Shown here piece after piece: positions 1-64,000 of a DNA stretch of 64,000 nt (its first letter is position 1; each line of letters starts with the position of its first letter). This stretch comes from Mantamonas sphyraenae STR306. Its lineage: Eukaryota; Protista; CRuMs. The notes beneath the pieces were generated by a model that was given only the letters and a program-made list of their open reading frames with translations, did not search any database and had not been told where the DNA came from. Made by a program: the position numbers and the translations under genes. Where the stretch lies: NCBI GenBank assembly GCA_026936335.1, contig JAPMXV010000009.1, forward strand, positions 250,493 through 314,492, written 5' to 3'.

Positions 1-2610
1 TTTCCGCTGCCACCTGCTCCTCCAGCCCGCTCTTCATCTCCTCATACTTGCTCTGCAACTCTGCCACCGTCCGTTTGTGCTCCTGCTTGTTCTTCACCAG
101 CGCACGTTTCGTGGCCAGCGACCCGCCTCCTGCTGTGCTGCGTGGACTCAGCAGCGACGAATTGGTATCGGACTCCGTCGACGATCGGCGTGAGGATGAT
201 CTCGACATGCTGCCCTCCGCGTCGTCGTTGCTGCCGCCACGCCTGAACTTGGCCTTGTCCCGGTCAAACGTGGCCCAGTGCGACCTGTTCAACCCAGCCA
301 TATCCCGTGCCACACGCGTGTCGACGCCGGCCTCCTCCAGCGCCGCATACATCTGCTCAGCCAGCATGGGCGATTCGTCGCTGCTGTGGTTGACAAACCC
401 CTGCAGCACCTGCAGCAGCTGGTCGCGTTCGCGCACGAGCTCGTTGTTGATGACTCCCAGCACCGCACACCGCTGCTCTGCGCGCTGATACTTCTTGGCC
501 AGCTCACCCGGCGTGTGAAGAATGTCGTCTTGCGACCCACGTCGCTTGGCCTTCGACGAGGTGGACAAGGACGAGGAGGATGACGAGCCGTCGACGCCTC
601 CTTCGTCCAGCTCAGGCAGCTCGCCTGCACTCGACACAAGGCTCATGACTGCAATGGCAGCCTGAAGCTCGTTCTTGAGCCCACGGGTGTGGGCCACCAT
701 GGTCAGTCGAGCCTCTGGGTTTGTAAACGCGTCACACAACAGCTGCGTCAGCTTGAACGTGCGCCAGTGGAACCCACTGCTGTCGCTCTTGCCCGTCAGA
801 TTCTCGATCATCAGTCCCAGGTTCATGATGGATCCCTTGAGGGCGTGTTCCGCCTTTCCCATGTTGCTTCCGTCCAGCTGGGCAATCGGAGCCACGAGCA
901 CCACCGTCAGCACGCTTGTGTGCACGTTCATCGTGCTCTTTGTGTCACTGGCCTTGTTTCCTGTCTTTTTCTGTTTCTGCTGCTGTTTCTGCTGCTGCTG
1001 CTGCTGCTGTTGCAACTCCTCCTCGGCCTCGATGCCCGAAAGCGCGCTCACGTCGACTCCCAAATTCTTTGCGCTCGGCAGCGTCTCGTAGCTCTGGCGC
1101 AGGTGGGAGGCTGTAAAGGAGCCTCTACGTTGCAGCGAGGCCCTCGGCGATGCAAGCTGCTCCACGTCCTTGGTTGCCCGACGCGTAGAGGCCGCTTTTG
1201 CCGTGCTGCGCGGCGTGCTGCTGCTCGACAGACCTGCAGAGTCGGCGCGTGCCTCACTGCTGGTCCACTGAATGGCAAAGCGGAAAAACAGGTGGGAGCG
1301 AGGCACGGTGTTGCGTGTGCGCGAGTTGAACATGCAGAGGTGCAACACGTCGTCAAACGCGTCGATGCTTTCGATGGGCTCTGCCATGAGGTCTTGCACG
1401 CGATCGTCATACAAGGCGCATTTCTGCTTGGACTGCAGGTCGTACACAGAGTTGTTGTAAATCTCAAAGGCGGAAAACAGAAGCGTTTGCGGCACTTCGC
1501 TGCCCGCAGGCAACTGGCCCTGTGCCTCTGCCTTGCGTATGGCTGCCATGCGCGTCAGCAGATGCGACACGGTGTGACGCAGTGCAGACTTGGACACACG
1601 TCGCCCTGCGCCGTCGTCGCCGCCGTCGTCGTGGCGTCCCTCTCCACCTCCCTCGCCTTCGCCCAAGTCGCCCATGTCTGGCGTGATGTCCAGCAGCACC
1701 GAGTGGCCCACTGTCCACTCCGTGCCTCCGCCGTCTCCCATCACCAGAAGCGTGCTGGGTTTCATGTCCATGCTCTGCTGCACCAGGTGTGGCACGACTG
1801 CGTCGAAGCTCGCCTGTGCAGACACATCCTTGTCCAGCACCATGTCAAATTGGAAGCGTTCACGTTGGCCTCGTCCCAGTGGCAGCGTAACTCGGCCCTT
1901 GCTGTCTGCACTCGCAAAGCACGTCCTGCCCTTGGACGGCGCGTTGACGCGGGCCACCACATTCACCTGTGTTGTGCGGCGCCATGCATCCACCCACCCC
2001 CGTGCATTGCATGTGTGTGTTTTTGCATCCGCCATGCGTGTGTGTACGTGCGTGTGTGTGTGTGTGTGTGTGTCAGACACTCCCTGTTGTGTGATAGTGG
2101 TCGCCAAAAACCGAGCTGAGCTTGACGACGACGCGAGGGCAATTCCTTGCGCGGCCTTGTCTCCCGCGTTTCTGCCGCATGCGTCGGCCGATGGAACAGG
2201 ACGCGCCTGCACGCCTTCTCAATTCATGTCTTCCTTTGCACTCCACTCACCCTCTTCCATTCGCGGCGAATGTTGGTCTTTCGAACGTGGTCGCGGTGAA
2301 GACGTTGGATTTTGGCGGCACTTTCCGCAGCCTCGTCGCGCCGTGTGCCGTTCCCTGGCGATGCATCGACGGCGTACTCCTGGGCCAGAGACAGATCGGT
2401 GTTGTGTGTGCGCTCTGCAGAGTAGCTGTCTTCCAGCGAGCTCTCGCTGGCCCGCACGCTGAGGTCGACTTCCTTTGTCGGCGTCGCGGGCTTGGCACTC
2501 GGGTGGGGCGGCCGCTCTCGTGCTTCGCTTTCCATGGACACCATCATCTTGACTGGAGTGTCGTCCATGCGACTGCCGCCGAATCTTGCGTCTGACTCCT
2601 TTTCCGACAT
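1..2610 (-). CDS. Kinesin-motor-fold protein with degenerate catalytic motifs (pseudo-kinesin), N-terminal IQ-like motif and C-terminal coiled coil; runs off the left window edge
   Basis: Manual translation. Exon 1 is 2610-2251 (MSEKES...AAKIQRLHRDHVRK...EWKR), the intron 2250-1967 is GTGAGT...ACAG, and exon 2 is 1966-<1. Kinesin-like segments occur in the expected order: VNVVARVN, FQFDMVLD, SAFEIYNNSVYDL, NTVPRSHLFF, SIMNLGLMIENL, FHWRTFKLTQLLCDAF. The ORF track misses exon 2 because it has no stop within the window. Confidence 0.75.
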
Positions 2611-2690
2611 GTGGTGAGCAGAGCAGAGCAGGGAAGCCAGGTTTGTTGCCAGCTGCGCACTGACACACACACATACACACAAGCGACCAC

Positions 2691-4532
2691 ATGAATTCTG
2701 CCATGGATCGCTTGAGTGACGAAGCGATGCACACCATCGCTTCCCAGCTGGACATGGTGTCGCTTGCTCGGCTGTCCCGTGTCAACCGGCGCTGGCGGGA
2801 CGTGTGTGCGGACAAGAGCTTGTGGTTGGCTTTGGCTCACAGACACTTTCAGGCTGCCATCCACGACTCCCTGCTCAACGTCAACGACAAACCGCGCCTG
2901 TTTGTTGCCCAGCAGTACAGGCTTGGAAGGGAACGCCTGCGCTTGGACAACGAGCTGGACGCCGTTCTTCTCTCCGCACAGGCTGGGAATGGCGTCGACG
3001 ACGACGACGCCCTGTTGCTCTCCCGGGGCATTCGCATCGACACAGGCCAGCCCATCACAGGCAACTACCTCCTCTCCCTGCGCAAGCAGTTGCAAGATGC
3101 AGAGGCTGGCCTGGACTCCTTGGATTCGCAAATTGACTCTGTGCTGCAGTCGCCTGGCACACAGGGGCGACGCACAGGCCAGCGCGGCTTCCTTGCAGGC
3201 GCAGGCGCAGCCAACGGCGATGAAGACGACGATGATGACACAGACTTGGAAATACTTGCAGGCGCACCGTTGCAGGGACGTGGAGGGACGGCAGCCGCGG
3301 GGGCTTCGGCGTACTCCCCCATGTTGGAAGCACGCAGGAAACTGGCGGCTGCATTGGATGCCCAAAGAGCCATGGCTGCGCGCATGCCTGCGTCGCAGGA
3401 GGAGCTGGCCATGTGGGAACGCGTGCTGCAGATGTTCTTCTTCAACCGCGGCTGCGACTGCGCCGCCTTGTTCCTCGTAGCCGGTGCCACGCTGCACCTG
3501 GCATACCGGCTGGACAGTGACACCTACCACGCTTCCTGGTTTTCCGTCTTGGCCCCGTTCTGCTTCATCTTTCTCTACATTTTCTCTGCGCTGACCATGA
3601 TCAACGCCCTCAACTACTTTCTCAACCTGCCCGACCACGATGTGCTCAACCCCAACTCCAGCGACCTGTGCATCGACCACGAGCACGAGCTGCACGCCGA
3701 CCCGGAGGCCCCACACACTCACGCCTGCACCTCCGTCCTGTACAACGCCCTCTTCTTTACCCGCCAGCTTCAAGCCTACTGTTGGATCCTGGTCATGCTT
3801 CTGGCCCTGGCCATGGTCTTGGCTCTGGCAGGTGCCACCAGCTACCAGGAGAACCTGGCCCAGGCGCGTGCCTCGTTCACACAGTCCGAGAGCGATGCAC
3901 AACCTCCCTACCTGGTCCTCCACGCCCTCTTTGCCACCCTATACACCATGCTGGCTGTGCTCCTGCACCTCGTCTACCATTTCCCCGTGTGGAGGTTTGT
4001 CGAGCGTCAGCTGAGCAATAGCGACATGCACGTGCGCTGGGAATCGCGTGCCAGCCGCTCCACCTTCAAGAGCATCTTTGTCGTCGTCACCCTTCTCCTT
4101 GGCGTCCAGGTCCTTCTCGTGCACCTCAAGCTTACCCTAGTGCGTACCATGGGCTGGGGCGAGGTCTTCATCCCGTTCTGGCTAGTCTTTGTGCTGTTGC
4201 TGTGTGCTCTCGTCCTCGTCGCCACCACCTTTGTCCGCAGTGGGCCGGGCTCCTACGAAATGCTGGCCCTCAAGCGGCTTCTGGCCATCTGGGTGACCAC
4301 CCTCCTCTTCTTCCTGGCCTTTATCGCCTTTCTCACCAACGCTCTTGACGAGCAGCAGATCCTGGCCGGCTTCTTTGCTGCCAAGCAGTGGTCTCTGGTC
4401 TTTGCGCCTGTGTTTGGCTTCCAGCTGCTCATGTTTGCCTGCTGCTGCATGCCAGGCGTCTCTCTCGACTGCATTCGGCTTTGCTCGGGCGAACGTGCAG
4501 ACACGCGAAACAGCGCCGTGTTTTCCATGTGA
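2691..4532 (+). CDS. F-box protein with C-terminal multi-pass membrane region (TMEM185/FAM11-like W..VF.P repeats)
   Basis: 613-aa ORF. N-terminal F-box-like LSDEAMHTIASQLDMVSLARLSRVNRRWRDVCADKSLW. Several hydrophobic helices with SWFSVLAPF, GWGEVFIPFW and QWSLVFAPVF. Confidence 0.75.
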   Translation: MNSAMDRLSDEAMHTIASQLDMVSLARLSRVNRRWRDVCADKSLWLALAHRHFQAAIHDSLLNVNDKPRLFVAQQYRLGRERLRLDNELDAVLLSAQAGNGVDDDDALLLSRGIRIDTGQPITGNYLLSLRKQLQDAEAGLDSLDSQIDSVLQSPGTQGRRTGQRGFLAGAGAANGDEDDDDDTDLEILAGAPLQGRGGTAAAGASAYSPMLEARRKLAAALDAQRAMAARMPASQEELAMWERVLQMFFFNRGCDCAALFLVAGATLHLAYRLDSDTYHASWFSVLAPFCFIFLYIFSALTMINALNYFLNLPDHDVLNPNSSDLCIDHEHELHADPEAPHTHACTSVLYNALFFTRQLQAYCWILVMLLALAMVLALAGATSYQENLAQARASFTQSESDAQPPYLVLHALFATLYTMLAVLLHLVYHFPVWRFVERQLSNSDMHVRWESRASRSTFKSIFVVVTLLLGVQVLLVHLKLTLVRTMGWGEVFIPFWLVFVLLLCALVLVATTFVRSGPGSYEMLALKRLLAIWVTTLLFFLAFIAFLTNALDEQQILAGFFAAKQWSLVFAPVFGFQLLMFACCCMPGVSLDCIRLCSGERADTRNSAVFSM

Positions 4533-4666
4533 CTCCAACTGAATGACACATGGATGTGGAATTGGTTTCTGGCGCTTCATGCATCCGTGCCCTCCTTGCG
4601 TCGACGCGATGGGAGTGGAGCCAACACAACAATGGCAGCTCCTGCGCAGGCGAGTCAACCGAAACC

Positions 4667-7600
4667 ATGAGTGGCCTGTGCGGAGGACGTCAGCCTGGAG
4701 AAGGCACTCGCACCGTGTATGGCAACCAGCCAGACCGCAATATTCAGTATTGCGACAACAAGTACGTTCGGGTGTTGCGTGTGGCGTGTAGGAGCGTTTT
4801 GTAAAACTCTCTTCATCCCGTCGGAGTCCTTGCGGTTCGCTCGCCCCCCTTGCTCACACGCACTCGTCTCGCACGATGCTCGCGCTCCTACAGAATCAGC
4901 AACACAAAGTACACATTGATCACGTTTCTTCCGTACAACTTGGCCTCTCAGTTCAGGTGTGTTTCCGTTTCCTCTCCGCCTCTGCTTTTGGCAGGCCTCG
5001 CCTCCCACTTTTTCTGCCCTCTCCAAGTCTTCACGTGCCCCACACGTGTCGCCTGCGTCTTCCCACGCCTGGCATGCACCTTGTACCTGCGTGAATACTC
5101 GCAGTCCACGTTTTCCACCTGCGTACTAACTCGGCCGTGGCCCTGCACCTCTCCTGCGTGGCCTGTGCTTCTCTGCAGCCGCTTTATGAACCTGTACTTT
5201 TTGATGATTGCCTGCCTGCAGCTGTGGGCCCTCATCACTCCCGTTGCCCCCATCACCACGTGGGGTCCGCTGGCCTTTATCTTTCTCCTCTCGGCCGTCA
5301 AGGAGGCCTTTGACGACTACTACCGTTGGCAGTCGGACAAGCGTGCCAACCTGACCCAGTTCCAGGTCGTCCAGAACGGCAAACTTGCCTACAAGGCGGC
5401 CCAGGACATCCGCGTCGGCGACATCCTCTACCTCAAGGACAACTCGGAGATCCCCTGTGATCTTGTTGTTCTCAAGTCCTCTGAGGAGGGCGGTGGAGCG
5501 TACACCCAGACAGGTGAGTTGGCGAATCCGCGCCTCCAATCCTCCCCCCGCTTCACAAACCGCCTTCCCTCACCTGCACCAATGGCCCTTTCTGCTCGCC
5601 CCTTCTTCCCACCCACCCATATGCCCTCTGCCACGCATCCATGCATCTCCCATCTCGGCACCATTGCCCATGCGTCCTCCAGCGGCCACCTTATCCCTTG
5701 GGCACCCGGCCTTATCCAAACTCCCCCTTGCGTTTTCGCGCGCCGTTTGTCTAACCCCGGAAAAAAAAACCCCAAACGTTCACCATCGCTTCGCACAGCC
5801 AACCTGGACGGTGAGACCGACCTCAAGTCGCGCCAGTGTCTCAAGTGCACGCAGGAGCTCACCGAAGACGAGATCATGAACCTGAAGGTGCGTTGTGGCA
5901 TGTGCCACGAACCCTTTTTCTTTTTCTGCATTGCCTCCATTTCCTGGATCCCGAAAAACGCACCCGCCGTGCGTGCATCGACAACCCTCTTCCCCCCTCC
6001 GCTTCTCACCGCACTCGCACGTACTCACATGTTTCCCTAACCCTTCCTTGTACACCACAGTGCACCGTCGAGTGCGCCACCCCCAACGCAGAGATCTACG
6101 TGTTCAACTCGCGCCTCCGCGTGGGCGCTCAGGGCGACAAGTGGGAGTCCCTCAGCGAGAAGCAGACCCTGCTGCAGGCCACCCATCTGCGTAACACAGG
6201 CTGGATCTACGGCGTCACCGTCTACACAGGTAACGAGACAAAGGTGGGTATGAACAAGCGCCAGCCGCCCACAAAGTGGACGCGCACAGACGACTTTATC
6301 AACTACATCACCATCTTCATCTTCACCGTGCAGACCTGCATCACCATCCTTATGGGCGTTGCAGGCAACCTGTGGAAGGAGCAGAACGGCTACCCGGCCG
6401 ACTACCTCCGCTACCCCACCGTGGAACCCTTCCTCAACATCGCCATCATCCCGCTGCGCTTCCTCCTCCTCATGTCCCTCATGATCCCCATTTCGCTCAA
6501 GGTCACCCTCGACATTACAAAGTACATCTACGCCCTCTTCATCAACTGGGACCTCCAGATGTACGATGAAGAGACAGACACCCCGGCCGTCGCCTCAAAC
6601 ACTGCCATTGCCGAAGATCTCGGCCAGATCGAGTATGTGTTCAGCGACAAGACAGGCACCCTCACCGAGAACATCATGCGCTTCCGCAAGTGCTCCATCA
6701 ACGATCGCCTCTACGGCCACGGCCACGGCGTCGTGGATGCTCTCAGCGACGCCGATCTGCGCGAGGACGTGCGCGAAAACCCCGCGGTGCTCGACTTTTT
6801 CCGAGCCCTTGCCCTCTGCCACACCGTCATCCCGGTCTCCGACAATGACGACGATGACGACGAGGAGGACGAGGAGGACAGCGAGGACGACGAGCCGGGC
6901 AAGGCCAAGTCCTCCTTTGCCTCGCACAACATCAGCTACAAGGCTTCCTCTCCCGACGAGGAGGCTCTTGTCCTGGCCGCCGCAGAGATGAACGTCGTCT
7001 TTGCCGAGCGCGACCGCACCTTTATGATGTGCAAGGTCTTTGAGAACCAGGAGCACTACGAGCTGCTCGAGACCCTCGAGTTCACCTCCGACCGCAAGCG
7101 CATGTCTGTCCTCGTGCGCAACCAGGACACCCAGGAGATCTTCATCTACATCAAGGGCGCCGACGACAAGATCCTCAAGCGCCTCGCAGAGGACCAGGAG
7201 CCCAGCGCCACCCAGGAGCACCTCGAGATGCTCGCCGGCATGGGTCTGCGTACCCTCCTCGTCGGCGTACGACGCGTCGACGACGATGAGTACGAAAAGT
7301 GGAAGGTCGACATGCAGAATGCAAAGACCGCCATGAAGGACCGCGAAGACAAGGTGGCCGCCGCCTACGAGATCATGGAGCGTGACTTTACCCTCCTCGG
7401 CGCAACCGCCATCGAGGATCGCCTTCAGGAGAGCGTGCCCGAGGTCATCCATCTCCTGCGCCAGGCCGGCGTCACCTTCTGGATGCTCACCGGCGACAAG
7501 TTCTCCACCGCCGTCCAGATCGCAACCGCATGCAACCTTATGTCCCCCGAAGGTGGCAAGGGTGGCTCCGACGGCAAGCTCCTGCCTGTCAAGGGCAAGA

Positions 7601-8814
7601 GCATCGAAGAGGTTGGCCAGAGCATCAACAAGCAAAAGAAGCTCGCCCTGTCCATCCACAACGAGAAGAACGTCACCGTCATCATCCAGGGCGACACCCT
7701 GCGCTCTGCTCTCGCCGACCACTCTGCAGACTTTCTCGAGCTCTGCCTCCTCTCCAAGGCGGTCATCTGCTGCCGCGTCACGCCCCAGCAAAAGGCCGAC
7801 GTCGTCGCCATGGTCAAGGAGACCGGCCGACGCTGCCTGTCCATCGGCGACGGAGGCAACGATGTGTCGATGATCCAGGAAGCACACGTCGGTGTGGGTA
7901 TCAGTGGACGCGAGGGTCTCCAGGCCGCACGCGCCGCAGACTACTCCATCGCCAAGTTCAAGTATCTGCAGCGCCTCATGCTCATCCACGGCCGCTATGC
8001 GTACCTGCGCACCTCCTTCATTGCCCAGTACTCGTTCTACAAGAGCGCCTTTGTCGGCCTCATCCAGGTCACCTACGGTCTCTATTCGGGTCTCAGCGGC
8101 GCCTCCTTCTTCAACTCCTTCATGGTCATGGCCTACAACACCTTCTTCACCGGCCTTCCCGTCTTCTTTTACGCTCTCGACAAGGATGTGGAGGAGAGCA
8201 GCATGGAAGCATACCCTCACCTCTACCTGGATGGTGTCAAGGAGCGCTATCTTAACGTCAACACCATTGCCTGGTGGCTCGTACGCGCCGTCTTCCAGGC
8301 CATGACTGTCTTCTTCATCATGATGGGCACCTACAACCAGACCTGGCTCCATCCCAACGACGGCCGTGAAATGGACTATCTCAGCATTTCCACTCCGGCC
8401 TACACCGCCGTCATCATCGTGCAGACCATCACCATGGCCTACGAGAGCCACAACCTCACCTTCTACAACCACTTTTTCATCTGGGGCTCTCTCATCCTCT
8501 ACTACCTCCTCATGACCGTGTACAACCTCCTGCCGGGCTTCGACTACGTCGACGTGTTCAACCGCTTCACCGTGGAGCCCAGCTTCTGGCTGTCCACCAT
8601 CCTTGCCGGCGTCGCTGCGACCGTGCCTGTCATTTGCCAAAAGTACTTCCAGTACAACTACAACCCGACCCTGTCCCAGACCGTCAGCCAGCTGGAGCAC
8701 CAGTTCCGTGTCACCCACGGCAAGAACGTGCCCGTCGAGCTGCCCCACTTCTCCACCTACCTCTCCAAGCCCAAGTCCAAGAATGCTCGCAATCGCCTGA
8801 GCATGCGCTTGTGA
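4667..8814 (+). CDS. P4-type ATPase (phospholipid flippase), ALA2-like; 5 exons
   Basis: Exons 4667-4761, 4894-4956, 5179-5513, 5799-5887 and 6061-8814, all GT-AG and in frame. Motifs: ANLDGETDLK, PISLKV, FSDKTGTLTEN, ASSPDE, MLTGDK, IGDGGNDVSMIQEAHVGVGISGREG. Confidence 0.95.
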
Positions 8815-8909
8815 TTGACTTTGACAATGGAATGAACATCGTTGTGGAAAACCAACTGCATTGCTGCCTCTCCTTTCCTTCATCTCTCTCGGGTCTCTTC
8901 TCTTCTGTC

Positions 8910-11900
8910 TCACACCTTGCTCGTGAGCAGCGCAACTCCCCGCATGCACCAGTAGGCGGCCTCAAAGTCGCCTGTGCGCAGGCCAATGTCAAAGATGTAG
9001 TAGCGGTCCGTGCGTGCAGGGTTGCTGTACACCGGTGCGTAGTACACATGGTCGCCAGTGCTGCGCGAGCTCTGTTTGGACACAGCCTTGACCTCCATCA
9101 CAGGCATCTCCGGGTTCAGCACCTTGGGGTCCTGGTCCACCAGGAACTGCTTCTTCTCGTCCCATGCAGCCCCGTCCAGGTACATACCAGCCACAAATAC
9201 GCTGTCCTCGCTCGGCTTGCGATGGAACTCGTCGCGCATCTTGTTCAACACCTCTGTGTGCATCTCCACAGCGTCCAGCGCCAGTCCCGGTCGCAGGTGT
9301 GTGATCTCCTGCTGCACTGCCGTCAAGAAACCCTGTGGGTTGAAGAAGTAGCCCAGCGTAAACACCAGCGGACGTCCACTCGAAAGCCAACCCATCAGCT
9401 GGTCCGATCGGTTCACCACGTCGCCCATCCAGTAGCCAATGCTCGTCGACGGCCAGCTGATCTCCTCCCACTCCACAGGCACCTTTGTGTTGTAGATCGA
9501 ATCCATAATTGCCATCAGCTCGTCGCTCAGCACCTCTGTGCCGGCAATCGCTGCCAACAGGCTGTTCATGTCCTTGCGCACCCTGCGCAGCAGCCTCGTC
9601 ATGCGTGTAACCTCTTGGTTCAGGAACACATTCAGAGGTTGCATCATGCCGCCCAGTTTCTTTGTCTGTTGGCGCACGTACAACTCGTTGAAATCCACGC
9701 GCGACAGCTTGTCCAGGTACTCCTGCGCCATCTTGGCCACCGCATCCTCGCGTGTCACCTCGCCCAGCATCGCACTGTCCTTGGGCATCACACTCTGGAT
9801 GGTGCTCAGGATGTGCTCCGCCTCGCGGCGTCGATACACAATGTCTGCGTTCGGGTGCAGGCCAAACACCTCTGGCGAGTCGGTGCCCGGCAGCTGGTGA
9901 ATGTGGTTGATGTAGTCCTTGATGTTGCGGCTCTCGGGCACCGAGTAGCCCAGCACGTTGCCAAACAAAAAGTTGTGACGGAAGATGTCGTCGCACAGCC
10001 ACTGCTCGCCCACCATGCGCAGCAGCACCTCGTCCTTCTCGTCCGTCACACGGCCTCCGTACATCACCTCCGTCACCATAAACTTGATGGTGCTCCACGG
10101 CAGCGAACGCTTCATGTCCGCTTCCGTCAGCAGGTTCTGCACAAACGCCTTGGACGACGTGAAATCGCTCGAGTTGAACTCGTACGGGATGGCCCAGCCG
10201 ATCGGGCCAAACTTGCGTCGCTCTTGCACCGTCGAGTGCAGGAAGCACAGCGTGTACAGGATCTGCGGCCAGCGCGTCGCGTTGCCCACCTGTTCCACAG
10301 CCTCCAGCATGTCCTGCGTCAGCTCGTTGTACGTGCGCAGCAGGCCTGCACGCAGACCTTCGGGCGGTTCGTCCGTCATCTTGATGGCCATTTGCAGCAC
10401 GTTGATGCCGAATGTCTCCGGCACCTTGTCCGGGTGCTCCGGATCCACGGTCGGCACCACAGGCTCCGTCGTCATAAACAGGCGGAAGCTCTTGTTCACA
10501 TGCTCTGTGTCCCTCACCAGCGCCTCCACTTCCTTGTTGACAAAGTCCAGGCCCAAGTGGCAGTTCTGCAACAGCACCCAGCCGCCGTTCTGCTGCGCCA
10601 GCTTGATCTGGTTGCGTGCCTTTTCATCCTGGCGCGAGCCCATCGACGTGTACAGCACCGCGGGCATCTTCATCTTGCGTGCCAGCGCGTGGATCTTGTC
10701 CGACGGGTCTGCGCCTGCACTCAGCAGCGCAATCACAGGCGTACGCTCGTCTGCATCGCCCAGGATCTCCTCCAACGAACCGCCGCTGTCGCTCAGGAAC
10801 TCCTCGCCCAGCGACGAGGCAATGTAGTCCACCGCTGCCAGCATGGTTCGGTCGGGCGAGAAGCAACGCACAAGCAGCAGCCTGTGGAAAGCATCCAGCT
10901 TGTCTTCGTATCCGTCCGGGATGTCTTCGCGCTCGGGGGCATCGTATTCGAACCACCTGTGCCAGGGACCCTCGTGTTGGATCACGTGCTGCAGGATCTG
11001 CTGGAACTGCGGAAGTTCGCTCAGCTTCACCAGGTGCAGCCATGTCTGTTCGGGCAGCCACGCATACGGCTTCTTCTTCACGCTGCCAATGTCCAGCGCC
11101 GCGCCGCCCTTGATCAGCACGTCGTACTCCTCCTTTGTCACGCGCGGCTCGTCCGCGTACATGTCGATCTTCAGGGCAAGCTGCAGCGTAAACAGCTGCT
11201 TGTCGATCTTGTACAGACCACGCGCGATGAAGCGGTACACGTACAGTGTCAGCTCGGCGATGATGAACTTGACACGCTTCTCCGTAAACGGGTTGCGCTC
11301 CGCTCGATCGATCGACTTGTTGAACAGCACCAGGAACTGCTCCAGCGACGTCTGGTACATCGGGTTCACCATGCTCATCTCGGCAATCAGGAAGTACATG
11401 ATCGAGCCACGCGTGGCCACGGGCCGGTACTCCTCACGCAGCTCGTCAATGTCTCGCTGCATCTTTTCCGCGTTCGCCAGCTCGTCCTCGATGTTCTCCG
11501 CCTGATGCTTCAGGCCCTGCAGCATCTCAATCAACTTTGGATCCTTCAGCAGGTCGTCGCTCTCGCTCAGCGTGTCCAGCAGCGTCTTTTCCAGTCCTGC
11601 AAGCGAGCGCTTGTTGTCGTTCACGCTCTTCTTCAGCTCCTTGCGCTGCTTCTCCAGGTCTGCCTTTTCTCGGTTGATCACCAAGCTCAGCAGCTGGTCC
11701 TCCAGACCCTTCATCACCACCGCAAAGTCGATCACACTCGTCTTGGCGCTCACTTCGGGCGAGTACGTCGGGTTGGCCAGGTTCGACGTCAGGTACAGAC
11801 GGAACCCAGGCAGCACTTCAACGTCCTGGTCTCCAAACAGCACCTTCTTCTTCTTGCGGCCGTACTCGATAAAGTTGCGCTCCAGCACATTGTCCAGAAT

Positions 11901-14900
11901 CGGGTCCAGTTCCTCGCCCACGTCTTCAATCAGCACCGGCGCACCCGCACGCAGCGCATTCTCGATCTTGCCCTTGAACATCACGTCGTCCAGATCCGTC
12001 ACCACCAGGTCCTTCCCCTCGCGGTTCTTGATCCAGTTCTTCGCCTGACCCTGCGGGTCGATCACCAGCGGGAACCTCTCTGACGACGTCGCCACAATTG
12101 CATTCTGCGTCGAGTGCTCATCGTTCGGCAGCCCCTCAATCAGCCACGAGTCCACGTCGTTCTGCTTCACCATAAACTCGGTCACATTCATGCCCGTCGT
12201 CCACGGGATCTGCCTGTCCGTCAGGTCCATTTCCAACTCCTCCATCAGCTTGTGACGGTAATCCTGGTTGAACGGACCTGCGTACGACACAAATGCCGAG
12301 CCCAGCGCCGCGTCGCCCGCCAGCCTGTGGATCTGCATGCGGTACTCCTTGGCCATCGTTGCCCAGCGGCGCTTCTCGTCCTTCAGACCCTCGATCAGCG
12401 TCGAGGCGTTGCTCATGTTGGTGCGGATCGAGTCGGCCTCGTCCTGCATCACGCGCTGCCTTGCCACAGCCTGGTCGTACTTGGCCTGGATCTTGTCCAC
12501 CTGCGCCTGCTTCTCCGCAAGCTGTTCCTCGGCACGATGCAGCTGCGCCGTCGCCACGCTCAGCTTCTTCTGCGCAATCTCCACCGCCGTGGTCAGCGGC
12601 GCAACCTTCTTGGCCACCGCCTGGAACCAAACCATGGTTTCGATCCACAGGTACAGCACGCCTCCAATCGCCTGCGACGCCTTGTTCGCGTTCTTTTCCG
12701 TCCACGACTCGGCCTGCAGGTACGGCTGCAGCAATTCCACCGTCTCGTCATTCACTGCACCCTTGGCAAAACCCTTGAGCTGCTTCAAAAAGTCGCTGCG
12801 CGACAGCATATCCTTGCCACCTTTCTTGCTCGGTTCGATGTAGTCCTTGCCGTCGGCCCACACTGCGTTCTGCAGCCCGGGAGCCTGGAACAGAATCACA
12901 ACGGCGTCCAGCAGGCGCTGCAGGAACATTGGCGGGCTAGCCATGTTACGCAGCGGTGCAATCTCGCTCTCCTTGATCCCCGCCAGCTTCTTCTCGGCCT
13001 TGTCCAGCTGCGGCTTGGTTTGAGCCAGAGCCTTCTCCGCCTCCTGCTTGTCGGCGTCGATCTTGGCTGCCTGTTCCATCAGCAGGTCGCGGTCCTTCTC
13101 CACTGCCTGCTTGGCCTGCGTGGCAATGGCCGTCTGCTGCGTGATCTCGGTCAGCTTCTCTTGCACGTCAGCCTGCGCCACAGCAAGATCCTTCTCCTTG
13201 GCCTCCAGCTCGGTCTGCAGGCCCTTCACGTCTGTGGCTGCCTTGAGCAGCATCTCCAGGCCGTTTTCCATGTTGGTGGCCAGTTTGCTCAGCTCCTTGT
13301 ACTTGCTGCCGTACACGCTCTTGTACGAGTTCAGGAAGGCCAGGAAAGACTTGGGCGTCACGTACACCTGACGGCGGTACCGTGCAAAGTACTTCTTGGT
13401 CATCTCGTTGACCATGTCGTGCACCACAGCCACATGCTCCACAAGCGACTGCTTGACCTCGTTCTCCGCGTCCATGTCAAACTCGGCCAGGTACTTGTCC
13501 GCCACAAGGACCAGGGCCTCGGGTTTCCAGCCCAGGAACCAATCGATGGTGCACGAGGACACAATGCCCGGGAAGCGCTGGGAACGCGAGCGGAACTTGC
13601 CTCCCACGGGCGAGAAGCACAGCACAGTGTGCAGGTTGTTGCGCACACGCGTCATAAAGTACTGCCACACGTCGAACGACTGGTCAAAGCCCTCGACGTT
13701 CTTGGACGCCGTGATGCCCAGTTCCGTCACAATGGCCTCGCGTTCGTCGCGTGCAAACAGGTTCGGGATGTCGCCCGACGTCAGCATGTTGTTGATGGTC
13801 TCCAAGAACGACTCCTGCTTCACGTCATTGTCCGTAAACAGGAACACCACTTGCTTGCCCTCCAGACCAGCCATGGTGTACAGCGTCTTGATGTCGTCCA
13901 ACAGGTTCGACTGTTTGTATGCGCGCGTCATGTGCAGCATCTGCACCTCGGCGCCAGCAATGAAGGCGGCCAGGCGCGTCAGGCTCTGTTTGCCCGAACC
14001 ACCCACTCCCACCAGCAACGCATGGCCGCCGGGCGTAGTCAGAATGCGCGAAATGCGCGTCAGATGGCGGATGGCGTCCTCAAAGAACACCAGGTCCAAC
14101 TTGAAGGTCTTGCTCTTGTACCGCGACTGGAACTCCATCAGGCGGTCGCGGATGGCGTCAAACGAGGCAACTGGCTCGTAGATCTTGGGATCGTCGTAAA
14201 AGTCTTCGTCGTCCTCGTCCTCACCCTCCAGAAGCTCGGCCTTGCGCATGAAATCGGCAAAGAGCACCTCGCGTGTGACCTCGGCCATCTCATTGCCAGA
14301 CATGTGGAACTCGTGCGTGAGCAGTTCGGCCACCAGCTTGTTGAAGAGCGTGATGTCATCTTCGTCGTTGAAGCGGTCGGGGAACACACGGCACACCTCG
14401 TGGTACCACAGCTGGAACAGCGTGCGCTCGTCGCGTACGACCTCCGGCGTGATCTTGGTCAGGCCTTCCACCACACGCGAAAGGTCGCGCAGGTTGAACA
14501 CGTAATGGAACTTGTCAGGCTTGCTCATGTAGTTGGCCTTGACGACCTGCCACACGCGTCGTGTCATCACAGCCAGCTTGCTGGCACCGTCGATCACGTT
14601 TGCGTTGAAGCCCACCTGGTCGCTAAAGAAGCCTTCCAGCACCAGGCCGTAAATGCGGTCAATCGACGCGTTTTCAGGCACGCTGCAGTTGAAAATGGCA
14701 AAATGGCGCTTCAGGCGTGCGGGGATGTCGTTGACACCTCCGCCCGGGTGGCGCATGGCCGCCAGGAACTGGACGTCCTGGATGTGTGCCCACTCGCCAG
14801 GCTCCTTCTTGTCGCGGAAGCCCTTCTCCTCCACAAGTTGGCGCACAATCTCGTTGGTCTCCTGGTCGCCCCAGCGGTTCTGGCGCGGCATGTTGATGTC

Positions 14901-17900
14901 GTCGATGAGGATGGACATCTTGGCCTGGCCAGGCGGACCCCACGTGTGGCGCATCGGGCGCTTCTCCACAGCAATCTCCACGTTGTTTTGGAACACAGCG
15001 GGCGACGTCGTGTATGAAAAGTTCATGCGCTTGGTCAGGTGGTTCTTGGAGCGGCGCGTGTCCAAAAAGTTGTTCAGCACCACGGTCTTGCCCGAGCCTG
15101 GCTCACCAATCAGCATCACCGCCTTTTCCTGCTTCCACATCAGTTCGGAGAGGTAGTGCAGGCGCACGTTATCCACAGTGGGCACCACAATGTCACGGAA
15201 CGCCATGCCCGGCTTGTACTGCCAGTCCGGCACCTGCGTGTCCCAGTGCACCCAGTCACCGTGTGCGTCCACCTTGTACTCAAACACCGTGTCTGCGTCG
15301 GTGGGCACATCCACGCCCAACGTGGCCAGGAAATCGTGGAAGCGGTGCTTGTCCTCGGCCTCCAACAAGCCTCCCAGGCCCCAGGCCGCCGAAAACACAA
15401 CCGCACGCTCCACCCACTGTTCGTCAAACTGCTTGTGTGCGGGCAACAGGGCCGTCAGCAAGTCGCACACAACCTGCACCTGGTGCAGCTCGTACACCTT
15501 GGTTTTGTTCTTGCACTTTTCGGCCACAAAGTCAAACAGCGGCTGGCAGATGCGCGTGAACAGGGCGTTGATCTGCTCCAGGCGCTCTGCGTTCTGCTCA
15601 GGCAGGCGCTCGGGCTTGTTCAGATAGGCCTCAAAGTACGGCCGCCAGCCCAACGAGCTAACGCTGACATAAATCATACCGTTGCGCGAAACCGTGGCAG
15701 GCGACGCGTGCTCCAGGTTGTCCACCTCAAAGATGAGCTTCATGGTGGGCGGCATGGGCTTGCGTTCGCCGTTGCTCAGCGTCAGCGTTTTGTTGTCGTC
15801 CAGCACGGTGTTGAGATCTTCAATCCACACAGCGTCGACGGGGCCGTCCAACACCAGCCACAGGTGCACGTTCTTGCGCGTGTCGTTGCTCTTGTTCATC
15901 CACAGCTGCGAAAAGATGCCCATGACCCAGTCGCCCGTGGCAATGTCCGGGTGACCAAACATCTCGTCGTGACCGATGGCCTTCGGGTTCATGCGCTCCT
16001 CCTCCACCTTGTCGCCCATGCCCGACAGCGCCTCGCGCACTGTGGTGATACAGCTTGTCTTGCCACAGCCCGACGGGCCCAGCACCATGATACCGTGGCG
16101 CACCAGCTGTGTCTCGTACAGCTGCACACATTTGAGGTTCCACGACGGATGGTTGACCCAGCCGTGCTCCTGCGTCACGCGGTCGATCTGCTGCTGCAGC
16201 GCAGTCGTGTCGCTTGACGACACCTCGGCGTTGGGGAACAGGTCGTGGATGAGCGAGTTGAACAGCGCTTCGTCGTCGTCCACGAGCTTGCTCAGGTTCA
16301 TGTCGCGCAGCACGCGCATGAGAATGGACGCCTCGCTTTCGTTGGGGTGGTCGCGTCGCTCTTGGCCACATGTGCGCAGTACAGACAGGATGTTGCGCAG
16401 GCCAAAGTCGTAGTGGGTCTGCTTGCTCAACTGCTGTTCGGCCAGCGAATACAGCGTGTTGAACTTGTCCGACAGCACCGGGTAGTGCTGGAAACCGGCC
16501 GCGGCCAGCTTCACCTTCATGATCTCACGTCGGTTGGGCACCATCATGGCTACGGTGCGGAACTGGATCTTCAGGTTCTCCGGAAGCTCCTGGCGTCCGG
16601 CGTAGCCCGGGTTCATCGTGATGAACATGCCCGAGCCCGGCGTGAGCGGCACAGTGCTGCCATCCGAGAACTGAAAGTCGATTGCGTTTTCGCGCTTGGC
16701 CGTGAGCACGCTCTGGATCTGCTGGGCAGCCACAGAGAGCACGGGCAGCTTGATGCGGTTAAACTCGTCAAAGTCGCCCCAGCAGCCGCAGTGCGCAATG
16801 CCCTTGAAGATGCGGCCCAGGGTGTCGATCGTGTACGAGTCGGAGCAGTTGAACACCACCACATACTTGCCCAGCGACTTGCCCATGTCCTTCACGGTCT
16901 CTGTCTTGCCCGTGCCTGCAGGACCTGCAGGCGCACCGCCCAGGTTCAGGCCCATGGCTTGTGCCAGGGTGATGTAGCAGCGATCCGTGAGCTCGGTGAT
17001 GACCAGGCGGTCCTTGGCGCCGCAGTACTCGTACGAGTAGATAAAGTCCACGTTGGTGATCTGCACCTGACACTCGTCGATGTCCTCACGCCAGTAGAAG
17101 CGCGTCTGCTTGAGCCACTCAAAGTCGTTGGCTGTCTTGATGCTGTTGTCCTTGAGGCGCAAGAAGACATCGGCCTGGTGCATCTGCACCGTGATCATGG
17201 TTTCGATCTTGCGGCGCTTCAGAGGGCTGAGGTGAGGGTCGTTGGTCAGCTCAATGAGCGTGCGCAACACAGCCTCCGTCTCCTTCTTGTTGTTGTACAT
17301 GGCCATGCGCTCGTTCTTGGCGCGTGCCAGTGCGTCCTCAGAGTCGCGCGTCCACTTGAGCTGCAGCCCCAGAAGGGCCACCTGGGTTTGGTACACGTCG
17401 ATAAACTCGCGCAGGTCCATGTCCAGGTTGTTTGCGGCATCGCGCACAATGTCCTTGACCGACTCTTGCATGCTCTCGATGAGCACGTTGAGCCAGTCCT
17501 CCACGTGCTTATCTGCAACCACGGGCACGCTGAGCTCGATGTTCTCGCCCAGGCTGTCGTTGATGTGCGTGATGCGGTTGTACGCCTTGGGTTCGTTCTG
17601 CGCCTCGCTCTCGAAAGTCAGACGCTTGATGTTGTCGTAGAAGATGTCCTCGACGTGCTTCTGGATGTTGTGCGTGTCCGACGCGTTGCCCAACACTTCC
17701 AGCATGGTCATGTCCGACACAAAGTAGAAGCGCGGGAACACACCGCGCTTGAGCTCCAAGTACCAGTCCAGGCGGCGCTGGCACGATTCGAGCAGGCCAA
17801 TCAGATGCGGCAGCAGTGTCTGCAGGTTCTCGTCCTGTGTGCACAGCGCAATGACGTTGGGGTTGTCCACGGCGTCGTTCATGATCTTGGTCCACTGCTT

Positions 17901-20900
17901 GTTGATCTGCTGGAACTTCTTGGTCTCCTTGGGCAGCTCGGAGCTGATGTCGCCTCCGCCAAACACAGCCTCGAGATACGACCACGAGTTTTGCACCACG
18001 AGCCATTTGTCGATGACAAAGCGGACTGTGTCGAGCTTGGTCACCCACTGGTCGATCTTGGGCTTGAAGAAGGCGTTGTTCGGGTGTGCCACGAGCTGCG
18101 AAATCTGCAGCTGGCTCTCGTCCAGCAGCGTGATGGTATCCTGGATCTCGGGCGACTTGAGGAGCATGTTTGCCTGGCCTTTGTACTCGTCAAAGAAGAA
18201 CTGCTGGTCCTCCCAGTCCTCACGGATCTTGTCCAGTGCGTTCTCGATGTTGGCTTCACGGATGGCCGAGTCGTAGATGTCTTCCACGTCGATGGCAAAG
18301 TCGTTGATGCCAATGTCGAGCAAGTGGCGCAGGCGGAACTCGTGCTTGTCCAATGGGAACTTGCTGTTGCTCACTGTCATCAGCTGTGTCCAGTGACGAG
18401 GGCGGATACTCTTGTGCTTGAGCTGAGCCAGCAGCGGGATGGTCTCCAGAAAAGCGGAGATCATGGCCGTGAGCTCTTTGTACGCGTCCCAGGTGCGCGT
18501 GGCACGCGGCAGGCTGCGCACCTTGCTCTGGAACTCCACCATCTTGGCCTCAAGCTCGTCGACAACCAGCTTCTGCCAGAGAAGGGTACGTGTCTGCTCC
18601 AAGTAGCGCTCGACGGCTTCGTACAGGTTGTACAGGTCGCGCAGGCGCACGAGTTCGCTCTGCATTTTGCGCAGTTCGGTGAACTCGGTGATGGGCATGC
18701 CAAACAGTTCCTCGCCCATGTTGTACTTCTCCCACTTGATCTTCTTGTCCTCAAACTCGCGGTCAAACAGGCGCAGGCGCTCGATGGCCTGGCGGGCAGA
18801 GATGCCGGGACCATGGGCCCGCGTTCGTTGTAGCGCGAGCGGAAGTACTTGACGTCGTCATCAAAGGCCTTGATGTCCTTGATGAGTTTCGTGCGGAAGT
18901 CGGGCTGGCGCTCAAGCAGCTCTGTCTCCACGGCGTTGGCCTGGGCCTTGATTTTGATCCAATTGCCGCGCAGCTCGTCGACAATGTCGCCTTCATCCTT
19001 GGTGTGCACGGGGATGCGGTAGCGCTGGAGCAGAGAGTAGGCCTCCTCGATAGGCGAGATCTGCATATCCACAAGGGACTCCATCTCACGCAATTCGGCA
19101 AGGGCCTCCATGATGGGCTTGACGTCGTCGAGTTCCTTGATGTCGCGACCCAGCTTGAGCTTGGTCTCGTCCAGAAACTCCTGCATGCCCTCCATTTTGA
19201 CCTTGGCCATCTTGTGCAGCTCGGCGCCGTAGTACTCCTTCCAGCCGGAGGCCTCGGAGCGCAGGGCATCCTTGAGCTTGGAGCTCTCGAGGGAGAGGCA
19301 GCCGATGTTGTGGTTCATGGGGATGTCGTTGATGTCCTCTTCGATGCCCTCAAAGTGCTGGATGACGTTTTCAAAGTCGTCGATGGGCGGCTCGATGCGG
19401 CCCGCGAGGAAGCGACGGTACTCCATGGCCTTGTCGTCAGTCCACAGGTACTGGTACGAGGTAAAGGTGCCGAGGTACTCGTGGACAGTCTTGCGCAGGT
19501 GTTCGATGGAGCCCGTGAGCAGGAGGACGACCTTGACGATGTCCTTCTTGCTGGTGATGTTGGGGTACAAGGAGCGGAGCTCTGCGCCGAGGGAGCGATC
19601 CTGGCCCCAGCAGTAGACGTTCTTTGCGCCGGAGAGGATGGCGATGCAGGCCTTGTTCATGCCTTCCTGGATGTCCTCGAGGCTGGGGTTCATGACGACG
19701 TTGGGCACGGCGAGCTCGACGTTGACGCGGAAGAGCGGGAACAGGATGCCACCCATGAGGAAGGAACGGCGCGCGGGTTGGAAGCGCTTCTTGATCATGT
19801 TGAGGGAGCGCTTCATGCAGGCGAGCAGGGCCTCAAAGTTGAGCCTGTTGTAGTAGTAAAACAGATTGCGGATGTCGTGCTCGACGCTTGCGCGCTGCTC
19901 CATGCTGTAGTCGTCGACGATGATCTTGACGAGCTCGTTAAGCTGCTTCTCGATGGCCTCGGAGCGTGAATCGATGATTGCAGAGACGCGCTTGACGTGG
20001 TGTTTGGTTTTTGTGACAAACTCGTCGACGCTCCAGGTCTCGTTGAATGGCAGGGTGACGAGGACGGAGCGGGAGATGAACGCGAGGTTGGAGTCGACAC
20101 TGTAGTCGATGATGTCGTTTGCGCGCGTGACGAGCTCCTCGATGTTGTCCAAACTCTGCTTGATGGAGCCAAGGTAGTGGTCAATGTTGAGGGATGTCCA
20201 GGTGAGGGTGGTGAGACCCGGGGCAATCTTGTCGTCAAGGTCGTCGATGTGGTACTTCATGAGCTTGAGGTAGACGCGGGAGATCTTGTCCATGACGCGA
20301 TCGTGTTCGCTGAGCATGTGCTGCAGGTTGTCGTAGTAGCCCTTGAACTTGGCCTCTTGCATGCAAACGAGGCGAGCACTCTCGGGCACGTCGAGTCCCA
20401 TGCGCTGGATGGACTTTGTGTCGCGGATGAGGCGAAGAATCTGAGGGTCAAAGTTGACGTAGAGATCGCCCTTGGAGTCGCGCACGAGCAGGGTTGCGTG
20501 CAGTCCAGACTTTGCAGTGGTGACAGCGTTGCACCAGGCACGGTGCCACACGGTTTCGTACTCAATGAGAGCCGATGCGAGGCGGTTGAAGCTCTTGATG
20601 ATGCGCTTTGCCTCCGGGCCGCCCATGATACCTGGAATGCCCTGGAACATGGCCATGGGCTCTTCGATCATGGACAAAAGCTGGCGAGCCCACATGATCT
20701 TGCCTGCAACGGGAGTTGCGTTGCGGGGCACAGGTGGGTTTTCCTTTTCGGACTCGTAGAGGCGACGCACGATTTCCAGATCACGTCCGTAGTTTGAAAA
20801 GATCAGGGTGTACTTTTGCTCGAGATCCATCTTGAGGGACTCGCGCTGCAGGATGCCCTGGAACTGCTTGAGGAGGGCAAGGGAGCGCTCGGTGGATTTC

Positions 20901-22913
20901 TGTTTTCGGGCAGGGAAAGGGTGGGAGGAGAGGGGAGGGGAAGGGGAGAGCGTGAGCGGGGGGTGGGAGAGGAGGCGGGGAGGGCTATTGGGTGGTAACG
21001 CACGATGTTGGCAAAGCACTCGTGGATAAAGGCCTGGAGGTCTTTTTCGAGATCCATGATTGCACGCATAAAGTTGACGTAGTCGGCTTCAAACTCTTGC
21101 TTGCGGTAGTCGAGGACGTCGTAGGGCTTGCGCTTGATGGCGAGGACAATGTCGTGAAAACGCTTCATGATGTCGTCCATGCCGTCGATGGTCGAGTCGG
21201 CAAGGGAGGAAAACTCCTCGATGGTAGAGAACATGTCAATGAGCTTCTGGAGACGCTTGCAGAACTGATCAAACTTGCCAAAGATCATCATTTCGCTGAG
21301 GTCGAACTGGCGGTCCTTGGGCTGGTTCTGGAGACGCTGTCGGGCGGCGCGGTAGTTCTTCTGGTAGGCGTCGTTGAGGGCAATGCAGTTGCGGAGCTTG
21401 TCGATGAGGGGCAGACGTTCCTGTTGCCACAATTTGCCGCCGTCGCTGAGGTAGGACTTGCAGATGTTGATGAGCTGGTTTGTGATCTTGACAAAGAGGG
21501 CAGTCATGCGGTCGGGGGTGTTGTAGTACTTGGCGACCGAATGCATGCGCTCGATAGCCGCAATGAGATGCGGGATCTGATCGATCATCTGGATGGGATC
21601 ACTCTTGTAGAGGGGCTCGTTGAAGCGGTCGATGGCCTGGAGGTAGCGAACGTTGTTCTTGGCCTCGTTGGCGGAATCGGTGACGCGCTCGTCGAGAGCA
21701 CGGAAACTCTTGAAGGTCTTTGAACGTGCCTGGGAAAGGACGCCTGTGACGATGCGAGCCTCCTTGGTCTTGAGCTGGTCAGTGATGCTTTGGAACTTGG
21801 CCATGCGGGAACGCCAGTACTCGAGCTCTGCGTAGGGGCCGACATCGTCAGACTCTTGGCGCACCTGCTCGGTCTCACTGAGCATAGAGTCGATCTGGTG
21901 GATCCAGGTGTCGCAGACGGCCTCGAACGAGGCGCGGATGCGTTCGTTGACGGCACCCTTGAGAAAGTCAGTTTGGCGGTTCTCGAGGCCAAAGAGATTG
22001 TCGGGCTTGGCGAGGACGATGCCGTCCTTGACGTTGTGCATGGCTTCGTTGAGGCGAGAGACAAAGGAGTTGAGGAGGTCGAGAAACTCGTTGACCTCCT
22101 TTTCGTCGTTCCATTTGAGCCAGCTTGCCTCGTCCTTGGCCTTGAGGGCGGGCAGGATGAGGTGTTCGACAGTGCTCTTGAGGCTATCGAGGATGGGCTC
22201 CTCGAGAAAACCAAAGATGAGCTCCTGGTCCATGTTCTTTGCGTTGACGGGCTGGGCAGACGGGTTGAGAAAGTAGACGACGCGGCCCTCCAATGGTTCC
22301 TCTGTGCCGTCGCTGATGTAGAGCACGGGCTCGCTGTCCTGTCCCTGGTCGTCGTCAGCGTGTGCATCACTGGCGTGGTTGAGGGAGAAGGAGCTGCTCG
22401 ATGCACCCATCATGCCGTTGGCGGTGGAGGAAGAGGAGCTGCTGCTGCTGCTGCTTGATGAACTGGAGCTGGAAGAGGACTCCTGGTTCTGGGAATCCCA
22501 AGCGGTGGAGCTTGGGGCTTGGAAATACCACAGCAAGGCGGGCGGACCCGTTGCATCCAAAAAGTTGTGGATCTTGGTGGCGTTCTCCGGCTGGAAAGGG
22601 CAAGTGGGCGCGCAACGGTAAGTTTTCGCACAGAAGAATGAGGCAGGCGGCGCGGGGCCGAGGTGGGTGGACGGATGCGCTGGGGTGTCGTGGCCGGTTG
22701 CAAAGAGATGGGCGGAGTGGCATGGAGGTGGGGCAAGGCTGGGAGGGCGGGGTTGTGGACGACGGGAGGGTGGAGCAGGGCAGGCACGTGGCGGCTGACA
22801 TGCGCGCAACGGCGGGAACATACTTGGGAAATGATGCTAGCTTCGACGTCGATATCTTCCATATCGAACGCCTCGGCCACCTTTGTGAACACCCACTTGA
22901 ATCGGTTGTCCAT
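8910..22913 (-). CDS. Axonemal outer-arm dynein heavy chain (DNAH5/8, gamma-type), about 4550 aa; one apparent 1-nt frameshift at about 18808
   Basis: Exons 22913-22824, 22590-21004 and 20899-8910. Four P-loops: GPAGTGKTET, GPSGCGKT, GEPGSGKT, GVGGSGKQS. Also FPRFYFVSD and the N-terminal GPYAELEYWRSRMAKF. ORFs 20803-22821, 18461-21019 and 8910-18719 are consecutive pieces of this gene. Confidence 0.95.
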
Positions 22914-22982
22914 TGTGGCTGTCGTGAAGGGTTTTGTTTTTGGTTGGGGAAGAGGGCGCGTGCTGGGCCACACGAAGCAAGC

Positions 22983-24266
22983 ATGAGTGGATTTGATGTG
23001 GACAGCATCGGCAACATGAAAGTGGCGGAACTGAGAGCGCAGCTGAAGGAGGTTGGGGAGAGCACAAGCGGGCGCAAGGCCGAATTGGCGGAACGTCTGC
23101 GGGAGTACTACGCAAACGCTGGGGGCGAGGACGAAAGCGGAGGCGAGGATGAGGAGGACGCAATGGAGGAGGTAGAGGAGAAGGAGGGAAAGACAGTGGA
23201 CGGTGGGGCGGAGGAGAAGACAGAGGGGACGGCGAAGAAGCGGGGCCGAGAGGAGATGGAAGAAGAGGGAGCGGAGGTGGGGTCGGGGACGTCGCCTGCC
23301 GAGGCAGCAGAGGCAGAGGCGGACGCAGTAGAGGGTGGAGAGGGCGCAAGTGCAGGAGATGCAGACGATGATTTGCTGAGTGGAGGCGTGGAGGAGCCAG
23401 AGAGCAAGCGTGCGCGTGTGGAAGACGAAAGCGTCGACAGCAGCAAGGGAAGCGAGAGCAGCAGTAGCAGCGGAAGCAAGGCGGAGATGGAGTCGAGCGT
23501 AGCCGTGGCAGTTGAAGCAGAGGCGGCGACGGCAACGTCGTCGTCATCGGAAGCAGCACATGCGAACGAGGGAGTGGAGGAAGGTGGGAAAGCTGCAGAG
23601 GGAGACGTGGTGGACGAGAGCGGCGGCAACGAAGCGACGGTGGTGCTTGTGGAGGGTCTGAAGAGGCCGTTCAAGGTGCCCAAGCTGCACACGACTCTGC
23701 AGGAGGAAGGAAAGTTTGGCGAGTTTTGGATGAACAGCATCAAGTCGACGGCGCTGGCGTACTTTGAGTCGACGAGTGTGGCGGCAGCTGTGGCGGAGCG
23801 GTTGAACGGCAAACAGTGGCCTGACGCGCTGGGTGGAGAGCTGAGTGTGCGCACAGTGAGCAAGGAGGATGCAGAGGACGTAAAGGCAGGCAAGCCTGTG
23901 CTGACGGCGGAGGAAAAGGCGGCAGCGGCGGAGGCGGAGGCGGCGAAGCAGCGGCGGAAGGAGGAGCGGGAGAAGCGACGTGCAGAGAAGGAGGCAGCAA
24001 AGGAGGCGGCACGAGAGAAGGCGCAGGAGGAGGAGGCGTCGAGGGTGGTGCACAGGGTGAGTCTGAACAAGCTTGCCGAGGAAAAGGGTGTCGAAGTGGG
24101 CACAAAGTCGCAGGAGGGCGATGCGGTGCAGGCAGAGGAGAAGCCGGCCAAAGAAGAGAAGCCTGTGAGGCCGCTGTCTGAGCTGTTCCGTCTGACGACG
24201 GCGGAGCCGCGGTTGTACTGGTTGGGAAACAAGGCGTACGAAGAAGGCAAGGGCAAACGGTGGTGA
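22983..24266 (+). CDS. ACIN1: Acinus-like protein (SAP domain, RRM, RSB motif)
   Basis: SAP domain MKVAELRAQLKEVGESTSGRKAELAERL; Acinus-type RRM EGLKRPF...FWMNSIKS...LNGKQWP; RSB-like LSELFRLTTAEPRLYWL. Confidence 0.85.
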   Translation: MSGFDVDSIGNMKVAELRAQLKEVGESTSGRKAELAERLREYYANAGGEDESGGEDEEDAMEEVEEKEGKTVDGGAEEKTEGTAKKRGREEMEEEGAEVGSGTSPAEAAEAEADAVEGGEGASAGDADDDLLSGGVEEPESKRARVEDESVDSSKGSESSSSSGSKAEMESSVAVAVEAEAATATSSSSEAAHANEGVEEGGKAAEGDVVDESGGNEATVVLVEGLKRPFKVPKLHTTLQEEGKFGEFWMNSIKSTALAYFESTSVAAAVAERLNGKQWPDALGGELSVRTVSKEDAEDVKAGKPVLTAEEKAAAAEAEAAKQRRKEEREKRRAEKEAAKEAAREKAQEEEASRVVHRVSLNKLAEEKGVEVGTKSQEGDAVQAEEKPAKEEKPVRPLSELFRLTTAEPRLYWLGNKAYEEGKGKRW

Positions 24267-24378
24267 AGTGTGCTTTGGATTGAAATGATTGCAGTTTGTT
24301 CATTGTGTATCGAGTGGTCGTGTGAGGTTGAGGTAGGTGCATGTGCGTGTGTGTTTGTGTGTGTGTGTGTGCGACAGA

Positions 24379-25219
24379 TCAAAAGTCGCGATGGGGCTTG
24401 GCCCAGCCCAGACGAGCCTCCATGACCTGGTGCATGTCGACGCTCTCCTCCTCTTCCTTCTCTTCAGGGTTGCCGAGGAAGTCCTCGTAGTCAATGTCTG
24501 TGTCCTTGCCGAGGAGGGTTTCAAGGCCGAGAAACTCGCTCTTGATGCCCGGGAGGCGCTGGCACTTTGCGACCATGGTCTGCTCGAGCATAAGGCGCTG
24601 CGGGAAGTGGTTGCCATACATGCGTGCAAGAGTGGTTGCACGTGACTTGGACTTCTGGTTGGACTGCTGTGGGTTTGTGGTTTTGCAATGGCGAGTGAGC
24701 GGAAAGTGGCGAAGCGAGGGAAGAGGGAAGCGGACGGAGGCACGATGAACGGGTCGGAAAACGGCATTGACGGGCTGGTTGGGCGATGGCCAATGACCAG
24801 AGACGGGGAGAACGCAAACGGAGAACGGGAGAAAGGGCGCAGGTAATGGCACGGCCGCGGAAAGGAGGGAGCGGGGAGAGGTTGGACGGAGGGAGGGGAT
24901 TGGTGGGCAGAGATTCCGTCGGGCGTGGGCAAGGCGCGGTAGGACGCCGATGGGTCGAGAGTGGACGTACCTCCTTGAGCTGCTCAATCGGGTGCTTGGG
25001 TGCCGTCTGGTGGTAGAAGCTTTGGAATCCCTCACGCAGAGTGTCGTGGGATTCACGCAACACAGGCATGGAAGCGCCAGTGGAGCTCTGCAGGTAAGGA
25101 GGTGGGCAGAAGAGAGAGTGTGGGAATGGGTTGTAGATTGGACCAAGAGTGGTGTGTGAGCGGCATGCTGCTGGCGGGTAGGGGCGTGGAAGGTGCGGAC
25201 AGCAGAGGGAACTGACCAT
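24379..25219 (-). CDS. POMP: Proteasome maturation factor UMP1/POMP; 3 exons, the first coding only ATG
   Basis: Exons 25219-25217, 25087-24971 and about 24666-24379 (tandem CAGCAG acceptor). Motifs HDTLREG, HPIE, MYGNHFPQRLMLE, RLPGIKS, LETLLGKDTDIDYEDFLG, HQVMEARLG. Confidence 0.85.
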
Positions 25220-25339
25220 TTTTGTGGAGAGGAGTTTGCTGTGTGTGTGTGCGCGGGCGAGGGCAATTTCATCGAACAGCAGAAGCAAAGAGAGTGCACT
25301 CCCCATCCGACAGACTACGAATCTATCAAACACAAGTGC

Positions 25340-26752
25340 ATGAGCTCAACACGTACGGAATCGGACCCACGCAACGAGAAGGAGTGGAGCAGAAAGGACT
25401 ACCAGCGTCTGCGGCTGCTGGGCACAGGGTCACAAGGGCGTGTGTACCTGGTGCGCAACAAACACACAGGAGACCTTTTTGCGATGAAGCAGGTGCCCAA
25501 GGGCATCGTGGCGGCGCATCAAAAGGCTCTGGAGGCGCTTGCAAGCGAACGCAACCTGCTGGCCATTGCCGACCATCCGCTGATCACGACGCTGTACCAC
25601 TGCTTCCACGACGACAAGTGGGTGTACTTTGTGATGGAGGCGTGCTTGGGCAACGAGTTTTTCGACCTGCTGAACGAGCAACCGTACGGGCGGCTGGCGG
25701 AGGCGGACCTGCGCTTCTACGCAGCGGAGATCCTGCTTGCACTGGAGTATGTGCACGCGCTGGGGTTTGTGTACCGCGACCTCAAGCCCGAGAACATCCT
25801 GCTTCAGGACAACGGGCACATCCGGCTGGCCGATTTTGGCCTGTGCAAGCAGGCTGAGGACGACACGCTGGGAGTGACCATTACGGCAGCCGCAGCAGAC
25901 AACATCCGCGTGTCGACGACCGTGCTGACGCGTGCCAACTCGTTTGTGGGCACACGCAATTACATGGCGCCCGAGACAGTGGAGGGCAAGGGCACAGACT
26001 CGATTGCGGACTGGTGGTCGTACGGCGTGCTCCTGTTTGACGTTGTGTGTGGTCTGCCGCCGTTCACGGGCTCCAACCCACACAAGGTGATGCGCAGGAT
26101 TCTGAGTGGCGAGTTTGTGTTTCCTCTGGATGTGGAACTGAGCATGGAGCTGTGCGACCTGATCCGACAGCTGCTCGTGGTGGATCCGACGCAGAGGCTG
26201 GGGTACGAGAACGGGGCGGCGGATATCAAGGCGCACCCGTGGTTCAAGGGGGTCACATGGGCGCTTGTGCCGAACGACGTGCCGCCTTTTGTGCCCACGG
26301 CACTGGATGTGGAGGACGAAGATGAATGGGACGAATTCGACGACGAAGAGATCGAGGTGATTGTGGAGGGGACGGCAGAGACGGGTCTGGGCAGCAGCGG
26401 GAAGGAGGACACGGTGAAAGCGGACAAAGACGACGGGAAGGCGGAGCTGCGGTCGCGCCGAATCGCATCGAGCAGCATCACGGCCGTGTTGATCCAGGAT
26501 CTGGAAAACGCAGAGAAGGAGTGGATAGAGGTGGAGAAGATGAAGGAGATGGAGGAAGCAGACGCAGACGAGGAGCAGGAAGACCCGTTTGACAAGTTTG
26601 ACTTTCACATCGAGGCCATCCGGTACACGACGCCGAGTGTGCCGACGCAGTCGCTGGATCATCTGCGCTCGCAGAGCGTGAGTTCGGACAGCTTCCGCAT
26701 GGGCGACGACGAGGAGGGAGAAGGTGAAGAAGGAGAGGAGAGTGCTACGTAA
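25340..26752 (+). CDS. AGC-family Ser/Thr protein kinase (Fpk1/Kin82/nrc-2-like) with acidic tail
   Basis: LGTGSQGRVYLV, FAMK, DHPLITTLY, RFYAAEILLALEYVH, YRDLKPENILL, DFG, ANSFVGTRNYMAPE, DWWSYG, RLGYENGAADIKAHPWF. The subfamily is inferred from motifs only. Confidence 0.9.
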   Translation: MSSTRTESDPRNEKEWSRKDYQRLRLLGTGSQGRVYLVRNKHTGDLFAMKQVPKGIVAAHQKALEALASERNLLAIADHPLITTLYHCFHDDKWVYFVMEACLGNEFFDLLNEQPYGRLAEADLRFYAAEILLALEYVHALGFVYRDLKPENILLQDNGHIRLADFGLCKQAEDDTLGVTITAAAADNIRVSTTVLTRANSFVGTRNYMAPETVEGKGTDSIADWWSYGVLLFDVVCGLPPFTGSNPHKVMRRILSGEFVFPLDVELSMELCDLIRQLLVVDPTQRLGYENGAADIKAHPWFKGVTWALVPNDVPPFVPTALDVEDEDEWDEFDDEEIEVIVEGTAETGLGSSGKEDTVKADKDDGKAELRSRRIASSSITAVLIQDLENAEKEWIEVEKMKEMEEADADEEQEDPFDKFDFHIEAIRYTTPSVPTQSLDHLRSQSVSSDSFRMGDDEEGEGEEGEESAT

Positions 26753-26860
26753 GGGGAGTGGGGCAGGAGGGTGTGTCTGGTCCATTTTGTGGACGGAAGC
26801 GAGATCAATCGTGTGGAGTTGCAGTTGCGCGGGTGCTCCCATCGAAAAGAACAAAACAGA

Positions 26861-27632
26861 ATGTAGGTTGCAAATCCGTGTGCAGGAGGGGAGAGCGTGT
26901 GTGTGTATGTTTCGAACGGCACAGATGGCTGACACATGCGTGCCTGGTTGGGCGTTGCATCATCACAGGCAGAACGATCAGGGCAAGTTGCAGGCGAGCG
27001 GGGAGAACGCAATTTCGCGTGGAGAGTGTTTCTTTTGCCTGGGCGTTGGCCCGGATGGAGGCGGTGTAGAGGTGGACGTGCATGCGGAGGAGGAGGAGAT
27101 GGGTTGTAGGGATGCATGGGTAGGGCTGTGAAGGGCAGCAGTGGTGTGGCAGAGGTAGAAAAAGGGACCAAAAGGCGGCGGCGAATGCGTGGAGGGGAAA
27201 AACCAAGCGAGGAGAGGAAAACGAAGCTGACACAGAGACGCACGGCTTGCGGAACGACGGGATGGGTCTGCGCACGCACCATGTGGGGTGTTTACGGTAC
27301 AGGAGAACTTGTTGAGAAGTACATTCCGAGGTGCGTATGAGTCGAGAGGCGGGGCGAGGGAACGCATGCATGCGCTTTTTGGCGAGGGCGACGGAGAGGC
27401 GTGCAGGCGGACACTGACACGTGTGTACAGGAAGTGCTCGGCCACACAGAACTTGATCACCGCCAAGGACCACGCTTCGGTGCAGATCAACATCGGCAAG
27501 GTGGAGAACGGCCTGTACACTGGCGAGTTTGAGACCATTGCTCTGTGCGGCTTCATCCGCACCAAGGGCGACAGCGACGAGGCTGTGAACCACCTCGCCA
27601 CCGAGCTGGGCCTCTGCTCCAACGTTGTTTAA
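26861..27632 (+). CDS. RPS21: 40S ribosomal protein S21 (eS21); 4 exons
   Basis: Exons 26861-26862 (AT), 26969-26982, 27303-27330 and 27431-27632 splice to [37 protein letters not shown]...[13 protein letters not shown]. Confidence 0.92.
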
Positions 27633-27765
27633 GCACAGCAGAGCCTTTGGGGCATCTCGACTGTCACTGAGGCAGAGCGAGAGGGCACAAACCTTGCAAT
27701 GAATGGATGTTCAAATTCCACCCCATAGTTTGTATTGGTGATCCCCCACCATTGTCGCTGTTCAA

Positions 27766-29811
27766 TCAATCCGAATCCGAGTCGTCCGAGTCGTCGGAGC
27801 CGTCCTCAACGTTTGCGTTGAGCCAGATGTTGATCTCGTTGAGGAGGGTGAGTGCAGCCTGACGGTTGTGGCCACGGGCCTGGGACTTGAGCTGGTCCAT
27901 GATCTCAGTGAGGACCGGGTAGCCAAGGGAGCCGCCAATACCCTTGAGGGCATGGGCCTCCTGGAAGACGGCGTCCCAGTCTTCGTTGCCTTCGTCCTCG
28001 ATGGCGGCGCTCATGGTTCCCAGGCCGACTTCGAGATTGCCGAGGAACTGCAGCTTCATGGCACCCATCATGAGCTGCATCTCAGCCTGCTGCGAGTCGA
28101 CTGCGCTCATGTTGCCATGCTCGTCATTGTCCAGGAGGGATGCGGAGAGCTTGTCGTTGATGTGTGCAAACAGATTGGCCTCCTCGTCGACCTGCAGGCC
28201 CTCGAGAAAATCCTGCAGGGAAGCTACAGCCTGTTCGACAAGGGTTGCGTTCTGGTCAGCGGCCTGGTTGCGGATGACGGCGCTGATGGTTGTGACCTGG
28301 TCGAAGCCAAGCATCTTGCCGACGCCCTTCATGACGTGTGCTCGCTTGTAGATGGTGTCAAAGTCGACGGGATCGGACGCAAGGGCGTTTACAATGAGGT
28401 CTGTGTCGTGTTTGACGTCCTCGATGAAGCGGGCCTTCATGAGGAGGATGGCTGGGCGGAGCTGTGCCTCCTCGTCGTTGACGGGAGACGCAGGCGTGCC
28501 TGCTTCGACGTTGCCCATGTCCAAGTTGCTGAAATCTACACTGCCAAACCCGATGGTGTTGGCGTACTCCTCGGTGACCATATCGTCGCCGTCTACATCG
28601 TCCGTGTCGTCTGCGTCCACCTGCTCCTGTTGAACAATAGTGTGCAGGTCGCCGATGAGGGCTTCGCATGCAGACGCATCTTCCTCTGCAGCGGCGTCCT
28701 TAAGGCTCTTGCACAGGGTGCGGATGTTGGAGGAGTGCAGGTGGCCGCCGATGCCGCCGAGGGTGTGAGCCAGCTTGCGAATGCCTGCAAAGTCGCCTGC
28801 GTCGAGCTTGTCACGGAGAGCGGCCACGTCGCGTGCGAGGTCACCCTTGAACTTGTCACGGATGGCACCGATGATAGTGCTCATGTCCATGGAGGCCATT
28901 TGTTGGCCTGGCTTGGAGGAGGAGGATGCGGAGGAGGAGGAGGCTGCGTTTGCCGGCTCGTGGTCCATCATCTGTTCCTGCTCGAGCTGCTTGGCGTCAG
29001 CGCTGTTGGCGACGTTGCCGAGGCTGGCCATGAGGGCATCGCCCAAGCCGTCGAGCTGGTTGCCTGCGTTGTTTTTGTCCAGAAGGGCGCGGATGGGATC
29101 TTTGAGCTTGGAAGGGTCTTCCGGGTCGATTGGTTTGCACACGACTCCGTCGAAGCCCAGGCTCATGAGGCGCTTGACTTCAGAGTCCTCGTCGCCATCT
29201 CCAGTCAGGGCTGCAGTGTGTAGAGATGCGGGTGTGGATTGTTAGTGGTGGTGTTGGGGGTGGTGGTGGCAGGGCCGAGTTGGCAGGCGTGGAAGAACGA
29301 GGTGGAAGTTTTTGTGCCACTGACCAAGAATCGGCATTGCCGCGGTTTGCTCGGCCTCGCGCAGCTTGACGACAACCTCGTCGCCGTTCATCTCGTCCAT
29401 GTAGATGTCGAGGAGGAGCAGGTCAAAGTCTTCCTCGTCTGCGGATGCGGGAGGGCAAAGGGGGCCATGTGAGCAAGGGAATAGGAGAGAGCAGCCATGG
29501 AAGGAAAAAGAGGGGCGGTGGAGGGGACCCGAGACGTGAACAACAAGAAGGACATACCTTCCAGCAAGGTTTCCAGCACCTCGGGACCATCGTCGACAGT
29601 CTCCACCTGGTACTCGTCGCTGAGGATCATCTTGACGAAGAAGTGGATCTCGGGACGATCATCCGCAAGGAGGATCTTTTTGGTCATCGCGAGCGGTGGG
29701 TTGTGCTGGTGGCTGAAGCGTGGGCTGTGCCTGAGAGGCGACGAGACATGCGGAGCATGGCGATTGCTACTACCCTTGCGGCTGCTTGTGGTACTTGCAG
29801 ATGTGCTTGTA

Positions 29812-29842
<31 letters not shown>

Positions 29843-30575
29843 CTGAGCTGCAGCTGTTGGTAGTGCACTCGTCGTCGGCTGCGGCGGATCGAGTGCGAAG
29901 CAGAGCCTGCAAAGTCAACGCCATGCCCTTGCCTCCGAGAGCTTGGACATCTGCAAGGTGTGCCCTCCTGAGTGTTTCTTCCTCCTCGTCCAGCGTCGAG
30001 TTGTTGGAATATGCACGTGGACGGGAAATGTCAAAGTGAGCGCGCGCGTCACGCAGCTCGTCGCTTTCGTTGATGACAAGGCCGGATACGGGCCCGTCAG
30101 AGGAGTAGCTCCGCGGAGATATACCTCGCGGGCTGGTTTTGTACAGTTCCAGTGCAGCTTCCCATTCGCGGTACTCCTTGGCCGTGTCCAGGTCGATGCG
30201 CTCGTAGGGGAGGCGGGTGCCCAAACTTTTTGTGCGGCTGGAGGCCGCTGGAAAGTTGCGTTTATCCGACGGAGTGCTGCTGCTACTGCTGCTGGCAGCA
30301 CTGCGCTGTTCGTTGCGGTCGTGGATGGAGAGAGTAGCCAGTCGCCGTCGTACACTGCGAGACTCGTGGTCCAGGGGCGTGTCAAATTCGGGAGCACCTG
30401 GACGCTGGGGCGGTTCGTCGAAGATCCGTGTTGGGCGTTCCAGGCCCCTTTTCTGCCGCGGCGATTCACGAAAGTCGTGCTGGATGTATGCCTCGTCATT
30501 GTCACCGCCGCCTTCATCCTCTTCCTCGTGTGGCTCACGGTAATTTTGGAACGCATCGTCTGCGTCCAACTCCAT
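27766..30575 (-). CDS. Response-regulator receiver + three tandem HPt domains, with a long disordered N-terminus; 3 exons
   Basis: Exons 30575-29558, 29438-29325 and 29210-27766. Spliced receiver: KILLADD...FDLLLLDIYMDEMNG...MPILALTG...GFDGVVCKP. HPt motifs: AHTLGGIGGHL, AHVMKGVGKMLG, AHALKGIGGSLG. Confidence 0.85.
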
Positions 30576-30727
30576 TGCGAACCACACAAAACCAAGCGCA
30601 CAGAATATTTTTGTGCGTTGGGGGCACAGGAGACAGCCAACACAGGTGGAGGGACCAAGGGCGACAGAAACAGCACCACAGCACATACACCTCACGACGA
30701 TGAAGAGTGTTCATTTGAGTGGGGCCT

Positions 30728-31711
30728 TCAGTGGAATCGGGCGAGGGCCGGAGGCACAGGGAAGGCAGTCTTTTTGGGAGGATTCTGGGCACGGTAGAGA
30801 GTAAGGGTCATGGTCATGGTAGGTCGGATGGTGAGGATGAGGAAAGCCATGTGGATGCCCGTGCGGATGATGCTCGTGCCGCTGACCCGAGCCAACTCGG
30901 GGCAGTCTGTGCCTGGTGGGCAGCGCTCGACGCTGAGGGTGTACTGGTTGATGGCGCTGATAATATTGAGGGACATGATGATTGCGCACAGGCCATTGAC
31001 AGCAAAGAGGATGAGCAGCAAGCGGTACGACCAGCCTGTGGACCTGCGGAAGCGGAACACCACGAGCATCCCGCACACAATGGCGCTGAGAATATAATAG
31101 TAGACGTCTGCGTCGATGACGAAGGAAGTGGCAGTGATCGAAGCGTGAATCCCACACGCGAGTGTGACCAACTGTGTCGTAAACGGTCGTGGGCGTGTCA
31201 GAGCGAAGGGAGAAAGGGGGGTGGCCAGCGTCGGTGGACGAGTACACGGCAGGAGAGCATGGGAGCGCAGGTGGCAGCTGGGCACTGGAATGGATTGCAC
31301 CTGCGCACGATATTCATCGTGAAGGCGCAGGCGGAACGGCAGTGTGTGCAGAAGAGAGGGAGGGGAAACGAGAAAGGAAGGGCCGGCAAAACAACGGCTT
31401 GCAAAACCCGTTGTGTTCTGGATGGGTGTGCGTTTGGCCGTCGCCCAGGCAGGCATGGGCGGGCAGAAGGCCGTCGCAAAACAACGTACGACATTGAGTA
31501 CGTTTGCTCCTACGAACACCACCGATGGTTGCTGCAGCAGGGTCTTGTCAGAGGCATCGTAGGTGGCCGAATCGTCTTGCGTGGGCGGGTTCGCTTGAAA
31601 CGGGGAAACGGCGGGGCCAAAGTTGGTGCCGCGGTAGTGAGCACGCATGGGCGATGCTCGCTCCTGCGAACCCAGCAGCATAGCAGAGGATGATGAGGAT
31701 GATGATGCCAT
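30728..31711 (-). CDS. Small four-transmembrane protein of unknown family; probably 2 exons
   Basis: ATG at 31711 and a likely intron at 31489-31172 (GTACGT...ACAG, 318 nt, in frame). Four hydrophobic segments, with a CPPGTDC loop before the last helix. Confidence 0.6.
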   Translation of the reverse strand: MASSSSSSSAMLLGSQERASPMRAHYRGTNFGPAVSPFQANPPTQDDSATYDASDKTLLQQPSVVFVGANVLNVVRCFATAFCPPMPAWATAKRTPIQNTTGFASRCFAGPSFLVSPPSLLHTLPFRLRLHDEYRAQVQSIPVPSCHLRSHALLPCTRPPTLATPLSPFALTRPRPFTTQLVTLACGIHASITATSFVIDADVYYYILSAIVCGMLVVFRFRRSTGWSYRLLLILFAVNGLCAIIMSLNIISAINQYTLSVERCPPGTDCPELARVSGTSIIRTGIHMAFLILTIRPTMTMTLTLYRAQNPPKKTAFPVPPALARFH

Positions 31712-31916
31712 TGAAACAGCTGGGAGCGGCAACGAAGAACGGTTGGGTGGTGCTGTGCAGAGAGTTCTTGGCCAACAACCAAGCGTGGTCGGGAACAAAA
31801 GGAACAAGAGACCGGCGAAACCATACTCAAGACTCAAGGTGGTTGCCGATGGCGACTGGGACAACAGCGATGAGTGGCGATGGGGTTCGCAAAAGCGAGC
31901 TTTTGTTGGCGTTGGA

Positions 31917-32710
31917 TCAAGCAGGCTGCTCGAACTTCTTCGGGCCGCCACACTTGACGTTGGCGCAGTTGACGTACACGTGGTGGCACTCGAGCATGGC
32001 ATGCTTGTTGGTGAAAAACATGTTTTCGCTGTCGGGACACGGAAAGATGGCGTCAGTAAATGCGCGTTGGCGTGCACGTGCGTATGGCAGGGAGCGGGGT
32101 CACAAAGGTGTGCAACGGGTTGGACTTGCAGCAACGGGAGCGCCTGCCCAAGCGGTGGACATGCAGGGCATCCCATCAAGCTGCCAGACGAGGAAAGAGG
32201 GCAAACGGCGGAATCGACCCGGCAACGCACTAGTTCTGGCAGGAGGCGCGTTCCTGGACCAAGTCGTTGTAGCACTTGGTCAGGCAGGCCCGCTTCTGCG
32301 GGAGCTCCAGCTTGATCTTGGTCACAGGAGCCTCGTGCCATTCGTCGTCGTCAGAGAGGCGCTCGACGTGGTCGTTCACGTCGTCGCTCTCAGACTCGGC
32401 CGGACTGCGAGACACCACGGCGAACAGCGGGAAAGGGGGAGTGCCCAAAGAGGGACGGGGAGGAGCAGGGGTGCAAGAGACCACATCACGGCGCAATGCG
32501 AGGACAGTAGAGGTCGGTGAGACAGCGAACGGGAGGGTCAGCGCGTGGAGAAAGAAGCGGGACAAAAAAAACACCCAAACGCAGGCGAGCGGGTTTCACG
32601 GGCACGCACATGAGCTGGCCCATGCCTGCGTAAAAGTTGGACGCAGACACGGCGTAACAGCAGGCCAGGAGCAGGACGGCGACCAGGATGGACGCAGAGA
32701 GCTTGGCCAT
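31917..32710 (-). CDS. Small secreted Cys-rich prepropeptide; 3 exons
   Basis: Exons 32710-32610, 32404-32231 and 32028-31917. Both donors are GTGCGT and the phases match. Signal peptide MAKLSASILVAVLLLACCYAVSA, acidic pro-region, KR, then a 56-aa peptide with 6 Cys. Confidence 0.7.
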
Positions 32711-32817
32711 GGTTGTTTTTGGTTTTGGTGTTTTGTGTATTGGAAAGGTGTGGGTGAGACGAGGCGTGGTGATCGAAGGCGACCAAAGGGGCAATCTGCA
32801 TGTTTGCATTGGACTGT

Positions 32818-35733
32818 CTATGTGGTACTGCGCTTGGCAAGGGCACCGATTTCGCGGTCTTTCTCCTGGAGCAAGCGAGTAAACTCCTGGATGAGCTGCA
32901 ACTTTTCAGTTTCGCTGTTCATGAGCTCGGCCTGCACCTCCAGGGAGCGCTTCATCTCGATGGAGTATCGGTCGCGCAGTTCGCGCAGCTGCTGGCGCAT
33001 TTCGGCCATCTCCTGGTCAAGCATGTAGTGTGTGTGCTGCTCACACTCGTCTATAGACACCTGTAGCTGGCGCTGGACCGAGGCTGTGCTCTGGTAGGAA
33101 ACCGAGCTTCCCGAGCCGCTACTGCTGCTGTTGTTGACCAGCGATTGCGCTTTGCGGATGGCCTCGTCGAAGCGCTGTTTGCGGAAGGGCGACTCATGGT
33201 CCAAGTGTGCCTGTGTGTCCTGCAACGCTGCAGTGTGATTTGTTTGTGTTTGTGATGCTGCTGCTGCTGCTGCTGCTGCTGTGCAGTCGAACGTTGGTGC
33301 GTGGGAGGAGTCAGGGGCGCCGCGCTGTGCGAGGGCGAAGCAGGAAGCGTCCCATTGCGCGCGGGACTGCGTTGCAGGTCGTCTCGGGTCCATGTCTTGC
33401 GATACGGGGAGCCTGTGGAGTTGGGTGTAGAAGAGGACATGTCATGTGTGTGTGTGCTGCTGTGTTGGGCTACGGTGTGGCTCTCGATGGTATTGCTGCG
33501 CTGCACACGCGCAGTGCGGCTTGTTTGGTGGCCAGAGTAGCGTGTGCGCACGGCCTCTTTGGTGTCCAGGCGTTGGTGAGGCGGGGTACCGGGTGTGAAG
33601 CCATCCACAACAGGCGTAGAGGGCTGCGGCGAGTGTGACCGAGAGCGTTCGCTGTTGCTTTGCTCGCTCCGCTTTCCCTCGTCACGAGCAGGCGTGCTCT
33701 GTCCCAAAAAGGACTGCACACGGTCCGGGTGTTCCACCAAGTTGCGCGCGGTTTGCGGCATGGGCACCACGGGCGACGGCTGCGGTTGGAGTTGCTGCGC
33801 GCGTGGTTTCCGCCCTCCGGGCAACTGCTCCTTTACGTCCGGTTTCCATCCACTGCTACTGCTGCTGTGGATGTTTCTGTAACTGTTGTTGCTGTTGTTG
33901 TGGTTGGTGAGTTGGCTGTTGCCTGACACACCTCCCGATCGCGGTGGACGCATCGAAGCGTTGGCCATCATGCCAGGATGCGGGCGCTGGAGCGACGGGC
34001 GAAGGACATCATCGTCGTCGTCGTCGGCAGCGTCGAGGCCGTGTTGCCTGTTGCCTCCGATGACCAAGCGACCTTCCTTCATGCCGCTTGGACCGCCCCG
34101 GGGCCCCTGCTGCCCCTGCTGCCGGCTTGCGCTCCCACCACTGCTGCCCACGCTCCCGTTGCTGATATTGTGTACACTGGTGTCTGCGAGACGAGAGCGG
34201 TGGAGCCTTGCGGAAGAGGCAGCACGGCTTACGCTTGCGCTGCTCTTGCGTGTGCTTGAAATGACACCAATGCGCTGTTGGAACTCCTCCTCGATGTCTT
34301 GGCGTGTTGGCACATAGCTGCTGGGGATGTCGCGCATGTGCTTGCTGCTGAGTCCGGGCGAGTGCAAACGTTCGGTTTCGCTGCGGTCGATGTTTTTCCC
34401 GCCCACGGGGGTCGACGATGCGCCAGGGACGTGCGCCATCAAGGTGCTGTCGCCCGTCCATGCGTTGAAAGGCGTGTTGCGGCTTCGATCCAGACTGGTG
34501 TCGTTTGCGTTGCGCGCCGATCGCGACCTGTGTGCAAGATCGAGCCTGCTTACACTCAGCGACGGCGCTTCGTCGAGATGGTGCACTCGGTCATGGTGCA
34601 CGGTTGCATGGCTTGTCACTACGCTGTGCACGCTCTCGCTCAGCTCCCTCTCGGCAGCCATGCGTCCAGCGGTCTGCGGCGTGCTGCTGCTGATCACCGC
34701 GCGTGTCCCGTCGTTGTTGCTCCCAGCCCCTGCGAGCAACTGTTCCTCGCGTTCACGAACCCCTTCGCGCCACGCCGCCGGTGAGGACGAGCGAAACAGT
34801 GGCGACGACTGCGCTGATGTGTGGTGTGGCCGTACATGCGTTGGCGCTGCTGCACGCGGCGTACCCATGCTCTCGTGCGGCACGGTCCTCGCCTCCTTCC
34901 TTCCCTGGGGCTGCCGCTGCGAGCGCGCCCCAGACGGTGAATGCTGTGCACTGTCGTCTCGTGCGCGTGTCTCTTTGTTCTGCGCCGACGTGCTGTTTGT
35001 TGTGTTTGGCCTGCTGGCCGTGTTATTGCTGCTGTTGGAGGTCAACACGCCACCTGATGCACTTTCGCCGCTTTGCTTCGCCTGCGGGCGTGACGTCGGC
35101 CTCACCACCGCCTGTGTGCTTTGTTGCACTGGCGCTCCCGACGATCCGCTCTCCTGCACAACCTGCACTGTTCCTGCAAAAGCGCGCCGTCCCGTGGTGC
35201 CATGAGGCGTCATGGCAAGCGTGTGAGTCCACTCGTCAAAACTTGCACATTTTCGCGCCCTCCCCCCCCCTTTGTTCACTGCGCTCGCACACCGGCCACT
35301 TACCCTGGCTGCGCCGAGGCTTCTCGTCTTCTGTGTTCATGTTAAGACTCCGTGCCGTGCCGCCCATCCCTGTTTGGCCAGCCGTGGAAGGCTGCTCCGT
35401 GTAGGTGGCGCGTGCGGGCCGTGCATCGCTCTCGTCTTGTTGCGCTGTCTCCCGCTGTTGCTGCTGCTGCCGTCCATGCATCCCTGCGACACTGTTGTTC
35501 TGGCTGCTGGCTGCCTGCGATCGGCTTGCTGCTGTTGTGCTGCTGGTTGTGCTGGTTGTGGCGCTGCTTTGCGTCGTCGTCGTTGTTGTCTCGCTGACGT
35601 TGCTCGTGCGCGTGCTCGCCAGCGTACGCGACGCCGCCCCGCCGCTGCGTTTGGCACTCAGCTGCGCCAGCAACTTTTCCACGTCCCGCTGACGCGTTTG
35701 CATGTCGCTGAGGTTAGACCGAAGCTCCGCCAT
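32818..35733 (-). CDS. Large low-complexity/disordered protein with short N- and C-terminal coiled coils
   Basis: Exon 35733-35304, intron 35303-35174 (GTAAGT...GCAG), then the 742-aa frame. The coiled-coil tail in ORF 32818-33393 is in another frame and needs a 65-nt intron (33292-33228) or an indel. Confidence 0.55.
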
Positions 35734-35768
35734 GCCGATGCCCTGCCTGTGCCAACCGAAAAGCGAAA

Positions 35769-38143
35769 ATGTCGTTTGAACTGGCCGAAGCCGCGCTCTC
35801 CGACACCTCCTCAGACTTTGCCTACGATGAGGTGGACATCGAGACCACAGCCTCGGGCGATGACATCGGCGTCATGGAGGAGGAGTTCCAGGAGGCTGGC
35901 GACCGTCTCAACGACTCCCTGGGCGACGAGGAAGACCTGCGCACCGCGCTGGGAGAGTTGAACAAGGCGCACGAGGAGAATCGCAAGGCCTCCGGGTCTG
36001 CGTCGAGCCCGCAAAGCACAGACGAGCGTGCACAGAGCACCGTGTCGCGCAGGCCCGAGGTCATTGACGACTTTATCCGCAACTTCCTGGTCAAGAATGG
36101 ACTGCAGCGTACCCTGGAGGTGTTTGAGGTGTGTTTTTCAACACTTGCCGAGCTGCCGCGTTTTTGACCGTTTTCGCTCACCCTTGCCCCGATCCGCCCG
36201 CCATCCTTGCCTGCCACAGACGGAGTGGTACGAGTTCACCACCCAGGGCAAGCTGAATGAAGAGGACCTTGCTGTGGTGCCCGACCTCTACGTGCGCAAT
36301 CAGATGCTCGACGACAAGGTCAAGAAACTGCGCAACGAAGTCGAATCGTACAAAGCCATCGCCGAGTGAGTTGCCCTGCGCGCTCCATAGCTCCTGCTTC
36401 GTCCCACACCCACTCCCCCTCGTGGTGAGCCACCCACATAGGTTCACATCCACATGCATGTACGCAGAGTCGTCGCATGTGTCTTTGCGGCCACACCAAG
36501 CGCAATGTTGTGGCTGGCGCCACCGGTGCCGCCCACCGTGTGTGTGTGTGTGTGGTGTGTCTGTGTGCCCGTGTGTGTGTAGCCAACGCAAAGCCACAAC
36601 GCAGGTGTGCAATTCCTTTTGGCCGCACCTTGCTAACACCACAACCATGATTGTGTGCCCCGCCCCTCCGTGCCACACGTGCCGCGCGTACCGTCTGCGC
36701 AGCAAGGCACAGGCGACGTGGGACAAGCTGCGGCGCGAGCGTGACTTTCACCGCATGCATCACAAGCGTGTGGTGTACGAGAAAAACAAGCTGATTGCAG
36801 ACCTCAAACGCCTCAAGAACCATTATTCCAAGTACGAGCCTGCGATGGAACAGCTGCGCGCCAAGTACGAGTCGGCCATGAAGGAGAAGATGCTCACAAA
36901 GCTGGAGCGCGACCGATTGGAGGCAAGCAACACGCAGCTGAAGGGCACGGTAAAGCGGCTGGAGAAGAGTGGAGCCGGCGTTGGAGCAGGAGCAGGAAGC
37001 AGCAGCGGCGGCAACTTTCACACACAGGACAGCACGGACGTTTCGTCGTCGAGTGTGGCTGCACGCAGGGCCAAACGTGAACAGGAGGCATCGATGTCAC
37101 ACACCGAACGTCTTTCTCGCCCCAAGGCGGCTGGAGGCAAGAGTGGTACAAAGAACGGCACCCGAAAGGGCAGCAAGGGCGGCAAGAAGGGCGACACACC
37201 GTTCCCTCGCCAAGACAGGAACAACCCCTTTGTGGATGCCGGCCTGGAAGCGGCAGCTGTGGATGTGTACGGTGAGACCAACACGATTGCGGCACACGAC
37301 ATGACGGTGGCGCATGTGGCAGTGCACCCGAAGAAAAGCATTGTGGCTACGGCCAGCGACGACGGCACCTGGAAGCTGTGGGCGCTGCCGGACGGCGAAC
37401 TCATCATGGCAGGTGAGGGACACAAGGATTGGGTGTCCATGTGCGACTTTTCGCCGCGTGGCACGCATCTGGCGACGTCGTCGGGCGACGGCACGGTCAA
37501 GGTGTGGGACTTTCAGAGTGCGTCGTGCGCCATGACGCTTACGGACCATACTCAAGCCGTGTGGGGCGTGCAGTATGACGACACGGGCGACTTTTTGGTA
37601 TCGTGCTCGTTGGATCACACGGCACGCGTATGGGACGTCAACACAGGCAAGTGCAGGCAGTCTCTGCGTGGCCACGTCGAGAGCGTCAACTCGGTGTCAT
37701 ACATGCCCTTCACAAACAACGTGGCCACGTGCAGTGGAGACAAGACGGTGTCCATCTGGGACACACGCACAGGCCAGTGCGTGCAAACGTTCTACGGCCA
37801 CCTCAACACCTGCAACGACGTGGCCTTTTCCCTACAGGGTACCTCGCTCGCCTCGACAGACGCTGACGGCATCATCAAGGTGTGGGATGTGCGCATGGTG
37901 CAGGAGCGCACACAGATTGCCGCCGGGCCCGCAGCCGTCAACGGCGTGGCTTTTGACCCTTCGGGCCACATTTTGGCAGTGGCCAGTGACGACGGAACGC
38001 TCAAGTGTTTTAACGTCACCGAGGCGGCACATGTGGTGGACATCCAGGCGCATTCGGAGCCTGTGCAACACTGTGCGTTCGACCGGCAAGGCACGTTTCT
38101 GGTCAGTGCGAGTGCAGATTGCACCATCAAAGTGTTTTCATAA
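35769..38143 (+). CDS. SPAG16: PF20/SPAG16 central-apparatus WD40 protein; 3 exons
   Basis: Exons 35769-36128, 36220-36365 and 36703-38143. Motifs PEVIDDFIRNFL, TEWYE, KLRRERDFHRMHHKRVVYEK, AMKEKML, then about 7 WD repeats. Confidence 0.92.
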
Positions 38144-38285
38144 ACAAAGGGAGTTGGATGAGGCTGACCTCAGGTGTTGATTTTGGTGGTGGGGTTGCGG
38201 TTGCGGAGGGAGCAGTTCCGAACGGGCGGAGTTGGCGCCAAACAAACGCTTTCTGCAGTGGCTCGTGAGGGTCGCCGACGACGTC

Positions 38286-41200
38286 ATGGAGACCATTTCC
38301 AGTGGGGACCTGTCGGTGATCCAAACCATCATTGCCAGGGCGGCAGAGATGCATCCGCACACGTCGCCATTGACGTTGTCGCAGGTGTTGGACGCGTACG
38401 GCGAAGTTGTGCGCGAGCCTGAGGCGCACCTGTACGAAGTGTTGCTGCAGATGTCGATGTTGCCGTACCGGGACTGGTGGAGCAAGTTGGAGCACGTGCA
38501 TCCGACGACTCACCTGCTGCTCAGCGAAACGTTGCACAGATGGCGACGGTTTGCGACCGAGAGAGCGGCGAATCGCATGCAAGCCATCAACAATTGGGGC
38601 GCTGCTATTTCGCTTTGGGAGCTGCACGCTCTGCGGCGAAGTTTTGGGCGGTGGCAAGAGATGGTGGGGAGGCGGAGACGGATGCAGGTGTCGCTGAAAG
38701 TCGTCCGTCCTCTGACGCAGCTGTCCGTGTGTTTCGATGCACTGCGAGCTCACGCGCTGAAGCACAGACGGCAACGGATTCATTTATTTCAGGCAGTGTC
38801 GCATTGGGCAGCGCAGCATGCGCGCAAACACCTGCGGGCGTGGCGGTGGACAGCTGTGCCACTGGCGGCCGTGCGGCGCAACAAGCTGCTGGAGCGCACG
38901 TTTACACGCTGGCACCGGTACAGCCAACTTGTGCGGGCACAAGTTGCGCTGGTGACACGGCAGCACACGAGAGTGGCCAGACAGGCTGTGGAGACGTGGA
39001 CGAGGGCGCGGAAGTTTCGCGCGCTGACACGACGAGTGCGTGTGGGCGTGGCACGCACATGCGTGCGACACTGGATGGCCCATGCGATTGTACAAAGGTC
39101 GAAAACAAGCGAGCGGGTGCTGGTGGTGTACTTTTGGAAGTGGCGCAAGCGTGCGGGGCAGGCAAGCGCCCAACGGCAAAAAGACAAGGCGGCCGATGCG
39201 CTGTGGACGGCGCAGCTGAAGCGAAGGGTGCTTAGCAGCTGGCATCGATGTGTGCAACTGGAGGCCATTTGGATGCAGTGCAGCCGCAGAAGCAACACAC
39301 GGCGTGTCCAAACGTGTTTGAGGCACTGGTGGACGTCTGCGCGCGCGCGGCGCATTGCACGCCGCGCCGTGGGACACTTTCGCAATCTGGCGCTGTCGTC
39401 GTGCTGGACACAGTGGACTCAGCATGTGCAGCAGCAGCGTGAGACCAAGGAACGCGTGCGGCAACTGCTGGTGCGCATGCAGAACCAGAGCGTGGTGCGG
39501 GCCTTCAACACGTGGCGCCAGTACGTACGTATGCAGGCACAGCTGCGCAAAGGGCGCAAGCAAGTGGAGGTGTACCACAAAGTGCGCGTGTTGCGTGAGT
39601 GGCACTATCGTATGCGCGCTCGCCGCCTTGTGCGCAGCGTGGTTTTGCGGCTGCAGGCCGCGCTGCTAGCACGGTCGTTCTCGACGTGGTACGCACACGC
39701 ATCGGTGTACAGACAGACACGACGTCAATCGGATCGGGTGATTGCGTTTTGGAGCAACAGGTTGCAAGCACGAGCGTTTTCAACGTGGCGAGCAAACGTG
39801 AAGGGCCAGCATTCGTTGCGGCGCAATTCGCAGCGTGCGCTGGGCCATCTGGCAAACAGGCAATTGAGCAAGGCGTTCTACACGTGGCAAAGTGCAACGG
39901 CGTACCTGCGCAGGGTAAACGAGTGTGCCACGGCCGTGGCGGCCATCCAGCGACACAACACGGTCGAAAGGCACCTGGAGGTGTGGTTTCATGCTTTGCA
40001 GGTGCGCGCAGCTGCAACATTGGTGCAGCGCATGAACCGTGCGCGGACATTGCATCGCTATTTCATGCACTGGGGGGAACGTTTGCGCCACCGCGAACGG
40101 CTGATGCAGTTGTTGTTTCGCATGCAACACCACGCGCTGGCACGTGCATTTGCGACATGGCGCGCCACAGTGGCGTACATGGGCGATGTGAACATGCGTG
40201 CTCAGCGTGCTCGCTTGGTGCACGATTATTTTCTGCTGCGGAGGAGCCTGCAATCTTGGCTGTTCTCCCTGCGCGTGCGCCTCTCAATGCGCACCGCACT
40301 TGCCTCGTGGGCTCACAGGTTGGCTGCTGCTGCTATGGGCAGTTGGAGAGCGTATGTCATTCAACGACACATCAAGATGGCTTTGTACGCGAAGGCGGAC
40401 AAAGTTCGGCAACGCGCCTTGCTTCTGCGCTGGAGGCGCAGGGCAGGCGTACACCATCGCGTCAAGTCTGCGTTGGCTGCTTGGGCTCACATCAGCACAC
40501 ACCGAGCGTGGACGACTCTACGGGCGTATGTGGAACACCGACAGCGGAAGGAGCGCTTGCGCGAGGCCGCGTACATTTTTGCGCGCACGTCTTCCATACA
40601 CCACGCCTACGTTGTATGGCTACGTGCAATGGCACAGTGTCAGGAACAGAGGCGGAACGCAGACAGGATGACTGCGCAGCGGCAAAGGAGAACGGTAGCC
40701 AGCATGCTGGCACATTGGCTGGATCTTGCGCAACGTGCACAGAGAGGGCGGTATGTGGTGCTACGCTGGGAGCACCACGTGGTGTTGCGCGCATGGCAAA
40801 CCTGGGCCAGGTACCATGCGCATAGGCAAGCAAAACGCGAGATTGGGGACATGGCGCGGCTGTTTGAGAGACGTGTGGCGGTGCGCACTGCGCTGCAGCA
40901 ATGGACTATGCTGTGGATAGGGGTGCGCATGCTGGAGCATCGTGTGGAAGATGCGCTCGTGTCGCGCGAGTGGACGCGACTACGGACGAGCTGGGACTTG
41001 TGGAAGCGACGCATGGACCTGCGCAGACGTGGACGTGTGTTGGCTGTGAGATGGACACGCATGACAACGCTGCGTGCCTACAGGTCGTGGACGGCGTACG
41101 TAGAGCACAGACGAGAGAAGCAGGCGATGGCATGGGAGGCCAACGCGTTTGCCCAACGTACGATGACGTGGCGGGCGCACAAGCACTGGAAACACGCAAC

Positions 41201-44200
41201 TGCACATGTGCGACAGACGTTGCTGGAGCACGCGTTCAACTCGTGGCTGTTTGTACACCAACAGGAACGGTACGAAGCGCAGGCGCAGCAGGTGGTGAAT
41301 CGCCGTCGCCAAGAGGCGCTTGCACGAAGCATGATGACGAGGTGGCGCCAACGGCTTGGTCAGATGCGCATGGGACGGCGTGTTGTGCTACGTGTACAAC
41401 GGCAGCTTGTGGCCAGCGCGTTCGAGTCATGGCTGTTCTTTGCGCGCATGGAGATGCATCTGCGAGGCGCGGAGCAATTGGTACAGTACCGTCAGAATGT
41501 GACGCGGGCGAGGCGTGTGTTGGAGCACTGGATGCACCAGTGGAACGGATTGGCGTCGTCTCGCGTTCTGTTTGCGCGTTTGCAACAACGGGATTTGATG
41601 CGTGCGTGGAACAGGTGGATGGAGTACACGCAGCAGATGGCTAGCGTGCGCGCCATTGGACAGCGCATGCAGCATTCTCTGCTGGCGATGGCGTGGCGTT
41701 CGTGGGTAGCCATGGTAAGCGGCGTGCGGCAGGAGCGACGCTCGCTGACCGCGTTTGCAGAGTTCCATGAGCGTGTTGTGATGCACCGGTATGTGCAGGT
41801 GTGGCACACGACGCTGATGATGCGCCGAGCGATTGCCAACTGGCGAGTGGGTCGTTGTTGGCGTTCATGGCTGGATTTCCATGCGTACGCACAACGGGAG
41901 CGCCGCGCGGACGAGTATGTGGGCGGAGTGCAGCGATACAACATCCTGTCGGAGTACCTGGGAATGTGGTACACGCAGTGGGAGCTGCACCGAAAGATGC
42001 GGCGTGTTGTACAGACGATGCAGTCGCGCGCGCTTGTGCGCACGTTTGAGCGCTGGATAGAGTTTACAGAGCAGATGAGGAGTATGCGGCGCATGCTGCG
42101 GCGCATGCAACACGGATTGATGGCGCAGGCGATGGCGGCCTGGCATGTCGTTGTGGACGGCAGGCAGCAGGAACGTGCGCGTATGGCGGAGTTTACACGC
42201 CACCAACAGATCCAAAGTTTGCAACGATGCTTGAAACAGTGGCGTGCAGTGATGGTCATGCGTCGGGTGTTGGCCAACTGGCGACTGGGCCGATGCTGGC
42301 GCTCGTGGATGGAGTTTCACGCGTTTGCGAGGAGGGAACGCCGAATGGACACGTACGTGGGCCAGGCGCAGCGCATGCATGTGCTCGAGCGCTACATGGA
42401 TGTGTGGTGGACACAGTACGAAGTCCACCGGCGCATGCGAGGCGTGGTGGCTGCCATGCAGCAGCGACACATGCGCTTCGCTTTCAACCGCTGGATGGAG
42501 TACGCACGGCAGCTGGCTAGTCTGGGACGCATGGTACGGCGCATGCGGCGTATGCAGCTTGTGCAGGCGTTCAATTCGTGGCAGATTGTGGTGGAAGGGT
42601 CAAAAGCGGACAAGGCACGGATTGCAGAGTTTCACGCTCACCGATCTGTACAGGTTGTGCTTCGCTGTTTGAAGCAGTGGCGTGCTGTGCTGTTGATGCG
42701 ACGGGTGGTGTCTCAGTGGCGCTTGGGTCGATGCTGGCGTTCGTGGAAAGCGTTCCACCGTGAGTCGTCACATGAACGGCGTGTGGAAGCCCATGTGCAC
42801 AGTACTCGGCGCAACAATATCCTATGGTGGGCACTTGGCACGTGGTGGGAGCGTTTGGAGATTCACAGGCGCGGGCGCACTGTGTTGGCGAGGATGCAGC
42901 ACAGGCAGGTTGCAGGGTCATTCCGGCGGTGGGAAGAGTTTGTGTACCAAATGCGCAGTCTGCGCAGGATGATGGGACGTATGCAGAACGCAACCATTCA
43001 CCAGGCGTTTGCATCATGGCGAGGTGTGGTGGAAGGACGCAAGCGAGAGGAGGCGTTGGTATCGCACTTTAGGCAGGCAAACATGCAGCTGGCTGCGCAG
43101 CGACTGCTTGTGCACTGGCATGCGTGTCTACGTGTGCGGCGAACTCTTCTGATGTGGCGCCTTGGGCGATGTTGGCACAGCTGGCAGGCGTATGTTGGTG
43201 CAGCGCGCGCAGAGCGTGGGCGCATGGCGGTTGTAGAGCGTCGACACGAGCGCATACGCGTGGTGCAGTGCTTGCGAGTGTGGTGGGCAGAGCTGCAACG
43301 GAGGAAGCGCATGCGAACGATTGTGCACTCGATGAAGCACCAGCAGTGCCGTTGGGCGTTCAACAGGTGGATGGAGTACATGGAGCAGGTGGAGAGATTA
43401 CGGCAGCTGGGGAGACGTGTGGTGCACATGAGCTGTGGACGTGCGTTTACGACATGGCGTGCCGTTGTGACTGCACGCAAGGATGAACATGCTCGTCTGG
43501 TTCGGTTTGTGGCTGATTGCGAGACACAGGTGTCGTACAGGGCATTGATCCACTGGGTCGACGCTCTGAACGGGCGCAGGATGAAGCGTGCTCGCTTGCT
43601 GCGTGTATGGCATGGCTATCTGGTGAAACTCCGCCATGCAGAGGCGCGGGTTCGCCTGCAGCATGAGCGGCTGCGCGCGTTTGACACTCTGGAGCGATGG
43701 TCGCGTGCATACGAGGCCAACGTGGCGTGGATCGAGCACTTGGTGCATCTTGCGTTTCACAGATGGCACCGTGTGGCTGTGTTGCATGTGGCGGAGCGTG
43801 AAGCAGTGGACCTGTGGGAGTTTCGTACGCAAGCAAACGCGTTCCGGCGGTGGTTGCTTGTGGTGCGACTTGAACACACGTTTGCGGTGGTGCATACCAC
43901 GTACAAGCTGAAGCTTGTGACAAAGGCGCTCAACCAGTGGATCCGGGACTTTAACGGATTGCGACAAACGCGTGTTCGCCGCCGCATGCGTTTGGCGCAC
44001 AAGCACCTCTTGATGTGGGTGCGGCATTTCGACTTGCACCAACGCTTGTGTCTGGCCGACACTCGACGCTACTTGGCGGTGATGGGAACATGTTTTGGAG
44101 GCTGGCGGACGGAGGCGCGACATCTGCGCAACAAGCGCATTGCGCTGCAGTATCGAGCGTTTTCATTGTGTAGCCGAGTGATGCAGGCGTGGCACGTACA

Positions 44201-47200
44201 CAGTGCGTGGCAAGCACGTGCGCGTGTGGTGTTGGCGCGCTTTGTGTCCCGATGGCAGCACCGTTCGGTTGCGCACGCGTTCCAGCAGCTGCGGCAACAT
44301 GTGGTGTGGTGGGCGCGTGTGTGCAACGAAGCCGAAGAGCTGTGGCAAGCAGCGCAGGTTCGCCGAAAGGGAGAGATTGTTGCGCGATGGCGCGAGCATG
44401 TGCGTGTGAATGGCATCGGGCGCGCGTGGATGGACTCGCGTGATCGAAGGCTGGTATCGCGTGTTCTGCGTTCATGGAGGCTTGCGTACGTGGCAGGACG
44501 GCGCGCGGATGAGTGGCGAGTGTACATGACGCGTGTGAGGGCGTTGACAAAGTGGAGGCTTCACCTGCGACACCGGATGCAAATGCAGGAGGGAATGCGG
44601 CAGGTGCGACAAGTGATTGCACGGAACTGGTGGGCTCGATGGCAGGGTGCTGTGGTGGGCCGGCGCCGAGAAAAGCGAGTGTTGGCGGATGCACTTGTGC
44701 ATTGGGTCATGCTGTACCGAAAGCGTGAAGAGCTGCACGGCCACTTTGACGCGCTGATTGCAGAGCATGAACTGCGCACGGTGGCCCGCTACATGCAGCG
44801 ATGGTGGGTGCGTCAACAGATGCAGCGTCGCGTGAAGCGGAAAGAGGAGGAGGTGAAACGACAGGCGTACAGGCACTGGCAGGCGGCGTGGAGACTGCGC
44901 GTACTGCGCACGTCGCAGTTGCAACGTGTTCTGGAACAGCTGCAGGGCGTGCGACGGCGCCAGGTGTGGCAGAGGTGGACTGAAGCGTACGCGGAGAATC
45001 TGGAGCTACGCACACGGTTCTACCTTTGCCGGTGGGCAAACGCGCTCGCGCGACGAGAAACGATACGGCGAGTCGTGTACGCTGTGCAGCATCTGTACGT
45101 GCGCCACAGCATGAACACATGGAAGGAGCGTACGGCCGGAGCGCGGCGGACGCGATATATCGTCAAGGTGCGTGTGATGCAGGTTTGGAAACGTGCGCAT
45201 GTGCAGGGGAGACACGAGAAGTACCTGCTGAAGGAGTGGGAAACGAGGTGCAAGGGGGTTTTGTTTGCGCGTTGGATTGCACGTATGAGGCAGCACGTGC
45301 ACAATCGCGTGCTTGGCATGCGCGTGGTGCATGCGATGACCAACCGCCGGCTGTTTTCGTCGTTTACGAGCTGGCGTGGGTGGGCTTCATACCAACGAAG
45401 CCTGGCACGCCGGAAGAGCGAGGTGATGGAAGAAGAGCGGCGCATGCTTGCTGTGCGCGTGCTGGTGGGCTGGCAAACGGTGTTTGTCAACACGCGGCGT
45501 GCTGTGCAGCATCACGAAGCCCAAGTGCAAGCGGTGGTGATGAAAGAGTGGATGCAGGTGGTGGAGGAGTCGCAAGAGTACGTGAGGTTCCAGCGAGGCT
45601 GTGTGTTCAGGCGCTGGCAGCAGCGCATGAGCGCTCGGCAACGCATCCGCGGAGTCATTGCTGGAATGCGAAATGTGATTGTGCGCCGCGCGATGAACCG
45701 CTGGATCGAGTACACGCGTGTGGAAGGGATGGCAAGCCGTGTGGTGCAGCGACGTGCGCTGTTGCAGTGGTACCATGCGACACGCCATGAGATGGAGGAA
45801 CGCTCGGCGATACACGGATTCCAGGTGCAGCAACTGCGCAAGTGGCTGCGGCTGTGGGTACATCAGCGCCGCTTGCGCGTGCGTGTGGTGTCGGCCATGA
45901 CGAAGCGGCGTCTGTACGCAGCGTTCGGCACATGGAGGGCATGGGTTGCGTACGAACGGTGCTGCGGCGCACGGTTGCGTTCACACGCGTGGGGAACATG
46001 GCTGTTTGCGTTTGAGAGCGCAGTGGCATCACGTGAGCACTACGAACAGAGACTGCAGCGCAGTGTGGTTCGGGCGTGGATGGAATGGAGCGGCGAAGGG
46101 CGAAGCGCAAGAGTGTTTCAAGGACGGGTGTGGCTGCGGCGATGGATGAAGAGCGTGAACGTGCGCAGGCGAGTGCTGTCAGCGATTGCATCGATGCAAA
46201 ACGTGCTGGCTAGGCGCTGTCTGAACGCGTGGACGTCCTACGTTCGCGTGTCCAGGTTCCGCTGGCAGCACTGCGCTGAGGCACACTTTCATGCGTGGCG
46301 TCGACATGTGGTGCGGCAGCGAGAGGTTCAAGAGGAGCTGCTACGTGCGCGGGAAGTGCAAACGTTGCTTGCATTGCATGAGCGACGTGGGGCACTGCGG
46401 CGTTTGGGCCGCGTGGTGGATGCGTGGCGGCTGTGGGTGACGCAGGTGCGGATGGATCGTGTGCGCAGCGAGGCGGTGATGTTGTCGAATGTGCTCCGTG
46501 CGTGGTATATGCTCGTGGTGTCGCACAAGCGGGTTCGTGGTTTGGAAGCACACATGCGTGTGCACACCCTACGGGAGGGCCTTGCCATGTGGCGTGCAGG
46601 GGTGCTTGGTCGACGAGCGCTGCGAAGGCGAACAGTGCGCGTGTGGCATGCACGGCTGATGTGGGTACGAGAGCTGGATACGATGGACACTGCGTTGCTG
46701 CTTCCGTGCAAAGCACGCGTGCTACGCCACTGGTGGCACGCGAGTGTGCACCATCGCCACTTGCGCATGATGGAGGAGGAGCTGGGGGATCGGGAACGGA
46801 CACAATCGCTGCGGCGGGTGCTGGACACGTGGCGCGTGCAATGGTTGCGCGTGCGCACGGTGCGCAGGCGAGCATGGAAGACTTGGCGTCGACTGAGTGT
46901 ACTGTGCCGAGGTATGCGCATTTGGAAGCAGGGCGTCGAGAAACGTGCGACGTCTGAACTTTTGCACACGAGCTTGGCACGATGGCACGGTGTGGCGCGG
47001 CTGTGGCGAATGCAACGACGTCGTGTACAACGTGAAGGTTTGCTGGAATGGCGCGCGGCAAGCGTGTGGAGCAGACAACGAAAGAGGACGTTGCTGGCAA
47101 GATGGGTGCGATTGTGGAGGGAGGTCGCGCGGGTGAAGGAGATTGGAGAGGCAATGGTGCGAAAGAACGATCAGCAGCGTGTGCGCCACGCACTCGAGCG

Positions 47201-47777
47201 ATGGAAAACAGTCATGGAAGAGCACAGGATGCTGGAAGAGCGATTTGTTGTTCTGAAGAAGCAGCGTGGCAGCAGACTGGTGCGCCAAAGCTTGCTGGAA
47301 TGGCGAGCATGTGTGTGGCAGCGGCGCGTGCAGAAAGAGACGTACTGGGCCAAGTGGAAGGGGCGGTGGGAGCAGGTGAACAGCCTGAAGGCGCAGGCAG
47401 AACGGGCATCGCGAGAACGTGAGACGCGAATGCTGCAGCATGCAATGGCAAACTGGTGGCAGCGACTGGCGTTGATGCGTGCAGTGGGAGAGTTTAGCCT
47501 GGAGCGGCAGTCTGGGTGGCTGCGGGGCATCTTTGTGGCGTGGCTGCGATTGTCGTTGGAGGCAGAAGGAAGGCGGCAACGCGAAGTGTACGCAGCTTCG
47601 TGGTATGCAAAGCGCCTGATGAGTGATGCGTTCTTCCGCTGGCGCATCGGATCGAATGTGGGCGGAGAAGCTCACGTGGAGCAGCTCTTCGGAGTGCCGT
47701 CGATGCCGGTGGGCGTGACGCTGCTGCGAGACTCAATCGCTTTGGGTCTTGTCAGTCGATCGGCTCGAGAGCTGTGA
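38286..47777 (+). CDS. SFI1: Giant Sfi1-repeat (centrin-binding) protein, about 3160 aa, intronless
   Basis: Very long ORF made almost wholly of Arg-rich repeats ending L..[AF]F..W. The first in-frame ATG is at 38286 (the ORF track starts at a TTG at 38232). Confidence 0.8.
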   Translation: METISSGDLSVIQTIIARAAEMHPHTSPLTLSQVLDAYGEVVREPEAHLYEVLLQMSMLPYRDWWSKLEHVHPTTHLLLSETLHRWRRFATERAANRMQAINNWGAAISLWELHALRRSFGRWQEMVGRRRRMQVSLKVVRPLTQLSVCFDALRAHALKHRRQRIHLFQAVSHWAAQHARKHLRAWRWTAVPLAAVRRNKLLERTFTRWHRYSQLVRAQVALVTRQHTRVARQAVETWTRARKFRALTRRVRVGVARTCVRHWMAHAIVQRSKTSERVLVVYFWKWRKRAGQASAQRQKDKAADALWTAQLKRRVLSSWHRCVQLEAIWMQCSRRSNTRRVQTCLRHWWTSARARRIARRAVGHFRNLALSSCWTQWTQHVQQQRETKERVRQLLVRMQNQSVVRAFNTWRQYVRMQAQLRKGRKQVEVYHKVRVLREWHYRMRARRLVRSVVLRLQAALLARSFSTWYAHASVYRQTRRQSDRVIAFWSNRLQARAFSTWRANVKGQHSLRRNSQRALGHLANRQLSKAFYTWQSATAYLRRVNECATAVAAIQRHNTVERHLEVWFHALQVRAAATLVQRMNRARTLHRYFMHWGERLRHRERLMQLLFRMQHHALARAFATWRATVAYMGDVNMRAQRARLVHDYFLLRRSLQSWLFSLRVRLSMRTALASWAHRLAAAAMGSWRAYVIQRHIKMALYAKADKVRQRALLLRWRRRAGVHHRVKSALAAWAHISTHRAWTTLRAYVEHRQRKERLREAAYIFARTSSIHHAYVVWLRAMAQCQEQRRNADRMTAQRQRRTVASMLAHWLDLAQRAQRGRYVVLRWEHHVVLRAWQTWARYHAHRQAKREIGDMARLFERRVAVRTALQQWTMLWIGVRMLEHRVEDALVSREWTRLRTSWDLWKRRMDLRRRGRVLAVRWTRMTTLRAYRSWTAYVEHRREKQAMAWEANAFAQRTMTWRAHKHWKHATAHVRQTLLEHAFNSWLFVHQQERYEAQAQQVVNRRRQEALARSMMTRWRQRLGQMRMGRRVVLRVQRQLVASAFESWLFFARMEMHLRGAEQLVQYRQNVTRARRVLEHWMHQWNGLASSRVLFARLQQRDLMRAWNRWMEYTQQMASVRAIGQRMQHSLLAMAWRSWVAMVSGVRQERRSLTAFAEFHERVVMHRYVQVWHTTLMMRRAIANWRVGRCWRSWLDFHAYAQRERRADEYVGGVQRYNILSEYLGMWYTQWELHRKMRRVVQTMQSRALVRTFERWIEFTEQMRSMRRMLRRMQHGLMAQAMAAWHVVVDGRQQERARMAEFTRHQQIQSLQRCLKQWRAVMVMRRVLANWRLGRCWRSWMEFHAFARRERRMDTYVGQAQRMHVLERYMDVWWTQYEVHRRMRGVVAAMQQRHMRFAFNRWMEYARQLASLGRMVRRMRRMQLVQAFNSWQIVVEGSKADKARIAEFHAHRSVQVVLRCLKQWRAVLLMRRVVSQWRLGRCWRSWKAFHRESSHERRVEAHVHSTRRNNILWWALGTWWERLEIHRRGRTVLARMQHRQVAGSFRRWEEFVYQMRSLRRMMGRMQNATIHQAFASWRGVVEGRKREEALVSHFRQANMQLAAQRLLVHWHACLRVRRTLLMWRLGRCWHSWQAYVGAARAERGRMAVVERRHERIRVVQCLRVWWAELQRRKRMRTIVHSMKHQQCRWAFNRWMEYMEQVERLRQLGRRVVHMSCGRAFTTWRAVVTARKDEHARLVRFVADCETQVSYRALIHWVDALNGRRMKRARLLRVWHGYLVKLRHAEARVRLQHERLRAFDTLERWSRAYEANVAWIEHLVHLAFHRWHRVAVLHVAEREAVDLWEFRTQANAFRRWLLVVRLEHTFAVVHTTYKLKLVTKALNQWIRDFNGLRQTRVRRRMRLAHKHLLMWVRHFDLHQRLCLADTRRYLAVMGTCFGGWRTEARHLRNKRIALQYRAFSLCSRVMQAWHVHSAWQARARVVLARFVSRWQHRSVAHAFQQLRQHVVWWARVCNEAEELWQAAQVRRKGEIVARWREHVRVNGIGRAWMDSRDRRLVSRVLRSWRLAYVAGRRADEWRVYMTRVRALTKWRLHLRHRMQMQEGMRQVRQVIARNWWARWQGAVVGRRREKRVLADALVHWVMLYRKREELHGHFDALIAEHELRTVARYMQRWWVRQQMQRRVKRKEEEVKRQAYRHWQAAWRLRVLRTSQLQRVLEQLQGVRRRQVWQRWTEAYAENLELRTRFYLCRWANALARRETIRRVVYAVQHLYVRHSMNTWKERTAGARRTRYIVKVRVMQVWKRAHVQGRHEKYLLKEWETRCKGVLFARWIARMRQHVHNRVLGMRVVHAMTNRRLFSSFTSWRGWASYQRSLARRKSEVMEEERRMLAVRVLVGWQTVFVNTRRAVQHHEAQVQAVVMKEWMQVVEESQEYVRFQRGCVFRRWQQRMSARQRIRGVIAGMRNVIVRRAMNRWIEYTRVEGMASRVVQRRALLQWYHATRHEMEERSAIHGFQVQQLRKWLRLWVHQRRLRVRVVSAMTKRRLYAAFGTWRAWVAYERCCGARLRSHAWGTWLFAFESAVASREHYEQRLQRSVVRAWMEWSGEGRSARVFQGRVWLRRWMKSVNVRRRVLSAIASMQNVLARRCLNAWTSYVRVSRFRWQHCAEAHFHAWRRHVVRQREVQEELLRAREVQTLLALHERRGALRRLGRVVDAWRLWVTQVRMDRVRSEAVMLSNVLRAWYMLVVSHKRVRGLEAHMRVHTLREGLAMWRAGVLGRRALRRRTVRVWHARLMWVRELDTMDTALLLPCKARVLRHWWHASVHHRHLRMMEEELGDRERTQSLRRVLDTWRVQWLRVRTVRRRAWKTWRRLSVLCRGMRIWKQGVEKRATSELLHTSLARWHGVARLWRMQRRRVQREGLLEWRAASVWSRQRKRTLLARWVRLWREVARVKEIGEAMVRKNDQQRVRHALERWKTVMEEHRMLEERFVVLKKQRGSRLVRQSLLEWRACVWQRRVQKETYWAKWKGRWEQVNSLKAQAERASRERETRMLQHAMANWWQRLALMRAVGEFSLERQSGWLRGIFVAWLRLSLEAEGRRQREVYAASWYAKRLMSDAFFRWRIGSNVGGEAHVEQLFGVPSMPVGVTLLRDSIALGLVSRSAREL
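41580..43560 (+). repeat. Higher-order 438-bp (146-aa) tandem repeat, about 4.5 copies, inside the Sfi1-like gene
   Basis: The equivalent motif xRW[MIE]E[YF] starts at 41610, 42048, 42486, 42924 and 43362. WR[VL]GRCW[RH]SW occurs four times. Confidence 0.85.
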
Positions 47778-49971
47778 GGCGCGTGTGTGCCATCATAAAG
47801 AAGCGTTGGACATCCCACAGGAGCACATGACCATCTTGAAAGGCGTCGTGCTGAAGGAGAGAGGTCGGAGCACGAAAGTAGACGCGACCATGGAAGAACC
47901 AGACGTCGTCGATGCGCTGGGCGTCGGTGGACTCGAAGCACTCGAGCATGATCCAGAGAGGATCGCCCCAATTGTCGCGAAACTCCTCGAGGATTTCGTC
48001 CTCGTTGCGGACGATAAAGAGAGCGAGCTTGGGCTCGCCAATGCCGCCGTCGTACTCGAGGAGTTGGGAATCGCCCTGGAGGTCCATTGGAGCAGAGTAG
48101 AGGTGGATATCAAGCGATGAGGGCTCCAAGGCTGCGTGGAGGGCGTACTGGAGGAGGCGCACAAACGGCAGCTGCATGACAGCGCTGTCGTTGTCAAGGA
48201 ACGACGAGCGGATGTCACCGAGCCATTCCGGGAGCACAAAGACACTTCCAAAGGACTCGATGTGGTTCAGCAAGGCAACAAAGGTGTGCACGGTGTTGAG
48301 GGGAAGCACGCGACCTTCCAAGATGGGTGTGATTCGGTTTGCACGTTCTGGAAAGGGTTTCTCGTCGGCGATGTGTTTGAGGACACGCACAAGGGTTTTG
48401 CGTGTGGTCTGTCCGTCGAGGAGCTGGGTGGAGGAGGAAGAAGAGGAGGAGGATGTGGTGGTTGTCCACAGGAGTGCGAGTGGGTGAAGATCGAGGTGGG
48501 TGCTGGTGGAGGGCTGATGGTCGTGATCACCGTCTTTGATGGTGGTGGTGTCTTTGGATGAGCTCTGAGCTGTGCATGAGAGACCCAGCAGCTGCTGGAG
48601 CTTCCAAGCGTGCTTGGGTGCACCAAAGCCGAGTTTGGTAAAGACGTGGTCAGCCTCGTGGAGGTGACGCGGATGGACGGTGCGCACGAGGGCGTTTGGT
48701 TGGCAAAGGGGCCAGACGTTGAGAAGGATGTTCCAGATGCCATTGTCGCTGACAACATGGTCCATACAGTCAATGATGTGAAAGGAAGCGTCTTGGCGAG
48801 CGAGATCGGTGAGCACCTGGACGGGACGGCCGATGTGCCATTCGAGGGTGATGTCCAACTGCTCGGTGGCGTCTTTGGCGGCAGTGAGGATGTCTTGGAG
48901 GGTCTGGAGAGCGTCAGAGTCTTGTTCGTGCCAGAGGAGAGGGTGGAAGTGGATGGGATGCCAGGCAAGCGGATTGGGCAGCTGGTTGGTGTCGGGGACG
49001 GTTGTTGAGTCGTCGAGAGACTCGTGGAGGCGGCGGACACGTGCCAGGCAGGATGCTTCGGGCATGTGGAGCCACTGTCGCAGCATGATGCGCTGCTCCC
49101 AGGGAAGAGAGTCGTCTTTGGCAAGTGTGGTGAGGACGGGCTCGAGGAAGTCGTGGAGGAGATCTGCGTCGATCCATTCGGCGCGTGCGATTGTCGCAAT
49201 GTCACAGGGGGGTGTGGGGGTGTGCAGAAGGGCGTAGAGAGCCCGCATGCGCGCAGCAGCCCATGGATGGCGTGTGGTGAGGTCAAGGCGTACGCTGGAG
49301 AGTGTGTCGTGCTGACTGGTCCAGGAAGAGAGGTGGGCTGCGGCGGCAAACACAGCGTGGTCAGAGCCAGCTGCATCGATGAGGAGGCAGCGCAGTTGTG
49401 GGTCATGCGAGTCGAGTGAGTCAACAAGGGCGTCGGGAAGAGAGGAAAACGATGTGAGCGGAGCGCCGGTGGCCGTGGAGACGAGGCGCTGGCTGTGGTG
49501 GTGATCAAGAGATACGCGGACACTCTGCGTGCGGGTTTCGTGTTGAAGATGGGGTGCCAAGGAGGCAGCGTGGCGGGAAAGGAGGTCGTACGGCTCGGAG
49601 AGAGAGGGGTCGCAAGCGAGGGCGAATTGGAGAGCGTGGAAGGCACAGTGGGTGTCATTGAGCTGCAGATAGGCCTTGGCCATGCGGGACCAGGTCTTGG
49701 CACGATGAAGCCAGGGTCGTTTGCGGTCGAGGCTTGCGTCGGAGAAGCGGCAGGTGATCAAGGCGTGGTGGCATACGTCGATGCAGGCGTTTGGATCGCC
49801 TGCTTGGAGGTGGACGGCAGCCATGTTGTTGAAGAGTAGAATGGGCAGGTCGAGCTGGTTGTCACAGGCGTCGAGGGCATCCTGGTAGAGTTTGAGGGCG
49901 AGATCAAAGTCCTTTTGGGCGTAGGCAGCGTTGCCGTCTTCTTTGAGGCGGCGTGCTTGGACAGAGAGCAT
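47752..49971 (-). CDS. TPR-repeat protein with uncharacterised C-terminal region
   Basis: ARRLKEDGNAAYAQKDFDLALKLYQDAL, LFNNMAAVHLQAGD and AKTWSRMAKAY form three TPR-like units. ATG at 49971 is the likely start. Confidence 0.75.
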   Translation of the reverse strand: MLSVQARRLKEDGNAAYAQKDFDLALKLYQDALDACDNQLDLPILLFNNMAAVHLQAGDPNACIDVCHHALITCRFSDASLDRKRPWLHRAKTWSRMAKAYLQLNDTHCAFHALQFALACDPSLSEPYDLLSRHAASLAPHLQHETRTQSVRVSLDHHHSQRLVSTATGAPLTSFSSLPDALVDSLDSHDPQLRCLLIDAAGSDHAVFAAAAHLSSWTSQHDTLSSVRLDLTTRHPWAAARMRALYALLHTPTPPCDIATIARAEWIDADLLHDFLEPVLTTLAKDDSLPWEQRIMLRQWLHMPEASCLARVRRLHESLDDSTTVPDTNQLPNPLAWHPIHFHPLLWHEQDSDALQTLQDILTAAKDATEQLDITLEWHIGRPVQVLTDLARQDASFHIIDCMDHVVSDNGIWNILLNVWPLCQPNALVRTVHPRHLHEADHVFTKLGFGAPKHAWKLQQLLGLSCTAQSSSKDTTTIKDGDHDHQPSTSTHLDLHPLALLWTTTTSSSSSSSSTQLLDGQTTRKTLVRVLKHIADEKPFPERANRITPILEGRVLPLNTVHTFVALLNHIESFGSVFVLPEWLGDIRSSFLDNDSAVMQLPFVRLLQYALHAALEPSSLDIHLYSAPMDLQGDSQLLEYDGGIGEPKLALFIVRNEDEILEEFRDNWGDPLWIMLECFESTDAQRIDDVWFFHGRVYFRAPTSLLQHDAFQDGHVLLWDVQRFFMMAHTRLTALEPID

Positions 49972-50079
49972 GGTAGGAGGGTTGTGTGGGGAAAGGGTGG
50001 GAGGGAGGGAGGTTGAAGAAGGGAGGGTCAGAGGGGAAGATCGTGTGTGCGTTGGGGCAGGCAGAGGTTTGGCCAGCAC

Positions 50080-51948
50080 ATGTCGTCCACAAGCTCGGCA
50101 GCGCCTGTGCTGAACATGGAGGCCCCGAGCTACTGTGGGTGGCTGACGAAGAAGGGGTCGACGTGGGGCACATGGAAGCGCAGGTGGTTCTGCCTGGTGG
50201 GGGTGGAGCTGTTTTACTACGAAAGCCAGAATGCGTCGCATCCGCGAGGCGTGGTGTGCCTGTCGCAGGACAGCAAGGTGGACGTGCTGCAGCCAACAAG
50301 CAAGTCCCCGTTCCTGTTCCAGCTGACGTGCAGCGAGCGGACGTTGCAGGCGAATGCGCCGTCGAAAGAGGCTCTGGAAGGGTGGATATCGGCGTTGTCT
50401 GAAGCGACACGCAGTACGGGGGGGGAGTTGGTGAGCATGACGGTGTGGGCGGAGGAGTACATACGGAGAACACGGATGTCGTTCATCACGCAGTCTGGGT
50501 TTGACAAGCCGCAAACAATGGTGGTGTACAAGCCGCTTTTCCTGGTGGAGATCGACGAGGAGGGCAGGCTTACGAACATCCCAGACGCGTGGGAGGCGGC
50601 TATCAAGCGAAGCGGGTTGGACGAGGAAGTGATGCTTGCGAACCCGTACAAGCTGTACAACTGTCTTTTGTTCAGCCAGAGGGGCATTCGGACAAAACTG
50701 GTACGGCCAAAGAGCGCCGAGCTGGAGGCGGTGGAGCTGGTCGGGGACGAAGTGAGCGTGGACGTGAGCGAGGACGCGGGATGTGACAAGGACGAGGTGT
50801 CGGACGAGGTAGGTGTGTGTGCGTGTGCGTGTGTGAAGAGAGATAGAGGCGTGTGAGGGGGGGAGGGGGAGGGGTGAGGGGGAGCGGGCGTGGGTGGCGA
50901 GGAGAGGAAAGGCGGTGAAGAGGGCCCGAGTTTGGTGGGGCGTTTTGCGGCGAAAACGGTGCGGTGTGTGGGCGTGCTGACAGTGTGTGTCTCACAGGCT
51001 ATGATGGATGCAAAACGATCACGAGCAAAGAGTGTGGCAAATGCGTTCAGCGGGACGGACGCGTACGAAGAAGGAGACCCGCGAAAGCACTTTGGGAATC
51101 TTGTGATTGTAGGGGAAGGCGGGTTTGGAGAGGTGTTTGTGGCGACGCCGAAGGACAGCGAAGCGTACGGAGGGAAGAGCCAGGTGGCGATCAAGAAGAT
51201 GTTGCACAAGTCGGAGAAGGACATCAAGAACGTGCTGAACGAAATCGAGTGCTTGTCAAAGTGCCGCGAGTCGGACAACGTGGTGTACTACCACACGTCG
51301 TTCCTGGACAACAAATCGAACATCTGGCTGGTGATGGAGTACATGGACGGCGGGACGCTGTACGACCTGTCGCGCATGGTGAACATGACGGAAGACATTA
51401 TTGTGATTGTGCTGAAGGAGGTGCTGCTTGCGCTGCGGTTCATGCACGAACAGGGAATGATCCACAGGGACATCAAGTCTGCAAATGTGCTGCTGGACGC
51501 AAGCGGCGGGGTCAAGCTGTGTGACTTTGGACTGTGCACGACGGTGGAAGCGGCGGAAGCCGGGAAGATGGTGGGGAGTGCGTACTGGATGTCGCCCGAG
51601 GTGGTGAACAGGGCACCGTACGACACTGCGGTGGACGTATGGGCGGTTGGAATTCTGGCGATTGAGATGGCGGAGCACGTGCCGCCGTACTATCAGTACA
51701 GCTCGTTGAAGGCGCTGTTTCTGATTGCGACACAGGGGATACAGGATCACCCAAAGGATCGAGAGTCACTGAGCGAGGAGTACCTGGACTTTTTGTCACA
51801 TTGCCTGGAACCGGACCCGAAAGAGCGGTGGACGTGCGAGCAGCTGTTGGGGCACCCGCTGATGGAAAAGACGACGAGCAAGGACCGGTTGGTGGATGCG
51901 CTTCGGGAGACGATGATGCAAAAGAGTCTGGAAATGAACACGTTGTGA
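50080..51948 (+). CDS. PH-domain PAK/STE20-family kinase (Cla4-like layout); 2 exons
   Basis: Exons 50080-50808 and 50998-51948. PH domain GWLTKKG..WKRRWF; PAK inhibitory-switch-like LTNIPDAWEAAIKRSG...NP; kinase motifs GEGGFGEV, VAIKKM, HRDIKSANVLL, DFG, MVGSAYWMSPE. Confidence 0.9.
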
Positions 51949-52047
51949 TGGCGGGTTGGTGTGTGGGGATGGGTGGGGAGGGATGGGGTGGGATGGGGTG
52001 GGATGGGGAGGAAAACGGAGGACGACGACGTGGCAAAGGAAACCCAC

Positions 52048-53572
52048 ATGAGCCAGTTGACATTCCGGGACAATTTTTGGCAGGGGGGCTTCGACCCGTT
52101 GGTGCAGACGTTGAAGGATGGGTCGGAGACGTGCAAAGCGCTGAGCCACTTTCTGGAGCAAAAGGCAAAGATTGAGACGGATGCCGGTGAGTTGACATTG
52201 GGAGGGAGGGAGGGATTGTTGGCATTGGGGTGACTGACGCGTTGGGAGGGAACAGCCAAACAGTTGATGAAGCTGTCAAAGTGCGGTCTGGGGGAAAAGG
52301 AATACGGGTGAGTTGTGGAGGGGTGATGATCGGAAGGAAAACACAGGATTGGAGGCTGACGCTGTGAGTTGCTCAGGTCGATGCAGGGGATGCTTGTGCA
52401 CATCTGTCAAGAAGCTGCATCGGAGTCAAAGCAGAGGGCGGCGTATGCGACGTCGCTACAAGGGCTGGCGCAGGATGTGAAGGGGTTTGCGGACGAACAG
52501 AAGCCGCTGCGGAAGAAGCTTGTGAACGAGGTGCAAAAGGTGAACAAGGAGTATGTGGACACGAAGCACAAGGCGCAAAAGGCACATGACCGGTACTTTC
52601 GGGCGGCGAAGGAGTACGAGGCGGCCGGGAACACGTACGACCTGGCCCAAAACGGCGGGGCGGGAGTTGATGTCGGCAAGGTGCGTAGAGGAGGGGAAGG
52701 GGAAAGGAGGGGCGAAGGAGGGGCGTGGGGAGAGACTGCGGGCACTGACACAGAATGGAGGGTGGGTGTGTGCACACGATGGGTTGTGTGTGTGTGTGTG
52801 TGTCGGGTGATGTGTACAGGCGGAAAAGACGCTGCGAAAGTGCGAAAGCGATTCGAACGCCAAGGTGGCGGAGTATAACAAGCTGCTGACGCGGCTGGAG
52901 ATGCTGACGGAGAACCTGACGCGTACGATGGAGACGTGCTTTGACGAGTTTGAGGCGATGGAAAGGGAACGGTACCAGTATCTGCAGCAGCAGGCGAGTA
53001 TGTACTGCTTGATCAGCGACAAGAACTACGAGCCATTGCAGGAGTACTTTCGGCAGACGAAAAACCTGGTGAACGAGTTTGACGCGGAAGAGTGCATGCA
53101 GCACTTTATCGAGGCGAACGGGACAGGGCAGGAGCGGCCGGTGCCGATGGCGTTTGAACAATACCCGAGCAGGTACGGACCGGCGTTTGAACACGACAGC
53201 ACGTACGTGCAGGGGAGCGTGCCACAAAGCTACGCAAACTACCCGGAGCCGTCGATGGAGGGAAGCAGCAGCGGCGGTGGGGGTGGAGACGGATACGGGT
53301 ACGGGTACGGATCGGGAGAAGCTGGAAACCGGGAGTCTGTGGCGTCTGTGGCATCTGTGGGCGGGCAAGAGGAGGCGTACTACGAAGCACCTACGGCTGT
53401 GGCGCAGGTGACTGCAGTGTATGCGTTTGAAGGACAAAACCAGGGGGAGCTGCCGCTGTACGAGGGAATGGTGGTGTACGTGACAGAGATGGACGACAGC
53501 GGATGGTGGTTTGGATATGATCCACAGAACCCGAGCTACGTGGGCATGTTTCCGAGCAATTATTGTCAGTGA
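52048..53572 (+). CDS. F-BAR (FCH) + SH3 protein (PSTPIP/Cdc15-like); 4 exons
   Basis: Exons 52048-52186, 52256-52307, 52377-52680 and 52820-53572. FCH region FRDNFW..GFDPL...FLEQKAKIE; SH3 AVYAFEGQNQGEL...GWW...GMFPSNY. Confidence 0.88.
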
Positions 53573-53622
53573 GGTGTGCGGAGGGCGGTGGGGAAGCAAA
53601 CAAAAACCGAGCAAATTGCCAG

Positions 53623-54352
53623 ATGGTGCGTGTTGTGAGAGGTGGGGGAGGTAGGGTGATGGCGGGGCCGGATGCTGACACGGGGATATGGGACGGTGGG
53701 TGGCGCGTGTAGTCTAAGGAAGAAGTGTCGGTAGACTCGTTTTTCGACCAGCTGCTGGCGAGGTGGGTTTTGCGTGCATTTCGGGCGCGGGTGGGGAGCG
53801 GAGAGGAGCTGACACGGGTGGTGGGAGACAGGGTGGATGATTTGGACGCAGTAGTTGTGACAGACAGGGACGGGGTTGTTGTGGCGACAGGTAGGGACAG
53901 AGCATGGGTGAGAGTGGGTGGAGGAGAGGAGGAAGAGGACGGGGAAAGGACGGATTGGAAAGGGAAGGCTGACGCGGACACGGGCACGATTGGAACGTAT
54001 GTATCGCGTATACATGTATGTATGCGTATGTATGTATGCGTGTGTGTGTGTGTGGTGTGTGTGCACAGCGAGAAAGTCGACGTACGACGGGGAGGGGGAA
54101 ACGGAGTTTGCCACGACGTTTGCAATGGCCAGCGAGCAGGCGAGCAAGTTGAAGATGGGGGAGAACAAGAGCATCACGTCGTTCTACCCGTCCAAAATGG
54201 TTGTGCACGTGAACGCGGACCCGCTGATTGTGACGATGATTGCGCAGGCGTTTAGCAACGCGGGTCTGATGCTGGAGCTGGGTGAGGAGGTGTCTGCAGC
54301 GTTTGAGTCTGTCAAGGCGATTGTGGCAGAGGAGGAGACGGAGGAGGGATGA
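53623..54352 (+). CDS. LAMTOR3: Ragulator subunit LAMTOR3 (MP1); 4 exons, the first coding only ATG
   Basis: Exons 53623-53625, 53713-53762, 53832-53890 and 54069-54352 give AVVVTDRDGV...TFAMASEQASKLKMGENKSITSFY...PLIVTMIA...NAGL. Confidence 0.85.
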
Positions 54353-54377
54353 ACCAATGCAATTGGCAAGGCCATGT

Positions 54378-55319
54378 TTACTCGCTGAGGATGCCCGAGT
54401 GGGAGATCTTGACGGCAGCCACAGGACGGTCGCGTCCGTCGGTCTTGCTGTTTTCGATCTGGCGGACGATGTCCATGCCCTCAACAACCTCGCCAAAGAC
54501 AACGTGGCGTCCATCGAGCCACGAGGTCAGGACAGTGGTGATGAAAAACTGGCTGCCGTTGGTGTCGGGGCCAGCGTTGGCCATGCTGAGCAGACCGACC
54601 TTGTCGTGCTTGAGCTTGAAGTTTTCGTCGTCAAAGCGGTCGCCGTAGATGCTCTTGCCACCTGTGCCGTCGCCACGGGTAAAGTCGCCGCCCTGGATCA
54701 TGAAGTTCTTGATCACACGGTGGAAGGTGGAGCCGGCGTAGCCCTCAGTGCCCTTGCGGGTGCCTGTGGGTGCGAACAGGGGTGAGTAATGGGTTGGGGG
54801 CGGGGGCAGGGGTGGGCAAGAAGGCACAGGCGAGGGCACTTGGACGTACAGAGCGTGGCAAAGTTCTTGACGGTGCGGGGAACGACGTCACCGTAGAGTC
54901 CAAAGACGATGCGGCCTGTGGGAAAGGGGAGAGGAAGGGGGAGAGCGGGTGAGGGTGGGTGAGGGTGGGTGAGGGTGAGCAGGGTGAGTACGGGGAGAGG
55001 CAGGAGGCTGCGGCGCGGAAGTCGGTCGAGAGGGAAAAGGGCGGGTCGGAAAGGGACGGGGTAGGAGGAAGACACGGGCACGGGCATGGGAAAAGAGGGC
55101 GAGAGATCGACGGATGTACGTACCGGCATCCTTGCCGCCGATGGTGATGTCAAAGTAGACCTTCTGGGTGATCTTCTGTGGTGACGGTGAGGATCAGAAA
55201 GGATCAGCATGGGGAGGGCGCCGTACAGGAGAACAGGGCCAACGTCAACATACGGCAGCGTCTGCGGAAGCAGCGACGAGGAGGATGGTTGCGAGGAGAA
55301 GCAGAACCTTGGTGTTCAT
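54378..55319 (-). CDS. PPIB: Secretory-pathway cyclophilin (cyclophilin B-type PPIase); 4 exons
   Basis: Exons 55319-55254, 55175-55124, 54915-54850 and 54763-54378. Signal peptide, [53 protein letters not shown]. Confidence 0.92.
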
Positions 55320-55499
55320 GGTGGACGTTGTGAAAAAGGGGAAGGGTTCTATTGAGTTGCGCGGCGTGGGAGAGCGCGGCGTGGGCAACGATTTCTTTCG
55401 AGAACGACTGCGACCGCACGGCTCTTGCTGATTGTCTCGTTGTTCAGCCACACCATCACCGAGTGCCAGGGAGTTGAAGAAGCCACACACACATTGAGG

Positions 55500-56042
55500 A
55501 TGTCGTCGAACGAAAGCGAGATTGCGACGTTTGGGAGCGGGTGCTTTTGGTGCACGGAAGGAGTGTTCCAGCTGGTGAAGGGAGTGAGCCAGGTGCTGCC
55601 AGGGTACATGGGCGGAGAGACGGAAAACCCAACGTACGAGGAGGTGTGCTCGGGCAAGACCGGGCACGCAGAGTGCGCGCAGCTGACGTTTGACCCAAGC
55701 GTGGTGACGTACGAGGAGTTGCTGGACGTGTTTTTCCACGTGCACGACCCCACGCAGCTGAACCGACAGGGCAACGATGTGGGCACGCAGTACCGCAGCG
55801 CCATCTTTTACCACTCTGCGGAGCAGAAGGAGGCGGCGGAGGCGGTTGCGGCGAAACTCGCCGACGAGTTTTCCGGCAAGATTGTGACGGAAATCACCGA
55901 GGCAAGCACGTTCTATCCGGCCGAGGACTACCACCAGGACTATCTGAACAACAACCCGGACAACGGGTACTGCAAGTTTGTGGTGCAGCCCAAGGTGAAC
56001 AAGTTCAAGAAGCAGTTCACGGACAAGCTGAAGGATGCTTGA
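55500..56042 (+). CDS. msrA: Peptide methionine-S-sulfoxide reductase
   Basis: GCFW active site, NPTYEEVC, GHAE, RQGNDVGTQYRS, AEDYHQDY, resolving GYC. Confidence 0.95.
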   Translation: MSSNESEIATFGSGCFWCTEGVFQLVKGVSQVLPGYMGGETENPTYEEVCSGKTGHAECAQLTFDPSVVTYEELLDVFFHVHDPTQLNRQGNDVGTQYRSAIFYHSAEQKEAAEAVAAKLADEFSGKIVTEITEASTFYPAEDYHQDYLNNNPDNGYCKFVVQPKVNKFKKQFTDKLKDA

Positions 56043-56109
56043 AGCTGTTGGTGAGGCGGGCTGTGCGATGGATGGATGCAGGATGCACGATGATGCACGG
56101 TTAGGAGCT

Positions 56110-56661
56110 TTACTTTTTGGTGAGGCGTCGTCGGCCTGTGCCTCGCCCAGGCGGACGCGGTTTGTTGAACTTTGGTTTTTCTGTTGAGACGGAGGCCTCT
56201 TGGTTGCGCTCTGTGTCACGGTCACGACCTGCGTCGTAGTTTGCGCCACTGGCCTTTTTCACGGTGGCATTGATGGCGTCGCTGGCAAGGTCCTCGAGGT
56301 CAGAGGCCTGCAGCTCGACGTGAAACTTGCCCGAGATGGGGCCTGTGACACTGGCCGAAGCGGAGGTGGCCTTTGCCTTGGCCATGGTGGGAGCGGCGTC
56401 GGGGATCCAGGCAATCCAGACATACTTCCAGCGCACAGCCTCCTTGTCGTCTTCCTGGCGCAGGCGGAGGTAGGCGCAGCGGACCTCGTCGGCTGGGAGA
56501 GCCTCGGTGAGGGCCACGAGGCCGCCCTCTCCTTGTGTCTCTGGGACAAGGAGCTCCAGGTTGTCGCTGTCCTGGGCAAAGGTGGCCCAGTCGACGGAGC
56601 CCTGCTCGTCACGGACGGCCTCGATGGAGTCGGAAATGTCTTGAGCGAGGGAGGAGGACAT
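56110..56661 (-). CDS. ADF-H domain protein, coactosin-like
   Basis: AVRD....DWA, GEGGLVALTEAL, KYVWIAWIP, FHVELQAS, VKKASGANYD. The true start is the ATG at 56661; the longer ORF is antisense shadow of the neighbouring gene. Confidence 0.85.
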   Translation of the reverse strand: MSSSLAQDISDSIEAVRDEQGSVDWATFAQDSDNLELLVPETQGEGGLVALTEALPADEVRCAYLRLRQEDDKEAVRWKYVWIAWIPDAAPTMAKAKATSASASVTGPISGKFHVELQASDLEDLASDAINATVKKASGANYDAGRDRDTERNQEASVSTEKPKFNKPRPPGRGTGRRRLTKK

Positions 56662-56709
56662 TTGCAGTGGGCGAGGGCGAGCAGGGAGCCAACGGGATCC
56701 CAGACGAGA

Positions 56710-58452
56710 ATGCGCTTTGCGGTTGTGCTGTTGGGAGTGGTGCTGTGTGTAGCAGTTGCTCTCGGGGCAGGAGACACGGGCCGGCAAATGCAGGAGGTGG
56801 CTGAGGCTGTGCGTGCGCAGCCAAAGGCCGGCGAGGTAGCCGGGAGGCTCTTTGGCGTGCTGGTGGGCGAGGTGGAGGACAGTGCACAGGTGGAAGAGAG
56901 CGACAAGAACGACGCTTTTGTGTCTGTGCTTCACGACACTCTGGACGCAGTGGGGCGACTGATGCGCATGGGCAAGCGGCGGGCGGAAGGAGGCAGCGCC
57001 GAAGGGAAAGCCAAGGTGCTGCGCTCTCGGCCGGCGTACTACGAGGTGAGCGAGGAGAATGAGGCGGCAGAGGTAGCACGTCAGCGGGAAGAGCAAAAGG
57101 CGCATCATCATAAGCGGGAGGCGGTGGAGTTGGCCCGGATGATGGTGCCGGAAGACGGTGCCGAGCCGAAAGAGGAGACTTTTGCTCCGGCGTGCCATCT
57201 CGACGCTGAACCGTGTCCAGACGCGCTGTTTCGGCTGTACTGCACGGTGATTGGGTACGGGAAGCTGGTGGAAATCAAGTCGAACGTGACGATTTGCAGC
57301 CCGGCGGGAGTGAACTGCACCTTGCCTGCGAACTGCACGCTGCAGGACGCGCTGAGCGGCACGGGAGGGAATGGAACGAACTGTTCGCTGCCTGCTGGTT
57401 GCCAGGCAGTGAACGGAACGTCGGGAGGGAGCAGCGGAGGGAGCAGCGGAGGGAGCAGCGGAGGGAGCAGCGGCAGCTGGAATGTGACGGATTGCAACAC
57501 TGTGAACGGGACGACCGTGTGCAAGAACTGCAGCGCAGGCATGAACGGAACGCTTGTGTGCAGCAACGTGACAGTGAATTGCAGCACAGTAGGCAACGGG
57601 ACAACTGTGTGCAGCCACAACAGCACGACGGGAGGAAACAACGCCACGGAGCTTGTGTGTCGGGTACAGACGCTGGTGTCTCTGGAGTGCGACTGCCCGA
57701 TTGGGTTTGAGGGTCGCTATTGCACATATCTGCGTCCGTTCCAGTGCCAGCTGCAGCGAAGGGCGCCGATGCGGCAGTGCGAGACGCGGTCGACGGCAAA
57801 CAACAACCACCTGCTGGACACGGATCCACGATGCGTGCAGGTGGACGACGGGGCGCAGTTGACTGTGGCGCACACATTGAACTGCACATACCTGCAGCGC
57901 ACGCGAGAGACGGTGACGGGCAAGGCGACCCACACACCGACAGCGACTCAGCGCGGCAACGAGTTTGCCTTTTACTCGTCCAGCCTGACACCGTTGCCTG
58001 TGTTCCAGTGGAAGTTTTTCAACTTTTTCGCGCTTGGGGACGAGCGAGGCGTGACGACGTCGCGTCTGACGGCGAGGCAGTTTGTGGGACTGGATCCGAT
58101 TGAAACGCAGGTGGATCTGGGCGCGCTGCCAGCCGAGTTTTACGCAGGGGGCAGGTTGTACATGGAGTCTGGGCTGCAACGGCGAGCGTACTACCGTGAG
58201 TCGTCGCTGACGGCGAGCACCAATGTATTCTACAGCGCGGGCTGGGACGGTGTGTTTGTGGACACAAAGACGGGGAGCGGGCGCGGGCAAGTGTACCGCC
58301 GGGAAGTGGTGTTTGTGGTGCCCACATGGGTGTGGGTGGCCCTGGGAGTGATTGTGTTTGCATCTGCGTTGCTGTGGCAGCGGTGGAAGGTGCGTCGAGA
58401 GCGGGAGGAGCGAAAAGAGGTGGACAGGCGGATGCGCAAAGAGGCCGAGTGA
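56710..58452 (+). CDS. Type I membrane glycoprotein with Cys/Asn-rich region and EGF-like motif
   Basis: Signal peptide MRFAVVLLGVVLCVAVALG; CDCPIGFEGRYC; C-terminal TM WVWVALGVIVFASALLW followed by a basic tail. Confidence 0.75.
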   Translation: MRFAVVLLGVVLCVAVALGAGDTGRQMQEVAEAVRAQPKAGEVAGRLFGVLVGEVEDSAQVEESDKNDAFVSVLHDTLDAVGRLMRMGKRRAEGGSAEGKAKVLRSRPAYYEVSEENEAAEVARQREEQKAHHHKREAVELARMMVPEDGAEPKEETFAPACHLDAEPCPDALFRLYCTVIGYGKLVEIKSNVTICSPAGVNCTLPANCTLQDALSGTGGNGTNCSLPAGCQAVNGTSGGSSGGSSGGSSGGSSGSWNVTDCNTVNGTTVCKNCSAGMNGTLVCSNVTVNCSTVGNGTTVCSHNSTTGGNNATELVCRVQTLVSLECDCPIGFEGRYCTYLRPFQCQLQRRAPMRQCETRSTANNNHLLDTDPRCVQVDDGAQLTVAHTLNCTYLQRTRETVTGKATHTPTATQRGNEFAFYSSSLTPLPVFQWKFFNFFALGDERGVTTSRLTARQFVGLDPIETQVDLGALPAEFYAGGRLYMESGLQRRAYYRESSLTASTNVFYSAGWDGVFVDTKTGSGRGQVYRREVVFVVPTWVWVALGVIVFASALLWQRWKVRREREERKEVDRRMRKEAE

Positions 58453-58494
58453 AGGAGGGGGGGCGAAAGGGAAACAAGGATGGATTGATTTGTC

Positions 58495-60080
58495 CTAGAC
58501 GCTGAGAGCCTCGACGCTGGTGCTGCCAAGGGCATCCTTGTACGTTTCCAGGATGGGGTCGACGTCGTCGGCAACAAACTCGTCGACCTGCTGGGGCGCA
58601 CGGCCAACAAATTTGGAGGCATCGAGAATGTCGTCGAGGTGGTCGTGGACTGCGGCAAAGGCGTCGTCGCCGCGGATGCGATCGAGGAGGTCGTTGTCGC
58701 CTCCCTGCTCCTTGACAACCTTTGCAGCTTTCATGGAGTGAACACGGATGAGTTCGTGCAGCTCCTGGCGATCGCCTCCGGCCTTGACACATGCCATGAG
58801 GATGTTTTCGGTGGCCATAAAGGGCAGCTCGGCCTGGATGTGCTTGTCGATGACCTTGGGATAGACAGCGAGGCCGTCGAGGACGTTGCAGAGGGTGCCG
58901 AGGACGACATCGATGCCGAGGAAGGCCTGGGGCAGGACCATGCGGCGGTTGGCACTGTCGTCGAGGGTGCGCTCGAGCCACTGGTTGCTGTGGGTCTGTT
59001 GGGTGTTGTCGACGAGAGACATGACATAGCGGGCGAGACTGCAGATGCGCTCAGAGCGCATGGGGTTGCGCTTGTAGGCCATGGCACTGGAGCCGATTTG
59101 GGACTTGCCAAACGGCTCCTCGATCTCCTTCATGTGTTGCAGGAGACGGATGTCGCCGCACAGCTTGTAGGCGCTTTGGGCAATGCCGCAGAGGACAGCG
59201 AGGACTTTGTAGTCGAGCTTGCGGGTATAGGTCTGGCCAGTGACGGAGAGAGTGGACTTGAAGCCGAGCTGTGGGGGGTCGGGGCTGGTTTGAGCAAACG
59301 CGACGAGACAAGTGAAAATTGAGGGAAAAGGGCGAAAAGGAAAGGGGGTGGGAGACGTACGAGTTCGGCAAAGCGGGCATCCAGCTTCTTGACGGCGTCG
59401 TGATCGTTGTTGAGAAGCTCGAGGTAGGAGGCCTGGGTGCCGGTGGTGCCCTTGACGCCGCGGAGGGGGAGGGTGTCGATGAGGTGGAGGACGTCGTCGA
59501 GGTCGAGAAGGAGATCCTGACACCACAGGGTGGCCCGTTTGCCAACCGTGGTGAGCTGGGCAGGCTGCAGATGGGTGAAGCCAAGGGTGGGCAGGTCCTT
59601 GTACTCGAGGGCAAAGTCGCGAAGCAGAGAGATGGCCTTGAGGAGTTTGTTGCGGACAAGCTTGAGGCCCTGGTGCATCTGGACGAGAGTGCTGTTCTCT
59701 TGGACAAAGGCACTGGTTGCGCCGAGGTGGATGACGCCCTTGGCACCAGGCACAGTGAGCTGCAAGCCAAAGGCGTGGACGTGGGCCATGACGTCGTGGC
59801 GGACTTCCTTCTCCTTTTCCTCGGCTTCACGGAAGTTGATGTCGTCTGCATGAGCCTCCATGTCGTCGATCATCTCCTGGGTGATCTGTTCGATGCCGGC
59901 TTCCATCTCTACGGTGGCCAGGGTGATCCACATGCGGCGCCACAGTGAAAAGGTGTTTTGAGGAGAAAACACATAGCTCATCTCCTTGGAGCTGTAGCGG
60001 GAGACGAGTGGGTTCTCGTAGGTGATGCGCGAGTCACTGGAGTCGAGGTCTGCGGACGAGGCGGATGAAGAGGAGGCCAT
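58495..60080 (-). CDS. ADSL: Adenylosuccinate lyase; 2 exons
   Basis: Exons 60080-59361 and 59268-58495. Motifs [60 protein letters not shown]. Confidence 0.96.
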
Positions 60081-60148
60081 GGGAGAGTTTGGGTGGTGAC
60101 GTGCGCGGCGCTGCGCAAGGCGAGGCACGGGATCAAGAAAGAGGGAGC

Positions 60149-60764
60149 ATGAGTGAAGAGGCACAAGACGAGTTGCAGCATGTGACCAACGCAGAGGCGT
60201 ACGCGTTTCTGCAGCACTCGCATGAGGAGCGTGTGAAACGGTACCAGCGCCGAGGACTGGCGCCAAAGCGGGCGAAGCGGAACCTGCAGAACGTGGACTA
60301 CGCGGCGGAACTGGCGCTGTCGTACACGGAAACGCTGGAAGCGTGTGACGGGGACGCACCAAGCGTGCGCGTAGAGGCGTTCTTGGCAGCACTGGCGAAG
60401 GAGGGGCTGGATGAGGAGCTGACGTCGGAGGACCGGCTGCAGCTGGTAAACTACAGGCCACAGAACGTGACGGAGCTGGGGGTGTTGCTGCCGCATGTGA
60501 AGCGAACCCACGGGGACGGTCGGATGCAGCGGATTGTGGCGTTGGTGGTGGAGATTCTGCATCCGGCGCCGCCAACGAGGGGCGACGAGGGGGAGAGTGA
60601 TGAGGAGGAGGAGGAAGGGGAGGAGGAGGAAGAGGAGGGAGCGGAAGGGGAGGGGGGGAGTGGTGATGAGGACGAGGATGATGGGATGGTCGTGGAGGAG
60701 ACGGAACTTGTCAGCGAAGATGGGAAAGGTGGGGGATGTGGTCGGTGAGGACGATGAGGGGTAG
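60149..60764 (+). CDS. CRCP: RNA polymerase III subunit RPC9/C17 (Rpb4-family) with acidic tail
   Basis: VTNAEAYAFL...NLQNV and LTSEDRLQLVNYRPQNVTEL. As written it stops at 60748. The duplicate copy has one G fewer, which would give DVVGEDDEG* ending at 60764. Confidence 0.7.
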
Positions 60765-61169
60765 AGAGAGGAGAGTGAGATAGGGAGGGGGTAATGAAGG
60801 TTCATTCGAGGCGCTGGCGTTTGGAGGAGGAGGTGGAGGAGGAGGAGGAGGAGGAGGAGGAGGAAGGGTCTTTGCGCTTGGGGAGAGTGATGAGGAGGAG
60901 GAGGAAGGGGAGGAGGAGGAAGAGGAGGGAGCGGAAGGGGAGGGGGGGAGTGGTGATGAGGACGAGGATGATGGGATGGTCGTGGAGGAGACGGAACTTG
61001 TCAGCGAAGATGGGAAAGGTGGGGATGTGGTCGGTGAGGACGATGAGGGGTAGAGAGAGGAGAGTGAGATAGGGAGGGGGTAATGAAGGTTCATTCGAGG
61101 CGCTGGCGTTTGGAGGAGGAGGTGGAGGAGGAGGAGGAGGAGGAGGAGGAGGAAGGGTCTTTGCGCTTG
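60591..61169. repeat. Near-perfect 290-bp tandem duplication
   Basis: 60591-60880 matches 60881-61169 except for one G in a G-run. GGGGAG microhomology lies at the junctions. Confidence 0.92.
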
Positions 61170-63151
61170 GGGAGGGTGAATGAGGGGATGGGGTAGGCGT
61201 CGACGAGTGCGACTGTGGTGGGGCGGGTGGTGATGTGGGGTGTGATGCGGTCGATGAGGGTGTGGAGGAGGGTGTGCAGTGTGGCGTCGCTGGGTTTGCG
61301 GTTGTCGAGCCAGGCGATCTTGAGGGAGAGGGAGGTGACGCCGCGGGTGAGAGTGACGCTGATGGCATTTTTCACCTGCTGGTAGGTGAGGTGTGGCCTG
61401 AGGAGGCGGACAAAGAAGGCCAGGTCGACAGGGGGCACGCCAATGTTGCCCAGCGCCAGGATGATGTGTCGCAGCAGGGACTTCAGGTTGCCGTTGTTGA
61501 TCAGCTCACGCAGTGCCTGGTGCTCGTGTGCGTGCTGATGGCGAGGGTGCTTGGCTGCGCGTGCCTTCATGTGTGCCAGGAGCGTCTGGAACTCCCGCGC
61601 CGTGCAGCTGCCTCGCTCATCGCTGGGAGAGGCTTTGCTCCAGCCAGTGCGCACAGACACCGTATGCCACTTGTCCACATTGGTGGTGGTGAGGTGGTGG
61701 TCGTAGTCGCATTGTGTCCAGTGTGGGTCGCTGTCGTTGTCAGCAGGGCGTCGTGCTTCCTGCAGCCACAGCTTGGTTTGCTCGTGCTCCTTCCAGGTGC
61801 TGGGATGTGTTCTGTTGCCGAGAGTGTCCATCTCTGTCATGAGAAGGTGGAGAAGGGCGTAGTTGGGGTCGCCGTGGTCGTGCGGCTCCTCCAGCCAGCA
61901 CACCTTCAACCCAGCCTTTGTCACACCCATGGCCAGACCAGCGTGGGCAATGGCAAATCTGCACGCCTGTTGATCAATGTCACGGCCGAGAAGGGTGAGA
62001 CAGAAGGCCATGTCGACCTTGGAAAAGGGAATGTTGCCCAGAGCGAGCTGAATCTGTCGGATCAGCGTGATCGTGGTGCCATGGCAGACCACCACACGCG
62101 CATGCAGGGTCATGAGGTCAGGGAGGTCAACGATGGGATGCTCGATGGCCAGAGTGTGCATGTGGTTCAGCAGTGCCGTGTGCTCCTTCTTGTTGCTGTG
62201 GCTGCGCTCTTCACTGCGCCAGTTCTGCGACCACCCTTTGCGCACAACACCATCTGGCAACTTTTTCGTCTTGTCCACGCCTGCTTTCCTCCGTGCGCCG
62301 TTGTCTCCGTTCTTGGCCCTCCTTGCCCGTGTGCTCGACGTTCCTGTCTCTGTGCCACTGCCAGCCGTGACCCTGAGCCTGCGCTGTCCGCTGCCATTCT
62401 TCGTTTGTGGACCAGTACGGCGGCTGCTGTGGCCTCCTCTTGTGCGCCTCGGCTGCCATTCGTCCGTGCCCTCCTGCTCCATGTCGTCTGCGTCGTCGTC
62501 GCTGTCATCTTGCGGCATGTACTCCTCATCCATGTCATCGTCTGTGTCTGCAAAGCTGAGTGCGCCCTGAGTTTCCAACTCGTCATCCACGTGCTGCTGG
62601 GTTGCGTCGTTTGCCCAGCCGTCTTCTTCGTACGCCTCCATCCCTGAGCTGGTCATCCACTCTGAGTTGCTGGACATTGACCGTGGTTCACGGTGGCCAA
62701 AGTTCAGGAACATCAGGTCCTCCACGTCGCCGGTGTCATGTGTGTGTGTGTCCTGGTCTGCGTCGTCGTCGTCGCTGTCTTCAGTCTGCCGTGTGGCCTG
62801 GTGGGAGGACGACGACGATGTGGTGGTGGATGTGGTGCGTGTGATGCCGACAAAGGCAGGGCTGATGCGTTTGGGGACGCGGTTGTGGTTTGTGGAGGGT
62901 TGAGCAGGCGGAGGGTGCAACGGAGCCTGAGCAAAGTGCATCTGGGCGGTTTGTCGCGGCTGAGGAGGCGGCGGAGGAGGGTAGGCGTAGTATGGATGGC
63001 CCTGGTGAGGATATGCGTGGTGCTGCTGGGGATGGGTGTTGACAGGGACCCAGATGATGGGAGGTTGTGGGTGCTGGTACGGGTTTTGTACGCCAGAGAC
63101 GGGCAGCATGTTCGGAAACGGCTGGTCAGCCATGGGAGGGACTATGTACAT
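61091..63151 (-). CDS. Telomere-proximal protein of unknown function with two copies of a novel domain of about 197 aa
   Basis: Long open frame with the start probably at ATG 63151 or 63133. Pro/Gln-rich and acidic N-terminus. Duplicated motifs R[KT]GWS, LALGNI...VD[ML]AF and GVT...LK[VI].WL. Confidence 0.65.
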   Translation of the reverse strand: MYIVPPMADQPFPNMLPVSGVQNPYQHPQPPIIWVPVNTHPQQHHAYPHQGHPYYAYPPPPPPQPRQTAQMHFAQAPLHPPPAQPSTNHNRVPKRISPAFVGITRTTSTTTSSSSSHQATRQTEDSDDDDADQDTHTHDTGDVEDLMFLNFGHREPRSMSSNSEWMTSSGMEAYEEDGWANDATQQHVDDELETQGALSFADTDDDMDEEYMPQDDSDDDADDMEQEGTDEWQPRRTRGGHSSRRTGPQTKNGSGQRRLRVTAGSGTETGTSSTRARRAKNGDNGARRKAGVDKTKKLPDGVVRKGWSQNWRSEERSHSNKKEHTALLNHMHTLAIEHPIVDLPDLMTLHARVVVCHGTTITLIRQIQLALGNIPFSKVDMAFCLTLLGRDIDQQACRFAIAHAGLAMGVTKAGLKVCWLEEPHDHGDPNYALLHLLMTEMDTLGNRTHPSTWKEHEQTKLWLQEARRPADNDSDPHWTQCDYDHHLTTTNVDKWHTVSVRTGWSKASPSDERGSCTAREFQTLLAHMKARAAKHPRHQHAHEHQALRELINNGNLKSLLRHIILALGNIGVPPVDLAFFVRLLRPHLTYQQVKNAISVTLTRGVTSLSLKIAWLDNRKPSDATLHTLLHTLIDRITPHITTRPTTVALVDAYPIPSFTLPKRKDPSSSSSSSSSSTSSSKRQRLE

Positions 63152-63819
63152 GTAGCTGTGGGGGAGACGGGGAGGGGCAACGCGGGGTGGCAACGGTGAG
63201 CGGAAGGCGGAATGGACGCCGTCAGGGCAGGAGCGGGGGTGAAGGGAGGCTGGAACGAGCAAAGAGGGAAAACGGAGGTGATTGGCAGACCGGGAAACTG
63301 GCAACGGAGAGGGCAGTGACAGCGAGACGGAATCGGAGAAGAGCGGTGAAGGCAGCAGCGGTGGTGATGGGGAAGGGGAGATGAAGGGGAGGAGTGTAGG
63401 GAGGCGACGGAGGCATGGAGGGGGCAAGGAAGCGGGAGAAGCGGGCAGTCAGAAAACGGAGTGGAAGGCAGAACGCACGCTGGGTAGGTGTTGGCTGTGT
63501 GTTGTTGCTTCGGAGTGCTTGAGTAGTCTTTGTCCATGGTGGTGGCGGTGGAACTGGAGTGTGTGTGGAATGTGTTGGACTGGTGGAGGGTGTTGTGGGT
63601 GTTGGTGATATTTTGGTTGAAGACGGATGGGCAGTGCTGACTGCGTGGCGCTGCAAGACAAGAGCCACTCACAAGCGACAATTCCACTCACACCCAATGC
63701 CCACTGCCCCATGTCACCACCGAACTCATCCACCCTGCCAACTGACACAAGCACAACTCACACGACATAGACCGGACAAATCACATCTCAATAAAATATC
63801 AACATATAGGGTTGATAGT

Positions 63820-64000
63820 TTAGGGTTAGGGTTAGGGTTAGGGTTAGGGTTAGGGTTAGGGTTAGGGTTAGGGTTAGGGTTAGGGTTAGGGTTAGGTTAG
63901 GGTTAGGGTTAGGTTAGGGTTAGGGTTAGGGTTAGGGTTAGGGTTAGGGTTAGGGTTAGGGTTAGTTAGGTTAGGGTTAGGGTTAGGGTTAGGGTTAGGG
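63820..64000 (+). repeat. Telomeric (TTAGGG)n array
   Basis: About 30 tandem TTAGGG units with a few TTAGG/TTAG variants. The G-strand runs 5'->3' toward the window end. Confidence 0.98.

Follow-up and report, generated by a model that had tools for sequence, protein, structure and literature searches.

A kinase-less receiver protein with three HPt domains in Mantamonas sphyraenae, apparently shared with malawimonad-type eukaryotes

Gene structure and domain content

The window, by which we mean the whole 64,000-nucleotide stretch of Mantamonas sphyraenae STR306 DNA that was analysed, carries on its minus strand a three-exon gene whose 858-amino-acid model comprises a low-complexity N-terminal tail (N-tail), a receiver domain (REC) and three HPt domains, in this order (Table 1). 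The exons add up to 2577 nucleotides, which corresponds to 858 amino acids and a stop codon. Both introns are obligatory because the length of the first is no multiple of three, so that its retention shifts the frame, and the second, if retained, introduces an in-frame stop.

Table 1 Features of the phosphorelay gene (window coordinates) and of two-component genes elsewhere in the Mantamonas genome (contig coordinates)
Feature	Position	Strand	Details
Exon 1	30575-29558	minus	ATG at 30575
N-tail, 296 aa	29688-30575	minus	Exon 1; low-complexity, S/R/A/E-rich
Receiver β1-α2	29558-29687	minus	End of exon 1; acidic pair D305/D306 in LADD
Intron 1	29557-29439	minus	119 nt, GT..AG, phase 1
Exon 2	29438-29325	minus	Receiver β3-α3 with the phospho-accepting Asp
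Phospho-accepting Asp D350	codon 29409-29407	minus	LLDIYM, exon 2
Intron 2	29324-29211	minus	114 nt, GT..AG, phase 1
Exon 3	29210-27766	minus	End of receiver, three HPt domains, stop
Receiver β4-α5	29071-29210	minus	Start of exon 3; Thr T380, Lys-Pro K403
HPt repeat 1	28630-28863	minus	37.6 bits; His codon 28767-28765 (H526)
HPt repeat 2	28192-28437	minus	35.0 bits; His codon 28338-28336 (H669)
HPt repeat 3	27823-28050	minus	39.9 bits; His codon 27954-27952 (H797)
C-terminal end	27766-27822	minus	End of last helix, acidic D/S tail, TGA stop
HK-REC-HPt (ArcB-type) kinase	C53:339.6-343.2 kb (L034)
HK-REC-HPt (ArcB-type) kinase	C20:205.9-207.7 kb (L035)
HK-REC-HPt (ArcB-type) kinase	C12:96.2-100 kb (L039)		HPt weak
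Two tandem PAS kinases	C20:51.6-58.0 kb (L040)		Near-identical cores; Pfam PAS in first
Single HPt gene	C42:312.0-312.7 kb (L041:4500-5150)		Intron-split
Receiver + class I PDE domain	C45:72.3-74.4 kb (L038:4254-6385)		Receiver intact-looking
PAS + kinase-like core	C3:403.9-407.1 kb (L042:2911-6144)		H-box His replaced; receiver-like stretch
2243-codon frame	C5:228.7-235.5 kb (L037)		Single chain with two kinase cores plus two receiver-like domains

We assessed the receiver one exon at a time. Its pieces match the Response_reg profile (PF00072) in profile order across the exons: the end of exon 1 spans profile positions 1-38 at E = 0.008, and exon 2 spans 40-72 at E = 2.6e-5. The start of exon 3, which carries the Thr and the Lys-Pro, gives a weak match to the same HMM. 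Read in this exon-wise manner, the first two pieces reach 16.7 and 24.8 bits against a whole-domain Pfam cut-off of 30.2 bits and against 74.7 and 75.8 bits for intact relatives, and the acidic pair, the phospho-accepting Asp, the Thr and the Lys-Pro are all present in (βα)5 order. The proposal in the initial annotation of this DNA that splicing of two introns yields a complete receiver thus holds for the predicted gene, with four of the four catalytic features kept and Response_reg matched piecewise.

All three repeats that the initial annotation had assigned to the HPt family (PF01627) by their signature His lie above the Pfam cut-off of 24.6 bits, at positions that agree with it within 2 nucleotides. 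Each carries the His and a Gly at position H+4, the latter being required for phosphotransfer in Ypd1 (PMC6341664). In repeat 1 the Lys at H+3 is replaced by Gly, which may make phosphotransfer through this repeat slow. Repeats 2 and 3 keep both Lys H+3 and Gly H+4; repeat 2 does so in the form KGVG, as in all full-length relatives (see below), and is predicted to be the most canonical phosphotransfer site in every family member. The repeats are highly divergent and, in the region around the His, agree with one another at 14-16 of 57 positions.

The AlphaFold2 model of exon 3 (480 amino acids) contains three helical bundles joined by low-confidence linkers, with block pLDDT mostly 85-98, and the His residues sit in model helices 140-156, 283-300 and 411-427. 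Its top structural matches are the HPt domains of RcsD/YojN (Z 13.9, rmsd 1.6) and HptB (Z 13.7), followed by a fungal HPt (Z 12.8), AHP2 (Z 11.7) and Ypd1 (Z 11.2), in alignments that mainly cover repeat 1 and with Z values of which those near 13 are moderate for helical bundles. Structure prediction, which had been suggested as a check, returned the three repeats as confident helical bundles whose nearest neighbours are HPt domains. A Foldseek search with the 480-residue model gave no match at E below 0.001, and a sequence search of the PDB gave weak HPt and CheA P1 matches only.

The N-tail matched no Pfam family, is present in a single copy in the Mantamonas genome and has no paralogue there. 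Its frame is the top-scoring of six in three out of three blocks, and the 296 codons are probably coding. It contains four S-P-R motifs compared to 0.33 expected in shuffled sequences (p = 0.0004, for a motif picked post hoc), which are possible proline-directed kinase sites. The in-frame Met at 29687 could serve as an alternative start.

Neither a HisKA nor a HATPase domain was matched on contig C9 in a profile search, a local kinase-core HMM found nothing in the window, and CheW gave no match in this protein. The statement that the window lacks a histidine kinase thus held for the window and for the contig, and fusion of the gene to an upstream kinase is ruled out by the lack of a kinase core in either. 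The gene had also been read as an integrated host gene, a view borne out by the introns and host-like codon use; bacterial contamination is ruled out by these two features together with the eukaryotic neighbours.

Downstream lie convergent genes for ribosomal protein S21e (27288-27632, plus strand) and for a protein kinase that looks AGC-like by eye (25193-26752, plus strand), and we saw no evidence of a functional link of the phosphorelay gene to either. Upstream, a gene for a small multi-pass membrane protein (30728-31260, minus strand; no Pfam family) ends about 150 nucleotides before the start codon, and a splice link between the two genes is conceivable. Elsewhere in the window, a 3198-codon open frame (38181-47774, plus strand) has a coding-like GC pattern and no Pfam match at E 0.001.

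Relatives and descent of the array

A HMMER scan with exon 3 against 1.84 billion representatives returned 94 relatives, the best match being protein EP00698 P004190 of the malawimonad Gefionella okellyi (E = 8e-21), which is collinear with exon 3 across the three repeats at 24% identity and whose receiver is cut at the 5′ end. The other members of this malawimonad-type group are environmental (P0104, P0108, P0103, L044, L045 and L047). P0104 is a complete, uninterrupted REC-HPt-HPt-HPt protein of 498 amino acids on an intron-free JGI contig and has a near-identical genomic copy with a 37-nucleotide intron (L047); P0108 is a second 498-residue member. L045 is an intron-split genomic locus, and L044, which opens with the receiver, has a eukaryotic gene of the PSMD12/CSN4 type as its back-to-back neighbour. 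Judged by their introns or neighbours, the environmental sequences are eukaryotic, and within-group identities of 40-64% suggest that they derive from malawimonads. No kinase was found upstream of the malawimonad-type members, L044, L045 and L047 included.

The relatives, which are about 498 amino acids long, lack any N-tail, and 76 residues separate their receiver Lys from the repeat 1 His compared to 123 in Mantamonas. In the full-length relatives, repeats 1 and 2 keep the His, Lys and Gly, and the His of repeat 3 is lost, which makes this repeat a putative pseudo-HPt domain. The structural model of P0104 (pTM 0.47) has one receiver followed by three bundles, joined by linkers of low confidence, the His-less repeat 3 still forming a bundle.

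Other searches returned less. A word-index search with exon 3 gave no match, a weak negative since HMMER found 94 relatives, and the ESM Atlas, queried by features and by shape, yielded generic bacterial HPt and receiver clusters only. Three weak loci emerged from a scan of bacterial and archaeal genomes and none from a scan of viral genomes, and the metagenome loci inspected other than L047 are single HPt genes or ordinary hybrid kinases.

Two observations concern the surroundings of the environmental loci. The same divergent gene, thiamine pyrophosphokinase-like by eye, lies upstream in both L045 (1-800) and L047 (385-1044), the two loci being closely related. An ORF without a Pfam match (L061:1633-2454) abuts the stop codon of P0108; we take it to resemble tyrosine-recombinase transposon proteins, and it may have changed how repeat 3 of P0108 ends.

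In a tree of the concatenated three repeats, in which three-repeat outgroups are few and the Mantamonas branch is long, the four eukaryotic arrays group together at 99/96, apart from 22 bacterial arrays, and have the bacterial P0013/P0097 as their weakly supported sister (82/82). Of 144 HPt units, Mantamonas repeat 1 and repeats 1 and 2 of the malawimonad type are the only ones to carry the box H-x-x-x-G-x-G-G-[HN]-L, the form HT-x-x-G-x-GGHL being common to repeat 1 of both. In-register pairing of the repeats was the best of six orders in three out of three comparisons, by a narrow margin for Gefionella, and an AU test on single domains did not reject one clade (p = 0.52). Considering (i) the same rare architecture, (ii) the shared box, (iii) the in-register pairing, and (iv) the concatenated tree, the Mantamonas and malawimonad-type arrays are likely to share a common descent. 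Counting against this, the Mantamonas repeats fall at scattered places among bacterial HPt domains in unconstrained single-domain trees, which do not resolve their origin, some bacterial HPt domains outscore the Mantamonas repeats on malawimonad profiles, and the Mantamonas receiver pieces resemble the malawimonad type no more than they do others.

We lean slightly towards a broader proposition, namely that these proteins would constitute an undescribed, eukaryote-specific family of kinase-less REC-HPt-HPt-HPt phosphorelay proteins inherited from the common ancestor of CRuMs and malawimonads, which would form a dedicated trans-acting relay and buffer layer of a kind not known from the fungal, plant and amoebozoan systems, and in which some repeats would have stayed active and others become pseudo units for docking or as decoys.

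Candidate partners and models of function

The partner search covered the 25,061,354-base assembly in 78 contigs, in line with the published FALCON assembly of M. sphyraenae (25.06 Mb, 78 contigs, 59% GC; PMC10492846). All partner counts are lower bounds, that of receivers in particular, as intron-split receivers barely score. The search of the genome for kinase partners called for in the initial annotation returned receiver-bearing hybrid kinases on C53, C20, C12, C51 and C5. Three of the kinases found have the ArcB-type HK-REC-HPt layout (Table 1), which has been reported in eukaryotes from Physarum and Albugo only (PMC6324907).

Two tandem PAS kinases on C20 have intact H, N and G boxes, with the H-box His kept, and give no receiver match by profile; their C-termini look like degenerate receivers that have lost the acidic pair and the Lys, a reading made by eye. 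A PAS protein on C3 with a kinase-like core ends in IQ calmodulin-binding motifs and is a possible pseudo-kinase link to calcium signalling. The single HPt protein encoded on C42 is the likely equivalent of Ypd1/RdeA. The sole other non-kinase phosphorylatable receiver detected, on C45, is joined to a PDE domain in the layout of RegA (PMC11988041). An alignment to PDE4D shows the catalytic His and most of the metal ligands to be missing from this PDE domain, which rules out an active RegA-like output and marks the protein as a predicted pseudo-enzyme.

From the domains, catalytic residues, fold, kinase absence and candidate partners described above, we infer a direction of flow, partners and a signalling role. 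With a probability of roughly one half, the protein is a free-standing REC and HPt module, the detached back half of a hybrid kinase, which would act in trans as a phosphoryl relay with buffering and serve kinases that have no working receiver of their own. A sensor kinase of this kind, for which the C20 tandem PAS kinases are candidates, would phosphorylate Asp350. The phosphate would then pass to the HPt histidines by way of the flexible linkers and be exchanged reversibly between these and other receivers, namely that of the C45 pseudo-PDE, the likely output, and those of the hybrid kinases. The extra repeats would provide capacity or docking surface, and hence a delay or threshold, and no separate channels.

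This relay in trans is suggested by (i) the retention of all receiver catalytic positions and of three His/Gly(H+4) boxes, (ii) the order of REC followed by HPt(n), which is that of the tail of bacterial HK-REC-HPt3 kinases such as P0013/P0097, P0095 and P0083, (iii) a genome that encodes a full relay of hybrid kinases, the C42 HPt and the C45 receiver, (iv) the two C20 kinases that keep the H-box and yet give no receiver match, and (v) kinase-less orthologue candidates in which the receiver and the histidines of both repeat 1 and repeat 2 are kept despite a large distance. Furthermore, mobile tethered domains are expected of such a relay, which agrees with the bundles on low-confidence linkers in the P0104 model. 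Counting against it, direct phosphorylation of the C45 receiver by the C20 kinases is possible, the C42 HPt and three kinase-fused HPt domains are already available as shuttles and may make a relay role redundant, repeat 1 is devoid of the Lys at H+3, and the degeneracy of the C20 receivers was read by eye.

The sink or threshold device suggested in the initial annotation is plausible in kind and, as a full account of the protein, rather unlikely. In such a drain, the HPt repeats would collect phosphate from the receivers of kinases and from that of the output protein, and the tethered receiver would hydrolyse it, thereby setting a threshold and shutting the signal off. Reverse relay is known for the receiver and HPt of ArcB, as are CheY-type sinks. 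Reverse phosphate flow is likewise known in the RdeA-RegA relay (PMC11988041), and a receiver tethered to three HPt domains with no output domain is what a drain needs. The genome has seven His-bearing HPt domains against one detected output receiver (lower bounds), a ratio that suits a buffer better than a distributor. However, a drain uses the same parts as a forward relay, the sequence gives no direction of flow, and kinases whose receivers are degenerate depend on a trans-acting acceptor.

It is less probable still that the protein is a terminal response regulator, in which the phosphorylation state of the receiver would itself be the output and control binding through the N-tail or the bundles, with the HPt repeats serving as antennas or docking scaffolds. 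Ssk1 is a precedent for a terminal response regulator. Few outputs were detected in the genome, the N-tail is disordered and its S-P-R excess offers a possible link to proline-directed kinases, and the His-less repeat 3 conserved in the relatives implies a non-catalytic binding role. The protein has no effector domain, however, and the absence of the N-tail from the relatives means that a conserved function cannot depend on it.

The fan-out to several outputs envisaged in the initial annotation, in which each HPt would serve a different downstream response regulator, fared poorly against the genome and is now quite improbable. The three repeats are very divergent and could differ in specificity, and the receiver count is a lower bound; yet the one other non-kinase phosphorylatable receiver detected sits on a dead PDE, the relatives have lost the His of repeat 3, and repeat 1 departs from the canonical box in Mantamonas.

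Finally, an artefact of the gene model, by which the receiver and the HPt array would belong to different genes or stem from the tail of a kinase that was mis-assembled, can draw on the uncertain start codon and is very hard to sustain, because the final third of the receiver lies in the same open exon as the three HPt domains, so that the two cannot be separate genes, both introns are canonical and obligatory, no kinase core was found on contig C9, and P0104 is an uninterrupted full-length relative whose genomic copy has an intron of 37 nucleotides.

Comparison with known two-component systems

The architecture is real and rare, apparently undescribed, and shared with malawimonad-type eukaryotes. 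Its rarity, already noted in the initial annotation, is underlined by its absence from two published censuses. In one, of 43,426 prokaryotic genes, all ten three-HPt proteins also have a transmitter and a handful of two-HPt proteins do not (PMC3018481, Table 7); the other (PMC4558063) lists no receiver with three HPt domains alone among 50 architectures (Table 2) and reports multi-domain two-component proteins of eukaryotes to be devoid of HPt. A eukaryote-wide kinase survey found single HPt tails only, in Physarum and Albugo (PMC6324907). In the literature, coverage of which is incomplete, we found no account of a REC-HPt3 family, nor of two-component signalling in either Mantamonas or Gefionella.

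Characterised eukaryotic His-Asp relays run from a hybrid kinase through a single small HPt protein to a response regulator. CRuMs and malawimonads rank among the deepest branches on the side of the tree that holds animals, fungi and amoebozoans, and a kinase-less receiver with three HPt domains in both would show that the early eukaryotic relay layer was more varied. The shared design suggests that eukaryotic two-component signalling has an old branch that has gone undescribed. It also offers a small soluble protein for testing why several HPt domains stay in one chain, be it for capacity and threshold or for specificity, with the His-less repeat of the relatives as a natural control.

Bacterial unorthodox kinases, of the ArcB/BarA type (HK-REC-HPt) or with two to five HPt domains (HK-REC-HPt2-5: P0013/P0097, P0095, P0083 and P0045), have the same order of REC followed by HPt(n) and a similar repeat spacing. 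They supply the best bacterial matches and the weakly supported sister, and differ by the sensor, HisKA and HATPase, which are absent from the Mantamonas protein; with no HisKA and HATPase_c in its chain, the latter falls outside the HK-REC-HPt(n) kinases. The complete bacterial three-HPt proteins among the matches are hybrid kinases, and the short kinase-less bacterial matches that were checked look like fragments, P0002 and P0021 starting at contig edges, and P0025 may be one as well.

The initial annotation had looked to ChpA/CheA-like kinases, which resemble the Mantamonas protein in carrying several HPt domains per chain. There, however, the HPt domains are N-terminal, upstream of the kinase (PPPTR order; PMC3018481), are substrates of the chain's own kinase and are accompanied by CheW. 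The order is reversed in the Mantamonas protein, which has neither kinase nor CheW, and the nearest model is instead the bacterial HK-REC-HPt(n) type with its HPt domains after the receiver.

Ypd1, AHP and RdeA share with the Mantamonas protein the four-helix fold, the His, the Gly at H+4 and a likely role as a shuttle between receivers, but consist of one HPt and no receiver, as opposed to three HPt domains with a receiver of their own. The protein is not the Mantamonas equivalent of Ypd1 because a separate single HPt is encoded on C42.

Like the module proposed here for Mantamonas, Spo0F-Spo0B and RcsD link kinases to a response regulator through a receiver and a phosphotransfer unit. Both act in trans, Spo0B having a different, dimeric fold and RcsD a pseudo-kinase and a membrane region. 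The Mantamonas protein differs from Spo0F-Spo0B in being a single fused chain with three HPt domains. Gefionella and the environmental relatives have the same kinase-less REC-HPt-HPt-HPt architecture and differ from the Mantamonas protein in the tail, the linker and the third His, with low sequence identity and receivers that are not especially close. The chemistry is familiar, so that what is new here is a wiring and not a mechanism: by analogy, the protein would work as an unorthodox kinase's tail does, or as a fused Spo0F-Spo0B pair, outside the hybrid kinase, ChpA and Ypd1 families.
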